A DNA stretch of 64,000 nucleotides from Cyanophora paradoxa CCMP329 (GCA_004431415.1 QPMI01000516.1:186001-250000); one strand, 5' to 3'; positions 1-64,000 are shown, counted from the first letter of the stretch. Translations and numbers: made by a program. Notes: generated by a model from the letters alone, not told the origin.

Positions 1-1480
1 CCGCCCGCGCCCCCGCCCGCGCGCCGCGCGCCCCGCTGCAGGAGGCCGCGCGCCGCCGCCGCCGGACGCCCAGGACGCGAGGGGACGAGGCCGCTACGCC
101 GCCGACGCCTCCCGCCGACGCCGAGCGAGCCCGTGCAGCCCCGCCCGCGCCCCCCGCCCGCGCGCCGCGCGCCCCGCCGCAGGAGGCCGCGCGACGCCGC
201 CGCCGGACGCCCAGGACGCGAGGGGACGAGGCCGCGACGCCGCCGACGCCTCCCGCCGACGCCGAGCGAGCCCGTGCAGCCCCGCCCGCGCCCCCCGCCC
301 GCGCGCCGCGCGCCCCGCTGCAGGAGGCCGCGCGCCGCCGCCGCCGAACGCCCAGGACGCGAGGGGACGAGGCCGCGACGCCGCCGACGCCTCCCGCCGA
401 CGCCGAGCGAGCCCGTGCAGCCCCGCCCGCGCCCCCGCCGCGCGCCGCGCGCCCCGCCGCAGGAGGCCGCGCGACGCCGCCGCCGGACGCCCAGGACGCG
501 AGGGACGAGGCCGCGACGCCGCCGACGCCTCCCGCCGACGCCGAGCGAGCCCGTGCAGCCCCGCCCGCGCCCCCGCCCGCGCGCCGCGCGCCCCGCCGCA
601 GGAGGCCGCGCGCCGCCGCCGCCGGTCGCCCAGGACGCGAGGGGACGAGGCCGCTACGCCGCCGACGCCTCCGCCGACGCCGAGCGAGCCCGTGCAGCCC
701 CGCCCGCGCCCCCGCCCGCGCGCCGCGCGCCCCGCCGCAGGAGGCCGCGCGACGCCGCCGCCGGACGCCCAGGACGCGAGGGACGAGGCCGCTACGCCGC
801 CGACGCCTCCCGCCGACGCCGAGCGAGCCCGTGCAGCCCCGCCCGCGCCCCCCGCCCGCGCGCCGCGCGCCCCGCCGCAGGAGGCCGCGCGACGCCGCCG
901 CCGGTCGCCCAGGACGCGAGGGGACGAGGCCGCTACGCCACCGACGCCTCCCGCCGACGCCGAGCGAGCCCGTGCAACCCCGCCCGCGCCCCCGCCCGCG
1001 CGCCGCGCGCCCCGCTGCAGGAGGCCGCGCGACGCCGCCGCGGTCGCCCAGGACGCGAGGGGACGAGGCCGCTACGCCGCCGACGCCTCCCGCCGACGCC
1101 GAGCGAGCCCGTGCAGCCCCGCCCGCGCCCCCGCCCGCGCGCCGCGCGCCCCGCCGCAGGAGGCCGCGCGCCGCCGCCGCCGGACGCCCAGGACGCGAGG
1201 GGACGAGGCCGCGACGCCGCCGACGCCTCCTGCCGACGCCGAGCGAGCCCGTGCAGCCCCGCCCGCGCCCCCGCCCGCGCGCCGCACGCCCCGCCGCAGG
1301 AGGCCGCGCGACGCCGCCGCCGGTCGCCCAGGACGCGAGGGACGAGGCCGCTACGCCACCGACGCCTCCCGCCGACGCCGAGCGAGCCCGTGCAACCCCG
1401 CCCGCGCCCCCGCCCGCGCGCCGCGCGCCCTGCCGCAGGAGGCCGCGCGACGCCGCCGCCGGTCGCCCAGGACGTGAGGG
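1..1480. repeat. Tandem array of ~140-bp extremely GC-rich units (>=10.5 copies, runs off the left edge); possible 5' UTR monomer array of the LINE or a satellite
   Basis: CCCGTGCA(G/A)CCCC recurs at ~133, 274, 415, 553, 692, 831, 973, 1111, 1251, 1390 (period ~138-142); near-identical units; the array ends ~1475 and unique sequence follows. Confidence 0.95.
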
Positions 1481-1818
1481 GGACCCCGCTGCTGTCGGCC
1501 CGCCCCCCGCCACCACCTTGCCGACGCCAGCCGGGGGCCTGCATATGCATGCACTACAGCTGGATCTCTAGCCTGCCGTCCCTCGACTGCCCATGCAAGC
1601 AGACGCACGCACGCCGAGCATATGCATGCACATGCATCCACAGACAAAATCACCGACCTCAGGCATCTGCCCACGGACAATTGTTAACGCTAGCTACAGC
1701 TAGCTGTAGTCCTAAGACAGCCCAAACTCTGACCCGGGGGAGGAACAACCGGACGGGTACAGCAGTCAGCACCCTGGACGGCAATCCATTCGCACCGCTG
1801 GCGCGGCTGGGCGGCCGG

Positions 1819-4800
1819 ATGGCGCCTGACGACGATGCTGACAGCAACGACGACCCCAACGCGGCGGCTGACCCCCGAACTGGCCGTGGCCCGGAAACCG
1901 GGCCGGGATCGAAGCGACAACGCCCGCAGTCGGCAGAGCCGGCCACCCCGTCCCGCCGCCACACGGAGAAGTCTATGCGTGGATACAGGCCGGGCGACAC
2001 GCCAAACCGAAATGGCAACCCCCGAATGGTTCGGAACCTGACGCTCCCGCCTGCAACCACCGATTCACCCGTTCATACCTCCCTTCATGTGCAGAATCCG
2101 GACCAATCGGACGCCGCCCGGCCCGGCGCACGTAGTGGCAGCCAACCAGCACGCCGCGGACAAGGCGCCGGCGAGGCTGGCGCCGTCGGCCCCGTAGCAG
2201 TGCGCCCATTACTTCCCCGGCACCCGGTTGGCACCTCCCCCAGTCGCCCTCACAAAGCGAAACCGCAGCGTAACGACCTCCGCCAGTACTTCGCATCTGC
2301 CGCTGGGCCATCACAGGTGCCCGCGGCGTCACTCCCGAGCTCGTCGAGCTCTAGACCCATCCCGGCGCCCATGCCAGTGAGCCCCGCCGCCCTCTTGCCC
2401 TGCTGTAGTCGCCCAGCCCCACTCAAACGATCACAGGCCCGGGCCCGCCCAGCTGATGACCCCCCAGTGGCGCTGGTCGCCAGTCCCGTGCGCCCCGCTC
2501 ACGACCCACCCGCCGATGGCGTTGCCCAGAACCAATGCGCGCGGCGCCGGCGCCAGGGCGAACTCGAGGGCGCCCCGCAGAACGCCCCCCGGCCCCGGCG
2601 GGGCCCGCCATCCCCGTCACCCGAGCGCCATCGCCACCGCGGCCAGCAGCACCGCGATCAGCACTCGGACAGTGAATATGAGGACGCTCAGCAGGGAGAC
2701 GACGATCAGGCGCCCGGCGGCAGGCGCAGCGGCGGGGGCCAAGACCGTGGCGATCGCGAAGAGGGGGGCGAACGAGGCAGCCGGCAAGCTGAGGGTGACG
2801 GAAACCAAGGCCAAGGCGCAGCTGGCGACGGCGGACTGGCCGGCGGAGGGCAAGGAGCGAACCCTGGAGGCGACAGCGACGACGAGGGCCACAGGGGACA
2901 CCGGAACGGGGGCGCCGGGAACCGCAACGATGCCGACGACGTCGACGTCGACCCTAATGACGCCGACGACGAGAACGAGAGTCCGCACCGCCCCTGCCCC
3001 CGTGCTAGCGACCGTCCTCCAATCAGAAGGACTGACCATGAGGGCACTATCGTAGGAGATGACGACCGAGACGATGACGCTGACCGTGGAGCTGGAGAGG
3101 GGGGGGTACACCGCAACGATGAACACGGCGGCATGGGCCAGCGTGAGCACTGCCCCGAATACTGCGGGGGGGACACCCAGATCACCAATGCGGCGGGCAC
3201 CCACGCAGATGGCGAGGGCGAAGATCACCACGCAGGGGACGCCGAGGGTGACGCCGACATGGGGATGCACGAGAACGCGGTGAGTACCGCACTGAGCCCT
3301 GGCAAGCTGGGGCCCAATGCCTGAGGGCCGACCATGTGGGTGCCCCTGCAGACGGCCGAGATATCGAAGAGGCGCATGCTGACCGTGGCGCTGGAGGTGG
3401 GGGGTACAGCATGGAGATGGCCAGCATGGCGGAGCACAGGGCGCCGATGACGATGCTGGGGTGGCCAGGGTAGGCCCCACACCGCCCCATGCACGGGCTG
3501 CGCCCAGAGCGCTGACGCAGGGGGGTACATGTAGGTGGTGCACGTGAACGCGCCGGCCAGCACGGCGGCCGCAACGGGCACGGCGGACGGGATGGACACG
3601 GCGGCCAGGCCCGCGGCGCCGGCGATCGGCACGACGAGCGCATTGCGCGCAACGGTGGTCAACGCGACGGGAACGACGGGCCTGGCGGGCCAGGCGGACG
3701 GGACGGCGGAAACTGGGCCGGCGGTGCTGGACGCCGTCTCAACTGGGACGGGGAGGACGGCGGCGACAACGATGGGCAAGCCCCGGCCGGAGGCGACGGC
3801 AACGTGTACGGCGGAGGCGGTGGCGGCGGCAGGCCGGCAGCAGCAGCCAACGGGACCGGACCTAACACTGCAAAGGTCTATCTGGTCCTCTTCGGCGACG
3901 GCCTGGCCTCGCGACTCGTCCCCCCAGACGCCCCGCAAGACACCCGCGACGAGATCCTGGCCTCTGCACGGTCCACATGCCGACGGGAAGGCCTCCAGAT
4001 CCGAGCGGTGGTCAATGAGATCCGGGGCCGCATCGCCGCCGCACACCAAGCCGACCGGGCCCGCATCCGGGACCACCGCATCGGCGAGGGTGCCGACCCC
4101 TCAGCACTCCGCAACCCCCTCCCGCCGCTGCCAGAATCCAGCACCGCCGACGACGCTGTGACCCTCCGCTGCGGCCACGTGGTCTGCGGCGACCGGATCG
4201 AGGAGTCCAGCCCGTGCATCGCAATCAAGTATGCCAACATCACGGAGGCTCGGCGCGCAGCCCAGCTCCTTACACCGGTCACGCCGCAACTCGCGACGCT
4301 CGCCGTGCTTGGCGCAACAGGGCCGCTCTCAGTCGGCATCCACGTTGACGCCCCCGCGTCCAGCACCGAGTTCTTTGCGATCGAAGCCGAGCTAGGGTGC
4401 CGCAAGATGGAGAGGGGGACACTCTCGAGCTTCATGAAGAACACAGTGCTCCGCGCCCTCACGTCTGGCATCAACCCCGACGCGTACGAGGCCAACGATG
4501 TCGTCGTGGCCTACAACGAGCTGGCGGTCAAGTGCCCGAACGGCCCGACAGCCCGCTACCTGATCCCGGCGTCGCACGCACAGGCCGCGCAGAACTTCCT
4601 GGTCCGACCTGCCACCTGCTCTTACCACCTTACCCCCCTTCTGACTCTCCCCTCCCTCCCTTGGCAGGCAAACGTTGGCTACCTCCTGGCCGCAGACAAC
4701 AACTCAGCCCTCATCACCCTCCCCCGCTTCCAAGACCCGGACCCGGACTTCTGCTGGAACAACGACCGCAAGCATGTCCTCAACGGAGTCCTCATCTTTG

Positions 4801-5942
4801 CCGGGGCCCACGCCGGCTGTGGGCACGCCGACGCCAACCAGGAGCATGTCCCCTTCCCCGGCGACGAATGCCAGCTGGACATCACACAGCTTGTGCCGGA
4901 CCGGCAGTTCATCATGGACCTGCGGGCCGCCGGCGTCCTGTACATGACAACCCGACCGTACCCCACCTCTGTCCGCCCCTACCCATGCAAAGCCCCCCCT
5001 ACTTGCGCTTACCCCTCCCTCCCGCAGATCGAGGTGGGTGTCCAAGCCTCGATGGTTGACGCCGAGCGTTACTCCACCGGTGGTGGCCGCCAGCTCCGTG
5101 TGCTGGATCTAGATGACGAACAGTGGGCGGCGAGGCGCGAGCGCATGGGCTTCACGGCGCACCCAACCCTCTCCGGAGCCCTCGACCTCCACGACGCGCG
5201 GGGGAGACAGGTCATCATTCTCGAGGTCACCACGATGTGGTACCCCCACCTCCCCTCCGCCCGAGGCCCCCCCCCCATCTCACATGATTATCCTTACCGG
5301 CAGCACGTGGTCATCCCCCTCCCCCAGTCCGAAGCCCTCATGTGCGCGGCACACTTCCTCACCAGCGTCAACAACATCAACCAGCCCCTGCTCAACTACC
5401 GTGGCGAGCTCGGGGGGGGACACAACTGCCAGCCCCTCGACCGGCGGAACCGGGACGAGCCGGCAGCTGCAGGAGGGCAAGCACCTGGGGGTCGGGCGGA
5501 GGGGCGCGGTGGACTGTATGTGGACGCTGCCTACCGCGGAGCGCGTGGCGGGGGCCCCGGCGGGGCTGCGGGCGGCCGTGGCGGACTTGGAGGGCCCGGA
5601 GGCGACTGGGGCGGTGCAGGCGGCGCTGGAGGCCGCGGCGGGGCTGGCGGAGCCCATGGAGCCCGCGGCGGAGCCGGCATCTGGGATGCCCGCGGCGGGG
5701 CGGGCGCAGCCAATGGCCGCGGTGGCCGTGGGGTGGACATCATCTGGGGCGACCTCCCCCGGGGCGGCTTTGCTGGGAGAGCCCGGGGCGGGATGGGCCC
5801 CCCCCGCGGTGGGCGCGGACTCCCAGGCCGTGGCGCCGGCGGCAGGGGTGGACGAGGAGCACGTGGTGGCCGCGGCTTTGGGGCTGGCGCCGGCCGGGGT
5901 GGCGGCGGCCCTGGACAGCAGCGGCTGCCCTGGCAGTACTGA
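1819..5942 (+). CDS. LINE ORF1 (frameshifted): acidic/Gly-rich disordered N-terminus, globular core (~3870-5440) with a weak RRM-like motif, RGG-rich C-terminus
   Basis: Candidate ATG ~1819 (MAPDDDADSND); open frames to 3324 and 3804-5942 are linked by frameshifted low-complexity sequence; CIAIKYANITEARRAAQLL resembles RRM RNP1-helix; many RGG repeats in the last ~150 aa; lies upstream of APE-RT. Confidence 0.6.
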
Positions 5943-6024
5943 GCTAGCTGCAACTCCAGCGCCAACCGCCGCGAGCCACAGCAAGCTAAGAGTAAGGCAG
6001 CCAAGCCCCTCCGGCCTAGATCCT

Positions 6025-6090
6025 GAACCAGTAATAGCGCTAGCTCTAGTCCCGTCAGAACCAGTAATAGCGCTAGCTCTAGTCCCGTCA
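6025..6090. repeat. Perfect 33-bp tandem duplication in the inter-ORF spacer
   Basis: GAACCAGTAATAGCGCTAGCTCTAGTCCCGTCA x2 (6025-6057, 6058-6090). Confidence 0.95.
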
Positions 6091-7694
6091 TGTACGGACA
6101 CCTCGACGCCGAAGTCACAACATCCAGATCTCGAGCTAGAGCTAAACAGGTGCAGAGCGGTGGTACCAGTGGGGGACCCAAAGGAGAACACCCGTACTCA
6201 TACGCGCCGGACGCGCACCTGGCCCTGTAGATCTAGACCCGATCACGACTTGCACGCGAGGCCCAGAGGGGTACGTGGGTGGAAAACGTACCCATCAACT
6301 GTGCGGATCCGGCTAGCCCGGGCTCGCGCACGCTCGACAGCCACGCTAGGAGAACAGTCTAATCATGACTGCACCACCGGCCTGAAGCGCCAGCCTGTTC
6401 TTACGACACCGACCGCTGCCTCCCGGACTCGCCCCAGCAGGCCGCGGATCCTGCTGTATACGTAACACGACAGCTAGTCCCTAAGCGAAGCCAGGAGCCC
6501 GAGGCCGGTGCCGAAGCCGGCCCCCGCTACAGACCTGTACCTCAGAAGCTACTAGTACTACGGCGCCGGCGCCGGCTAGCCTGTCATGATCAAAGATGCC
6601 AGAGGACCGACGCCGACGCCGGTACCGGTGCCGATGCCGGCCTCGACCTGACGGCGCCGTCGGCACGTACGTATACGTATACGCGGCTCCGAGTAGTTAT
6701 AATGCCTTGCACTAGCACTAATGCATATGATACCGAAACAGCTGGCGCCGGCACGCGCACCGGCGCCGGCGCCACCTTTAACTTGAGTAGTAACAGCCCC
6801 CCCGATCACGACCTAGCAGGCCCCAGATCCCGATCTAGAGCTAGGGCTGCCAAAGATGGGTACGCCAAGGCAATCACAACAGCTAGCGCCACCGCCACTA
6901 CAATTACTAGTACCAGTATGACACTGTGTATGTGCGCCGCCGGCGCTACCGCCAGCATAGCATACGTAGCCTCACTGTCAGTGGCCCGCACGTGTACGGT
7001 CTGCACTGTAGACTGCACGGCGGTGCACGCCGCGGCCGGCGCTGCAGCTGGATCCCGACCCGAATTCGAATCTCCGCGACGCCTACCGCGAGCTCGATCA
7101 CTGGCTCCGGCGAACCGTCCGAGTCCCCGGCCCCAAGACATATGCATGAACAGAAAAAGAATTTTTTCTGCCCTCCCGGACCGGCCGCTAGCGCCGGCAC
7201 TACGTCGTCGTCGCCATTCATTGTGCACCCGCCAATCGGGAGCAACCAGTCAATCGGGCCCGATAGCTGCCATGACCACAGCGCTAGAGGCTCACATGCG
7301 AAGGCGGGGTGGCGCCGCCAGGCAGCGGCAGCGGGCTCGGCCCTCGCCGCGGCGGGCCAAGCTGACCCGGCCATGCTGGCCCATGCATCACGCGCGAGCC
7401 CGGCATCATGGCATCCAACGACAGCGCTATCCGGCCCGCCCCCCGCGCACCGCCGCGAAGAACCCAGGCCTGGAGTCTGGCCTGCACCAGGGGCACAAGA
7501 AAATGTTCCACCCGCCCAGAGTCCCATGACCGCATATAACACGCCTGGCCCGCTGGTGCCGGCCGTCCCGCGCCGCTGCTCCGCACGCTATTTCCCCTCG
7601 AGCTGTTTACACACGAGCGCCTCGGAGCCAAACCTGCGGGCACTCACCGAAAATCGGGTATCATACGCCGCCGCTTTGACTCTGACCAGTACTG

Positions 7695-8585
7695 GAGACT
7701 CGCGACCTGGAACGCCCGCACCTGCTCTAGCGTCAACCATGTCGGCCAGATCCAGAAATATATGCTTGACTGGGGGCTGAGCGTATTAGGGGTCCAATCA
7801 CTTAACTGCACCCAGGCTACGGTCAGAGCGATGCGCAGGTCAGTGACATCGGGGCTCATGCTCACGTCCGTGCACGCCGACTCGGCCACGCGCACAACTA
7901 GTGCTCAGGAGCTCCCAGCTCGAGCCCCGCCCACCCCGCCCCTCTCGCAGAAGAAACTCCGCCAAAATCGAGCCTCCCCCCGCGGCTCCGGCGTAGCCCT
8001 TTTTCTCTCAGAAAATATGGCCAAGCACTGTTTTAAGACCTACACAATGCCAGGCCGCGTGGCCGGCTGTGAGCTTCGATTTGCAAATAATGTTCAGATC
8101 TTTATCGCCAGCGTGTACCTCCCCCCCGGCGAAAGTCGGACGGCGCGGTCTACTGAAAGTGCGAAAATCTTCGACTATCTCCGCGCGACCATGTACGCTG
8201 ACTGGGCGCTCCGCCCCCGCGCGCACTTTTTCCTCCTTGGCGATCTTAACAGCTGCCTCTGTCCCGAGACGGGCAAAATCAGACAGGGGCAATATGCGAC
8301 CACACGAGAACCTGATCACCGCTGGTGGCATGAACTGCTTCACGACTGGACCCTCTCCGACGCTGCCACAGCCATGGGCACCGACGACCAAATCACCTTC
8401 ATATTTCCTGACGCTCCTGACAACCCAACCCTCGAGGCATCGCCCCAGATGGCACGCTCCGCCATGCTACCAGGCTCGACTACATCTTACAATCCCAAGT
8501 CGCGACTAACGCCCTTCGAGCGGCCCAAGCGTCGCCTAGAAACGCCCCTTTCCCCTCGGACCATTTCCCACTCCTTGCAGAGTAC
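7695..8585 (+). CDS. Apurinic-like endonuclease (APE) domain of ORF2
   Basis: RLATWNART, VLGVQS (canonical QE), GSGVALFL, IASVYLP, LLGDLNS, ITF, then after a frameshift TRLDYILQS and PSDHFPLLAE. Confidence 0.92.
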
Positions 8586-9579
8586 AGTAAACGGGCCCTG
8601 GCCATCAAATATAAACTGGGGCCCCAGCGTCTTCGCCCGGCCCCCCGCGTTTCAAGTACGCGACACAGGCATCGCTCACAAAAATTCGCTTCAAAGAACT
8701 ACTGGAAGAAAAGCTACAGCAGCCGGTGCCGGGGTCCTCAGCTAGCGTACGAGAGCTACTCGCAACGCTGGAGGACGACGACGGCACCCCGCCAGAGGAC
8801 CGCCTAGCCCGCCTGCACGAAGCCCTCAAATCCACTCTCGCCCACATCTGTGACCTCGGCCAATCGCCAGTATTTGGCATCTTTACGCCCCCAAAAATCC
8901 CTCAAAAATTCTCCCGCCGCGGCCGCCCCGAATCCAACCTGCTCACGAGGGCCCAGGAACTGCGCAAGGCATGGGAAGCGGCGCGCCACGGGATCGACTC
9001 CACGCCGCGCCGCGTACGGCACTCCCTCTCTGACCTGCGCAGGGCAATCTCAAATCACAACCGCCGGCTTGACAAACTCCCAATAGACAAGCGGTCAGGC
9101 TATCTTAAACTCCCACTACCCCTGTGCCGCCGCCATTCTCTGCCCGACAACCAAGCTGGCTCGACTATTTTCCAAGCTTCACCACTTGGGCCTCGGCCTT
9201 GGACACCAAAGTCCAGGCCCACATTAAACGTTTCGAAGCCACGACAATCAGAGCAAACCGAGAGCGCTCGCAGCGCATGTTCAAGACAGACCTCGCCCAA
9301 TACCTCCGCCAAACACTTGAAGCCCCAGAACGCAGGCCGATTACCTCCTTCTCCCTCTGCCACGCTGGAGAATATCAGGTATACGGCAATGAAGATGCAG
9401 TGAAACAGTTCGCACGCCATCACATGCATGCCTGGACACGGCAGCGTAGCCCACTCACAGCGAACAGGGACCCGGGCGCGCTGCCACTTAGTACATGTGC
9501 ACAGGAGGCCTCAATATGGCGCCGACTTCACTCCCCGCGCCAGGATATTGATGATGCAATTTATGTGTACCTAATGGAA

Positions 9580-10740
9580 CCCACCAGCGAGGCCGAACTG
9601 GACCGAATCATCGGCTCTCTCCGAAACGGTGCGGCGGGGCCCTCGGGATTTTCCCACGAAATGATAAAAATGCTGTGGACGGCACCGGTCCTTTCAAAGA
9701 AAACTTGCGAAGAACTACGCAAGGCGGGCCTGGACCCGGAGCCGCTCCAAGAACCCGATAACCTGTTCCCGACGTGCCGCCAGGTAATCCTCACTACGGT
9801 AAATCTGATCCTAAAACTCTCGTCTGTCCCTGCGCCCCTTCTTCACGGAAATATATGTCTTATCCCCAAGGGCGGGGAATGGGATGGGCACCCTGACAAT
9901 GTCCGCCCATTACACTCCAAGAATGCACGCTGAAACTCGTGACGGCAGTCCTCACTGACCGCCTCTCGCGCGTTCTCCGCAAACACGACATATTACAGGG
10001 CGCGAACTTCGCCTTTACTCGAGGCAAGTCCACCGACGAGCCTCTGTACATGCTGCGCGCGCTACTGGAGGACGCAAAACAATTCTCGAAACCGATCTAT
10101 CTGCTACTGCTAGATATTCGCAGAGCCTACGACAGCGTCAGCTGGTCTAGCATGGAAATGGCACTCCGCCGCCTAAAAATTCCCGAACGGTACATAAGCC
10201 TCTACGGACAAATATCAACATCACGTACAGCGTCCGTCGCGACAGGGTACGGCCCAACTGACCCCTTCGATGTGGAGTGCGGGCTCCCGCAAGGAGGAAC
10301 CGAGTCCCCAATTCACTGGCTCATCTTCTATGACGTATTTCTATCGGCTTTACGCGAAGTCAGCGCTGCGGAGAGCACCCAATACTCCATGGGCCCGCCG
10401 CCCTCTGCGTCTGACGCTAACCTGCCCGCGCCCACCCGACGCCTGCGAGCGCGCCTGCCTCGGGTGACCTCGCCGGGCAAGCATACGCAGACGACACCGT
10501 ACTTATTAGCGGTACAGCCCGGGGCATCCAGCTGCACGCAGACCTGGCCTCTGAATTCTTCTGGATACATGATATTGCCCTCAACGCGAAGAAAACCGAA
10601 TTTACGTACAACAACGTCTCCCCACGCCCGTCTGCCCCGCTACTAGGCCCGCCCGATGCTAAAGAACCGGCCGACAAAGTCCTTGCGCCGAACAAACCAT
10701 TCAAGGTGCTCGGGTCTGGATGACAGCAAATCTGGACTGG
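9580..10740 (+). CDS. Non-LTR reverse transcriptase domain of ORF2
   Basis: AAGPSG, LIPKGGEW..NVRPITLQE, LLDIRRAYDSV, GLPQGGTESPIHWLIFYD, AYADDTVL (YADD 10484-10495), LNAKKT, FKVLGVW. Confidence 0.97.
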
Positions 10741-12309
10741 CGGCGGCAATTTGAGGCTGTATACTCAACAGCTCGGGCAGCCTGCGCGATACTAAGGCGT
10801 AAGAAACTCACCGCCAAAGAGACGATATACATAGTAAATAGCGTCCTTCTCCTCGCATCACTTACGCCTGCAAGATTGTTTCCTTTACCGAGAGACAATG
10901 TGCCCAGCTCGACACTCTCTGGATGACGCTCACTAAACATCATGCCCGCCTTAGGGGTCCACGCCCAACGCGCTCATGTGGAGCCGAGGCTTCTACGGCC
11001 TCAAGAGAACGGAGGACGAACAGCTGGCCATTCACGTGCTCGATGAAACCATCCGCACGAACCACCCCTGCTTCTCCCGTATATCATGCACCGCATTTTC
11101 GCAGCGCAGGAGCAACTGGGGCTTCCCCTTCCGCCATACTGCTACCCCAATTTACAGCTGGGCCCCGCAGCCTACAGAGACAATTTTGCACTAGCTGTAG
11201 CGCGAAATCTGACCCGCGCCGGCTACAAACTCGACTCAGGCAAGGACTATCTCGTTCCGGCCCTGCCTCACCCGCAGCTCGAACGCCGCTTTGTGCTCAC
11301 AACACTGCTCCCCCGCGCCTCCTGCGTGAGGCTGCACCATTCCTTTGGCGCCACGATATCCTCACAGCTGCTGACGTCACGGGCCCGACGGCGTCAGTGT
11401 GCTCGACTGGATTAGCTTATGGGGCAGCGGGAAAATTAAACAGCGACTCAATAGACCTCCCTCCTGGTTCCCGTCGTTCACCCGAGCAATATGTCAGCCC
11501 GTCGGCCCGCGCGCCATCCCCCGTCGTCTCCGCTTCCCCATGCACCTGCAGCCTGCGCAAAATCCGGCTGCAGCCCAACGTACCCTTCTTGAAGCCGGCC
11601 TGCTCTCGCCCCAGTACAAAGTCGGCGGCTTCGTTTGGACAACGGAAGCGTATCTAGGACGCATCTGCAATATCCGGCGGACAACTGACGCTGACGACGG
11701 CAGAGAACGCGTCCTAGTTGAGCTCGAACACTGGGTCCGCCGAGACAAAGGCCAGGACGACCGAGAGGACCACATATATGACACCACCGGCGAACCCGTC
11801 TCCTTCTTCCGCTGCATAATGGATCCCAAAGAATGCGACAGCCGCTTCACAGCGAAAACGCCGGAAGCAGAGGCTCTCCGCCGCGCATGTGACCACTCAG
11901 ACCCGGCCTCCCAACGGTGCCGCTGGACCGAAGACACAGCCTACATCTACCCCGCCCGACTTCAGAGCCTGGTCCCCGAGTCGCGGTCAGGCCGTGTCGC
12001 CGAGCATGCTCGCATTTTCCTTGAAGATAAAATAACGTGGTGGCCCGAGTTCCGCGACACTCATTTCCTCCCCCCGTGGGAACAGGACTGGAATTATGAT
12101 CCAGATGATCACGAGGCGCCCCAGCGGCCAGATGGAGTCGCCGCTCGCGACCCTGGGACCGTCCCCCCGCCGACAGCGCCTCGGGCCTACCCCCAACGCC
12201 GACAGTTGAGCGACTTCTGCATCCCATCGTCAGAGTATGCTGACCCATTTTGGAACCTGATTGCCGCGGAGCTCGGCCGCACCTCCCTCCCGCTCGACCG
12301 CGAGCGCCG

Positions 12310-13345
12310 ACTCGCAGCCACGGATGCCAGTACCATGGACGCCGCCTCAGAAGCTGCACTCACGGCCTACGCTGGCGTCTGGCCCCGTGAGAGCAACCCG
12401 GCCTCACTAGCTGACGAAGCTGCCCGCACGCAGCGAGGGATAGCCCTCCGTCAACAAATTCACGCACTAGCTGACCGGCTGGGCACAACCGGCGTCGATA
12501 CTGACCAGGTGGCGAAACTTCGCGGCCTTGCAGACGCCATCCCGACCGACGGCAGCGACTTTTTCGTGGCCCCGTGTCCTGGCACAGTGAACAATAACAA
12601 AGGCGAGCTCCTCGCCGTCCTGTCCGCCCTGCTGCTCTCTCCCGAAGGCTGCACAGTGAAAACTGACAGCTTCACTGCAATGGCGGACTATTCCAAGTAC
12701 GTCTCGCATCGCGCCACCGCCACCCTTCGCAGCTGCATTCGAGCCTCGTACTCCCATCACCTTAAAGCGTATGCTGAGGTGCAGTGCATCCGGCTTGCAC
12801 TAGCAAGGGCCGTGGCACCCGACAGAATGCTATACGAAGAACGTCTTGTCAAAGTCAAAGCCCACCAGAAAGAATATATAACTCGGCGCCGCCCGCGCCC
12901 GGCTGCCGCCCCGCTGAAGTGGCCGACCACGACTCGGAATCAGACGCAGACTCATACGAATCCTACCTCTCTGACCGAGACCCGGTCGCTCCCGAACCTA
13001 CGGAGGCGGAACTGATAGCTCAATATGGCCCCGGCACGGGAGTATACGAAGGGCGCGCGAACCCGCTAACCGGCGCCTACAACTATATCTCCGAGCACCT
13101 TCGCGCGGGCACTGCCCACATCCACCGTCGGAACGCCCGCCGAGCCGTCCACCAAATGCAGCAAGCGTCTCGTGCCTCCAGGCGAGCAGAACGACAGAGG
13201 CGGCGCGAAGCCCGGGCTGCGCTAGGTCAGCATACACCAGGACTACCAAGCCTGCCCCTGCTGGTGGAAGAAGAACGGGTTCCAAACCGTGCATTTGATC
13301 GGGACAACGCACGAGCCGACCGCCTCGCCGCTGCGGCACTGGCTC
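12310..13345 (+). CDS. RNase H domain of ORF2, with two long insertions
   Basis: ATDAS (D), NNKGELLAVLSAL (E), VKTDS (D), LVKVKAH (H), NARADRLA (D). Confidence 0.85.
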
Positions 13346-13864
13346 TGCACCCCAGCGCAGACCTCTCCCGGCAGGCACTCGACGGCCGGGAACTTTCTTC
13401 CTGGGCTGACCCTGAGGAAGCAGCCTGGCAATCTGACCCCGAAGACCCGTCCCCGGCCGCAACAGTTGCATCAAAACGCGCGTGGCACGCCCGCCGGGAG
13501 CCGGTCTTTCCCCTGGCGGATTTGACATGGTCCTACTCTTTTCGCCCCCGCGCTGCTGGAACGAGAACTACGACACTCGTAGAGTTTACAGAGTTGAGTC
13601 TGACCCGCGAGCACACGTAAAAAATACGTGCGAATTTCGGAACTTCTCCCGTCTCCTTGCAACCGAAAAATGCCATTTGGGCAGTCCGGTCGACCGTGCG
13701 CGCCTCGCCCGCGAATACCGCAAGAAAGGGCTCTCCCGCGATGCATCGCACCCCCTGAATGCGAGGCTTGCTCAAATCACGAAATTCAGCTCCGGACTCG
13801 CACCCCTCATGGGTGAACGTGCCCGGGACGCTCCCCATCTCTATAGTGCAATAAATCCAAATGG

Positions 13865-14600
13865 ACTCTGTGTTCGCGCAGGCTGCGCGTCCGTGCTAGG
13901 CCCAGACGGCCGGCCCACCCCAGCCCCGCCATGGCAGCCGCCTGCGTCCGACCCCGAGGAAGACGGTGGGATCCGGAACGGCCCCAACGGCGACCCGGCC
14001 GCACGAGACGCACGCCAGGCACCGCGGCCCCCCCTATCGTTAGCGGGACGCCTGAAACCCACGACCACGCCTTTGGTCTCTGCCCAGCAACACGCACCCT
14101 CCGTATCGAAGCCCAAACTAAGATATTCAACCTATTGTACGAAACCATATCGTCTCAACGCCTAAAAACTGCAGTCGATGCGGCTGCAGCTGGCGACCCA
14201 GCCTACAAGCTGCCCCCGGCCCTGCGCCAGGACGGACTGTTGCTGCGCCAACTGTTCCGGCCTTTGCACTGGCTGACGATGCAAACTGGGGATGGTCAGA
14301 GCGTCAGCGCCAACGGCCGGCCCCCTTCCTTCGCACCTCACGCAGCCACTCTATGGCCTGCCCGATCAGTGGCAAAGCCTCGGCAGCAAACTCTTCGCCG
14401 ACCTTGCCTGCGATTCTCCCCGCCACACCGTCAGGCTCCTCCTTCCTCGTAGCCTCATCCCTGCCCTGATTTACTTAGATGTACGTAGACCGGCGGCGCT
14501 TAAATGCGCCAACGCAATTATGGCCACCATCATAGACTACACCCAAGCAATCTGGAAGGCTCGCAATAGCGAAGTCCAGTCCTGGCAACGCCGACACGGA
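13865..14600 (+). CDS. CCHC zinc knuckle and IWxxRN motif region of ORF2
   Basis: LCVRAGC ... ETHDHAFGLC (with Pro-rich insert and frameshift); later QAIWKARNSEVQSW, typical of L1-group ORF2 C-termini. Confidence 0.7.
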
Positions 14601-15090
14601 TTACTCGCCGCCAAACTCATGCACCTCGACCCTCGCGCCCTGCTGAGCCCTCACCGGCGAGGTCGATGCCAGCCAGGATTAGGGATGAGCCCACGAGCCC
14701 CTCGACCGTGGTGGCCCGGCCCCGCGTCGACGGATACCCAACGGCCAGCTCACCCTCTCATCAGACCTACAATTAGTCAGCCAGTCGCGCCGCTCTCGAA
14801 CCCGCGCTGCTCCCCAGCACCGTGGCCGGCCACGGCCCCCCTACAACAGCGATACCCGCAACGCCGGTGCCCCTACCGCCGCCCCGAGCTCGAGCCCGAG
14901 ACCTAGACCTGTAGCTAGGCCGGCAGCTGCTAACAGCATCACCAATATTAATGCCAGTAATGCAGGGTGGCCGGCTCCGCCGTCCCCACCTGCATTACGT
15001 GCCGCCTGGGCCCAAGTACGCCGCTCCCCTACCCGCGCTCTACCCAACAGCGCAGTCCGAGAGCTCCCGGCAGCCCGCAGCGGCCCCGCT

Positions 15091-15735
15091 GCACTGTTTG
15101 GCAGTGCCTCCGTATCGCTCCATGACCTAGCCACGCTGAACGGCTCGTCCTGGGTGAACGCCGACGTCATCAACTACTACCTTGCCCGACTAAACCTTCT
15201 TGCGAGCGGAGAAATTAACCCTCGCCGACGCGTCTTACTTTTCCCGCACACTTTCTACGCCGCTATTCCCAGACAATAACGCCGGCGGCAGCGCCCGCCT
15301 GCGCCGTCGCACCGCTGGGCGCGGAATTAATGTCTTTGACTATGACCTATTACTCTTCCCTATCCACACCCCGGGCCACTGGATCCTTGCAGCCCTCCAT
15401 CTCCGTGCTCGCCGTGCTGAACTATACGATGGATACAATCTCCCGGGCCCGAAGAGGCCCGCCGTCAACTCCTGCCCTCCTAAAATGGCTCAACATGGAG
15501 CGCGAATGCGCAGCCCTAGGCTCCTCGACCGGCGCCGACGACGCTCTCACCTGGCCCCTCCCTCAGCCACCCGATTCCCCATCCCGGCCCAAAACGATCG
15601 CTTCAACTGCGGGATTTTCGTCTGTGCCTTCGCCGAAATACTTGTCCGTGCTCTGGAACATGACCCACGGCCTACACACCCTCCTTCACGGGCACTGTGT
15701 CTAACTGCGCCACCTGGCGCGGCCTCATTCTTTCT
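15091..15735 (+). CDS. Ulp1/SENP-family (peptidase C48) cysteine protease domain at the C-terminus of ORF2
   Basis: DLATLNGSSWVNADVINYY; NVFDYDLLLFPIHTPGHWILAAL (His ~15377); ELYDG (Asp ~15428); PAQNDRFNCGIFVCAFAE (Gln ~15590, Cys ~15608). Confidence 0.9.
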
Positions 15736-17046
15736 CGGATTCTAGGCTCGCAGGCCTTGGATACGGAGGCGCCCACGAGCACCGCCTCCCAGCCCGAGCA
15801 GCCCCGGGCAATACCGGTGGCTGCGCTGGCCCCGGGAGAACTGCCACGGGATGCCCCCTCAGCTGCCGGTGCGGTTACGCTGCTGCCTCCCCGAAGCCCT
15901 GGCGCAGCACAAACGCAAAGGAAAATGTACCGCTCCAGTGTCGCCCCCCAAAACCAGCGAGACAGACCGCGCCCCCAAGATGAAGCCATTGCAGGCCCAT
16001 CCAGGCCCAAAATAGTCACGCCCGCACCGGAACCCCAATACCGGCCCCCGCTGAGCGCGCAGCCTACCCAAGGCCTGCGGCCCGGAACTCGCGAGCAGAC
16101 ATCCGCACCTTCTTCCAACCCGCCCGCGCCCGTCGGCCGTCAGCGACACCTCTATAGCTAGGCCCAGAGTCCAAAGGACAGTCCGCCAACGCAAGTGCCC
16201 CGCCTGACACACCAGTGGCACAAGCCGACGGCACGGCAACAGTGCGGACGCGACGCCCGCGCCTCCTTCGAGAAATTCAAGAGTCGGCGGGATTCCGTGC
16301 AGCCCGAGGCAATAATTCCGGACCCGGACCTCGCCCCCGCAGATCTAGAACAGCTGCAGCAGCTTCCGTCACCCCTGCTGCTGCTCATGGTCACGCCCAG
16401 CGGCGGGATGGAGCGTCGTCCGCAGCCGCATCAGCTGTGCCCGAGCCTCTTCCCGAACCTCAAGACCGGCCTCCCCCACAAGACCGGCCGCCGCCCCGCC
16501 CTCCCCACCGAAGAGGCCCGGCCTCACCCCAGCCTCCTCCCCGCACCCTCCCTCCTCCACCCTTCCTCTTCTCGAAACGGGCTCTCCAGCTCCACCCTCC
16601 CATCTCGCCCCTCCAGCAACCTGTCCCATCTGTTCCCTGTCGCTCCACCGACACCGCCACCTCCACCGCCTTCCACGCCCGCTCCTCTGTCCTGCACGGG
16701 AACACGCGAGGTACCACCGCGGAGATCTCCTCCTCTCTCTTCTCATCTTTGGGATCTCGCCGCTTGGCTTTAAACCCTGAGCCTGCCAGCCCAACAATCT
16801 CCCCGGCCCCAGCCCCCTGCCACCTCTCTACCCCACCCCATCGTGACCGGCCCTGGCCCGTCGCGGGGGGGAGGCTCCGAGAGAGCCGCCTCAAGGGTAG
16901 AGGGGGCGGGGCTCGCAATAGGGTATAGCCCTTGGGGCGCCTAGTCGGAGACCCAATAGTGGGGAGTAGACTAGGCTAAAGTATATTAGTTGGCCTAGGG
17001 TAGACCTAGGCCTAGGGTAGACAGAAAACGATGTTTTTTGTGTACC

Positions 17047-17095
17047 AGGGGCTCTGTCCCCTAATAAACTACGGAAAACTCAAAAAAAAAAAAAA
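17047..17095 (+). terminator. LINE 3' end: short hairpin, polyadenylation signal and poly(A) tail
   Basis: AGGGG-CTCTGT-CCCCT stem-loop, AATAAA 17063-17068, A14 17082-17095. Confidence 0.8.
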
Positions 17096-17289
17096 GCGCG
17101 GCGGGCCGGGCATCTCGCCGGCTCGGGGCCTCGGGCCAGAGAGTCACGGCGTGACTGTGAGAACTTCACATCACAAACTCACACTGGCAGTGCAATACAT
17201 ACGCCGCACTGCCGCGGTGGCAGGCTGGCAGCGGCGGTGCGAGGCAGTGAGAACTGCGCTGCTTACTAGTAGCTATATACTCTATTATA

Positions 17290-17506
17290 CTGTAGAACTG
17301 GTTAATTTAGTACAGGAAAATAATTAGTACTTCGCCAAAACTGCCACTTTAGCAGCTGGTGAATTTTTAGTAGATCAGTCTTCGACCCGGGGACGGTGCT
17401 ACCCCTAAGAATTCTCGGCTTTAGCTAGCGAGAAATATTTAGTAGATCGCCCAAAAACATTTAGTACTATAAATATGCAGCCCACTAAACATTTCTAGCT
17501 CTCCAG
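17290..17506. mobile_element. Possible MITE (imperfect TIRs, TA flanks)
   Basis: AT-rich 217 bp; left CTGTAGAACTGG..TTTAGT vs reverse complement of right end CTGGAGAGCTAG..TTTAGT; TA on both sides. Confidence 0.35.
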
Positions 17507-17570
17507 TAGTCTGCCGGCGCATGCGCAGTGCCAGCTGAATGGCGGGATAATCGATTACTGCAGTAATCCA

Positions 17571-17874
17571 GGATCAGGAGACAGAGAAAGGTGATTGGAG
17601 CATAGCACTGGGCTTTCATGTACCCGGGCATAGTAAGTTCGAACACAGCTCAAGTGGAAAGCCGGGTAGTCGCCGACTAGTCGGCGGGTACGCGTCAAAT
17701 TGAAACAGTTGAGTTCAAATTGCTTACTACCCGGTAGTAGGGCCGGTACGGCGAGTCGAGTCAAAAAGCCCCGGCACTCTAAAGTTAAAGAGTCTAAACT
17801 CGGGCGACTCGGGCCCCCTGCTTGTAGAATTCGAAGCGCCGGCGCGGGATCAGGAGACAGAGAGAGGTGATTGG
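17571..17874. repeat. 28-bp direct repeats flanking ~250 bp
   Basis: GGATCAGGAGACAGAGA(A/G)AGGTGATTGG at 17571-17598 and 17847-17874. Confidence 0.85.
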
Positions 17875-18358
17875 CCAAGGGCCATGTCGCTAGCTACCGT
17901 GGAGGAGGAAAATACTGGCCCTATTACTGGGCCGGAAATTAGTGGGCCCGCCTGCGGGACAGGAGCGCTGGCCCAGTGGCCGCTCTGAACGTGCCTGAAG
18001 GCGTTGTAACACGAATATGTAATTTTATTTCAAGTGTATTCGCGAGACAACACCGTCAGTGTCCGTCACAGGCTCACAGCTCACGGGCGATGACCGTCGG
18101 ACGAGGCTCCAGCTTTATGGTTGAGTAACGAATCATTTAATCTAGTTACCGTACTACAACAGTCTACAAGCAACGAATTCGTTACTCTAGTTACTTAAAA
18201 GAAAAAATTCGAAAGATCAAACGCCGAAATTTAAAGGGCGAAAATGCGAAACTGACTTATCTGCTAATCAAGTAATTGTGCGAGCGAACCGCGCGCTAGC
18301 GCTCTTACTTAGTTGAACCTAAATCTAAGAAATTGTCGCAGAGTCGCGCGCGGGGCGC

Positions 18359-21300
18359 CTACACGCGGCGCAGCGCGAACAGGGCGGCCAGGGCCGCGGC
18401 GAGGACCGCGACGACCGAGTAGGCAGGGCGGGCGGCCGCCGCGGCGCTGTTTAGGTACGGGCTTGCGAGGTCGACGGGGGCGGCCATCGGGTAAAGCCCG
18501 AAGAGCGGGTTGCTCCCGAGCGCGGTCTGACGGCCGAGGCACGTGAGCCGTACGTGCGTTATGCGAGGGCGGGGACGGACCGCGAGGTAGTTGCTGAGGC
18601 ACTGGCCGTAGGAGGGGCCGGGTGCGCACGGGCTCGTCTGGGCCAGGCGCCGGTGCGAGGCGAGGAGGGCCCGGCGGGTGATGTTCGCCGGGGCGGCCGC
18701 CGGCGTCGGCGTGGCGACGGCGGGGGCGGGGGCGGGGGCGGGGGCCGTCGCATTGTTCCCGGGCGTAGTAACGTTCCCGGCGGGCGCGGTGGTGTTGCCG
18801 GCGGGCGCGGTGACGTTGCCGGCGGGCATGGACGCGTCTCCCGCCGGCGGCGGCGCCGACGACGCCGACGCCGTCGAGTTGGAGTCGTCGGGATCGGCCG
18901 CCTCGGGCAGGTAGAGGCCGCCGTCGGAGGTGTCGTTGGCGGGCATGCCCAGCACGACGCGGATCACGATGCTGCGCGGAAATCGCGTCAGATTTCAGCG
19001 TACGCGTCTGATCAGCCGAAGCTATTCTATATTCGACGGCGGGCGAGCGCCGTGGTCGGCCGTGTATGTACCCCTCGGTGGGCGAGCAGGTGACGTTGGC
19101 GACGTGGAGCGACGTGCGGGAGACGCCGGGGACCGTCGTGTTGAGGATGCGGAAGAGCTCGCCTGAGGCAGGGGCGGCGGAGGCGAGCAGCGGCAGTCAG
19201 ATCAGATCAGATCAGATCAGCGGCGCCCGCGCCCAATGCGAAACGGAAGCACCGGCGATGGAGTACTCGACGACAGCACCGTCGAAGTCGACGTCGTCGT
19301 CGTTGGCGAGGTAGCCGTCCGTGATGTTCTGCGTCGACGGCGACATCAACGGCATTGTTAACGGCGAATGTAAGCCGCGTATTAATGTCGCCTGCGTATT
19401 AAAATATACTACGCGGCTTTAGACTTTCCGCAACGTTAGCGCTGCTAAATTTTATGCGCTGTTAAGGAGAAGGCGAAGGGTGACGGTTGTTGACGGACCG
19501 CGCAGGCGGCATAGGAGGGAATGACGAAGCGGCGGGTGGTGGGCAGCTGGGGGACGAGGGTTTGCCCCGAGACGAAGGCCAGGTCCTCGTCGCGCACGAA
19601 GGAGCGCGTGACCTGCCGCGCCGCCGCTCACGTCAGCCATCGCGGACGTTGATGGACATAAACGTAAACGATAAGGAGGAGGCTCAAGGGGCTAAAAGAA
19701 GACAACTCCGACGCTAAAATCAAACCTCGGATCCGCCCACGATATCGTTCGCGAATTGGAATTCCGTGAAAGAGGCACCTGCTTGGAGGAGCCCTCGCCG
19801 ATCGCGACGATGCGGAGGCCGTCGACCTGCGCCGGGCGCGAGGCATCGGATGAAGCGCAAGATTCCAAGATTTTAACGAAATGACACGAGCAGTTTTGTT
19901 CAAAGTTTGTTATGTTTCACCAATCGCAATGAAATGTTATGTTAAGATGTGGTTCTATAGCTTCTTCAGATAAGACTTTATTTATTCGGTTCTACAGCGA
20001 GTTTCCGCACCTCGAGCTTTCCGGCCTCGATGAAGGCCTTGAGGTCCTTGTAGATGCCGTCGGCCTTCTGGCTGTCCGCGAGCGAGGCGACGTCGCCAGA
20101 GGACATGTCGTCCAGGATCTCGACGTCCACGCGGCCCCGGCCGTCCTTGTCGCACTTGTAGTGCTTGCCTGCGCATGCGGCGCCGGCGACGCCCGCCGTT
20201 AGACATAATCATCTTAAGCGTGGTGCTTAAGCTTTTGTAAACATCATATATTTATTATTAAGTTACACGGCGTGTTGTCTCACATATATATCGCGCCCCG
20301 TTGTCTTAGCTTAAGCTAGCGCTTGCAGCGTAGCGCTCACCGGCGCGGATGGTGGTGTAGTAGACGGGGTCGGTGCGGAGGGCGTTGAACGCCAGGACGA
20401 GCTTCTTGAGGAAGCCGGCGCGCGCCGCCTTCCAGTTGCCCCTGCGCACCACCTTGCACTGCGCGAAGAAGAAGGTAAAGCATAGATAGGTAGGTAAAGC
20501 GCCGGGGCGCGATTTTTTAAAGCATGGCTAGCGCACGGCGGCCTCGTCGGCGTGCTGGATGAAGAGGCGGGACTTGATCGAGTTGACCTTGAACTCGGCC
20601 CCGCGCACGAAGACGACGAGCATGTCTGCGGGGCGAGCGAAACACACTCTGAGTCAGTCTTGGATACCAGCTGCAGAGCGCCCGGCGGCGCCCGATCCGT
20701 CGAACTTCAGAGAAAGAGTTTCAAGTTTCAAGACAGTCAAACTCTAGAAGGGCGGCGCACTGAGCGCGTCGTCGAACTTGATGCGGAGCGACTTGAGGCG
20801 GCCCTTGCCCCCGAAGGCCGACGCGAAGTTGGCGAGGAGGAAGCCGCGCTTCGAGTCCGCCGCCAGTTTCTGCGCGCGGCGGGGACGTTGAGCGGGGACG
20901 TCTTTCTTTGCTGTATCTTGGCCGAGCTTTAGCTTTGTTTACTGTATCTAAGGTTGAGCTCAAGCTTTATTTGCTGCATCTTGGCCAAGCTGCGCGCGCG
21001 GCGGGGACCTTGAGCTCGAGCTTTATTCAATTTGCTGATCTTTGGCCGAGCTCTAGCTTTATTTACTTCATCAGCTGTAGCTTTATTTGCTGGATCTTAA
21101 GCTCGAGCTCGTGACCTTGACTATGAGCTCGAGCTCTCTTTGCTGTATCTTAGCTTAAAGCTTGAGCTTAAGCTATTTGCTATGCCTTGACCAAGCTGAA
21201 GCTTGAGCTTGAGCTTAAGCGCTCACCGCGAGGGACTTGCAGAGGGCCCTGACGGCCTTGTCGCTGCTCTTGCAGACGAGGCCGAGCGCGGCGCCGCAGC

Positions 21301-24300
21301 CGCGGCCGTCGCGGCCCCCGCAGGCGCTCCCGAGCAGCTTCTCCTGGATCGCCTTGCACGCGTCGGCGTTGGCGCTGGCGCCCGAGCACGCGGCCGCGGC
21401 GCCGGCCTGCTGCTTCGCGAGGCAGGCGGCGTCCCCCGCCGTGCAGTTCAGGTTGATCGCGTCCTTGATCGCAGCCTCCGCCGCCGCCGAGGAGTTCGAC
21501 GAGTTGCCGCCGGCGCCGGGGATCACGAGCTGGCGCAGGACGCGCTGGACGGGCGAGACGCTGACGACCTTGCCGCCCGCCAGCGTCGAGATGCTCGCGT
21601 TGACGAGGGCGGCCCGGACGGCGTCCGGGAGCGGCGCATTCACGTTCGCCGCGTCGTACGTAACGCGGAGCGGGACGACGGCGATGTAGGACGACGAGTT
21701 CGCGGTGCCCTGCAGCAGGCGGCGGCCCGTGGCAGAGTTGGAAGAGTTGGCAGAGTCGGACGGTGCCGGCGAAGGCGAGGAAGGCGTCTCGGCGGGCTTG
21801 GGGACGCAGCGGCGCTCGCCGACGGCGATCTGGTTCGCGGCGAGCTCGCCCATACCCTCGCCCGCCGCCTGCTGCACGCCCTCCTGGACGCTCGCCTGCA
21901 CGCGAGGGTACGGTCGACGTTACGACTCCATTGTTGTACGGATGTGCTAATTTATAATGCAAACAAACAAATCAGAGGGGACGCTCGCCTGCACGACCGC
22001 GTCGTTTGCCTTGAGCGACTCCTCGCACGCCTTGGCCGAGTCGAACTCGACGTAGACGTTGACGGCCTCGGGCCGCCGCTCGGGAATGGCGGCGGGCGCT
22101 CCGTCCTCGCTGCCGCGGGCCTGGGCGGCCTGGACGCGCTCCGCGAGGGCCGGGGTGAGGGCGCGCGGGTTGAGGCGGCACCCGGCGTTGGTCCCGCCTG
22201 GCACGGCCCGGGCAGGCCCGGTCATGGCCCGGCGGGAGCGGAGGGCGCGGGCGCGCACTGGTGGCGTCCGCGCGGGTCTGGACGGCGGCGGTGCACTCCA
22301 GGCCCAGCATGTCGAGGGCCTCGGGCAGGGAGTCAAGGTCCATCTGCGGGCAAGGGCGCCCGCGGCCCGCCCGTTAATACCCGCGAGCGCGCGTGGAGCA
22401 CTGGAAAGACACCGCAAGATCTATAGTCTGCTTGAATAAATGGCGCACCACGGTGGCGAGCGCGGATTCGCCGCCGGCGGCCGCGGCGGCCTTGTCGAGC
22501 CTTGCGGTGACCTTGCTCACGAAGCTGCGGGGCCGGACGGAGCGGGGCGGGGCGTCGTGAGGGGCGGAGCCGCGGGGCCGAGGGCGGTGGGGCGCGGCGA
22601 AGGGAGGGAGGGGGGGAAAGGGGGGGGGGGGGGACCTGGGGCACGAGAGTGTCCACCAGATTGCGAGCGTGCTGTCCTGCGCGCCCGGGCTCAGATCAAT
22701 TTCGCCTTGAGGCCTGACAGATCCCGAGGGGGGGAAGGAGCCGGCGCGGGCCGCGCGATCAACGCTGGCTACCATTTTCCGTCAACGGCATTATTTTAAA
22801 TATTTATCTTTATCAGCATTATCAGACCACGCACGTGCGCGCGCACGCACCGACCACCTGAGAATCCTCTCGCAGCTCGGATTGGCCACGTTCTGGTAGA
22901 TCTGCGGGCGGGCGGGGAAAGGGGAGGGGGAGGGTACCGGCCTCATGATCAGGCTCGCAAGGCTCAGACGGGCGCCGCCGGCCGGCGCGGGCTCATATGA
23001 TCATCTCCGCTGAGCTGAGCGGAGCAGACGGACCGTGCTGACGTCCTTGCAGGTCTCGTAGGCGACGCGGCGCGGGTTCCCGTGCTCCGGGTCCGAAAAC
23101 ACCCACGTCATGAAGAGGCTGAGTGAGGGGCGGTGATCATAAGTTCTTAGAGTGGCGGGGGCGGGGCTGGGGGTGGGGTTTGTAGGAACAGAACACCCGC
23201 GCACCCCGTGAACCGGACCTTGGCGTCCGGCGTAAAGGCCGCGGGGCTGTCCGGGAAGAACGCTTTCGTGACAGCGCCCACGGCCTCGGCGTCGGCGTTT
23301 CTGAAGGGCGAGAGCTGGGCGCAGTACGCGGCCGGCAGGCGGCTCAGGAGGGTCCCGTTGAGCGAAGTGTAGAGCTTCGCGGCGACGCTGGTGCAGGCGT
23401 CGCAGGCGAGGTCCATGAGGGTCGGGGGCGCCAGGCCGGCGGCCGCCGCGGCCTCGCGCGGTGTCGGGCCCGTGGGCTCCGACTCCGCTTCGCCCTCGGC
23501 TTCGTCCGCAGCGTCATCGGCCTCCTCCAGCACTTTGGCGCGGACGGACGGGGTGCGCGTGGTGGTCCGCGCGATCGTTCTCGTCTGTTGGAGGCGCCGA
23601 GGGCGGCCCGAGGAGGAGGAGGAGGAGGAGGCCGCGGCCGTCTCGGGCGCCGGCGCCGGCACCGGCGTCGGCTCTGCGGCACCAATGCCGGCGGCCGCGC
23701 CACGCGCGGCGGCGGCGGCGGCGGCGGCGGCCTTGGCGCGCTCCAGTGCGGCCACCTCCTCGTCCAGCTTCGCCCCCGCAGCGACCGCACCAGCGACTCG
23801 TACTTGGGGCCCTGCGCGCGCCCCGCCCCGGCCCGCCCCGCCCCGGACCCGCGTGAGCACTCGCGGTCGGGCCCGGCCGGGCCGGGCCGGGGCGGGCCGG
23901 GCCCGGAAGGGAAGAAGCCGAGCTTCGGAAATGGCGCCGAGCTTCGTAAATGGCGAAGAACCCGGCAGGGGGAGAAGGAGGCGTTGGAAATGGAAAAGAA
24001 TCTAAGAGTTCGAAATGGGGAAGACTCAAAGCCGAGCTCGCCTCGTAGGCGGAGGCGTTGGCCGAGTCGATGAACTCCTGCAGCCGCTGCCGCAGGGCGT
24101 TCACGAATGCCGCCTCGTCGACGCCGCTCGCGAGGCCGAGCAGCACGTCGCCCCGCGCCGACCCGTTCTCCGCGAAGTCAAAGTCCGCCCCCGAGAGGCG
24201 CACCTGCCGCGAGATCCTGTCGGGAGAGGGATTGCATGCGGCCGGGGATGCCCTTTGGCTATCGCAAATGTATGAATCACTATTCTCGTATGGAGCCTGT

Positions 24301-27300
24301 TGGCGGGCTCGCACGTTGCCGGTGAGGACGTCTGCGCGCATAAAATCCGCGCGGCACGCGCCCAGGTCCGCCTCGGGGATGGCGACGACCTCGCCCGAGC
24401 CCGAGCCGTCCTCGCAGCGCTCCGCCGCGAACCCGTCCGTGTCGGGGGCGCGCGGCTCGCAGGCGAGCACCCGCCGGTACGTCCGGCACGCGTGCACGAC
24501 CCTGAAGCCCCCAACCTTTTTGCTGGGCGGGGTACCCGCCACCCATTCGTCCAGGCCGCAGCTGAAGTCCCTGCGAGCCGCGACCGGTGTCCGTCAGCGG
24601 TGCTTCGAGATCGATCGGGCTGCATTTCTTCGAATTCGAATCGGCGCACATGGGACCGAAAGCGTTGCCGGGGCGGCAGAACCGGTCTCCGTTCGGCATA
24701 GAGCACACGCCTGCGCAGAGTGAGCGGAGGCGGCGACTGCGCAGTGCAGCGTCGCCGGTGCCGCACCGCAGCCCTTCGTTTGCAGGCACAGGCTGGCGGG
24801 AAGCGCAAGCCAAGTCAGCCCGCGGGCGCCAAAGATATCTAGATAGGGCCGAGGAGGGGGCGCACTCGTACTCCGCGGCGCGGAGCGGGAGGGTCGGATC
24901 CTCGGCGTACGAGGTCGGGCACTGGGCGCCCAAGTGCAAGCCGAGCTGCGCCTGCGCCTCGCTCGCTGGCTTGAAGGCCGGGAGTGCCGCCAGGCGCCTC
25001 CGCGCTAGGCCCTGCTGCAGCGCGGCGGGGGGTACGCAGGCCACGTTCGGGTCCGCGGCCGTCCGGCTGCGTTCGTTCGCGGAGGCGGCTCAGATCGGAT
25101 CGGATCGGATCGGATCGAATCCGAGGAGGCGCACTTCTTGGGGGCGCAGAAGCCCCAGCGGGGGAAGGCCTGGCCCCTCGCGGGGTCCCTGATCGCCTCC
25201 AGCAGCGGCGAGTCGTAGACGCAGGCCGTGCACGCCGGGTTCAGGGCGCAGGCTCGGGAGGCGTTGCTCGCGGCCGCCTCGCGCGCGGCCGCGTCGGCCC
25301 CCGCCGGCAGCGGCGCCGCGTCGATGTTCAGCAGGGCGCAGTCGAAGCCGCGCGCGACGTCGCCCTGGACAAGGAGGCGGGCCACCGACGTCACGGGCGC
25401 GGGCCCCGCCGCTGCCGCCCAACCGTCAATCGGAAAGGCGAATAACCGAATCTGTTCATCAAAGCTCCTACGTTGATGTATTAAGCTAGGGAGCTTAAGC
25501 GTCTAGATCGATAAATAATATATCCAATTTCAAGCTCGAGGCGCGGCGCACAGGAGCGGAACTCGAGTTCGAGGTGATTCTATTAGGCGCTCCTAAAGGT
25601 GATTCTATATAATAAGGCGCTCCCATATATAATAAGGCGCTCCCATATATAATAAGGCGCACAGGAGCGGAACTCGAGGTCGAAGGCGTAGCGCCCGGCG
25701 AAGGTCGCCGGGTTCGGGCAGGGGACGGGCACGCGCAGCTGCGAGCAGCCCCTCGTGAAGTCGATCGACGCTGCGAAGAAGAGGAAGACGAGTCAGCGGG
25801 GGTCTTTACTACAATAAGGAAGTTAAAGATAGAAGCCCTAAAGAAAGACTGGAAGAACTAGATAGAATCTCAGCTTGGAGGCCTGGATTAATGGCGCGCG
25901 CGCACCGGCCGGCCCGTGGGCGGTGACGTTGAAGACGAGGCCGGTGGGGTTGTTGGCCGCCGGCACGAGCCGCCACGCCGTCGGGCCGTCCAGGCGCGTC
26001 CCGTTCAGCGGCGCCAGGTCCACGCGCACGCTGAAGTTGCCCCTCCGATCCACGAAGGACCTTGAAGAGAAGAAGAAGCACGAGCTCAGCATACCATAGC
26101 ATAGCTTTTTTTTATTTAAGATATAGCCTTTTAAAGCATAGCTTTTTAAACATATATATAATAAGAACGATAAGCGTGGGCTGGATCGATGCAACAGGAA
26201 ACTTCCAATCAATTCATTAGCTAAGCTTAGTTTAGTTTAGGTTAGCTCAGCTTGGAGTCGATTGGCTTGAATCAAATCAAATCAGAGGGGCGCACTTGAG
26301 AGCGACGACGAACTCCGGGGCGCTCTTGCCTTGGGCGCGGCGGTAGTCGGCGGCCCAGGTCGAAGGGAGCCCGTTCTGCAGGCGGGCGTCAAGTTGCGGG
26401 GGCCAGCTTCGCTAGGCTAAGGCTTTCGCAATGAGAACATTACATAAGCATTAATATTGGAGCGGAGGATCCGGAAGGAAGGATCCGGAAGGAAGGGAGC
26501 GAGGGAACTAGCTAGCTAGGGGACGCGAGGCGACCTCCCGTCCAAGAATTAGAAGCGGCGGCGCTCCGGCCCCCGTTCTCTCGCTTAAGCGTACGCCTCA
26601 GTGCGCGCACCTGCAGGCGGGCGTCGAGATCGCCGCGGAAGGCCTGAGTGGGCACCACGAAGACCGCGACCGGCGCCGCGCCACGGCCGCCCGCGCCGCC
26701 CTCCGTCGCCGTCCTGTTCTCGGCCGACGCCTGCTCTGTTGTTGTGAGAACAGGGGGGGGGAGAGGGGGGGGGTACGCTGGGCGGACCGCGAGGAGGTCG
26801 ATGGGGTCGCGGAGGAGGGGTACGGGGCCGTTCGGGATCGCGAAGGAAGGGCTGGCCGGGTCCAAGAGAGCCGCCCCCCGCTGCTGGAGCTGCTGGTTCG
26901 GGTCGTTCGGGTCCGCCGGCTTCGGGGTGGGCGTGGGCCGGCCCGTGTCGGGCGGGTTGACGTTCTCTCCGGGCAGGGCCGGCACGGGGGGCGGCGGGGC
27001 GACGCTGGCCGCCTCCGCTCCGATCTTGAAGATCCCGTGCGATGCCTCCGCGCGCTTCGAAAGCCGTCCGCGTCAGCTTGCTTTCGGGGGTACCGGCCGC
27101 TAGGGAAAGATGGCGTACCCGGGGCATGCTGGCGAGCACGCAGACGGCTCCCTGGAGGGCGCCGGCGCTGAGGACCTGTACCCCCACGAAGGTGTTCGCG
27201 TACGTCATGTTCGGGCTGCGAACGAAAGGATGAGGCCGGGGGGGGGGGGGGGGGCAAGGTCGCTCAGGCGAGCCGGCTCACTTGAGCGGGGTGTAGCCGA

Positions 27301-30300
27301 CGTGGCGGAGGGCGCGGCCGCCGGAGACGCGGGGGCCGGCCCGCTGGAAGGTGCGGGCCATCTCCTCCAGATCCGCCCGCGTCGAGACGGCGACGGCCAG
27401 GTCGCCTGGGGCCGGCGCCGAACGTGTATTAATAGAGTTCGGCCGGCTACATCGCCGCAGCGCATTGGGCGGGCGCACCGCAGCGCTTGAGGGGCGCGGT
27501 GACGGAGCAGCCGAGGCGGTTCGAGGCGGCGTCGATCTTGGGCTCAGAGACGTCGAGGCCGGCGGCCAGCTTGAAGTGCAGCTTGTCCGCGGACTTGGCG
27601 ACGACCTGGAGGGCGGCTCAATATAAACGAGAGAGGAAAGAAGAAAGCAAGGGAGGGCGGGAGGGCGGGCCTTGTCGGGGCAGACGGCGAGGAGGGGCCG
27701 GGCGCCGTCGAACCCGTCCTCGGAGACGCGGCCCCGCTCGTCGATGTACCCCGGCTGCAGCTTGGTGCGCGCGCTCGAGCCGGCCACCAGCGCGCACTTG
27801 TACCTGAAAGGAAGACTTTCTTGAGCTCATGATTCTTAGATTAGGACTCTTTCGGCTTATAATTCTCTTCAGCAATATACGAAAATCCGGCGGGCAGCGC
27901 ACCGGAGGGTGCCGTTGCGGGCGGCGCAGGGGAAGGTGAACGTCGCGTAGCCGTCGTCGATCGCCTGCGTGTGCGTCCGAAGCTGCGCGCGCAAGCGAGA
28001 GGAAACGCGTCAGCCGCGGATCGGTCGGGGCGAGGGGGGAAGGGGGGGAAGGGGGGAGGGGGGGAAGAGGGGGGCGGGGCGGGCGGGGCGGGGCGCACGT
28101 CGATGGCCTGGACGGCGCCCGAGTCGAAGAAGTTGACGAGGAGGCTGGCGGGCGCCCCCGCCGGGGCGGCCTCAAAGGCGGCGAGGCGATCCTCGGCGAC
28201 GAGGCCGAGGAAGAGGCCGCCCGTCCCGAAGTCGCGCGTCTCCTGCTCGTCGTTTTTAGACTCGGTGCTTGTCGGATTCGAAAGGGCGTTCTTCTTATTC
28301 GAAACATTATATATATCTCATCAGTAGCGTTAGATTCTATCATAGTATAAGCGTTCTTGTTGTTGTTGTTATTATGAGAAGTTAAGGTTCTTGTTAGAGA
28401 GCTTGGGCTCGCTCGCCTTCGTGATGCCGGTGAAGGAGCACTTGACCGTCGCCTCAGAGTCGTCCGTCTGCGAACGAAGTTAAAAGGGGCGGAGCGGGGG
28501 GGGGGGGTGAAGAGGGGAGGGGGGTACCTCGAAGAGGTTGGAGGCGGCGGTGAGGTCGGCCCCGCCGCCGACGACCGCCATCGTGACCGTGATGTTCTGC
28601 CCCGTACCCCCCGGTTAGCCCAGCGGCAGCTCGGCGTCTATAGATTAGATCTTAGCGGATCTGCGGCGCCTGGCGCAGCTGGCGCCCCGCACCCGCAGCT
28701 GGGGGTCGAGGGCGGTGCCGTTGTAGCAGCCGCGGGTCGGGTCCTGCACCTCCCCGCCGTCCGTCACCGCCGGGCCCGCGTTGTTCGCTGCGCGAAGGCA
28801 CAGGCATAGTTTGAAGGCAGAGGAGGCGCGGACGAGAAGGCGAAGGCAAAGGTTGATAGGGGAAGCCGAAGGCACCGCTTGGAAGCTTATGGTTAAGAAC
28901 GTCGCTCGCGGTTAAGCTTTTCTAGTTGGCATTCTAGTTGTTGAAGTCCTGCTCACCCTGGAAGGCGAGGCGGGTGTACGACTTGACGCTCGTGATCGAG
29001 GAGGAGTTGGCGAGGGGCGAGGCGGGGACGAAGAAGTCTGCCTCGGGCAGCCGCGCCCGCACCCGCTCCAGGTCCGCCGCCTCCAGCGAGATGCCCCTGC
29101 GCGGCCCGGCCCCCGCTTAGTTATATGATCCTAATATACATAGTGAATTAAGAGCTCTTAAGAGTTCTTAAGAGCGGGAGAGGAGCCGCACAGCTGGGCG
29201 CCGTAGTTCATGCCGGGGCGCTTGAGCTCGGCCCCGAAGCCCGACAGGTCGATGCGGAAAGGGGTGACCAGGAAGCGCCCCTCGCGGGCGAGGGGCCGGT
29301 CCGGCAGGAACTCGCTGTGTACTCCGATCGGGCCGTCCCGCTTCACTACGTAGTCGCCCTCCACCTGCGCCGAAACTTAGAGGAGGAGGGGGGGCGAGAG
29401 CGGGAGGGGGGTGGGGGTAGGGGGGGTACCGTGATGAAGAGCTTGTAGAGGGGGCAGAGCTTGACGATGTACCCCTCGGCGAGGCGGTTCTGCTCCGTGA
29501 GCTCCAGTCCCACGACGACGCCGATCGAGTCCTGCCAGTAGTTCACCGGCTCTGAAAGGACGCGGCTCAGCGAAGAGGGTGTGTGGGGGGGGGGGGGGGG
29601 GGAGGGGGGGAGGGGGGAGGGAATGGGAGAGGTGGGGGGGGGGGGGGGGGGGGGGGGGGGGCGGGGGGGCATCTGATTCGCAGGACAGGCAGGGGCCGGG
29701 GAAGGAAGGAGGGTGGCCCGGGGGGTGCGCGCGGGGAATGGGGGAAGGGGCGCAGGGAGGTGGGGGTACAGCGATTGGGAAAACTGGACGCACGCGGTTT
29801 GCCGTTCTCTGCGCAGGACGGAGGACGTCAGGGAAGAGAGGAGGGGGGGAAGATGGGGGGGGGGTACCGCACCGAACTCGAACTCGGTACCCGGGCGCCG
29901 GAAGGGCATCCGGTCCGAGTCGTGGAACGTGAACGAGATGCTGGCTTGGGTGCCCACGGGGGCCCCCTGCTCGAACACGGCCATCTTGTAGAAGGCTGCG
30001 CGCACGGCTTTATAATTAGTACGAAAGCAGCGCCGGCGCGCGGGCCGAAGCTTAAGCCAGTTGTATATTCGAGCGCCGAGGCATTAAGCGGCCTAATTAT
30101 AAAAACAAAAAGGGCCGGGTGCGAATTATATATATAAATTGCACTAGAATCTCATCGAGCGCCAATTGCAAGGCATTAAGCGGCTTAGGCAAGCAGGGCC
30201 GGGTGCGCGCGGCCGCGGGGCCGGAGCCGGTGACCGAGCGCACCGAAGGTGAAGGTGGGCAGGCACGATACGAGGGCGTTCGACAGCGTGCAGTTGCTGC

Positions 30301-31231
30301 GGAGAGCCGATCGGGGTGAGCGGGCGAGCGCGAGCGAGCGTCCAGTGCCTTTATCTTTAGCGGTTACAGATAAAATTCCATTAGCATGAATATCAGAAGT
30401 AACTTCAATTTGTGGAACCCCTCTAGGTGCGCGCTGGCCGGGCGCCGGGCGGGGGCCGCGGCCGGGCGGGGCCGGGCGGGGCCGGGCCGGGCCGGGACGG
30501 GCCGGGGGGTATCGCACAATTGGGCCGTGTCGAAGACACACTTCGTGGCGTTCGTGCTGCGGGCCAGCTTGGAGGCGTTCAGGGCCTGCGAACGAAGCGA
30601 GCGAGCGAGCGAGGCGAGGCGAGTTAACACGGCGAGCCCGGCCCGCGGCGGATCGGAGGGCGGCGCGGCCGGGGGCGAGCTAGCTCCAGCTAGGGGGGGG
30701 GGGGGGGGGCGCACCAGGACGGCCTCGCCGTTGGCGGCGTTCCCGCACCGCTCTGTGTTGGCGCAGATGAAGACGATCTGCGGGCGGGCGGCGCGGGTGG
30801 ACGGATCAAATCCTGAGGCCGGCGCGGGATGGGACGGGACGGGGTGGGGCGGGGCGGCGGGCGGCGGGCGGACCGTCGTGGTCTCGGTGATGAAAGAAGC
30901 CGACGAGGCGGAGATCGTGAAGTGGACGTCGTCGCGAAGCCTGCGCGAAGGGAACTCAGCAACGGCTCAGGATCATGATCAACGGCTCGGATCCGGAGGC
31001 ATCGCGGGCGGCCGCGGCCGGGACCCGGACGTCGACGCACGTGTCGTGGACGAATTCGGTCCACGGGCTCGCGAAGTCGGCCTTCGTCAGAGTGACGTTC
31101 CCGTCCCCAGCGGCGGCCGCGGCCGCGCCGAAGAACGCGGCGATGAGGAGGAGCGCGAGGCAGGCCGGGGCCGGGGCCCGGGCCCGGGCAGGCGCCCGCG
31201 GGCGCCCTTTCGCTCCGGTGGCCATCGTCAT
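18359..31231 (-). CDS. Very large multi-exon gene (roughly 35-40 exons) for a secreted Cys-containing surface protein with a C-terminal GPI-anchor-like/hydrophobic tail; could be two genes
   Basis: N-terminal hydrophobic signal ([19 protein letters not shown]); chain of GT/GC-AG-bounded exons with host codon usage; many NxS/T sequons; ends [30 protein letters not shown]. No family recognised. Confidence 0.6.
25606..25660. repeat. 20-bp intronic tandem repeat
   Basis: TATATAATAAGGCGCTCCCA ~3 copies. Confidence 0.85.
30341..30430 (-). other. dnaK: NUPT: 90-bp AT-rich fragment of plastid/cyanobacterial-type dnaK inside an intron
   Basis: Translates [30 protein letters not shown] (Hsp70 substrate-binding motif) with A/T-ending codons, in a GC-rich intron. 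Confidence 0.85.
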
Positions 31232-32059
31232 GCCTTGGAAGCCGGCCGCGGCGCGAGCGGCGGGGGCGGGCCGGGGACGATTTCCGGGCGCGGCCCTTCG
31301 AGGCTCGGCCTGCGGATCAGATGCGATAACACCGGTCAGATGAGGACTCGTGCAAGTGCGGGCGCGACTTAGTGGAGCCATTTGACACGTGTACGTCGGG
31401 CCCTAGTAGTAGAAGTCATGCCCGCTGGCGCCTTGAGGCGCCATGCGTCGAAGCGCGCGCGGACGGCGTCTTAAGGCACGACCAAGCGTCCGCGGCGCGA
31501 GCGCGGTTGAAGCTAGGCTCGGGCGCTCTCTCGCGGGGGAGGCCGCCCTAGAACTCCGACTCGGGCACGAGCGCGCGGCTTCCACGCACCCGCAGCCGCA
31601 GGGACTGGGCGAAGCCGGCGTCGACTAGTACTGCGAGACGAGAGCGCGGCACTGGGCGCCAAGGTAGGGAGCTCTCAGACGACGCCCTGACCTCGCTCCT
31701 CGCTCCTGCTAGCTGGCAAAGCCTGCGGCACTGCAGGCTACAGCTGCCACCCGATGTTTGCCGTACCCGGGCCGTGAATCGTCTCATCCCCGAGACTCGA
31801 GAGTTCGGATGCAACGGTCCGCCGTTACGCGCCATTAACCATTGAAAGCTGCATGCACATGCATTTTCAAGCTCGCAACGCACAAACGCGCCGTGCGGGG
31901 TACGGCGGCTTCAATCGCTGCTGGGGTACTGCTGGCCATGGAGTCAACTAGTACTCGTACTGGACCCGGGACGATTGTGTTAGGCTTGCATGGCTAGCTT
32001 GGCTGTGATCTTCGGTCGATAGCGCAGCTCGCCAGCACCGAGCTCCCGCGGCCCCGGAC

Positions 32060-35000
32060 ATGAGCCTGGGCGCGTACGACGACGCGCGGTCAGGCGCCGG
32101 CAAGCTCGAGGCGCCGGCGGCGCCGCGGGCCCGCGCGTCGCTGGATGGGCTCTGGCGCTTCCACTTCCTCGCCGAGAGCGAGCGCAAGTCGGCCCCTGCA
32201 GCTGTGAACCTCCGTGAGGTGCGCCCCGCCGCGCCCCGCCGTCCTTCGTATACGTACACGTCGAACTAGTCTTCGCAACTGCGACTGTTCAATGGCTGAG
32301 CACAGCGCGCGCGCGCCCGCCCGGCCGCTCGCCCGCCCGCGCAGCTGCCGTTCGGAGGCGAGACGCGGGTCCCGGGGGCGTGGCAGCCCCGGCACGGGCT
32401 GCGCCCCAAGAAGGGCCAACGGAGCTCGACCTCGAGCTCGGAGCCGGGGCTGGAGCCGGTCCTCGGCGGGGCGGGCGTCTACCGGACTTCGGCGGCCGTG
32501 GAGGCGGCCTGGGCCGGCCGCCGCCTCCTCCTCACCCTGGGCGAGGCGCACGGCGGCGCCCGGGTCTGGGTGCGCCTCAGGCCTTAGCTTAGCTGAGCTC
32601 TCCTCTGTTCCGAGCCGCTGAACCGCTCCGCCGCGCGCTTGAACGAAGGCGTACGGACCTGGCCGGAGCGAGCCGGTGCACCGGCCCCTCGCCAAATCCT
32701 TCCCCCTCTCCGTCGACGTCACGCCCGTTGCTGTACCCGGTTCGTCCCGCCTGCCATCGCCCCCTGCACGCGTCCCCGGCTTCGCCCCTTCAGCTCACGC
32801 TTTGGCTTTGTCGGGGCCAGGCCAGCCACTGGAAATCGTTGTCGCTGTGGAGAACGCGAAGCAGGGTACAGACTTCTGGTGCGGCTTCTCCGGCCCCGTC
32901 GCCCTCGAGGCCGTACCCCCCCTCTGGATCGCCTCCCTCCAGGCCACGCCCTCCCCCTGTACGCCCCCCCCCCCCTCCCCCGACGTACCCCAACGCTGTA
33001 CATAATGATGTACCCGCAGATGGCGAGCAGGCGGAGGTGCGGGTGGAGGGGCGCGTGGAGGGGTACGACCCACCTTCCGGCTCGCTCTCCGTCCTTCTCG
33101 AGGTACCCCCCCCTGCCCCTTGCCCGGCCCCCTCGCTCGCCCCTCCGACTCGCCCCCCCAACCCCCACCCCGTACCACCCGCCCGATTCTGACCCGCCCC
33201 TCCTCCCAACCAGCTTCGGGACCCGGGGGGAGAACCCACGGCCTCCGCCTCCGCTCCCGTCGCCCCGGACGGCCGTTTCGGCCCCGTACCCCTCCGCCCC
33301 GCCCCGCCTCCCGCCCTCTGGCGACCGGGCGCGGGCCCCGCCGGCTGCCCCCTGTACTCCCTCTCCGCCTCCCTACCCCCCGTCCCCGGCTCCGGCCCCC
33401 TCCCCCCGGATTCCGTCGCCGTACCCCTCGGCTTCCCCGCCCACGCTTTGCCCGACCGGGGCGGGCCCCTCGCCGTCGATGGCGTACCCCGCTTCCTTCG
33501 CGCTTACCACGACGACCTCCTCCTCCCCGGGTGCCTTCCGCCCCCTCCCGGGTACGGCTTCTTCGGCGCCCGCCTCGCCGCCCTGGCCGCGCTGGGCTTC
33601 GACCTCGTCGCGCCCTCCTCGTACCCCTCCGGGCTCATTTCCCCCGCCCTGCTGGACGCCGCGGACCGTGCGGGCCTCCTCGTCTCCGCCGTGGCGCCCG
33701 ACCCGCCCCCCGCGGCCCGCCACCCCTGCCTCCTCCGCGGGAAGCTCGTCTCAGGCGATCTGAGCACGTCCTCCGTCCCCTGCCTCCCCGGCTCCCGTCG
33801 CCCCGCGCTCCCGCTCGCCCCCGTATCGCTCCGCTTCCCCCTCGCCGACCCGTCTTCTCTGTCCCCCGGCGAGGCCAAAGCAGCCGCCCTCTGCGCGGCC
33901 CGCGACCTCCACCAGGCGAAGGAGGCGATCGAGGCGGCGAGAGCGGCATCGGCTAAGGGCTGCGCCCCCGGCGCCGGCGCCCCCCGGGGGGTACTCTTCC
34001 GCGAGGCCGGCCGCGCCTGCGCCCGCGGGGCCGGCGGGGCCCTCCCGGATCGCCTTGAGGAGGCCTCCGCCGCCCTGGGACCCGCCCTCGCGCGCATCGC
34101 CGTCCTGCGCGACGCCAGCTGCTTCCCCGCCTCTCTCCGGCGAGGGGCGCCCGACGCCGGCGCCGGCGCCGCCGTGCCTCTCCTCCTGCACGCGGCGGAG
34201 CCCGTACCCCCGGAGGAGCTGGCGGGGGCCCGCCTCCTCTACGAGCTGAGGCTGGAGGGCGCGGACTCGGCTGCGGCCCTGTCCGAGGGCTCCTTCCCGG
34301 CCCCGGCCGCCCTCGACGGCGCCGTGGCCGTTGTCGTGGGCGACGTACCCCTCGCCGCCGCCCTCGCCGCGGGGCCGGCGGACCGGCCCGCCGTCCTCTC
34401 CCTTTCCGCCCGCCTCGTGGGCCACGGGGGAACGGTCCTCGCGGCGAACGAGTGGCGCGCCGCGGTGTACCCCTCCGCCCGTGACGTGATCGCGTCCCTC
34501 CCTCCTACGCCCCTGCGCCTGGCGGTGACGGGCGGGGGGCCCGAGGGCGAGACCGCCGCCTCGCTCCTCGGCGCCGCCCTAGGAGATCTAGGAGCGCCGC
34601 CCGCTGCAGCCTCAGGCTCGAGCTCGCCCCCGGCCCGCCTGCACGTGACGCCCGCGTTCGACGCGGAGGCGGCGGCCGCCGCGCGCGCCGGCGCCTGCGT
34701 CCTGCTGCTCGGCTCGCAGGGCGCCTACGACGCCCTGGGGCACCACGGCGCCGTCCGCGCCGGCGGGTCCCGCCTGAACCTCGTCCACGCGGCCTGCGAG
34801 GCCGACCCCGCCCACCCGCTCGCCCTGGGCCTCCCCTCCGGCCCGGGGCTCAACCCCCTCGCGGCCCTCGCGCGGCCCCGGGACGACTGGGGGTACTTCG
34901 TTTTTGTCTCCTCCCTGGACCTGGCGGCCCTCCCGGCCCACCCGCGGCCGGGTACGCGTACGGCGGCGGGCGAGCCGCCCGCTTACTACCCCGCGGCGGC

Positions 35001-35405
35001 GGTGGGGATCGTCCAGCGGACGGCGTCGCCACCGGAGGAACACAGGGGAACGCTCCTCTGCGAGCTGGGCCTGGTGGACTGCGATCTCGCGGATTTCGAG
35101 GAGGCCGAGGGCGTCGGCGGGCCCCTGCTCGGCACTCTCTTCGTGCGCCTCTGATTTCACGTGTCCGCCTTGCGCGCTCGAGCCGCCCTGACCGGAGCGC
35201 CCCCCCCCCCCCGCTTGAACAGGTCTGCACGCTGGAGCTGGGGCTGGGGCTAGGGGCGGCGTCGCGCCCGCCTCCCGAGGCGGAGTACCTTCTGGCGTGC
35301 GCGGCGCGGCGCGCGGCGGCGGCGCAGGGGCCGGGGGCGCCCGGGGCGAGCGCCGCTGCCCTCGCCATTCCCATCGCCGCTCTTGCCGTCCAGGGTGGAA
35401 CTTGA
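32060..35405 (+). CDS. Divergent glycoside hydrolase family 2-like protein (multi-exon), probably lacking catalytic motifs
   Basis: ASLDGLWRFHF; VPGAW; SVDVTP; EIVVAVEN..DFWCGFSGPVALEAVP; LAVDGVPRFLRAYHDD..ALGFDLV..LLDAADRAGLLV; C-terminal HPLA..LLCE..PEAEYLL as in bacterial GH2s; stop 35403-35405. Confidence 0.65.
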
Positions 35406-35764
35406 AAGTAGTCTGAGACTCGAGGGCCTGCTGGAGGCTGGACCGGAGGGCCGTATAGGCTGGACTCTGGTCCAGTCTCTGGAGGCTAGACTCCCGCCGC
35501 TTGAGGCTGTAGCCTGCTAAGCCTGTAGGCTGTAGCGCTCAGCGGCTGTTCGTAGCCAGAATTGGGCCGTCCGGCGGTCTGATCCGGATCCGCCGCGCAT
35601 GCGCAGCCGATCGATTGCCAAGTTGCGCATGCTCCACGTGCACGTGGCACGCGCACCGTTGCACGATTGTTTCATGTGAACGAAACATCGAGCGACTTAT
35701 ATACAATCAATGATTGGGTACAGTGGGTAGTCCCGTTTTCATATGTATAGCAGGCTATTAGCAG

Positions 35765-38293
35765 GAGATTCCGGTACCCCGGAAAATTGCGCGAAGGCCC
35801 GCGAGCGAGTAAGCCGGCGCAGTGGGGCTTCCCCAACGAGGGTGCCTGCTAGCACTGCACGTGGCCGGTCCCAAAACTCGCGGCGCCGACGCCCAACGAC
35901 CAGCACGGCCCGAACGCGCAAAGTAGGTCCGCCGGGCGGGCAGCGACAGCCGCAGCGACACCACAGACACCTAGAAGAGCAGCTGCGCCCCTGTTGGCGC
36001 CGCGACTCGCGCCAGCTCCCGCGGTAACGTGTTTAAACGGGCCGGTCCCCGCCGCCTTCTCCTGCCACTCCGAGCGCGCCCGAGAGACGCCACACAACAT
36101 CTAGAGCCAACATACGCTCGTTTAAGCTCCCGTCCTCGCTCCGCCCGCCTTCCCGCCAACGCATGCCACCCGCGCATGCGCGGCTCGCCTGAGCTCACGC
36201 CCACAGCGCACGACGTACAACTCGACTCGACTCCGCGCAGTCGGACGCGCGGCTCCGCCAACGCACCCGGCTCCGCTGCCGCCGATCATGCGGGACCCTC
36301 CCCGCGCCCGTCGCTCACGCCCTCCGCCCGCGCCCCTCCTCCACGAACCTTGACGCCGGCCCCGTACTGCCACAGAGCATGCCGGCGCCAGCGGCCCGTG
36401 CGCGGGGCCGCCCGCGCCAGCACGACACTCAAGAACCACGGGCCGCGTCCCCCCGCTCACTGGGCTCTCCGTGACGCGTGCGCAACGCTCGCAGGCCTCT
36501 GGCGGGACGCGGAGCAAGCGCCCCAAGACGCGGCGGTGGACAGAGCCCCGAGCTGTGATGCCGCCTCTGCTGGCGCCGCTGGCGCCGGCATGCAAGCCGA
36601 CGACCCCTACGTATACCCGGGCGCATGAGCACTTAAACGCTCGCCCAGCTACCACCGCGGGGTCTGAGCCAGACGGCGCTCGCCTGCCTCAGGGCCCGGC
36701 CTCGCCGGGACCCGCCCTCGTGGGGTCCGAGCCTGATGGCGCTCGCCCACTATCGGACCCGGAATCCCCGGGCTCCGTCGAAGACTTCCCAGCGGCGGAC
36801 AGTGCGTCCCCGGCAGTCGCTGCCAGGCCCCGCGCCGCCCGCCCCTCATGCCCGCCGGCGCCGGCCCCTCTCCCACGAGGCGACTGGTCCCCTTGACACC
36901 CCCCCAATGCAAGCCTCCTATACGGTCGGCGAGCTTGAGGGGCGCCTGCGATATCGATATACACACGAATAAGCCGGCCCCCGTCTGCCTTAGGAGGCCC
37001 TTAAAAGCTTGGCCCCCTAGTGGAGCAATTCGAAAGATTTTAACTGCACGAGGGAGCTGGGCACCCTCGCTCGAGCTCGAACTTGCATGCCAGTGCACAG
37101 GCCTGTAGCAGCCATTATGCAAATCTCTCAGAGTCTAAACGCTTAACAAGAGAACTAGGACAGGGTCCGCGTACGGTATATATACACTGCATGCGTACAA
37201 GCGCATAGCTAGCTATATAGGCCCTTGCGCTCATGATCATTTGCATATATATAGCTATAGGGGGCAGCCGCGGCGGCCGCAGCCGCCGCGGCCGCCCCGC
37301 CGTTGCCGCCCCCGCCGCCACCGCTGCCGCCGCTGCCGCTGCCGCCGCCGCCGTCGCCGCCGCCGCCGCCCCGGCGCCGGCCGCCGCTCCCGCGCCCGCC
37401 CCGGCCCGGCCCCGCCCCGGCCCGGGCCGGCCACCATCTCGCTCACCAACCACCAGGCGGCCCAGCGCGTGCTGGCCGAGCTCACCTCGGCCCTCGGGGG
37501 CCCCGCCGCCATCGAGGCCCTCCTGGCCGGCCGCCGGGCGGCCGCCGCCGACAACGCGGCAGCGTAGACCTCCCCTCTCTTTCCGATCTCAAAGGCCTCG
37601 GCCCTTTCACCCTTTCGGCATCAGTTTTCTTTTCACCTTTCCCTCATTACAATCCGCGGTAGCATGACTACCGAAGAAGGGGGCCTCATGACGAGCCCAC
37701 CGCCCCCCTCTCTGAGTTAGATAGCTCCATGAAGCAATGTCACCTCCCTACCCCCCCCCGCGTAAAGCCCTGCCCACTTGCGGGCCCGCCCCCCCCTAAA
37801 GCTTTTCCCCCGGCCCAGAAGCTAGCGACAGACTAGCCCACGGCCGGTACCCCCGCCACGCCCCTCTGTCCCCCGACCACACTAGGGCGCCTACCCCGCC
37901 CGTCACCGACCGCCCCCGCACTGCGCAATGTCTCTTACCAGGACCACATAATCCCCGCGCCCCACACGCAATAAAAATAAGGGGGCGCGCCCGCTACCCT
38001 AGCCCGCGCCGCCCCACCCCCTCCCCACCCCTCTCCCTCGCCCGATAAGATTAGCCCCCTCGGCGCCGAAGTCCACGCACCTACACTCAAGATCACGACA
38101 AGCGACCCCCTACCACGCCTCCCCCCCACAAGAGAAACGCTCAGCTGTAGCGTCGAAGCGCCTATCCCTGTGTTCCGGCCTCAGGTTATGCTCTGACCCA
38201 GAGTTCGGCCATTTCCGAACCGGTAGTGCGTACGATAATGTTACTGAACAAATACAATCGCCACCGCCCTTGATATGGGCTTTGTGAAAAAAA
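35765..38293 (+). mobile_element. 2.5-kb non-autonomous retroposon with 16-bp TSD and oligo(A) tail
   Basis: AGCAGGCTATTAGCAG at 35749-35764 and 38294-38309; A-run 38287-38293 directly before the right copy; GCCC-ttgatat-GGGC hairpin just upstream; no RT motifs. Confidence 0.8.
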
Positions 38294-39147
38294 AGCAGGC
38301 TATTAGCAGCGCGGCAGCGAATCATTTAATGGCAAATTAATGCCGGCGCCAGCGACGAATTTCGAATTGCAAAAAGCTCCGAGAGACCGAGTTCGCTCCG
38401 GATTTTAACTTTTCAGAACGAAGATGAAACATCATGATCGGGCATGAAAGTTCAAAAACGAGGATGCGATGGGTACTGATATCTGTCGCCGAATCGGCCA
38501 TGCATATGAGTTTGCGACAGACTCGATCGAGAGCCCGACGAGAGGCGGGGAGTCGGGGAGTCGACGGGGACTCGCCGGCGACTCGCCGGAGTCGCCGGCC
38601 GCGGGCGACGCCGAGACTCTGAGACGGCCCGAGAGTCCGGCCGGCTGATCTTGAGCCACGCGCATGCGCATGCGCACGGCCGCGGCCGCCATGCATATTC
38701 AGTATGGCCAGCCGGGGTGCCACGCCGGGCCGGCCCACGCGTACGATGATCGCTCATGGGAGTCATGGCTCAAAAGCACCAGCTTAGCTTCGAATTCGCT
38801 GAATTACGACGCATGGTCGGCGGCATGGAACATCAATCAACGCAGTGATCGCATGCGAGCAAGCTTAAGCGCATGCGCAGTGATCATGAGCCGTCCCCGC
38901 CGTCCCCGTATACTTACGCGTATACTCGTCGTATAGACATCGTTGAGCTTGAATTCGACGCCGCGGAGCGCGAGCTCGAGGCGCCGCTCATCATGGCATG
39001 ATCAGCGGCTAATTGGCGCTCATGATCAGCCACCTAGGCTTGCCAAAGCTGGGCCGCGGGAAATTGCGCCGGGAATATACAGCCTTTAGTATAGGCCCCC
39101 GCAGCTGCAGCTGCTAGCTAAAGAGGTGGACCGGAGGCGCGATGGCC

Positions 39148-42062
39148 ATGCACAAAGCAATTATCGACGCCAATTGCAAAGAAGCGCTCCGACGGACGCG
39201 GGCGCTGAGGTGGACCGCGTGCACGCAGGCCATGCACATGGCCGGCGCAACGCAGTGCGCTCCGACGGATCTTCAGCTGCGGCGCCCTCTGAATTCGAAC
39301 GAGGGCGATCGCGAGCTTCAGCTGCAGGCGGCCGCGTCGGCGATCGCGAGGAGCTCGAGGAGCAGCTGCCGCGAGGACGAGGAGTGCGAGCCAGCGCCGG
39401 CGCCGACCATACGCACATCCTCGAGCTCACCGGTACCGGCGGGGCGGTCGTCCCTGTATGCATCATCTACCAACGAGCCCAATCGCGCTCCAAAGCCGGG
39501 GATGCGCAGCCTTGAGCTCCCCGCCGCCGCCGTATTTCAGCGCCTCCTCGATTTGGTTCGTGCACGCCATGCGCATGCCTTCGGAATTCTGTTCGATTCG
39601 AATTCGTAAGCGGCGAAAATTGTGATGTCCATCACTACACTACCCGGGCTTACCTTCTCCTGGCTCTGCTCCTGGGCCCTCAGCTCCGGGACCGGCTTCC
39701 CCGATCTCCTCCCGGACTCGTGGTCGTACCCGTCGCCGGCTTGCCGAGCCTGCGGCTCCTTCTACTTCTCCCCGGCGGTTTGCCGGGCCGGACCCTCCGG
39801 CCTTTGTTCTTGATACCGGACTGCCGCCTTTGCCTTCGTCTTCTGCTTCGCTGGTCGCGATTGTATCCCGCCGGCGCCGGCGTACTTCTTCGTCTTCTAG
39901 TTTAGTTCGGTCTGGTTCGGATTCTGATCGTAGTGTTGATGCTAGAGTTAGTTTCAATACTAGCTATAGTCCTCGTGCTCGACCTGTTGTTCGCCGTCGT
40001 TTGCAGTTCGATTGCCCGCCTCGACCCCGGCCGGCTTTAGTGATTCCTTTGACTGTCCTTTTGCCTGCTCTTGATCCGCCTGCTCCGCCTCCTGTGTCCT
40101 CCTCGACCTCGTGCCGTAGCTCTGCCCTTTCGCATCGTCCTGCTTCGCCTCCGCCTCCATGTCGTCTTGTTGTTCCTCTTACTTGTCTTCTTCCTGTTAT
40201 TTATCTTTCTCAATTTTGTCCCCCGCTTCTTAGTGATGTAATTCCTTCTGATATTGATGGTATCTCTAGCTCTGGCTCTTCTTCGTGTCAGTTATCCTCT
40301 GTCCCTAGATCTGCTCGATTTATCGTCTCTTCTCGCTATCGATCTGTCTCGAGCTCTGTGTCTTTCCTTTTTTATTGTCGATTTTGGCTCTTTGTCTTAT
40401 CTTTCTTCGTGCTCTTGTCTTAGTTCTTTTGCTTTTTTGTCTTTATGCCCCCTGGGCAGCCCCCGCAGTGCTGGTGTCTAGAGACTGTGGCCGGTAATTC
40501 ACCAAAAAAAAAAATAAATAAATCACAAAACCTTTAATTTCGATTCAGGATTTGGATAAGAAGCTGACCGCGTGCGCGTTCCCGCTGCCGCGCGCAGATT
40601 TGGCAGGCGGTGTCGGGGAGCCCGGCCGCGGCCGCGAGCGCGCCGCCCAAGGCCCGCGGCGTGCGGCGGATCGTGGATCCGGAGGCTGCCCTCGCAATCG
40701 CCGGCGCCGGCGGCGGCGGCGGCGGGGAGCGCGCCGGGGCGGGGGGCGGGGCCGGCGTCCCTTCAGCTGCGGCTGCAGCGACGTGCACGTCGGCCATCGA
40801 TTTCACCCGCTACGAGGTGCGCATGCCCTGTCCCTGCTTATATTAAATTCAAATTTTGCGATGTTTCTCGCCTTTAATTTGATTTCGGACCGAGATCAAG
40901 ACTGACGTGTACACTGCCCGCCCGCGGACGGCGCAGCTCTTCCACGTCCTCACTCACCGTGCCATCATCGACGACGACGAGTCCTGGACCCTTGAGGGCG
41001 CCAGCGCCCTGGCCCGCACCAACTGGGCCGCCGACTCGAGCGGGCTCGGCGGTATGGCCCGCCCGGCGTTCGAGAGGGCGATCGGCAGCCTGGCGCGCAG
41101 CTGGGCGGACGGCGCCGCCTGTTCCCCGTCCCTCCTCCTCTCCCTCCGCTGCGTCGCCGCCGGCGCCGGTCTTCCCGACAACCTCCCCACCATCTTCCTT
41201 TTCTGCCTCGCCCAGGTCAGAGCCCGCCTTGCAGACTATATTATAATTACAAGCTTGCAGATTGCTTAATAATAAGCTGGCTCGCTCTGACGTCGTTTAA
41301 TTTCGCGACCGCTGCAATCAGACGATCACGACGGGATTCCCCCGCCCGCCCTGGCCCGCCAGCGCGGCGGCGCCTCCATCGCCTCGCGATCGTGACGATC
41401 GCGAGCTTGAGTCTGAGGCTGAGAGCGGCGATCGCGAACGAAGCTCGAGCCCCCTCCGCCTCCGAGTCCCTCTGGGTGCGTACCCCCTGCACCCGACCGC
41501 GCCTGTACCCCCGCCGATCGCGACCGCAGACGTGCCCCTCGGCGCCTGTACCCAGCGCGCCGTCCTTCGCATCCTGAGCGAGCACCAGCTGCCGCTGCCC
41601 CCGATCCGGCCGCGCGGGACCCGAGCTTCGGGCCCGGGCCTGCGAGCCAGCACCAGCGCCAGCGCCCCGCCCTCTCTCGAACGCCTCCCCTCGCCCTCTC
41701 CACGCCCTGACGCCGGCGCCTCCTCCTCCGAAACCGGCTCCGGCTCCGGCCCCGCTTGGGAGGGCCCCGTCGGCCGGGGCCTGCAGCGCGCAGCCCTCGA
41801 GAACCGCCTCAGGGGCCTCCTCCGCCGCCCCCGCTCCCTCTCCGCGGCGGATCCGGAGCCGGAGCCTGGCCACGGTCGCGATCGCGATCGCGACGGCGAG
41901 CTCGAGGGCGATGGCGTTCCCGCGGCCGCCCGTACGCGTGTGCGGCTGCTTCGGGATCCGTGCGCGCCCGACGTTAACGCCGCCCATCCCTCCGCCGCGA
42001 CGTCGACGTCGACGCGGGTTCATATCCGGAGGGCGAGCCTGGAGGGATTGCAGTACTTGTAG
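39148..42062 (+). CDS. Hypothetical multi-exon protein (EF-hand-like 'W..D..G...M....F..' segment); intron 2 carries a retroelement fragment
   Basis: Exons MHKAIIDANC.., LRRPLNS..LLDL, IWQAVS..FTRYE, LFHVLTHRAII..TNWAADSSGLGGMARPAFERAIGSLARSWADG with GT-AG junctions; end approximate. Confidence 0.5.
39620..40514 (+). mobile_element. 5'-truncated non-LTR retroelement 3' portion (pyrimidine-rich) ending in poly(A)
   Basis: Strong C/T bias on +, ending ...GGCAGCCCCCGCAGTGCTGGTGTCTAGAGACTGTGGCCGGTAATTCACC-A11; the terminal 36 nt recur inverted at 42138-42173; 5' boundary approximate. Confidence 0.55.
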
Positions 42063-42129
42063 ATCTATCCAGAAGCAAATAGGACCGTCGGACGTACTAT
42101 TCCGTTATTATTTATTCGAGTACTATTTA

Positions 42130-42173
42130 TATTTTTGTTTTGGTGAATTACCGGCCACAGTCTCTAGACACCA
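42130..42173 (-). mobile_element. Tiny second copy of the same 3' terminus, opposite strand, with an A-rich tail
   Basis: Reverse complement reads TGGTGTCTAGAGACTGTGGCCGGTAATTCACCAAAACAAAAA; TATAA on both sides (possible TSD). Confidence 0.55.
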
Positions 42174-42923
42174 TTATACGAAAGCTATATTAACTAGTAA
42201 TATCAATAAATTATTTTTTACAGAACATGTAGGCGTGCTAGCGCTCGAATCGCGAGCATATGCATTGTTAAAGGTTGCACTTGCAAAATTGCAATTGCAC
42301 GTGGGCGATTTAATATATATATATTGCATTATCTTCTCCCCCGGGCCCGCCCCTTCGAGGCTCCGAGGCTCGTAGCCCCTTGCAGCTTCGATCGATGATG
42401 CATATGTTCACGAGCAACGCGCTCGAACAATGCGGGAGCAATCATGAATGCTTGAGGGGCCCCCGGGTCGTGCGAGGTTCTAGGTTCCAGCCCCAACTTG
42501 AATTTCCGGGATCATGGCGACGGCCCGACTCTCGCGCGACTTTGACGGCACCAGCCGATTTCTTATTGATTACAAAGCGCCGCGGGTTGGCACGATCACT
42601 AGAGTACTAGTCACCTAGCTGCGGCTGATTATGAGCTCACGAAAGAAAATCTCAGGGGCCGCGGCCCGCTACACAACCCGACAAAAATGGAGAGCGCTAC
42701 CCCAAGCTAATTCATGTTCAGAGAAGAAAAAAAAGGCAGCCGGGGGTCGAAAGAAGCTGAATAAAGTCCGGCCGCGGGCAGCTGCAACCACTACAGAATC
42801 CTGTGGTCCAATCGCGTAACTCGAGCAGCACTAGCACACGCGGAGAGCACGCGAAAATGGCCGGAACGAGGACGGCACCCACCCAGCCCCGGGCCCGGCG
42901 AATTCGCCCTGTACCCCGCCTCC

Positions 42924-45900
42924 TCAGCGCCACTCCTCCCAGGGGTACTTGAATGCCTCCTTCTTGCGCAGGCGCCGCACTGGCGGCTTGACCTCCGCGA
43001 GGTTGTTCACGTTCCCCTGGGGGAGAAGGATTAGGGGGGTACGGGTCGCTTCCGATCAGCTAGAGGGGGTACGGTACCTGCTGGTCCTTCGAGAGGGGCT
43101 CGGTGGGCGAGTTGACCCACTGGCCGTCCACTGCGGCGAAAGGTGAAAAAATGAAAACGGGGTGGGAGGGGGGAGAGGGGGGTACGGCGCACCGATGAAC
43201 TTGTAGAGGTACGTCCCGTGGGGCAGCTCCTTCGTCAGCGTCCACTCGTTGGCCTGGGCGGGGGGTACGCGTAAGTACGAAGTCCGATGGGGGGGGGGGT
43301 ACGCGGGCGGGGCGGGGCGGGGGCGGGCCTTGAGGCCGGTGCCGCGGGAGAGGGCGTGCCGGCCCTGCCAGTTATCGAAGGACCCCGCGACAAAGACCTG
43401 CGGGGGGCGGGCGAGCGTGCGCCCGGCGGTCAGCCTAGGCCGCGGCTTTAGGAGGGGTTGTTGTTTATCGATATCTCTTCTGGGCTGTCTCAATAGGCTT
43501 CTAACATGAAGATTCTAAGCTCAGGCTCCTTTAAAGCTTAGGCTAGGGTTGGGCTCGGGGCGGGGCGGACCTCTTTGCCCCCCTTAGCTAAGGCTTTGAG
43601 CTTGTTTCTAATAATAAGCTCGGTCTCCATTTGAGCTTGTTTCTAATAATAAGCTAGGGTTGGGGCGGGGCGGACCTCCTTGCCGCCCTGGGTCCAGCGG
43701 AAGGTGAAGGCGGGCGGGCCGGGCTGCCGCCAGCGCGGCTGCGGCTTGAGCGCCGGCAGCGCCCCCTCGATCGCGATGACCTGAGGGGGGGGGGAGGGGC
43801 GGCGTCGGCCGGGCGGGCGAGCGGGCTCGGGGCGAGGCGGGGCGGGGCGGGGCGCGCGGCTCAATCCTATCAGTCTATCAGTCGCTTCTATCTATCGGCT
43901 CGAGGGATGGCCGGCGCAGTCGAGCCGATCCCGACCGGAAGGGCGATCGGTAGCTGCGTCGTCGATCCCGCAGCTATCACTCCCCCCCCCCCACCTTCTC
44001 CCCCTCCTCCCTCCCCCTCCCTCCCCCCTTCTCCCCCCCTCCCCCCCTTACCTCGCGCTTGACGAGGTCGCCCTTGGCGAGGAGCGCGTGCTTCAGCCGC
44101 GCGAACTCCCCGTACCACGCCCTGCGGGGGCGGGCGGGAGGGAGGGAGTCAGGGGGCCTTTGTGTTGCAGCGCAGAGGAAGGTGAGAGGGGTATGTATGT
44201 AGATACAACGTGGGGCGTCCTCGAACTCCAAGGCGTCTAAGGGGCGGGCGGGCGCACCAGGCGACGTCGTCGGCGTCGATGACGGAGGCGCGGGCGGTCT
44301 CGCGGAGCCGCTTGTACACCTCCGGCTGCCCGTAGATCCCCATCGCCCGCTGCGGGGAGGAGCGGAGAGAGGGTCAGCACAGGCGCGCACTCGCGCCCCC
44401 ACAACAATCTTCTCTAGCCAGGAGGGGAGAGGAGGTCAGGTCGGGCCCGGCGCGCGCTCGCTCGCGCCCGCGCTCCGACAACAATCTTCTCTAGCCGGAG
44501 GATCGAGCCCGGCTGTGCCGATGCCGCCCTCAAACAAACCCCGTACGCATGCATCAAGTCAAGTCTAGACCCAGGACCCGCCCAGAGAAGCGGGGGCCGC
44601 CCAGAGCGCCAGGGCCCGCCCAGAGAGCCAGGGCCCGCCCAGAGAACCAGGGCCGCCTGGGCGGACCTTAACGGCGTACACGAAGTCGCCGTGGTTGTGG
44701 TGCTCGAACGTGAATCCGTTCCCCTGCGAGCGAAGTCAGGGGGGGGGGAGTTGGGGGGGGGGGCGGGGGGGGGGGTACCCGGTTCTCGGAGGCGTTGTAC
44801 TCGTGGACCGTGTCCTTCAGGCCGCCCGTCTTGAACGCCACGACCTGAAGTTCGGGGGGGGGAGAATGAGGCTCAGGTGGCTCAGACGGGCAGAGCGGCG
44901 CCCGCCGCGCCCCGGAACGCCCCCCTTCCCCTCCCCATTCCTCCTACTACACCGGGGCCTGGGCGACGAGCCGAAGGGCGCTGCTGCTCGTATGCATAGC
45001 AGAGCGGCGCCCCCCTTCCCCCCCTCCCCCTTCCTCCTCCTACCCCCCCCTTTTTCCGCACCGGGGTACCGGCGACGAAGAACTCCTGCTGGACGATGCC
45101 GCCGGGCTCGAATAGGGAAGGCATGAGCCCGAAGTCGGCGCCGAGGTTCACCAGCGGGCCGTCCGTGAAGAACTGGGGGAAAGGCGGGTGAGGGAGGGAT
45201 GGCGGGTAGAAGGCGGGGAAGAGAGGCGTGGGGCGACTGAGCTGATCATAGACTCTACTTTTCAAAGCACGGCGAGGACCTCTGGAAATCCCTCGGGCCG
45301 GAACGGGAGGGCCGCGCTATAATTAGCACCTGGGTCGGCTCGGCCCAGAAGTTGTATAGAAACAGATCCTCCTAGAGATAGATCCTAGATCCTCCTCTCT
45401 ATCTCCTAGAGATAGAGATAAAAAGACTCCCTCCTAGAGCTCTTTCGGGTCGGGACGGCCAGGCCGGCTCGCTCGCACCTGGGTCGGCTCGGCCCAGAAG
45501 TTGTAGGGGAAGGCGTTCCGCAGCTCGTAGATCTCCTTCATGCACTGTGGCGCGGGGTGAGCGGGAGAGGGGGGGAGAGGCGGAGGAGGGGTATGATCGC
45601 CGTCGCTCTCATGTTTTCGAACGCTCTAATGGCTCTCTCAGGGGCGGGGGGGTCGTGCCTGGCCGCCGTAGGGGTCGGAGGGGGAGACCCGACGAGATTT
45701 TTAGGGAGGAGGCGGGGGCGGGTGCGGGTGCTCTAATGCTCTTATTTTTAGGAAGGCGGGGGCGGGGGCGGGTTTTTAGGGGGGGATGCTCTAAGGGCTC
45801 TCTCAGGGGCGGGTGGATTGCTGTGGCTCGCCTGGCCGCCGTAGGGGTCGGAGGGAGAGGCCATGCCCCCGATGAAGATCTGGATCTTGTGGTTGAACGA

Positions 45901-48900
45901 CGTGATCTGCGGGGGGGGGGGGGGGGGGGGGGGGAGGGAGGACGATCAGCCGAGGGGGGGCGGACAAGAAGGCGGGGGCGGAGACAGAGAGAGATCGGAT
46001 CGTAGGAGCAGCTAGCGAGCAGCTAGCTAGCTCAGCTTAGTCTGGCCTCCAGCCTCCATCCGGGGTGGCTCGGGATGGATGGCTTGGGGCGTTCCAAGTA
46101 CAGGATAGCCAGTTTTTCACAAGGTTTCGAAGAGCTTTTTGGCTTCTAAGCCCAGCTCTAAGGCGGCTCGGGGGAGAACGCACGAGCTCGCGGGCGGCGC
46201 GGGTGATGAGGTGGACGCCCTTCTGCTCCGTGATGCGCCCCACGAACGCGAAGACCGGGATCGACAGGTCCGGCTGAGAGAGGGAACGAGCCTTGTTGTT
46301 AAGCGAGCAGGGAGCAGGAGGAGGGGGGATACGGACCTGCCCGAACTTGAAGTACCGCGTCTGAATGAGGCCTGCAGGGGGGATAGAGGAAGGGGGGGGG
46401 GGGGGGGGGGGGGAAGGGCGGAGGTCAGACGGAGGCACTAACCCACTAACTAAACCAGGTTACAACTAAGAGCGGGGGGAGGGGGCGCGGACCCACTAAC
46501 TAATAACTAAAACAGGTTACAACCAAGGGACTCTTGGCGGCGCCAAGACGTAATTAAGAGTCAGAAGCTAGAAGACTCTCGCTAACCCACTAAGGCTAGG
46601 GAGGCGGGGGAGGGCGGGGGCGGGCGGACCCTTGGCGGTGTCGTGGTCGAGGGAGCCGCACTTGGCGATGAGGCGCTCCACCCGCTCCCCCACCGGGATC
46701 CCGTTCGGGAACGCGAACGGCCGCTGGAACTGCGCGGGGAGAGGCGTCAGGGGCGGGTCGGAAGGCATAGAAGCTGAGATGTCTTGAGGACCTTGGAGAG
46801 GAGGTGGGTGAGGGGCGACTTGGCGAGGAGCTCGTCGCGGTAGCTCGGCGAGACGGTGCCCCACTGGTCCGACGCCATCAGCGCGCACCGCGCTGCAGGA
46901 GGCGAGCGAGGAGCGGGAGGAGGTAGGTCAGAGGGCGGCGCTGCAGCCGGGCTGGAGCGGGGGGTGCGGACAGGGGTTGATGACGGTGCGCTGCCAGTGC
47001 GGGTCCGCCACGAAGTGGCCCGGCAGACCGTGGATCCCCTCCAGCGTCCCCTCCTGCCCGAAGGATTAGATGGATGGATCGGGCGGGTGGGGTGGGTGCT
47101 CGCTCGCCTGGGGGGAGGGGTAGAGGCGGCCCTCGTAGGAGGGGTCCAGGTTGTGCACGATGTGGAAGAACAGCGTCCGCTGCGATGCGGCATGTCAGGC
47201 GGGGTCACTCCCTCCCTCTACCCCCCTCCTATTTGCTTTGCCTGGAGGGGCCCCCTCGCAGGCCCTCCCTCTCCGCCCCTCTGGAGCCAGGGCAAGGCGG
47301 GGCGGGGCGGGCCTTGAAGAAGTCGCCGAAGAAGTTGCACTTGGCGTACGCGGGGACGAACCCCGTGAACCAGTCGTTCGTCACCTGCAAAGGCGAGGGG
47401 GCGTCGGGAGGGGGAGGGGGAGAGGGAGAGAGGGAGGGGAGGGGCCGTCCCCTCCTCTATCCTATCTCTCCCTCCCTCCTTTCTTCGGGCGGGGCGGGCT
47501 TGGGGCGCACGACGAGGCCCGGGGCGATGCCGAAGGCGCAGAGCGCCTCCAGCGACGCCTTCGCGAACAGCGTCTGCGGGGGCGACGAGGGTCAAAGGGG
47601 GCGGGGTATGGCGGGAAGTGGGGTGGGGAGGGGAGGTGCGCACGAGCTGCTTGACCTGCGAGGGAGGAAGGGGGGAGGGAGGGGACGGGCGCGTCAGCCG
47701 AGCCAATCAGATTAGATCCGATCGGATCGGATCGGATCGGATCAGATCTGACCTGGTAGTGGACGGCGCCGCCGTTGTAGGGGGAGGGGAAGAAGCCGTT
47801 GTTGTGGAGGAAGACGACCCGCACCCCGTTCACGTACCCCTCGTGCACCCCGACCTGCGCGGGTGCGGCGCTTAGGAAGGGTGGAGGGCCGAAAGAAGCA
47901 CAAGGGCGGATCGAGAGGCGCGGAAAGGCGAGCCGGGGTGGGGGGGGGGTGGGGGGGGGGGGGGGCCGGGAAGGGGACGGGGCGACCGCTCGCCTGCGTC
48001 ATCTCGCCGCCGACGCTGCAGTGGACGTTCCGCGAGTACTTCACCCCGTCCGCCGCGAGGTACCTGGGAGGGGGGGTACGGCGTTCAGAGAGGTGCGGGG
48101 GGGTACGGCGTTCAGAGAGGTGCCGGGGGGGGGGGAGAGAGAGAGAAAGGGCGCACCCGGTCTCGCCCTTGCGGTTCTTCTCGTAGTAGGGCGAGCTGCG
48201 GGCGGGCGGGCGGGCGACTTTTAAGCTGCCGCGTCTCTTCGAGGAGCGGGGGGGGGGTACGGGCACGCACATGACGGTGACGTCGGCGCCGAGGCGGGCG
48301 AGGGTGATCGTGAGCTCGTCGACCATCACGCCCAGCCCGCCCACCGTCGACCTGCCCGGCGAGGGAGGAAGGGCGGAGTGAGGCGACTTTCAGTTATGCT
48401 GGAAGGGACGGCGGCGGCGGCGGCGGAGGCAAGGCGGCGGCCAGCTAAGCTGGGAGGCTAAGCCAAGCTGAGGCGGCGGCGGCGAAAGGAAGGAAAGAAG
48501 AAGGGGCCCGGAGGGGCACGCACCACTTGCCGAGCTCGGGGGCGATGAAGACGAGCGGGCCGACGCTGTTCTTGTTGTACATCTCCCGGCACAGCTGCGC
48601 GCAGGGAGGAGGAGGAGGGGAGGAGGAGGAGGAGTTAGAAGAGGCGGAAGAGAGCCGTTTGGATGGCTGGGAGGGGGGGCGGGGCGGGGCGGGGCGGACG
48701 AGGTACTTGGTGAAGACGCCGTCGTCGTCGTCCTCCGTGTCCTGAACAACGAAAGAAAGAAAGAGAAAGAATAAGGAAGGAAGAAAGAAAGAAAGAGAAG
48801 AAAGAGATGAAGGGGCGCGCCTGGGAGTCGATCTTGGTGAAGGCCATGAGGTACGCGATGAGGCGGGGCCCCAGGGGGAAGCCCTCCTGGCCCGCGTCGT

Positions 48901-51900
48901 TCTTCGCCAGGATGTGGAAGAGCCGCTGCGGGGCAGAAGAAGAAGAAGCAGAGCGGCGAGTGAGAAGGGGCGGGGACAGGGAGATCAGAGGACGACTCCG
49001 TCTCTCTCTTTCCTCTCTTTCTCTTTCGTCCCGTCTTCCCTTCTCTATCTCTCTTTCTCTTTCGCCTCGTTCAGCAGCGCGCACGTGCATGGTGTCGGTG
49101 AGGGAGATCGGACCCCCGCGGGTGACCTTGAGCGTCGGCGGCGGCGGGCCCGAGAGCGTCGGCGGGCAGTCCGCTGACCCGGGCACCTGGATCAGACGGC
49201 TCAGACGGCCGCTCAGGCGGCTGGGCTTTAGGGAGAGGGGGGTACGGGCACGGACCACGAGCGCCTCGACGCCCGAGAGGTTCTGGACGTAGTAGTCCAT
49301 GACCTGGGGGCGGGGGGGGAAGAGGGTCGGGAGGGGTACAGGGGCCAAGGGAGGGGGGTAGGGCACCTCGCCGAAGACGCGGATGTCGCGCAGGCCCTTG
49401 ATGAGCCTGCGCTCGAAGAGAAGGAACGTAAGAAGAGAAGAGAAAGAGAAAGCAGAGGGGAGGACGAAGGAAGGCGCCCCGCCCCGCCCCTCTCCCGCCC
49501 CTCCCTCCCCTCTAAGAAAGAAGAGAAGAAGAGGGGTACGCACCGCTGGAGGACGTGGTTGTGGCGGTCCTCGACGTCCGCCTCCACCGCCGCCCGCAGC
49601 CGCCGGAAGCTGTCGGGGCGTCAGGCGGAGGCGCGGGCCCGGGGTCGAGAGGAGGGGGAGGGAGGAGCCTAGACGGATAGACGGCTGGATGGGAGCTTTG
49701 CGCGGGGCGAGCGGCGGCGGCGGCGGCGGCGTCAGGCGCGGGGGTTGAGAGGAGGAAGGATCGTAGATGTACGATAAAGCCGAGAGAAGCTCAGAGGCTC
49801 GCCTGTTGCGGGTGAGGCGCTCCTCGATCTCGGGGGTGCGCTGCCGCCGCTTCAGGCGCCAGAAGAGCATTGCGAAGGGCTGCGGCGAAAGGCCCGGGGT
49901 CAGGGCGGGGCGGGGCGAGTAGGAGGCAAAGGGGCAGGGCGGGCCTGCAGGACGGTGTAGCTGCGCCCGTACACGACCTGTGGGGGGGTGAGCCAAGGAC
50001 AAGGGGCCGGGGCCGGGACGGGGCGGGGAGAACGGGCGGGCCTCGTCGCGGGTGAAGATGTTGCGGGCCTCCTCGGCGAGCGCAGCCTCCTCCTCACCCA
50101 GCTGCGCCTTCTCCTGCGCCCCGGAAGTGAGCGGGCGGGCGGGCGGGCGCTGCGAAGGGATCCGATCCGGGGCGCCGGCTAGCGGATCCGGTCAAGCTAG
50201 CTCCTTTAAAAGGACCGCCCCTCTAAGAATTCGATCCTATATCCGATCCGATCCGATCCGGTCCGGGCGGACCTCGTCGGGGACGAGCAAGTCGACCCAC
50301 TCGTAGGCGTGCTGCGGCCCGCCCTCCGCGTCCGAAGGGATCGCCTCTGCGGGGGGGGGGGGCGCCAGCTCAGAAGTTTCAGAAGGGCGGGTGGGGCGCG
50401 GCATCGTAGGAAGGGGGGCCGGCGGGGGGGGGGGGGGGGGGGGCGTCAGCCGGGGCTGGTCTAGCCGGAGGAGTGTGTAGGAGGGCCGGTCTTAGAGTCT
50501 AGAAGGTTTAGAGGAGGGCGGGGCGGGGCGGGGACCGGCGAGCGGGGAGCAGTCCACGGCCAGGAGGGCCTTGCTGCTCGAGAAATTCGTCGCCACCAGC
50601 ACCACCTGTACCCCCCCGGACAACTCAGATGCGGTTAAGATCTGAACTGGGGGGGGGGGGGGGGGTGCGAGCCTCGGGGTCGCCGGTGCCGGTCTCGACG
50701 ACGGGCAGGTGCCGCGCGAACGCCAGCACGTTCACCGGTACCCCCCTGGAGGAGAGTGGGGTGAGTTGGGGTACGGGAGGAAGAGAAAAGAAAGGATGAC
50801 GATGTACCCCTTGCCGAGGGCCTCGAGGAAGGTGCAGCGGCCGTACTGGATGAGCGGGAGCATGCGGCGCAGGTTGCGCCGGTGCGAGTAGTGCAGCTGC
50901 GCGGCGCGCGCGAGCACACGCACGCGTCAACACCGACGTGTATCTTTTTTTTTTCGCTTAGCGATGCGAGCCCCGCTTGCTTGGCCCATCTAATCTTCTC
51001 CAATCTAACCCAACGAATCGTCTCTTGTCCATCTAATCTCCTCATTCTCCTCACCTTGATGAGGTCCAGGTCGGTGCCGCCGAAGGAGGGCGGCGCCGCC
51101 GCCGCGAGGGCCGCCAGGCCCCCCCCGAACCCGCTCACACTCATCCTGTTCGCTGTGTGAAAAAGGGCGCGGAGAAGAAACAGGGGCGCGGCGCACGAGA
51201 AGGCGTTGCCCTGGCTGTAGAACATGCCGCTCGGGGCGCGGGTCATGCCCCGCGGCTGCGGATCAGATCAGGTCAGATCATATCATATCACATCGCCCGA
51301 AGAAGAATGGAGAGCGGGCACCTGCGGGGGCGCCAGCGTGAGCGAGGTGGCGGCGTCCGCGGTGGCCGGCTGGAAGCCCATGCCCATCCCGTTCGCCGCC
51401 GCGGGAGGCAGCGACGGCGCCGTCTCGTGCGAGTGCTGCAGATTGCTAAAGCGTTCAGCGATCAGAAGAAAGCCAGAAGAGTTTGCTGCGGACCTCGCGG
51501 GCGATGGCGGGCATGTCGCGGGAAAGCGAGGTGAGGTCCGCCATCGACACCCCGATCTGCGCGCGCGGGGGCGGGGCGGCGGGGCGGTGAGTGAGGGGGC
51601 GCAGGCGGGCGGGCGGTGGGAGAGTGGGCCTCTAGCACTCCCAGCGCCTCAAAAGGTGAGAGAGCGGTGGGAAGGCGGAGGCGGGAGGCGCGGCCGGCAG
51701 GCATTGGGTAGCGGGCGGGGCGGGCGGGGAGGGCGGACCTTGGTGCGGCGGAGGCCGCCGCCCATGCCGCCACCCCCGCCGAGGCCGCCCCCGCCCAGGC
51801 CGCCGCCCAGAGAGAAGGAGTCCGGTGAATCCGCCCCGTGCAGCGCCCGGATCTGAGGAGAGCAACAGTAAGGAGGGGGTCCGGAGGCTTCAAAGGGCCG

Positions 51901-54900
51901 GGGACGGGGCCGGGGCCGCGTCGGCGGGGAGGAAAGAAAGAAGGTTCCCCTCTGAAGGGCCGGGGACGGACGGGCGGACGGACCTGGGGGGAGCCGGAGA
52001 CGTGGAGGCCCGGGGCCGCGAGCTGCTGCTGCCGCCCGGCGATCGCCCCGCGCAGCAGGTTCTGCGGGGGTGGGGGCGGGCCGGGCCGTCTCAGCGCGCA
52101 GCGGGGGCGGAGGCAGAGGCGGAGAAGGCGGGCGGGGCGGGGCAGGCACCTGCTTGGCGGCGAGGCCGGCCGAGGCCGACGAGAGCTCCGCCAGGTTCGA
52201 CGACGAGAGCTGCGCAAGGGGGCGGGAGGCAGGCGTGAGCGAGCGGGGGGAGAAGGAGGCGGGAGGGGCGGCTTGCCTGGCGGGAGCCGAGGGAGGGCGG
52301 GGCCGGCGGGATGAGCTGCGCGGCGGAGCAGCAGGAAGAAGTCGTCAGCGCGGGGACGAGGAAGCGTGGAAGCCCCCTCCGATCTCGAGGAAACTTCGAG
52401 GCGGACCTGCTCGGCGCGGCTCTGGAGGGGGTGCTTCGGCTGCTGCGACGGGTGCTGCGGCTCCGGCGCGTAGCTCTCCACCGACCTGCGAGCGAGCGAA
52501 GGCCGAGGACAGGGGGAGGGGGGAGGGGGGGGGGCGAAGCTCAGCTCAGCTTTTCGGAGCAGAGCTTTTGAGAGTCGTGGGGGCGGCGCCGGGCGGGCGG
52601 GCGGGCGAGCGGCGCCAGACCCTCCGGGCCCTAGACTTCTCTCTCTTCGAGCGTCTAAGCGATGAGCGTCTAAGTAAGCAGCGTACCCCTCGTACTCGGA
52701 GGGGGACTGGAAGGAGTAGAGGCCGGCCATGTCCGGCCGCTCCATCTTCCTGCGGGGGGATGGAATCAGATCAGATCGGATCGGATATGATCTGAGCCGA
52801 GCGGCGAGGGCGGGGCGCGGCCGCGGCTGGCGCCTGCACAGCCGCCTATCGCCTACGATGCTCCCAGCGACTTCGGGCGGGGCGGGCAAGAAAGCGTACC
52901 CCTCCTCCTCGCCGGCGAAGGTCATGGGGATGTCGGGGAGGAGGAAGAGCACGTCTACCGCCGCCCACGCCCCGCTGCGCGCGGACGAAGGAGAATGATA
53001 AGTACCGGATCGAATCGGATCGGAGTCGGGAGGGGCGGGGCGGGGCGGGGCGGGGCGGGGCGGGGCGGGGCGGGGCGGGGCAGGACTTCATTCTTTCCGA
53101 GGATCTAGGCTAACGCTTCTAATTCTAGATTAAGCCAAGGCTTGTCTAAGGCTTCTAAGGCTTCTAAGCTCCACTCTGTTCGTCCACGCACTTTCCGAAG
53201 AGGGCGGTGGGGTAGGGGAGGCGGTGCCCGCAGATGGAGCCGACGCAGAAGGCCCCCTCGGGGAGGGCGCCCCGCGCCTCCCGCCACCACCCGTTCACCT
53301 CCGCCATCTGCGCCCGCCCCGCGCCCGCTCAGATGAATGGATGAAAAGACGATAACACCAGCTTAGGGCTGAGCTGAGAAGCGCAGCCTAGTGCCGCTAG
53401 ATCCCCGCATCCTCCTCGCACCTTGGTGGGCTCGGCGCGGGCGACGCGGCCGGAGCGGGCGACCTCGCGCCCGAAGAGCGACGCGAGGCGCGGCGCCAGC
53501 TCCGACGCGTGCGGCACGACGCCCGAGAGCGCCAGCGCCCGCTCCCGGCCCCTGCGGAGCGGAAAGGTGCGTGGGTGGATCGAAGCCGGCTGGCTGGCTG
53601 TTTCCTATTCCTAAGGGCGGGGCGGGGCGGGCGGACCAGGCGGTCTCGGCGAGGAAGACGAAGTCGGGGTGGCGCGCCCACACCGCCCGCGTCAGCTGCC
53701 CCCGGGGGGAGAGGGGGATGTCAGCCGGGGCGAGAAGAGAAGGATGCGGTGGAGGGATCCGGGGGGGTTGGGTTGCTCGGCCCCGCGCGGGGTTGGGTTG
53801 GAGGGAGGGGCCCGGCGCCTCTGCGCCCCGGCGCGGCCCGGCGCACCTTCGCCAGCAGGGGGTTCGCGTACCCGGCCTCCGCCGCCGGCGTGTTCCAGTA
53901 CCCCGCCTGCGCGAGACGCCCCTCGTCAGGGCCACCACCCGCGCGCCTCTCGGCATTACATCTTAGTCCTCGCATCTCTTATCTCGGATCTTAGCTCTGG
54001 AATCTAGTCATCTAGTCCTCGGGGCGGGGGCGGGGGCGGGGGCGGGCAGAGGCGGACCTCGGCGTGGGGCTTGACGACGGCGCCCTCGAGGACGTCCACC
54101 GCCCCGTACACAGGCGCGCTCGGCCCGTCGTACCTGAGGAGAGAGATGGATGAGATTAGATTGGATTAGATTAGATCGGATGAGATGGATGGATGAGATG
54201 GGAGCGCACCCGGGCTCCACCCGCCGCAGCTCCTCCTGCGGGCGCGCGGGCGCGTCAGGGCCGCTCACGGACCGAGCTAAAGATAGACAGCCCAGCGGGG
54301 GGGGCGGGGGAGGGGTACCAGGTCGGCCTGGAGGACGAGGGGCCACGCCTGCGCGTTGTCCAGGCGCACGCCGTGCACGCGGTAGCGCGACGCCTGCGAA
54401 AGCGGAAGGCGCGGGGCGGTCGGACAGACAGGCGAGCCCGGGCGGAGAAAGCGGCTCAAGGTCCAGGCCTTCCCCTCCCCCGACCTCCTAGGAGCCCCCC
54501 GGGAGGGGGGTACGGGGGCGGGGCCGCACGAGGTAGAGTGTCTCGTAGCAGAGGAGGTCCCACGCGTCCAGCTTCCGGTAGTTCTGCGGGAGGGGAGGGA
54601 AGGGGGGGGCGCGCGGGTCAGGCGGGGGGGAGGGCGGAGTGGCGGAAGGGAGGCGGGGGCCCGTCTATGGATGGCGCGGCCACCCCTCCACGTCTAGTGT
54701 GCGCGGCTCCTAATGCTCTCCTAGTGAGCTCAAGTGCTCCTCTCCTAGGGCTCTCCCATCGCTCTCCCTGGGCTGGGGCGGGGCGGGGCGGACGGGGAGG
54801 GAGGTGTCGTCCCAGACGAGGTCGCCGCGGCCGTCCGTGCCCCGGTGCGGCACCCGCCGCCCGTGCTCGTCCAGCGTGCTGCGAGGAGGGGGAGGTGGTG

Positions 54901-57900
54901 AGGGCGAGGGCGAGGAGGAGGGAGGGAGGGGCCGGGCTAGCGAGCTAGGGCTAGCGAGCTAGCTCGCCAGTGGCGAGCTGGCTGGGTGAGGGCGAGGAGG
55001 AGGGAGGTAGAGAAGGAGGGGGCGCGGGTCTAACTGGCTCGCTGGCTGGCTGGCTCTGGCTGGCTTGCTGGATGGCGGGGCGGGGGCGGGGGCACCTGAC
55101 GAGGAGGGGCTCGTACTTGCGGCGGACGCGCCCGCCGGCCACGCGCGCCGTCACATCCACCAGCACCTGAGGGGGCGCGAGGCGGGCGAGGCGGGGACCG
55201 GCTCAGCTCGGTCCCCTTGGATCGGACGCGGCGGCCAGGAGGGAGGGAGGGAGGAAGGACCTTGAGGCCGAGGTACGAGGCCTCGTCCACCATGTCCCTG
55301 CGAGAAGAAGGGGAAGAAAGGGCGGGCGGGGCTCAGGCGGGCGGAAGGGCGGGCGGTTGGATGGCCGAGCTAGACAGGACGCTTTCAGCCCAACCAGTAC
55401 TAATCAACGGCGGACGGATGGACGGCCGAGCCAAGAACTCGGGCGCGAAAGGACGCTTTCTGTGCGCCTAGACGGCCCAACCAGTGCTAAACAGCGACGA
55501 TCCGCCTTATCGTTAGAGCGGGCGGATCAGCCTGGAGATGGGCAGCCGAGCCAAGAAGGCTCGAGCGCGAGAAGACGGTGCTAAACAGCGACGATCCGCC
55601 CTAACGCTAGCCCGAGTCGCGCAGCGGCGGAGCACGCGCCCGGGCAGCTCAGAAAGGCGGGCGGCTGAGCTGAGGCCCGTTCAGCGCACCGGAACGCCGG
55701 CTCGCCGCCGAGCATGGAGCACGGGCGCGTGCGGTCCGCAACGGCCATCGGCGACGCGTCCGGCCGCTGCGGGGCGGGGTCGTCAGGCGGAGCGGGGCGA
55801 CAGGCTGGGCTAGGCTGGGCTAGGCTGGGATAGGCTAGGCTAGCAGCAGGGGAGGGAGCGCGGTGGGGGGGAAACGGACCTGCCAGGATCCGTCCCCGCG
55901 CACGGCGCCGTTGTCACGCTCCATCGCGCCCATGACGTACAGGCTGCGGGTGGGGGGTACACGAGATCAGGGAGGGGGAGGAGGCAGGGGGGTTGGGAAG
56001 GGGGGTACCTCGTGATGCCGTCGTCCTTGAAGCGAGCGAGGGCGTCCCTCACGTTGTCGAAGGTGCCTGAGGGGTACGGCGTTCGTGTGGGCGGGGGGAG
56101 GCGGCGCCGGAGAAGGGGGGTACGCGCGGACCGCGGTGGAGGATCTGGCGGCTGACGGGGTCGATCTGAGCGTCCTGCAGGTCGGGAATGACTGCGCAGG
56201 GGAAGGGTACGCTCGCTTCAGGGGGGTACGATGGCGGGAAGGCGGGGAGGGGGGGGAAGCGGACCCTCGTGCATCTGCTCGGAGCGGAGGGCCGCCGGGT
56301 GGACCACAAAGCGACCCTGGACGGCGGATTCCGGTACCCCCGGAACCTCCAGCAGGGAGAAGGTGCCTGCGCGAAGGGGAGGTAAGTCAGGCGCTGGCGG
56401 GGGCTGAGCCGGGCAGGGGTACGGGCGAACCATCCGAGCTGAGCTGGACGAAGCGCCAGTCGAAGAATCCCGCGCGGGGGAACGCGTTCAGCTCGACCTG
56501 CGGGCGGGTACGCGCGTCGGAAGGGGGGTACAGGTGCAGCAGAAGCCGGGGGGGGGGGAGCGGCGCACGCGCAGGTTGGGCGCGGTCTTCGAGAGGCGGT
56601 GGCGCGTCTTCATCGTGGCGTCCGACGAAACGTCGTACGATGGACCGTTCACCTGCGGATCGAATTCGATCAGCGGCCGTCCGGCAAGCCGGCGCGGGGC
56701 GGGGGGCACGCACGAGGAGGTAGACCGACTCAACGGGTACGGGGAGCGCGCTCTGCGCGGGGAGGGGGCGATGAGGGGCACCGAGAGGGGGTACGCGGGC
56801 GGGCGGCCGGGCAGGGCGCGCCTTCTGGACGGGTACGTCGACGATGAAATCGTCGCCGACCGCGCGGACGATGGCCTTGAGCGGCTCGTCTGCGCGCAGA
56901 CGCGGGCGCGTCAATAATCGCCAGGCGCGTGCGCAGGTTCGAATCCCGGAGGGCGCGCACCGATCTGCCAGAAGACGCCGTCGTACAGGACGTTCAGCAG
57001 GCGGACCGAGCGATCGCGGATCGAGGCGTGCTGCGGCGGCGGGGCGGCGTCAGCTGGCCGCTGTGCGCGCGCAAATGCACTGAAAGCGGAGGTACCTGCG
57101 AGCCGAGCTGCGTGATGAGGAGCCGTTCGACGTAGCGCGTTGAGTTGGCGTCGCCCGCGAACTGGAAGTACCTGCGCGGGCGTCGGCGGCCGTGCGGGTG
57201 GGCGGAGCGGCGGGGCGCGGAGAACGCACGAGAGGTCCTCCTCGAGCTCGTCGAGCGCCTCCGCGACGACGGCCTCCTGGTCGGCGATGAGGCGCGCGAC
57301 GAACGTCTGGAACTTGCCCTCGTTGTAGCGCCGGGCCGTAGCGCCCTCCAGAACGCGCGCGCAGTCATTTCCGACGAGCGACCACGCGATGCTGTCGACC
57401 GAAGAGCCGTCTGCGCGCGGGACGCCAGGTGAGCGATTCGCGTCGGCGCGCCATCGGCGCAGTGTGGGGTGACGCGCGGGGCTGGCGTTGGCATGGACCC
57501 GCAAACGTAAAGCCTCCCAACGACTATTGAAGTTTGTGCGCATGATCGCTAAGGGCGCCGCGACCCCGCCCCGGCTCGGAGGCTCACGCACCGCGAAGCA
57601 AGCGCTCGGCGTCCTCCTTCGCCTCGCGCGCCTTCCAGAACTCGAAGGCGGCGTTGCTTCCATTCTTGATTTCTTTGCCGGTGCCGTTCGCCACGCTCGC
57701 GTCACCGGCCAGCCCCTTCGACGAACCGGCTGGAGGCGCCATTGCAGCAACGATGCCTACGGGAGCAGGGGCAGCTGGCGATCATGGTGAGCGTCCCTGA
57801 AATGATCGCCGCACCACGCACGGCAGTACGTACCAGCGACCACAGGCAGGGGACTGCTAGACTCCCCGCGCGGGCTATCTTGCGGAGAACCTTGCGGCGA

Positions 57901-57945
57901 CGGTCCGCTTGCCGTTCCCGAGCCGCCCTTCTTCTTCTTTGCCAT
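42924..57945 (-). CDS. Cytosolic starch/glycogen synthase: N-terminal GH13 alpha-amylase-like domain + GT5 glucosyltransferase + C-terminal CBM48 (~55-60 short exons)
   Basis: GH13-like: LYVMGAMERDNG, HRGTDG, NYRK, HGVRLDNAQAWP, FVFLAE. GT5: PELGKW.TVGGLGVMVDEL, VTNDWFTG, FHIVHNL, GTVSPSY, FVGRITEQKG, MPSLFEPGGIVQQE, KTGGLKDTV. CBM48: FTFRWTQGG, VFVAGSFDNW, GTYLYKFIVDGQW, GNVNN. Start MAKKKKGG; stop 42924-42926. Confidence 0.93.
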
Positions 57946-59328
57946 GGCGCTGCAGCTTGCGCGCAGGGCCGTCAGAAGTGACGTACCCACCAGGAAGTTG
58001 CTCCCTGGGGCGCGCGAACTCTGCGGCGAGCTCGATCCGGTTCGGCCCGAGCGTTCTATGAAAGCAAGCGCGACATCCGATGCGTCGAATCCCAGCGCCC
58101 GCCGGAGAGATCAAATGGCCATGCCACGCGAATCGCTCATGATCAGCAGGACTCTTCGATCGAACAAGTACAGCCCCGGGAGCCCAAACAGCGCCGCGGG
58201 GCAACAACGGACGACTACCCAAGGAGCGGTGCAGTCCGCACAGCTCGGCAGCGACGCTCCTAGGACTCGGCCCGAGGCAGACCCTCTCCCAACCCGCGAA
58301 GGGCGGTTCTGGGTGCCTAGCAAGGGCGGTCCTTCATCTCCTTAGCACGCGCAGTAGAGAGCTAGATAAGCTGGGCGACCAGGCGCAAGCTAGACAATCC
58401 CCCTGTTAAGAGCTATAGCGCAGCTGCAGCAGGTCACGCCCGAGCTGCGAAAGCGCCAGCCGACTAGGGACCACAGTGCCGCGGTCCACATGGGCGACAG
58501 AAGAAGTGCTGCCCACGCCGGCGTGAGAGAGTGCAAGAGTGCCCTTCAAGTGCATGTGTGAGAACAGCAGCCCCGACCGAGCGGGGGCAGGGGGACGCTC
58601 TTACCAAAGCGAGGCCAAGCCGAAGCTTACAGGACCGCTTTGGGGAGCCCCACCGAGCTGCTGCGCGCCCCAGCGAGCCCCGTCAACGCTCGCGGGCGCC
58701 AAGGGCGCATCTAAACCCGTGAGACCCGCCCGCGCCGCCCCGCTCCGCCCGCATCGCTAGGCATCCTCGGCAACCGCAGCGTTCAACGAGCTCGACCCCG
58801 ACCCGCGGCCGTCGACCGCAGTCCGGAAGTCTGCCGCGAGGGAACGGGTGAGTGCCAGGTATGGTAAAGCAGCAGCCAAGAAGAGAGATGGAGCATCAAA
58901 TAGAGACAACCGAAACACGATACAATCCTACAGGCACCTCACCGCGAGGTCGCCGCCGCCGCGAACGCGGTGAGACAAGCTGCGAGTGGCAGGGTCCTTT
59001 AAGAACACCGGCAGGACACCACGGCTCGACACGGGCCACCGGACGCCCGTACCTCACGCGTGCTGAGAAGGGTCGAGGTGCGTCCTCCGACCCTCAGATG
59101 CCGCCGTCCCGCCGGCCATCTCTGTGGCCTGGAGGGGACAGTCGCGACTATCTACTGCACGAGCCGGGGCATACGCTGCCGCCCGCCTCCGCCGACGAAG
59201 GAAGGAGGAGCGGCTGATTCACCGACCGAGAAGCGAGTCTGCCGAAGCAAGCAGGCCCTAATCAGCGCCTAATGTCGACTAGAAACGAACACTGACTGCA
59301 AACACGCACTCAACGGACGGCGAAGCGT

Positions 59329-59877
59329 TCACGGGTCCATATGAACAGCCTCCCGAAGACCAGCGACATCGATGAAGGGCGCGCCGGGGGCCAGGAAGGA
59401 GCCGCAGAAGTCGATGCCCGAGCCGTCATCTTGTGTCCAAGCGTGCGGGTGCGAATTTTCGATCCACGAAGACGTGGACAGGAGAGGCGTGGGGGGAACT
59501 GACGGAGGCGAAGATGGCCGCGCGGCCACGGACTGAGACCGCCGAAGATGCGCGGGAAGCCTCCTCGAAGTGAAGCGCCGACTGCCCACCCGCTTCCGCC
59601 GCCCGCCGCGGCAGCCTCTCCGCTTGCGCCGCCCGGCCGAAGAATCCTCCACCGCGCTGCGCAGCGTCGAGACACTCTTGGAGGTGATGGTGGGGGTGTC
59701 GAGGGCGCGGAAGAAGGAGCCGTGCTGCAGGAAGTTGGACGGGAGGGCGAGAATGGTCGGGAACTTGCGGGGGAAACGGAGCGGCAGGAGCGGCGTCCGC
59801 GGCAAGGAGGGCCAACTGAACGCTGTGGAGGCGACGGACAGGGCCGGCGAGGCCGGCGAGGGCGGAAATCTGGTCAT
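59329..59877 (-). CDS. Possible small basic protein or exon (RRKRRGCRGGRRKR motif)
   Basis: 182-aa frame with host-like C/G-ending codons; no recognised domain; divergent from the + gene at 59977. Confidence 0.3.
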   Translation of the reverse strand: MTRFPPSPASPALSVASTAFSWPSLPRTPLLPLRFPRKFPTILALPSNFLQHGSFFRALDTPTITSKSVSTLRSAVEDSSAGRRKRRGCRGGRRKRVGSRRFTSRRLPAHLRRSQSVAARPSSPPSVPPTPLLSTSSWIENSHPHAWTQDDGSGIDFCGSFLAPGAPFIDVAGLREAVHMDP

Positions 59878-59976
59878 CGCAGAAAAGGGTCTTTAGGACG
59901 GGTACTTGTTGTAGAACGCGTTGCGGGTTCGGCTCCCTGCGGGTGTGTCCTGGTCCCGCGCAGGCTTTGGGGCGCC

Positions 59977-61332
59977 ATGGACGAAGATAAGAAGTCCTCT
60001 CCGACCTCTGATGCATCCAAGTCGTCAAAGCCACCAGCTGGGCCGCCTGCGAAGCCCGCAGCTGCTGGCCCGTCAGTCAGCGCCGACGACCGGTCCAAGC
60101 CCGGCAGGGGATCGCGTTTGCAGGCGAAGCATGTGATGACTGCAGTACCAGTCCTCACGCGCATCAACATCGTGCTCAAGAACAGCGAGACGTCCGAGGA
60201 TCTCAAGAAAATGCGGAGCTTCGATCCCCTCGGCATGGTGATGCGCGACCGAGGCGATAAAGGAGGTGCAGGGCGCTCTACACCTTTAATGCACGACGTG
60301 AAGACGAACATCGACGTGCGCGCCCGCCCCTCCACTTGCGCAATTAAATTTCTCGTGCCATTGCCTGCCGCGGGGCGAACCAGGGCCCTCCTCTGCTTGC
60401 CTCCACACGCTTTAAGTTCATTTTAGATTATCATCTGCCCGAGACGCTCCAACACCTCCGCCTTGCTCCACGCGGCCCGTTCCGCGTCCAGCGCTCGCTG
60501 GTCTTTCCGCCCTGCCCGCCCCTCCTTGAGAGTCGCCCTACCTCTTGCCCTCCTTATCTCTAGCTCGAGTACACTCGGGGGAATGCGTCAGGTGGGATGG
60601 GCTCGCTCTGACAGCGGCCCCTGCAGCCGCGGACCAAGAAGCAGTACTGGACCGTGGAGGTCGACCGCATGGAGCCGATGCCGCGCAAGAGGCGCTACGA
60701 CCTCGCGGTCGGCGCCGCGGTGCCGGCCTTCCTGCGAAGATCGGGCGCGGACTCGGCGGGAGGGCGTGCGGACGGGGCGCGGGCTGCGCAGCCGATGTAC
60801 TCGTCCGCTGCGGTCAACCGCCTCGTTGAGGAGAACCAGAGCCTGCGGCAGGAGCTTGTGGACGCGAACGCTTCCATCACGTCGCTGCAGGACGAGAACG
60901 AAGGGCTCCGGGAGACCGCGCGCCGCTTCCGCGCGCGCGTCGAGCAGCTGGACCCCGAGCCAGCCGAGTCCGACCCGCCCGGCCCGCCCTGCGCCGCCAT
61001 GCGCGGCCTCGCCGCCGAGCTCAGGCGCGTCGAGTCTGCGCTCCGCTCGGGCGCCGCGACGCTCTCCCCCGCCGCCTCCGGCGACCTCGCCGCCGCCCTC
61101 TCCGACCTCTCCGCCCGTCTCTCCGCCATCGCTCCGCCCCGCCCCCGCCCCGCCGCCGCCCGCCAGCGCCGCCGAGCCCGGGCCCGCCGCGACCTCCTCC
61201 TCCTCTTCCTCCTCCTCCGGCGCCGGCGGCGCCGCCGCCGCCTCCGGCGCCGCGGCCGCGGCCCCCGAGGGGGGCCCCTCGCCCATGGAGGTCGACAAGG
61301 GCGGCCAGAGCGCGTCCGGCGGTGCAGTGTAG
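59977..61332 (+). CDS. Hypothetical multi-exon coiled-coil protein
   Basis: ATG in GCCATGG context (MDEDKKSS..); GT donor ~60316; later exon NRLVEENQSLRQELVDANASITSLQDENEGLRETARRFRARVEQL (heptad pattern); 3' end approximate. Confidence 0.55.
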
Positions 61333-61806
61333 GCGGTCAGAGCGCGTATACGTATACATTTCGCGTTCACTCTAGCTTTATCGTTTCAAGTAGAAAGGCT
61401 ACCACTCGTTTTTCATCGCTGCGGAATGTGCATGCGTCTTAGGGGCATGCGCAGGGGCGCCAGTGCTGTACTGAGCAGCTGCGGAGCTGAATCTGTAGCT
61501 AGTACTGCACGTAGAAAGAGACTCGTCGATAGAGATAATTACATTATGATATACTTCGCGGCCTGGTCAGCGACCAATACACGCTAACGCGATTCACAAA
61601 CAATAAGTTTACATTACATTAAGGTGCCCGCGGTAGGCGAGGGCGATTGGTGTACGGACGGGGAAGGGAAATGGGGTACGGCGGAATGGACGAGGGCAGG
61701 GTACGGGGGCGAGGAAAAAGGGCGGAAGGCGGATGAATCTAGATCGAGGAAGAAGGGGGGAATGCGGATGAATCTAGATCCAGCTCAAAAATTGTCAGCT
61801 TGAGCT

Positions 61807-64000
61807 CTAGACGGCCGCCTGTTCCCCTGCGGCCGATCCCGCGCTGAGACGCTTCGACTCGCCGTCCACGACGTACAAAAAGCCGTCCTGAGCGCGGGCA
61901 GGCCGTGAGCGCGGGGCGCGGGGCGGGGCGGGGCGGGACGGGGCGGGGCGGGGCGGGGCCGCCGACCATGTCGGTGGCGGCCCAACTGACGACGTCGCCC
62001 CGCGCCCGCGAGCGGACGTGGCGGAAAGGCCACCGGAAGATCCGGAGCGGCGAGTCCGCCTGCGGGCGGGAGGGTTCGCACCCAGCGGCGCGGGGGGCGG
62101 GCACGGGCGGGCGGGAGTAAGGAAGGCCAGGCTGAGCGCACGTAAACGCGGGAGGAGGGCCGGTACTTCGTGTCCAGGTGGCGGAGCGTCAGGAGCTGGG
62201 GATAGGGGGAAGGGGGGGGTCAGGAAAGGGCGGGAGCCCGGAGCCTGGAGGGCGGGCGAACAAGGGGGGTGCGTACCATGACGCCGGGGGCGAGGCTCTC
62301 CTTGAAGCTCCTCTGGAGGTTCTGCGACGTCTCCTCCGGGAAGAGTACGTTGTTCATGAAGATTTTCGTGTACCTGGGGACGGCTCGGGGGGGGGGGGGG
62401 GGGGGGGCGGCGAAGGCGGGGAATCAGGCGTACCCCGCGAAGCTCGCCTGCTCGGCGTCCGCGCAGCTGAATTCGCACTGCCCCGCCTGGATGTTGTGCT
62501 CCGCCATCAGCTGCACCCGGGGAGGTCAGCGGTGGCGGCGGCGGCGGCGGGGCGGGGCGGAGCGGGCGCTGGCGGCGGCGGCGGCGGCGGCGGCGTACCC
62601 TGTTGAAGTGGGGTAGGACGTCCACAGAGATCTGGTGGAGGTCCTCGCGGATCTCGATGCCGACGGCGCGGCAGCCCACCATCGCAGCCACCTGAGCCGG
62701 CGTCAGGGCCGACGGCACACGGAGCTAGAGGGGGGTACACGCGCCTCGAAGACGACGTTGCCCCAGCCGCAGCCGATGTCGAGGAAGACGTCGTCCTTCG
62801 TCAGCTTGAGCTCCTTGATGATCTGCCGGCGGGGCCGCGCGCCCCGTCGCCGGCCAACGCCCAGCGGCCGGGCGCTCGAGCGGCGGGCGCGGGGCGCACG
62901 ATGCGGACGAAGGGGGATAGGACCTCGCCGTAGGTCGTCTTGGAGAAGGGCGTGTACTTGTTTACGACGCCGTAGTCCACTTTCGCCAGCTCGGTCTGCG
63001 GGCGCAGGGCGCGCGGCCGCGGGCCGGGGTCGATTCGGAGGACGCAGAGGGGGAAGGGGGCGCGGCGGGTCGGCTCAGAGGGGTACAGGGCGCACCGCCT
63101 CGGCGATCAGCTGCTTGATCTGCATCGGCCGCGCATAGGGCGGGCTGGGAGGGGCTGGCTCAGCGGGGCCGGGGGCGAGCGGCCGAGAGGCGCGCGCGGC
63201 GCACCGGCCCCATGCGCAGTCGTGGGGCAGCCTGGCGGATCGGATGTGGACCTTGGACGTGTCGGAGGGCGGGGGCTGGCCCCAGGCCCCGACGCGCCGC
63301 CAGGGCGTCGTCGGGGCGGAGCCGTGCGGGGGGTACGCGTCGGCCTCGTCCTCCGTCTCGGTACCCGACTCGTCCGAGCCCCGGTCCTCGTGGCGCCCGC
63401 CGCCCTCCGGATCCGACGCTCTACGCTTGCCCCTCGCCTTCTCGTAGCGTAGCGTAGAGCAAGCGAGGGGGCCGAGCCGGAGCCCGAGCTCCGCCAGCTT
63501 CGGCTCGGGCTCCGGCTCGGCCTCCTTCTTGATCCGCTTCGCCTTCTCGGGCTCGGGCTCGGGCTCGGGTTCCTTCGCCTCCTTGCGACGCTTCGCCTTG
63601 TCCAGCTCCGGCGGCTTCGAGGCGGTGCCCTTCGCCCCGTCGCGCCCCGCGTCGGCTCCGGCCTCGCCGGTCGGCCTCTGCGGCCGCCGCGGCCCGCGGG
63701 TTCGATGCTCGAAGGTCTCGAAAGGCCGCGACTTGTCCCCTCCATCTTTTCCTTTCCAGCCGCTCCAGAAAAGCAGCCTCTTCTGCTCTCGGGACATGCT
63801 GTTCCGTCCCTCGCTTGGGGGCTCCTCATCGCCAGAGGCCGTCGCTGGCTCCGCCGCCGCGGCCGCTGCTGACTCCGCCGCCGCGGCCGGCGCTGGCTCT
63901 GGCGCCGCGGTCGTCGCTGGCTCCGCCGCCGCGGCCGGCGCTGGCTCCGCCGCCGCGGCCGCTGCTGGCTCCGCCGCCGCGGCCTTCGCTGGCTCCTGCG
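61807..64000 (-). CDS. DOT1: DOT1-family histone H3K79 methyltransferase (5' end beyond the window)
   Basis: Exons VNKYTPFSKTTYGE, IIKELKLTKDDVFLDIGCGWGNVVFE, VAAMVGCRAVGIEI, IFMNNVLF, VVSWAAT..FLYVV match DOT1 motifs (YGE, DxGxGxG, GIE, FxNN, VSW). Confidence 0.9.
63835..64000 (-). repeat. 24-bp coding minisatellite (EPAAAAAA) in the DOT1 N-terminal region
   Basis: GGCTCCGCCGCCGCGGCCG(C/G)(T/C)GCT-type units, ~7 copies to the window edge. Confidence 0.85.

Follow-up and report, generated by a model that had tools for sequence, protein, structure and literature searches.

The locus described here, from the glaucophyte alga Cyanophora paradoxa CCMP329, raises the question whether a LINE with an APE-type endonuclease carries a Ulp1/SENP-type protease at its C-terminal end as a domain of its own, and if so, what such a domain could do for the element. 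The window that was analysed is a stretch of 64,000 nucleotides (GCA_004431415.1, QPMI01000516.1:186001-250000; positions are counted from its first letter) and is GC-rich (58-82% in 2-kb bins). The PacBio assembly of C. paradoxa measures 99.94 Mb at 67.6% GC, and the genome paper treats LINEs by a percentage only (PMC6704402).

The LINE occupies about 7.6 to 17.1 kb of the window on the + strand, and a second copy was not found within the window. The features recovered along it are collected in the table. For the reverse transcriptase (RT) core the Pfam match to RVT_1 (E 9.6e-14) reaches 52 bits where the cut-off is 29.6, and among PDB sequences the RT fragment matches R2 RTs (3e-8) better than human L1 ORF2p (0.016), both of them non-LTR-type proteins like the RT itself. 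For the endonuclease the Exo_endo_phos match stays below the Pfam cut-off (E 2.2e-4, 21.5 bits against 24.5), with the motifs WNAR, RLDYIL and SDH seen, the latter two in frame 3, and for RNase H the Pfam match is below the cut-off both in the window (E 0.0067) and in the related gene model P0163 (E 1.9e-4). The knuckle region is placed with zf-RVT clusters by ESM Atlas language-model features at 0.91, a lead only, and sequence searches of the PDB gave nothing useful for the APE, for RNase H or for the stretch after the CCHC. Together these results support the backbone proposed in the earlier note on this DNA, namely APE, RT, RNase H, CCHC and IWKARN, with an APE-like endonuclease and a weak RNase H that both score below the Pfam cut-off.

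Table. Features of the LINE and of its protease domain in the window
Feature	Position	Strand	Remarks
APE-type endonuclease, RLATWNAR to PSDHFPL	7696..8573	+	split between frames 1 and 3
Reverse transcriptase core, LIPKGG, GLPQGG, AYADD	9859..10700	+	frames 1, 3, 2
Probable RNase H, motifs DAS, NNNKGELLAV, KTDS	12311..12800	+	weak Pfam signal
Conserved region with CCHC zinc knuckle, ends IWKARN	13518..14567	+	zf-RVT-like
Zinc knuckle parts	GLCVRAGC 13863-13886; ETHDHAFGLC 14054-14083	+	
IWKARN	14550-14567	+	frame 3
Pro/Arg/Ala/Ser-rich linker, IWKARN to protease	14568..15100	+	variable between families
Ulp1/SENP (peptidase C48) catalytic domain	15103..15657	+	Pfam, residues, frame-corrected HMM alignment
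WVNADVINYY	15151-15180	+	N-terminal part of C48 domain, frame 1
Tunnel Trp	15151-15153	+	C48 domain residue
Catalytic His	15377-15379	+	C48 domain residue
Catalytic Asp	15428-15430	+	C48 domain residue
Oxyanion Gln	15590-15592	+	C48 domain residue
Catalytic Cys	15608-15610	+	C48 domain residue
Pro-rich tail with conserved hydrophobic C-terminal peptide	15658..16780	+	stop 16778-16780
C-terminal peptide HRGDLLLSLLIFGISPLGFKP	16715-16777	+	frame 2
3' UTR	16781..17094	+	AATAAA 17063-17068; 14-nt poly(A) 17081-17094 = element end

Downstream of this backbone, the window as assembled gives a Peptidase_C48 match in frame 2 (15194-15742; Pfam PF02902, E 6e-13, 49.6 bits against a cut-off of 20.7) that covers profile positions 68-189 of 217 despite a mistranslated middle. 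The His and Asp are 17 residues apart and the Gln and Cys 6, as in yeast Ulp1, and an alignment of 100 C48 relatives has the same His, Trp and Gln throughout, with Asp and Cys kept in nearly all of them. The two tunnel tryptophans that clamp the Gly-Gly tail in SENPs, here within WVNAD and GHW, are retained in the protease as well. With a Pfam score above the cut-off and the residues at Ulp1 spacing, the claim that WVNADVINYY, a His-Asp-Cys triad and an oxyanion Gln mark a C48 domain is borne out, and on its sequence we identify the segment as the C-terminal catalytic domain of a Ulp1/SENP-type cysteine protease (clan CE, family C48). Two details of that claim needed correction. The feature had been placed at 14650-16773; the C48 domain does lie within these limits, but we set the coding end at 16777 instead of 16773 (frame 2, directly before the stop) because the C-terminal peptide is common to related proteins. 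The domain had also been described as encoded, with an intact triad, in a frame open from ~14647; the catalytic residues are all present, but in the window as assembled more than one frame is needed to read the domain, and between Asp and Gln some 38 codons are mistranslated.

Such breaks affect the entire LINE, the coding path of which switches frame every few hundred bases in the window. Logan contigs from two C. paradoxa DNA runs (X3 and X5) were aligned to positions 11400-17399 and showed 0 mismatches to the window; they differed from it only by extra single C's at the starts of C runs. The contigs added 43 single bases in 6 kb, and all of the 12 positions that were listed (12908, 14027, 14256, 15447, 15474, 15559, 15663, 15853, 15888, 15971, 16066 and 16118) are C's in C runs; the contigs that cover 14069-15399 and 15370-17027 are 9 and 15 bases longer than the window, respectively. 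Since the contigs only add single C's and never disagree otherwise, we consider the frameshifts in the window to be assembly errors. When four of the listed C's are restored (15447, 15474, 15559 and 15663), ordinary C48 sequence appears between Asp and Gln, and this stretch, which is nonsense in frame 2 of the window, then aligns with the related proteins P0164 and P0165, whose His-Asp stretch also reads like the corrected window. If two more C's are added near 15259-15281, an HMM of 32 cellular C48 proteins can be aligned over the whole catalytic domain at E ~1e-33 (residues 32-216 of a frame-corrected translation that starts at 15010, on HMM positions 49-216).

An evaluation by codon usage led to the same picture. 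A path finder, in which the sole switch allowed was one base missing in a C run, recovered a single stop-free path over 7576-14645 with 16 switches. The predicted switches at 12907, 13515 and 14257 fit the gap counts of the contigs in all intervals that could be checked: zero predicted and zero in the contig for 11818-12721, one for 12692-13427 and two for 12692-13568. C homopolymers are under-called by the assembly in 11400-17100, and probably across the whole element, so that frameshifts in the repeats of this genome are likely artefacts and should not be read as decay. Once the contig-supported C's are restored, a Cys-x-Cys...His...Cys motif also becomes readable at about 15850-15960 (+), just 3' of the protease; this motif could represent a small zinc finger, although the related gene models do not show it.

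Is the protease then a part of the element or only a guest in it? The C48 domain is located upstream of the AATAAA (17063) and of the A run (17081-17094) and thus inside the element, in agreement with its proposed place within the retrotransposed unit. Two short-read contigs (14069-15399 and 15370-17027) independently span the protease junctions, and in X5 the protease contigs have depths of 614.5 and 615.3 where those of the backbone contigs are 497-662, with a similar pattern in X3. A diverged copy, ~85% identical, is found at about a tenth of the main depth, a ratio that recurs in both runs. This would put the near-identical copies at about ten, each of them with the protease, although the depth of a contig cannot be equated with a number of copies. 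Ulp1 domains are common in DNA transposons of the MULE and CACTA types, and the segment might be a passenger without a role, be it a piece of a DNA transposon nested in the LINE, a host SENP fragment brought in by transduction or retro-copying, or an assembly chimera. We consider this very improbable: the depth equals that of the backbone, independent contigs cross both junctions, and around the segment there is no TIR or TSD but only short imperfect GC-rich repeats. The possibilities raised in the earlier note, that the segment could be nested within the LINE or missing from its other copies, are made unlikely by these data and by its retention in the sister families described below, in which, at a protein identity of only about 45-65%, the collinear order and the catalytic His/Asp are kept and in which a conserved C-terminal peptide follows the domain. 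The protease is an integral and conserved domain of a young (recently active) multi-copy LINE family, probably of C. paradoxa.

The sister families emerged from searches with a 546-aa open stretch of the RNase H region and with the gene model P0100, both of which returned only EukProt proteins with names of the form tig..._g..., the style in which genes of the C. paradoxa PacBio assembly are named. Twelve such models, located on nine contigs, share the order of the window (about 45-70% identity, i.e. diverged sister families), and ten of these go on past the zinc knuckle and IWxARN as far as C48; P0163, for instance, contains in this order the RT end, RNase H, the conserved block, CCHC, IWQARN, a linker and C48. 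The assembly behind these models is prone to errors, and false introns may have been introduced in them to get across frameshifts. Between the window and the sister families the C48 core is 49-67% identical, compared with ~44-52% for the RNase H region, 68% for the block that precedes the knuckle and ~30% for the linker. Conservation of the protease is thus on a par with that of the enzymatic parts. The Gln/Cys part of C48 is visible in the window only and not in the related models. Three models (P0100, P0164 and P0165) extend, beyond a variable Pro-rich tail, to the hydrophobic peptide at their extreme C-terminus that is also found in the window, with 65% identity to the ends of P0164 and P0165 and 41% over a longer stretch of P0100; this peptide could be a membrane/pore anchor or a protein-binding helix.

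A further conserved block is situated at 12900-13900 (+), between RNase H and zinc knuckle, and its part at 13.5-13.9 kb is up to 68% identical between subfamilies (tblastn HSPs to sister-family proteins at 13512-13910, mostly 13563-13910). The block is without a Pfam match, a PDB match or detectable C48 similarity. A motif in it ('FDMVLLFSPP..CW') was considered as a trace of a dead second C48 domain before the zinc knuckle and was rejected, for the element in this window, at a profile-profile probability of 0.3%.

Whether the protease is translated as a part of ORF2p was addressed by frame arithmetic. By homology the frame is 2 at 14069, 3 at IWKARN, 1 at WVNADVINYY and 2 at the protease core, so that a continuous reading of 14069-15399 needs 2 + (2 or 5) + 2 insertions; the contig has 9, which equals 2 + 5 + 2. 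Were the two parts in unrelated frames, such a fit would arise by chance one time in three. A stop-free path through the linker with five C-run insertions exists as well, but lends weak support because such paths are easily found in GC-rich DNA. The linker of the window shows a weak low-complexity similarity to that of P0164, spread over three frames, which is a hint only, and a diverged copy is shorter by 368 nt of the linker (joint 14599 to 14968). Taken as assembled, the window could also be read differently, with the protease unfused to ORF2 and in an ORF3 of its own further downstream in the element, which would be reached by reinitiation or translated from a sub-transcript: a frame open from ~14689 overlaps the IWKARN frame, which closes at 14903, and the linker is poorly conserved. 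We regard a separate ORF3 as improbable, since the 9 contig-supported insertions in 14069-15399 exactly suit a continuous frame, subject to the one-in-three chance just given, and at nine related loci both parts occur together in one gene model (ten models in all). Hence the earlier proposal of one ORF from APE to Ulp1 holds in so far as the frame arithmetic fits and a stop-free path exists, whereas the coding path in the window itself is frameshifted, and we consider it likely that APE to C48 form one ORF with the protease as the last domain of ORF2p. Contigs of two putative RNA runs touch 16128-17068 only, in part from related copies, and leave the protease core without cover.

The origin of the protease was approached with a 183-aa piece that was compared with 1.8 billion cluster representatives. 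The nearest C48 relatives are 30-40% identical (38% at most in the exhaustive search with this piece) and none is a copy of the family; 98 of the 100 nearest proteins carry Peptidase_C48 only, and no RT or transposase domain occurs among these 100 save in the LINE models of this genome itself. Names among the top ten include sentrin-specific protease 1(-like) twice (a tardigrade protein and a JGI/IMG entry) and one nematode 'ubiquitin-like protease family' protein, next to an amoeba match with a transcript label only, and an error-free piece of 56 aa has SENP2 and SENP1 as its best PDB matches. The nearest relatives of the LINE protease are, by these comparisons, cellular SENP1/2-like SUMO proteases. 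The SENP relatives and the retention of both tryptophans together suggest that a cellular SENP-like domain was captured and that its substrate is a Gly-Gly-ended Ubl, most likely SUMO. Most likely the source was a SENP1/2-like gene of the cell and the capture took place in a common ancestor of several LINE subfamilies, which have kept the domain since.

Other mobile elements with cysteine proteases offer a frame for comparison, as such proteases have been gained several times (NeSL/Utopia, Dualen, MULE and CACTA). NeSL-1 and Utopia-1_TSP are single-ORF, RLE-type LINEs of nematodes with an N-terminal Ulp1-like protease (PMC4640811), the position that the earlier note had given for RLE-type NeSL. 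The element shares with NeSL/Utopia, which have a single ORF, that a non-LTR retrotransposon carries a Ulp1-like (C48) protease, yet those have the protease at the N-terminus and a restriction-like endonuclease at the C-terminus, whereas here an APE-like domain is N-terminal, a probable RNase H is present and the protease comes last; Pfam and PDB searches gave no RLE motif or match after the CCHC. The hosts differ too, nematodes there and a glaucophyte alga here. That no RT-bearing protein occurs among the 100 nearest C48 relatives, the own genome aside, suggests a capture independent of NeSL/Utopia. Dualen, a LINE with a Josephin-related protease (PMC9977147), is similar in another respect: Dualen/RandI are large algal LINEs with APE, RT, RNase H and a cysteine protease (PMC9977147, PMC4640811), and the RT found here is, in addition, nearer to R2-type RTs than to that of human L1. 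However, the protease of Dualen is Josephin-related and accompanied by a restriction-like endonuclease, where the protease of the window is C48, and the region after RNase H looks zf-RVT-like here. Sequence searches with the frameshifted ORF pieces returned no Josephin or RLE match in any of them, searches that a very diverged RLE could escape.

With its protease C-terminal and neither a restriction-like endonuclease nor a Josephin domain found, the element falls outside NeSL/Utopia and Dualen. As to the L1 clade, a CCHC (zf-RVT-like) C-terminal domain is characteristic of it, and such a region is suggested here (the 0.91 lead mentioned above); the RT fragment scores higher with R2 than with human L1. 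Compared with SENP1, SENP2 and Ulp1 themselves, the catalytic domain, the tetrad, its spacing and the tunnel tryptophans are alike, but the identity is only ~30-40%. Where the cellular enzymes have an N-terminal targeting region, the domain here is joined to a protein of a retrotransposon, and behind it comes a Pro-rich tail whose hydrophobic end is conserved. KI-MULE and CACTA elements of plants are DNA transposons that captured a C48 domain; they have it in a separate gene or fused to the transposase gene, whereas here it is part of a poly(A)-ended retrotransposon without TIRs around it. In the literature that was searched, which did not extend to Repbase, Ulp1-like proteases of LINEs are N-terminal only (NeSL and Utopia), and an APE-type LINE that ends in Ulp1 did not turn up, in line with the earlier note, which knew of none. 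The arrangement has apparently not been described before and extends the known LINE architectures by a new domain order, within a first description of glaucophyte LINEs.

What the protease may do for the element can be narrowed down to a few readings, among them the two of the earlier note, deSUMOylation of silencing factors and processing of the polyprotein. The one we favour, with moderate confidence, is that it is a SUMO/Ubl-directed hydrolase. ORF2p would most likely be made with the protease as its last domain and the protease would be carried in the LINE ribonucleoprotein, where it would act on a Gly-Gly-ended ubiquitin-like modifier, most probably SUMO. The targets that lose their SUMO could be host factors of chromatin, repair or silencing, or else the protein of the element itself, and such removal would take place wherever the element is expressed or integrates. 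The catalytic activity, the substrate, the benefit to the element and the single ORF are what we infer from sequence data, and clan CE also includes viral polyprotein-processing and deubiquitinating or acetylating enzymes. More tentatively, a host SUMO protease might have been recruited as a counter-defence that, in cis with ORF2p, removes SUMO from silencing heterochromatin or from the repair machinery; we see this as possible but rather unlikely. If true, the domain would be a LINE-encoded anti-silencing effector and would suggest that transposons are under SUMO-dependent control in glaucophytes, as they are in animals and fungi.

The main rival to a SUMO/Ubl-directed hydrolase is that the protease processes the element's own polyprotein of ~3000 aa, by cuts at Gly-Gly-like sites in disordered linkers that would free the endonuclease/RT, the zinc-knuckle module and the protease. 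Clan CE proteases of adenovirus, poxviruses and ASFV do process polyproteins, and the same has reportedly been suggested for the N-terminal Ulp1 of NeSL. The very long coding path with its long low-complexity linkers would suit such a role, and so would the occurrence of Ulp1-like proteases in other single-ORF LINEs (NeSL and Utopia; PMC4640811). A conserved Gly-Gly does exist near 13.5 kb, where the conserved block begins, but this places it inside that block and not in a linker, and a recurrent cleavage motif was not found in the linkers. Moreover, the nearest relatives are cellular SENPs and not viral processing enzymes, and Pfam detected no ubiquitin-like domain in the element, which together make self-processing rather unlikely in our view. 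As this is a young multi-copy family with diverged sisters in a culturable alga, and the protease is of the SENP type, the choice between SUMO removal and self-processing is directly testable.

Several observations concern the ends and the surroundings of the element. Beyond its 3' end, the flank at 17200-17480 is AT-rich in a GC-rich genome and has a contig depth ~10x that of the LINE, the shift of about ten-fold falling in the 17200-17399 bin, and many contigs break at 17286-17288 and 17355-17360; the flank resembles a short repeat of high copy number, distinct from the LINE, which seems to have inserted into this repeat or next to it. At the other side, the 5' end was not located, and the search for a TSD gave one 11-mer repeat at chance level. 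Further upstream, the window begins with a tandem array (1-1481; GC-rich units of 139 bp, 10.6 copies, 96% matches) that runs off its start and might conceivably be a monomer-type promoter at the 5' end of the element. Between this array and the APE lies a stretch of 514 codons (3870-5411, +) with LINE-like codon usage, zero frame switches and no Pfam match, which may be the ORF1 of the LINE.
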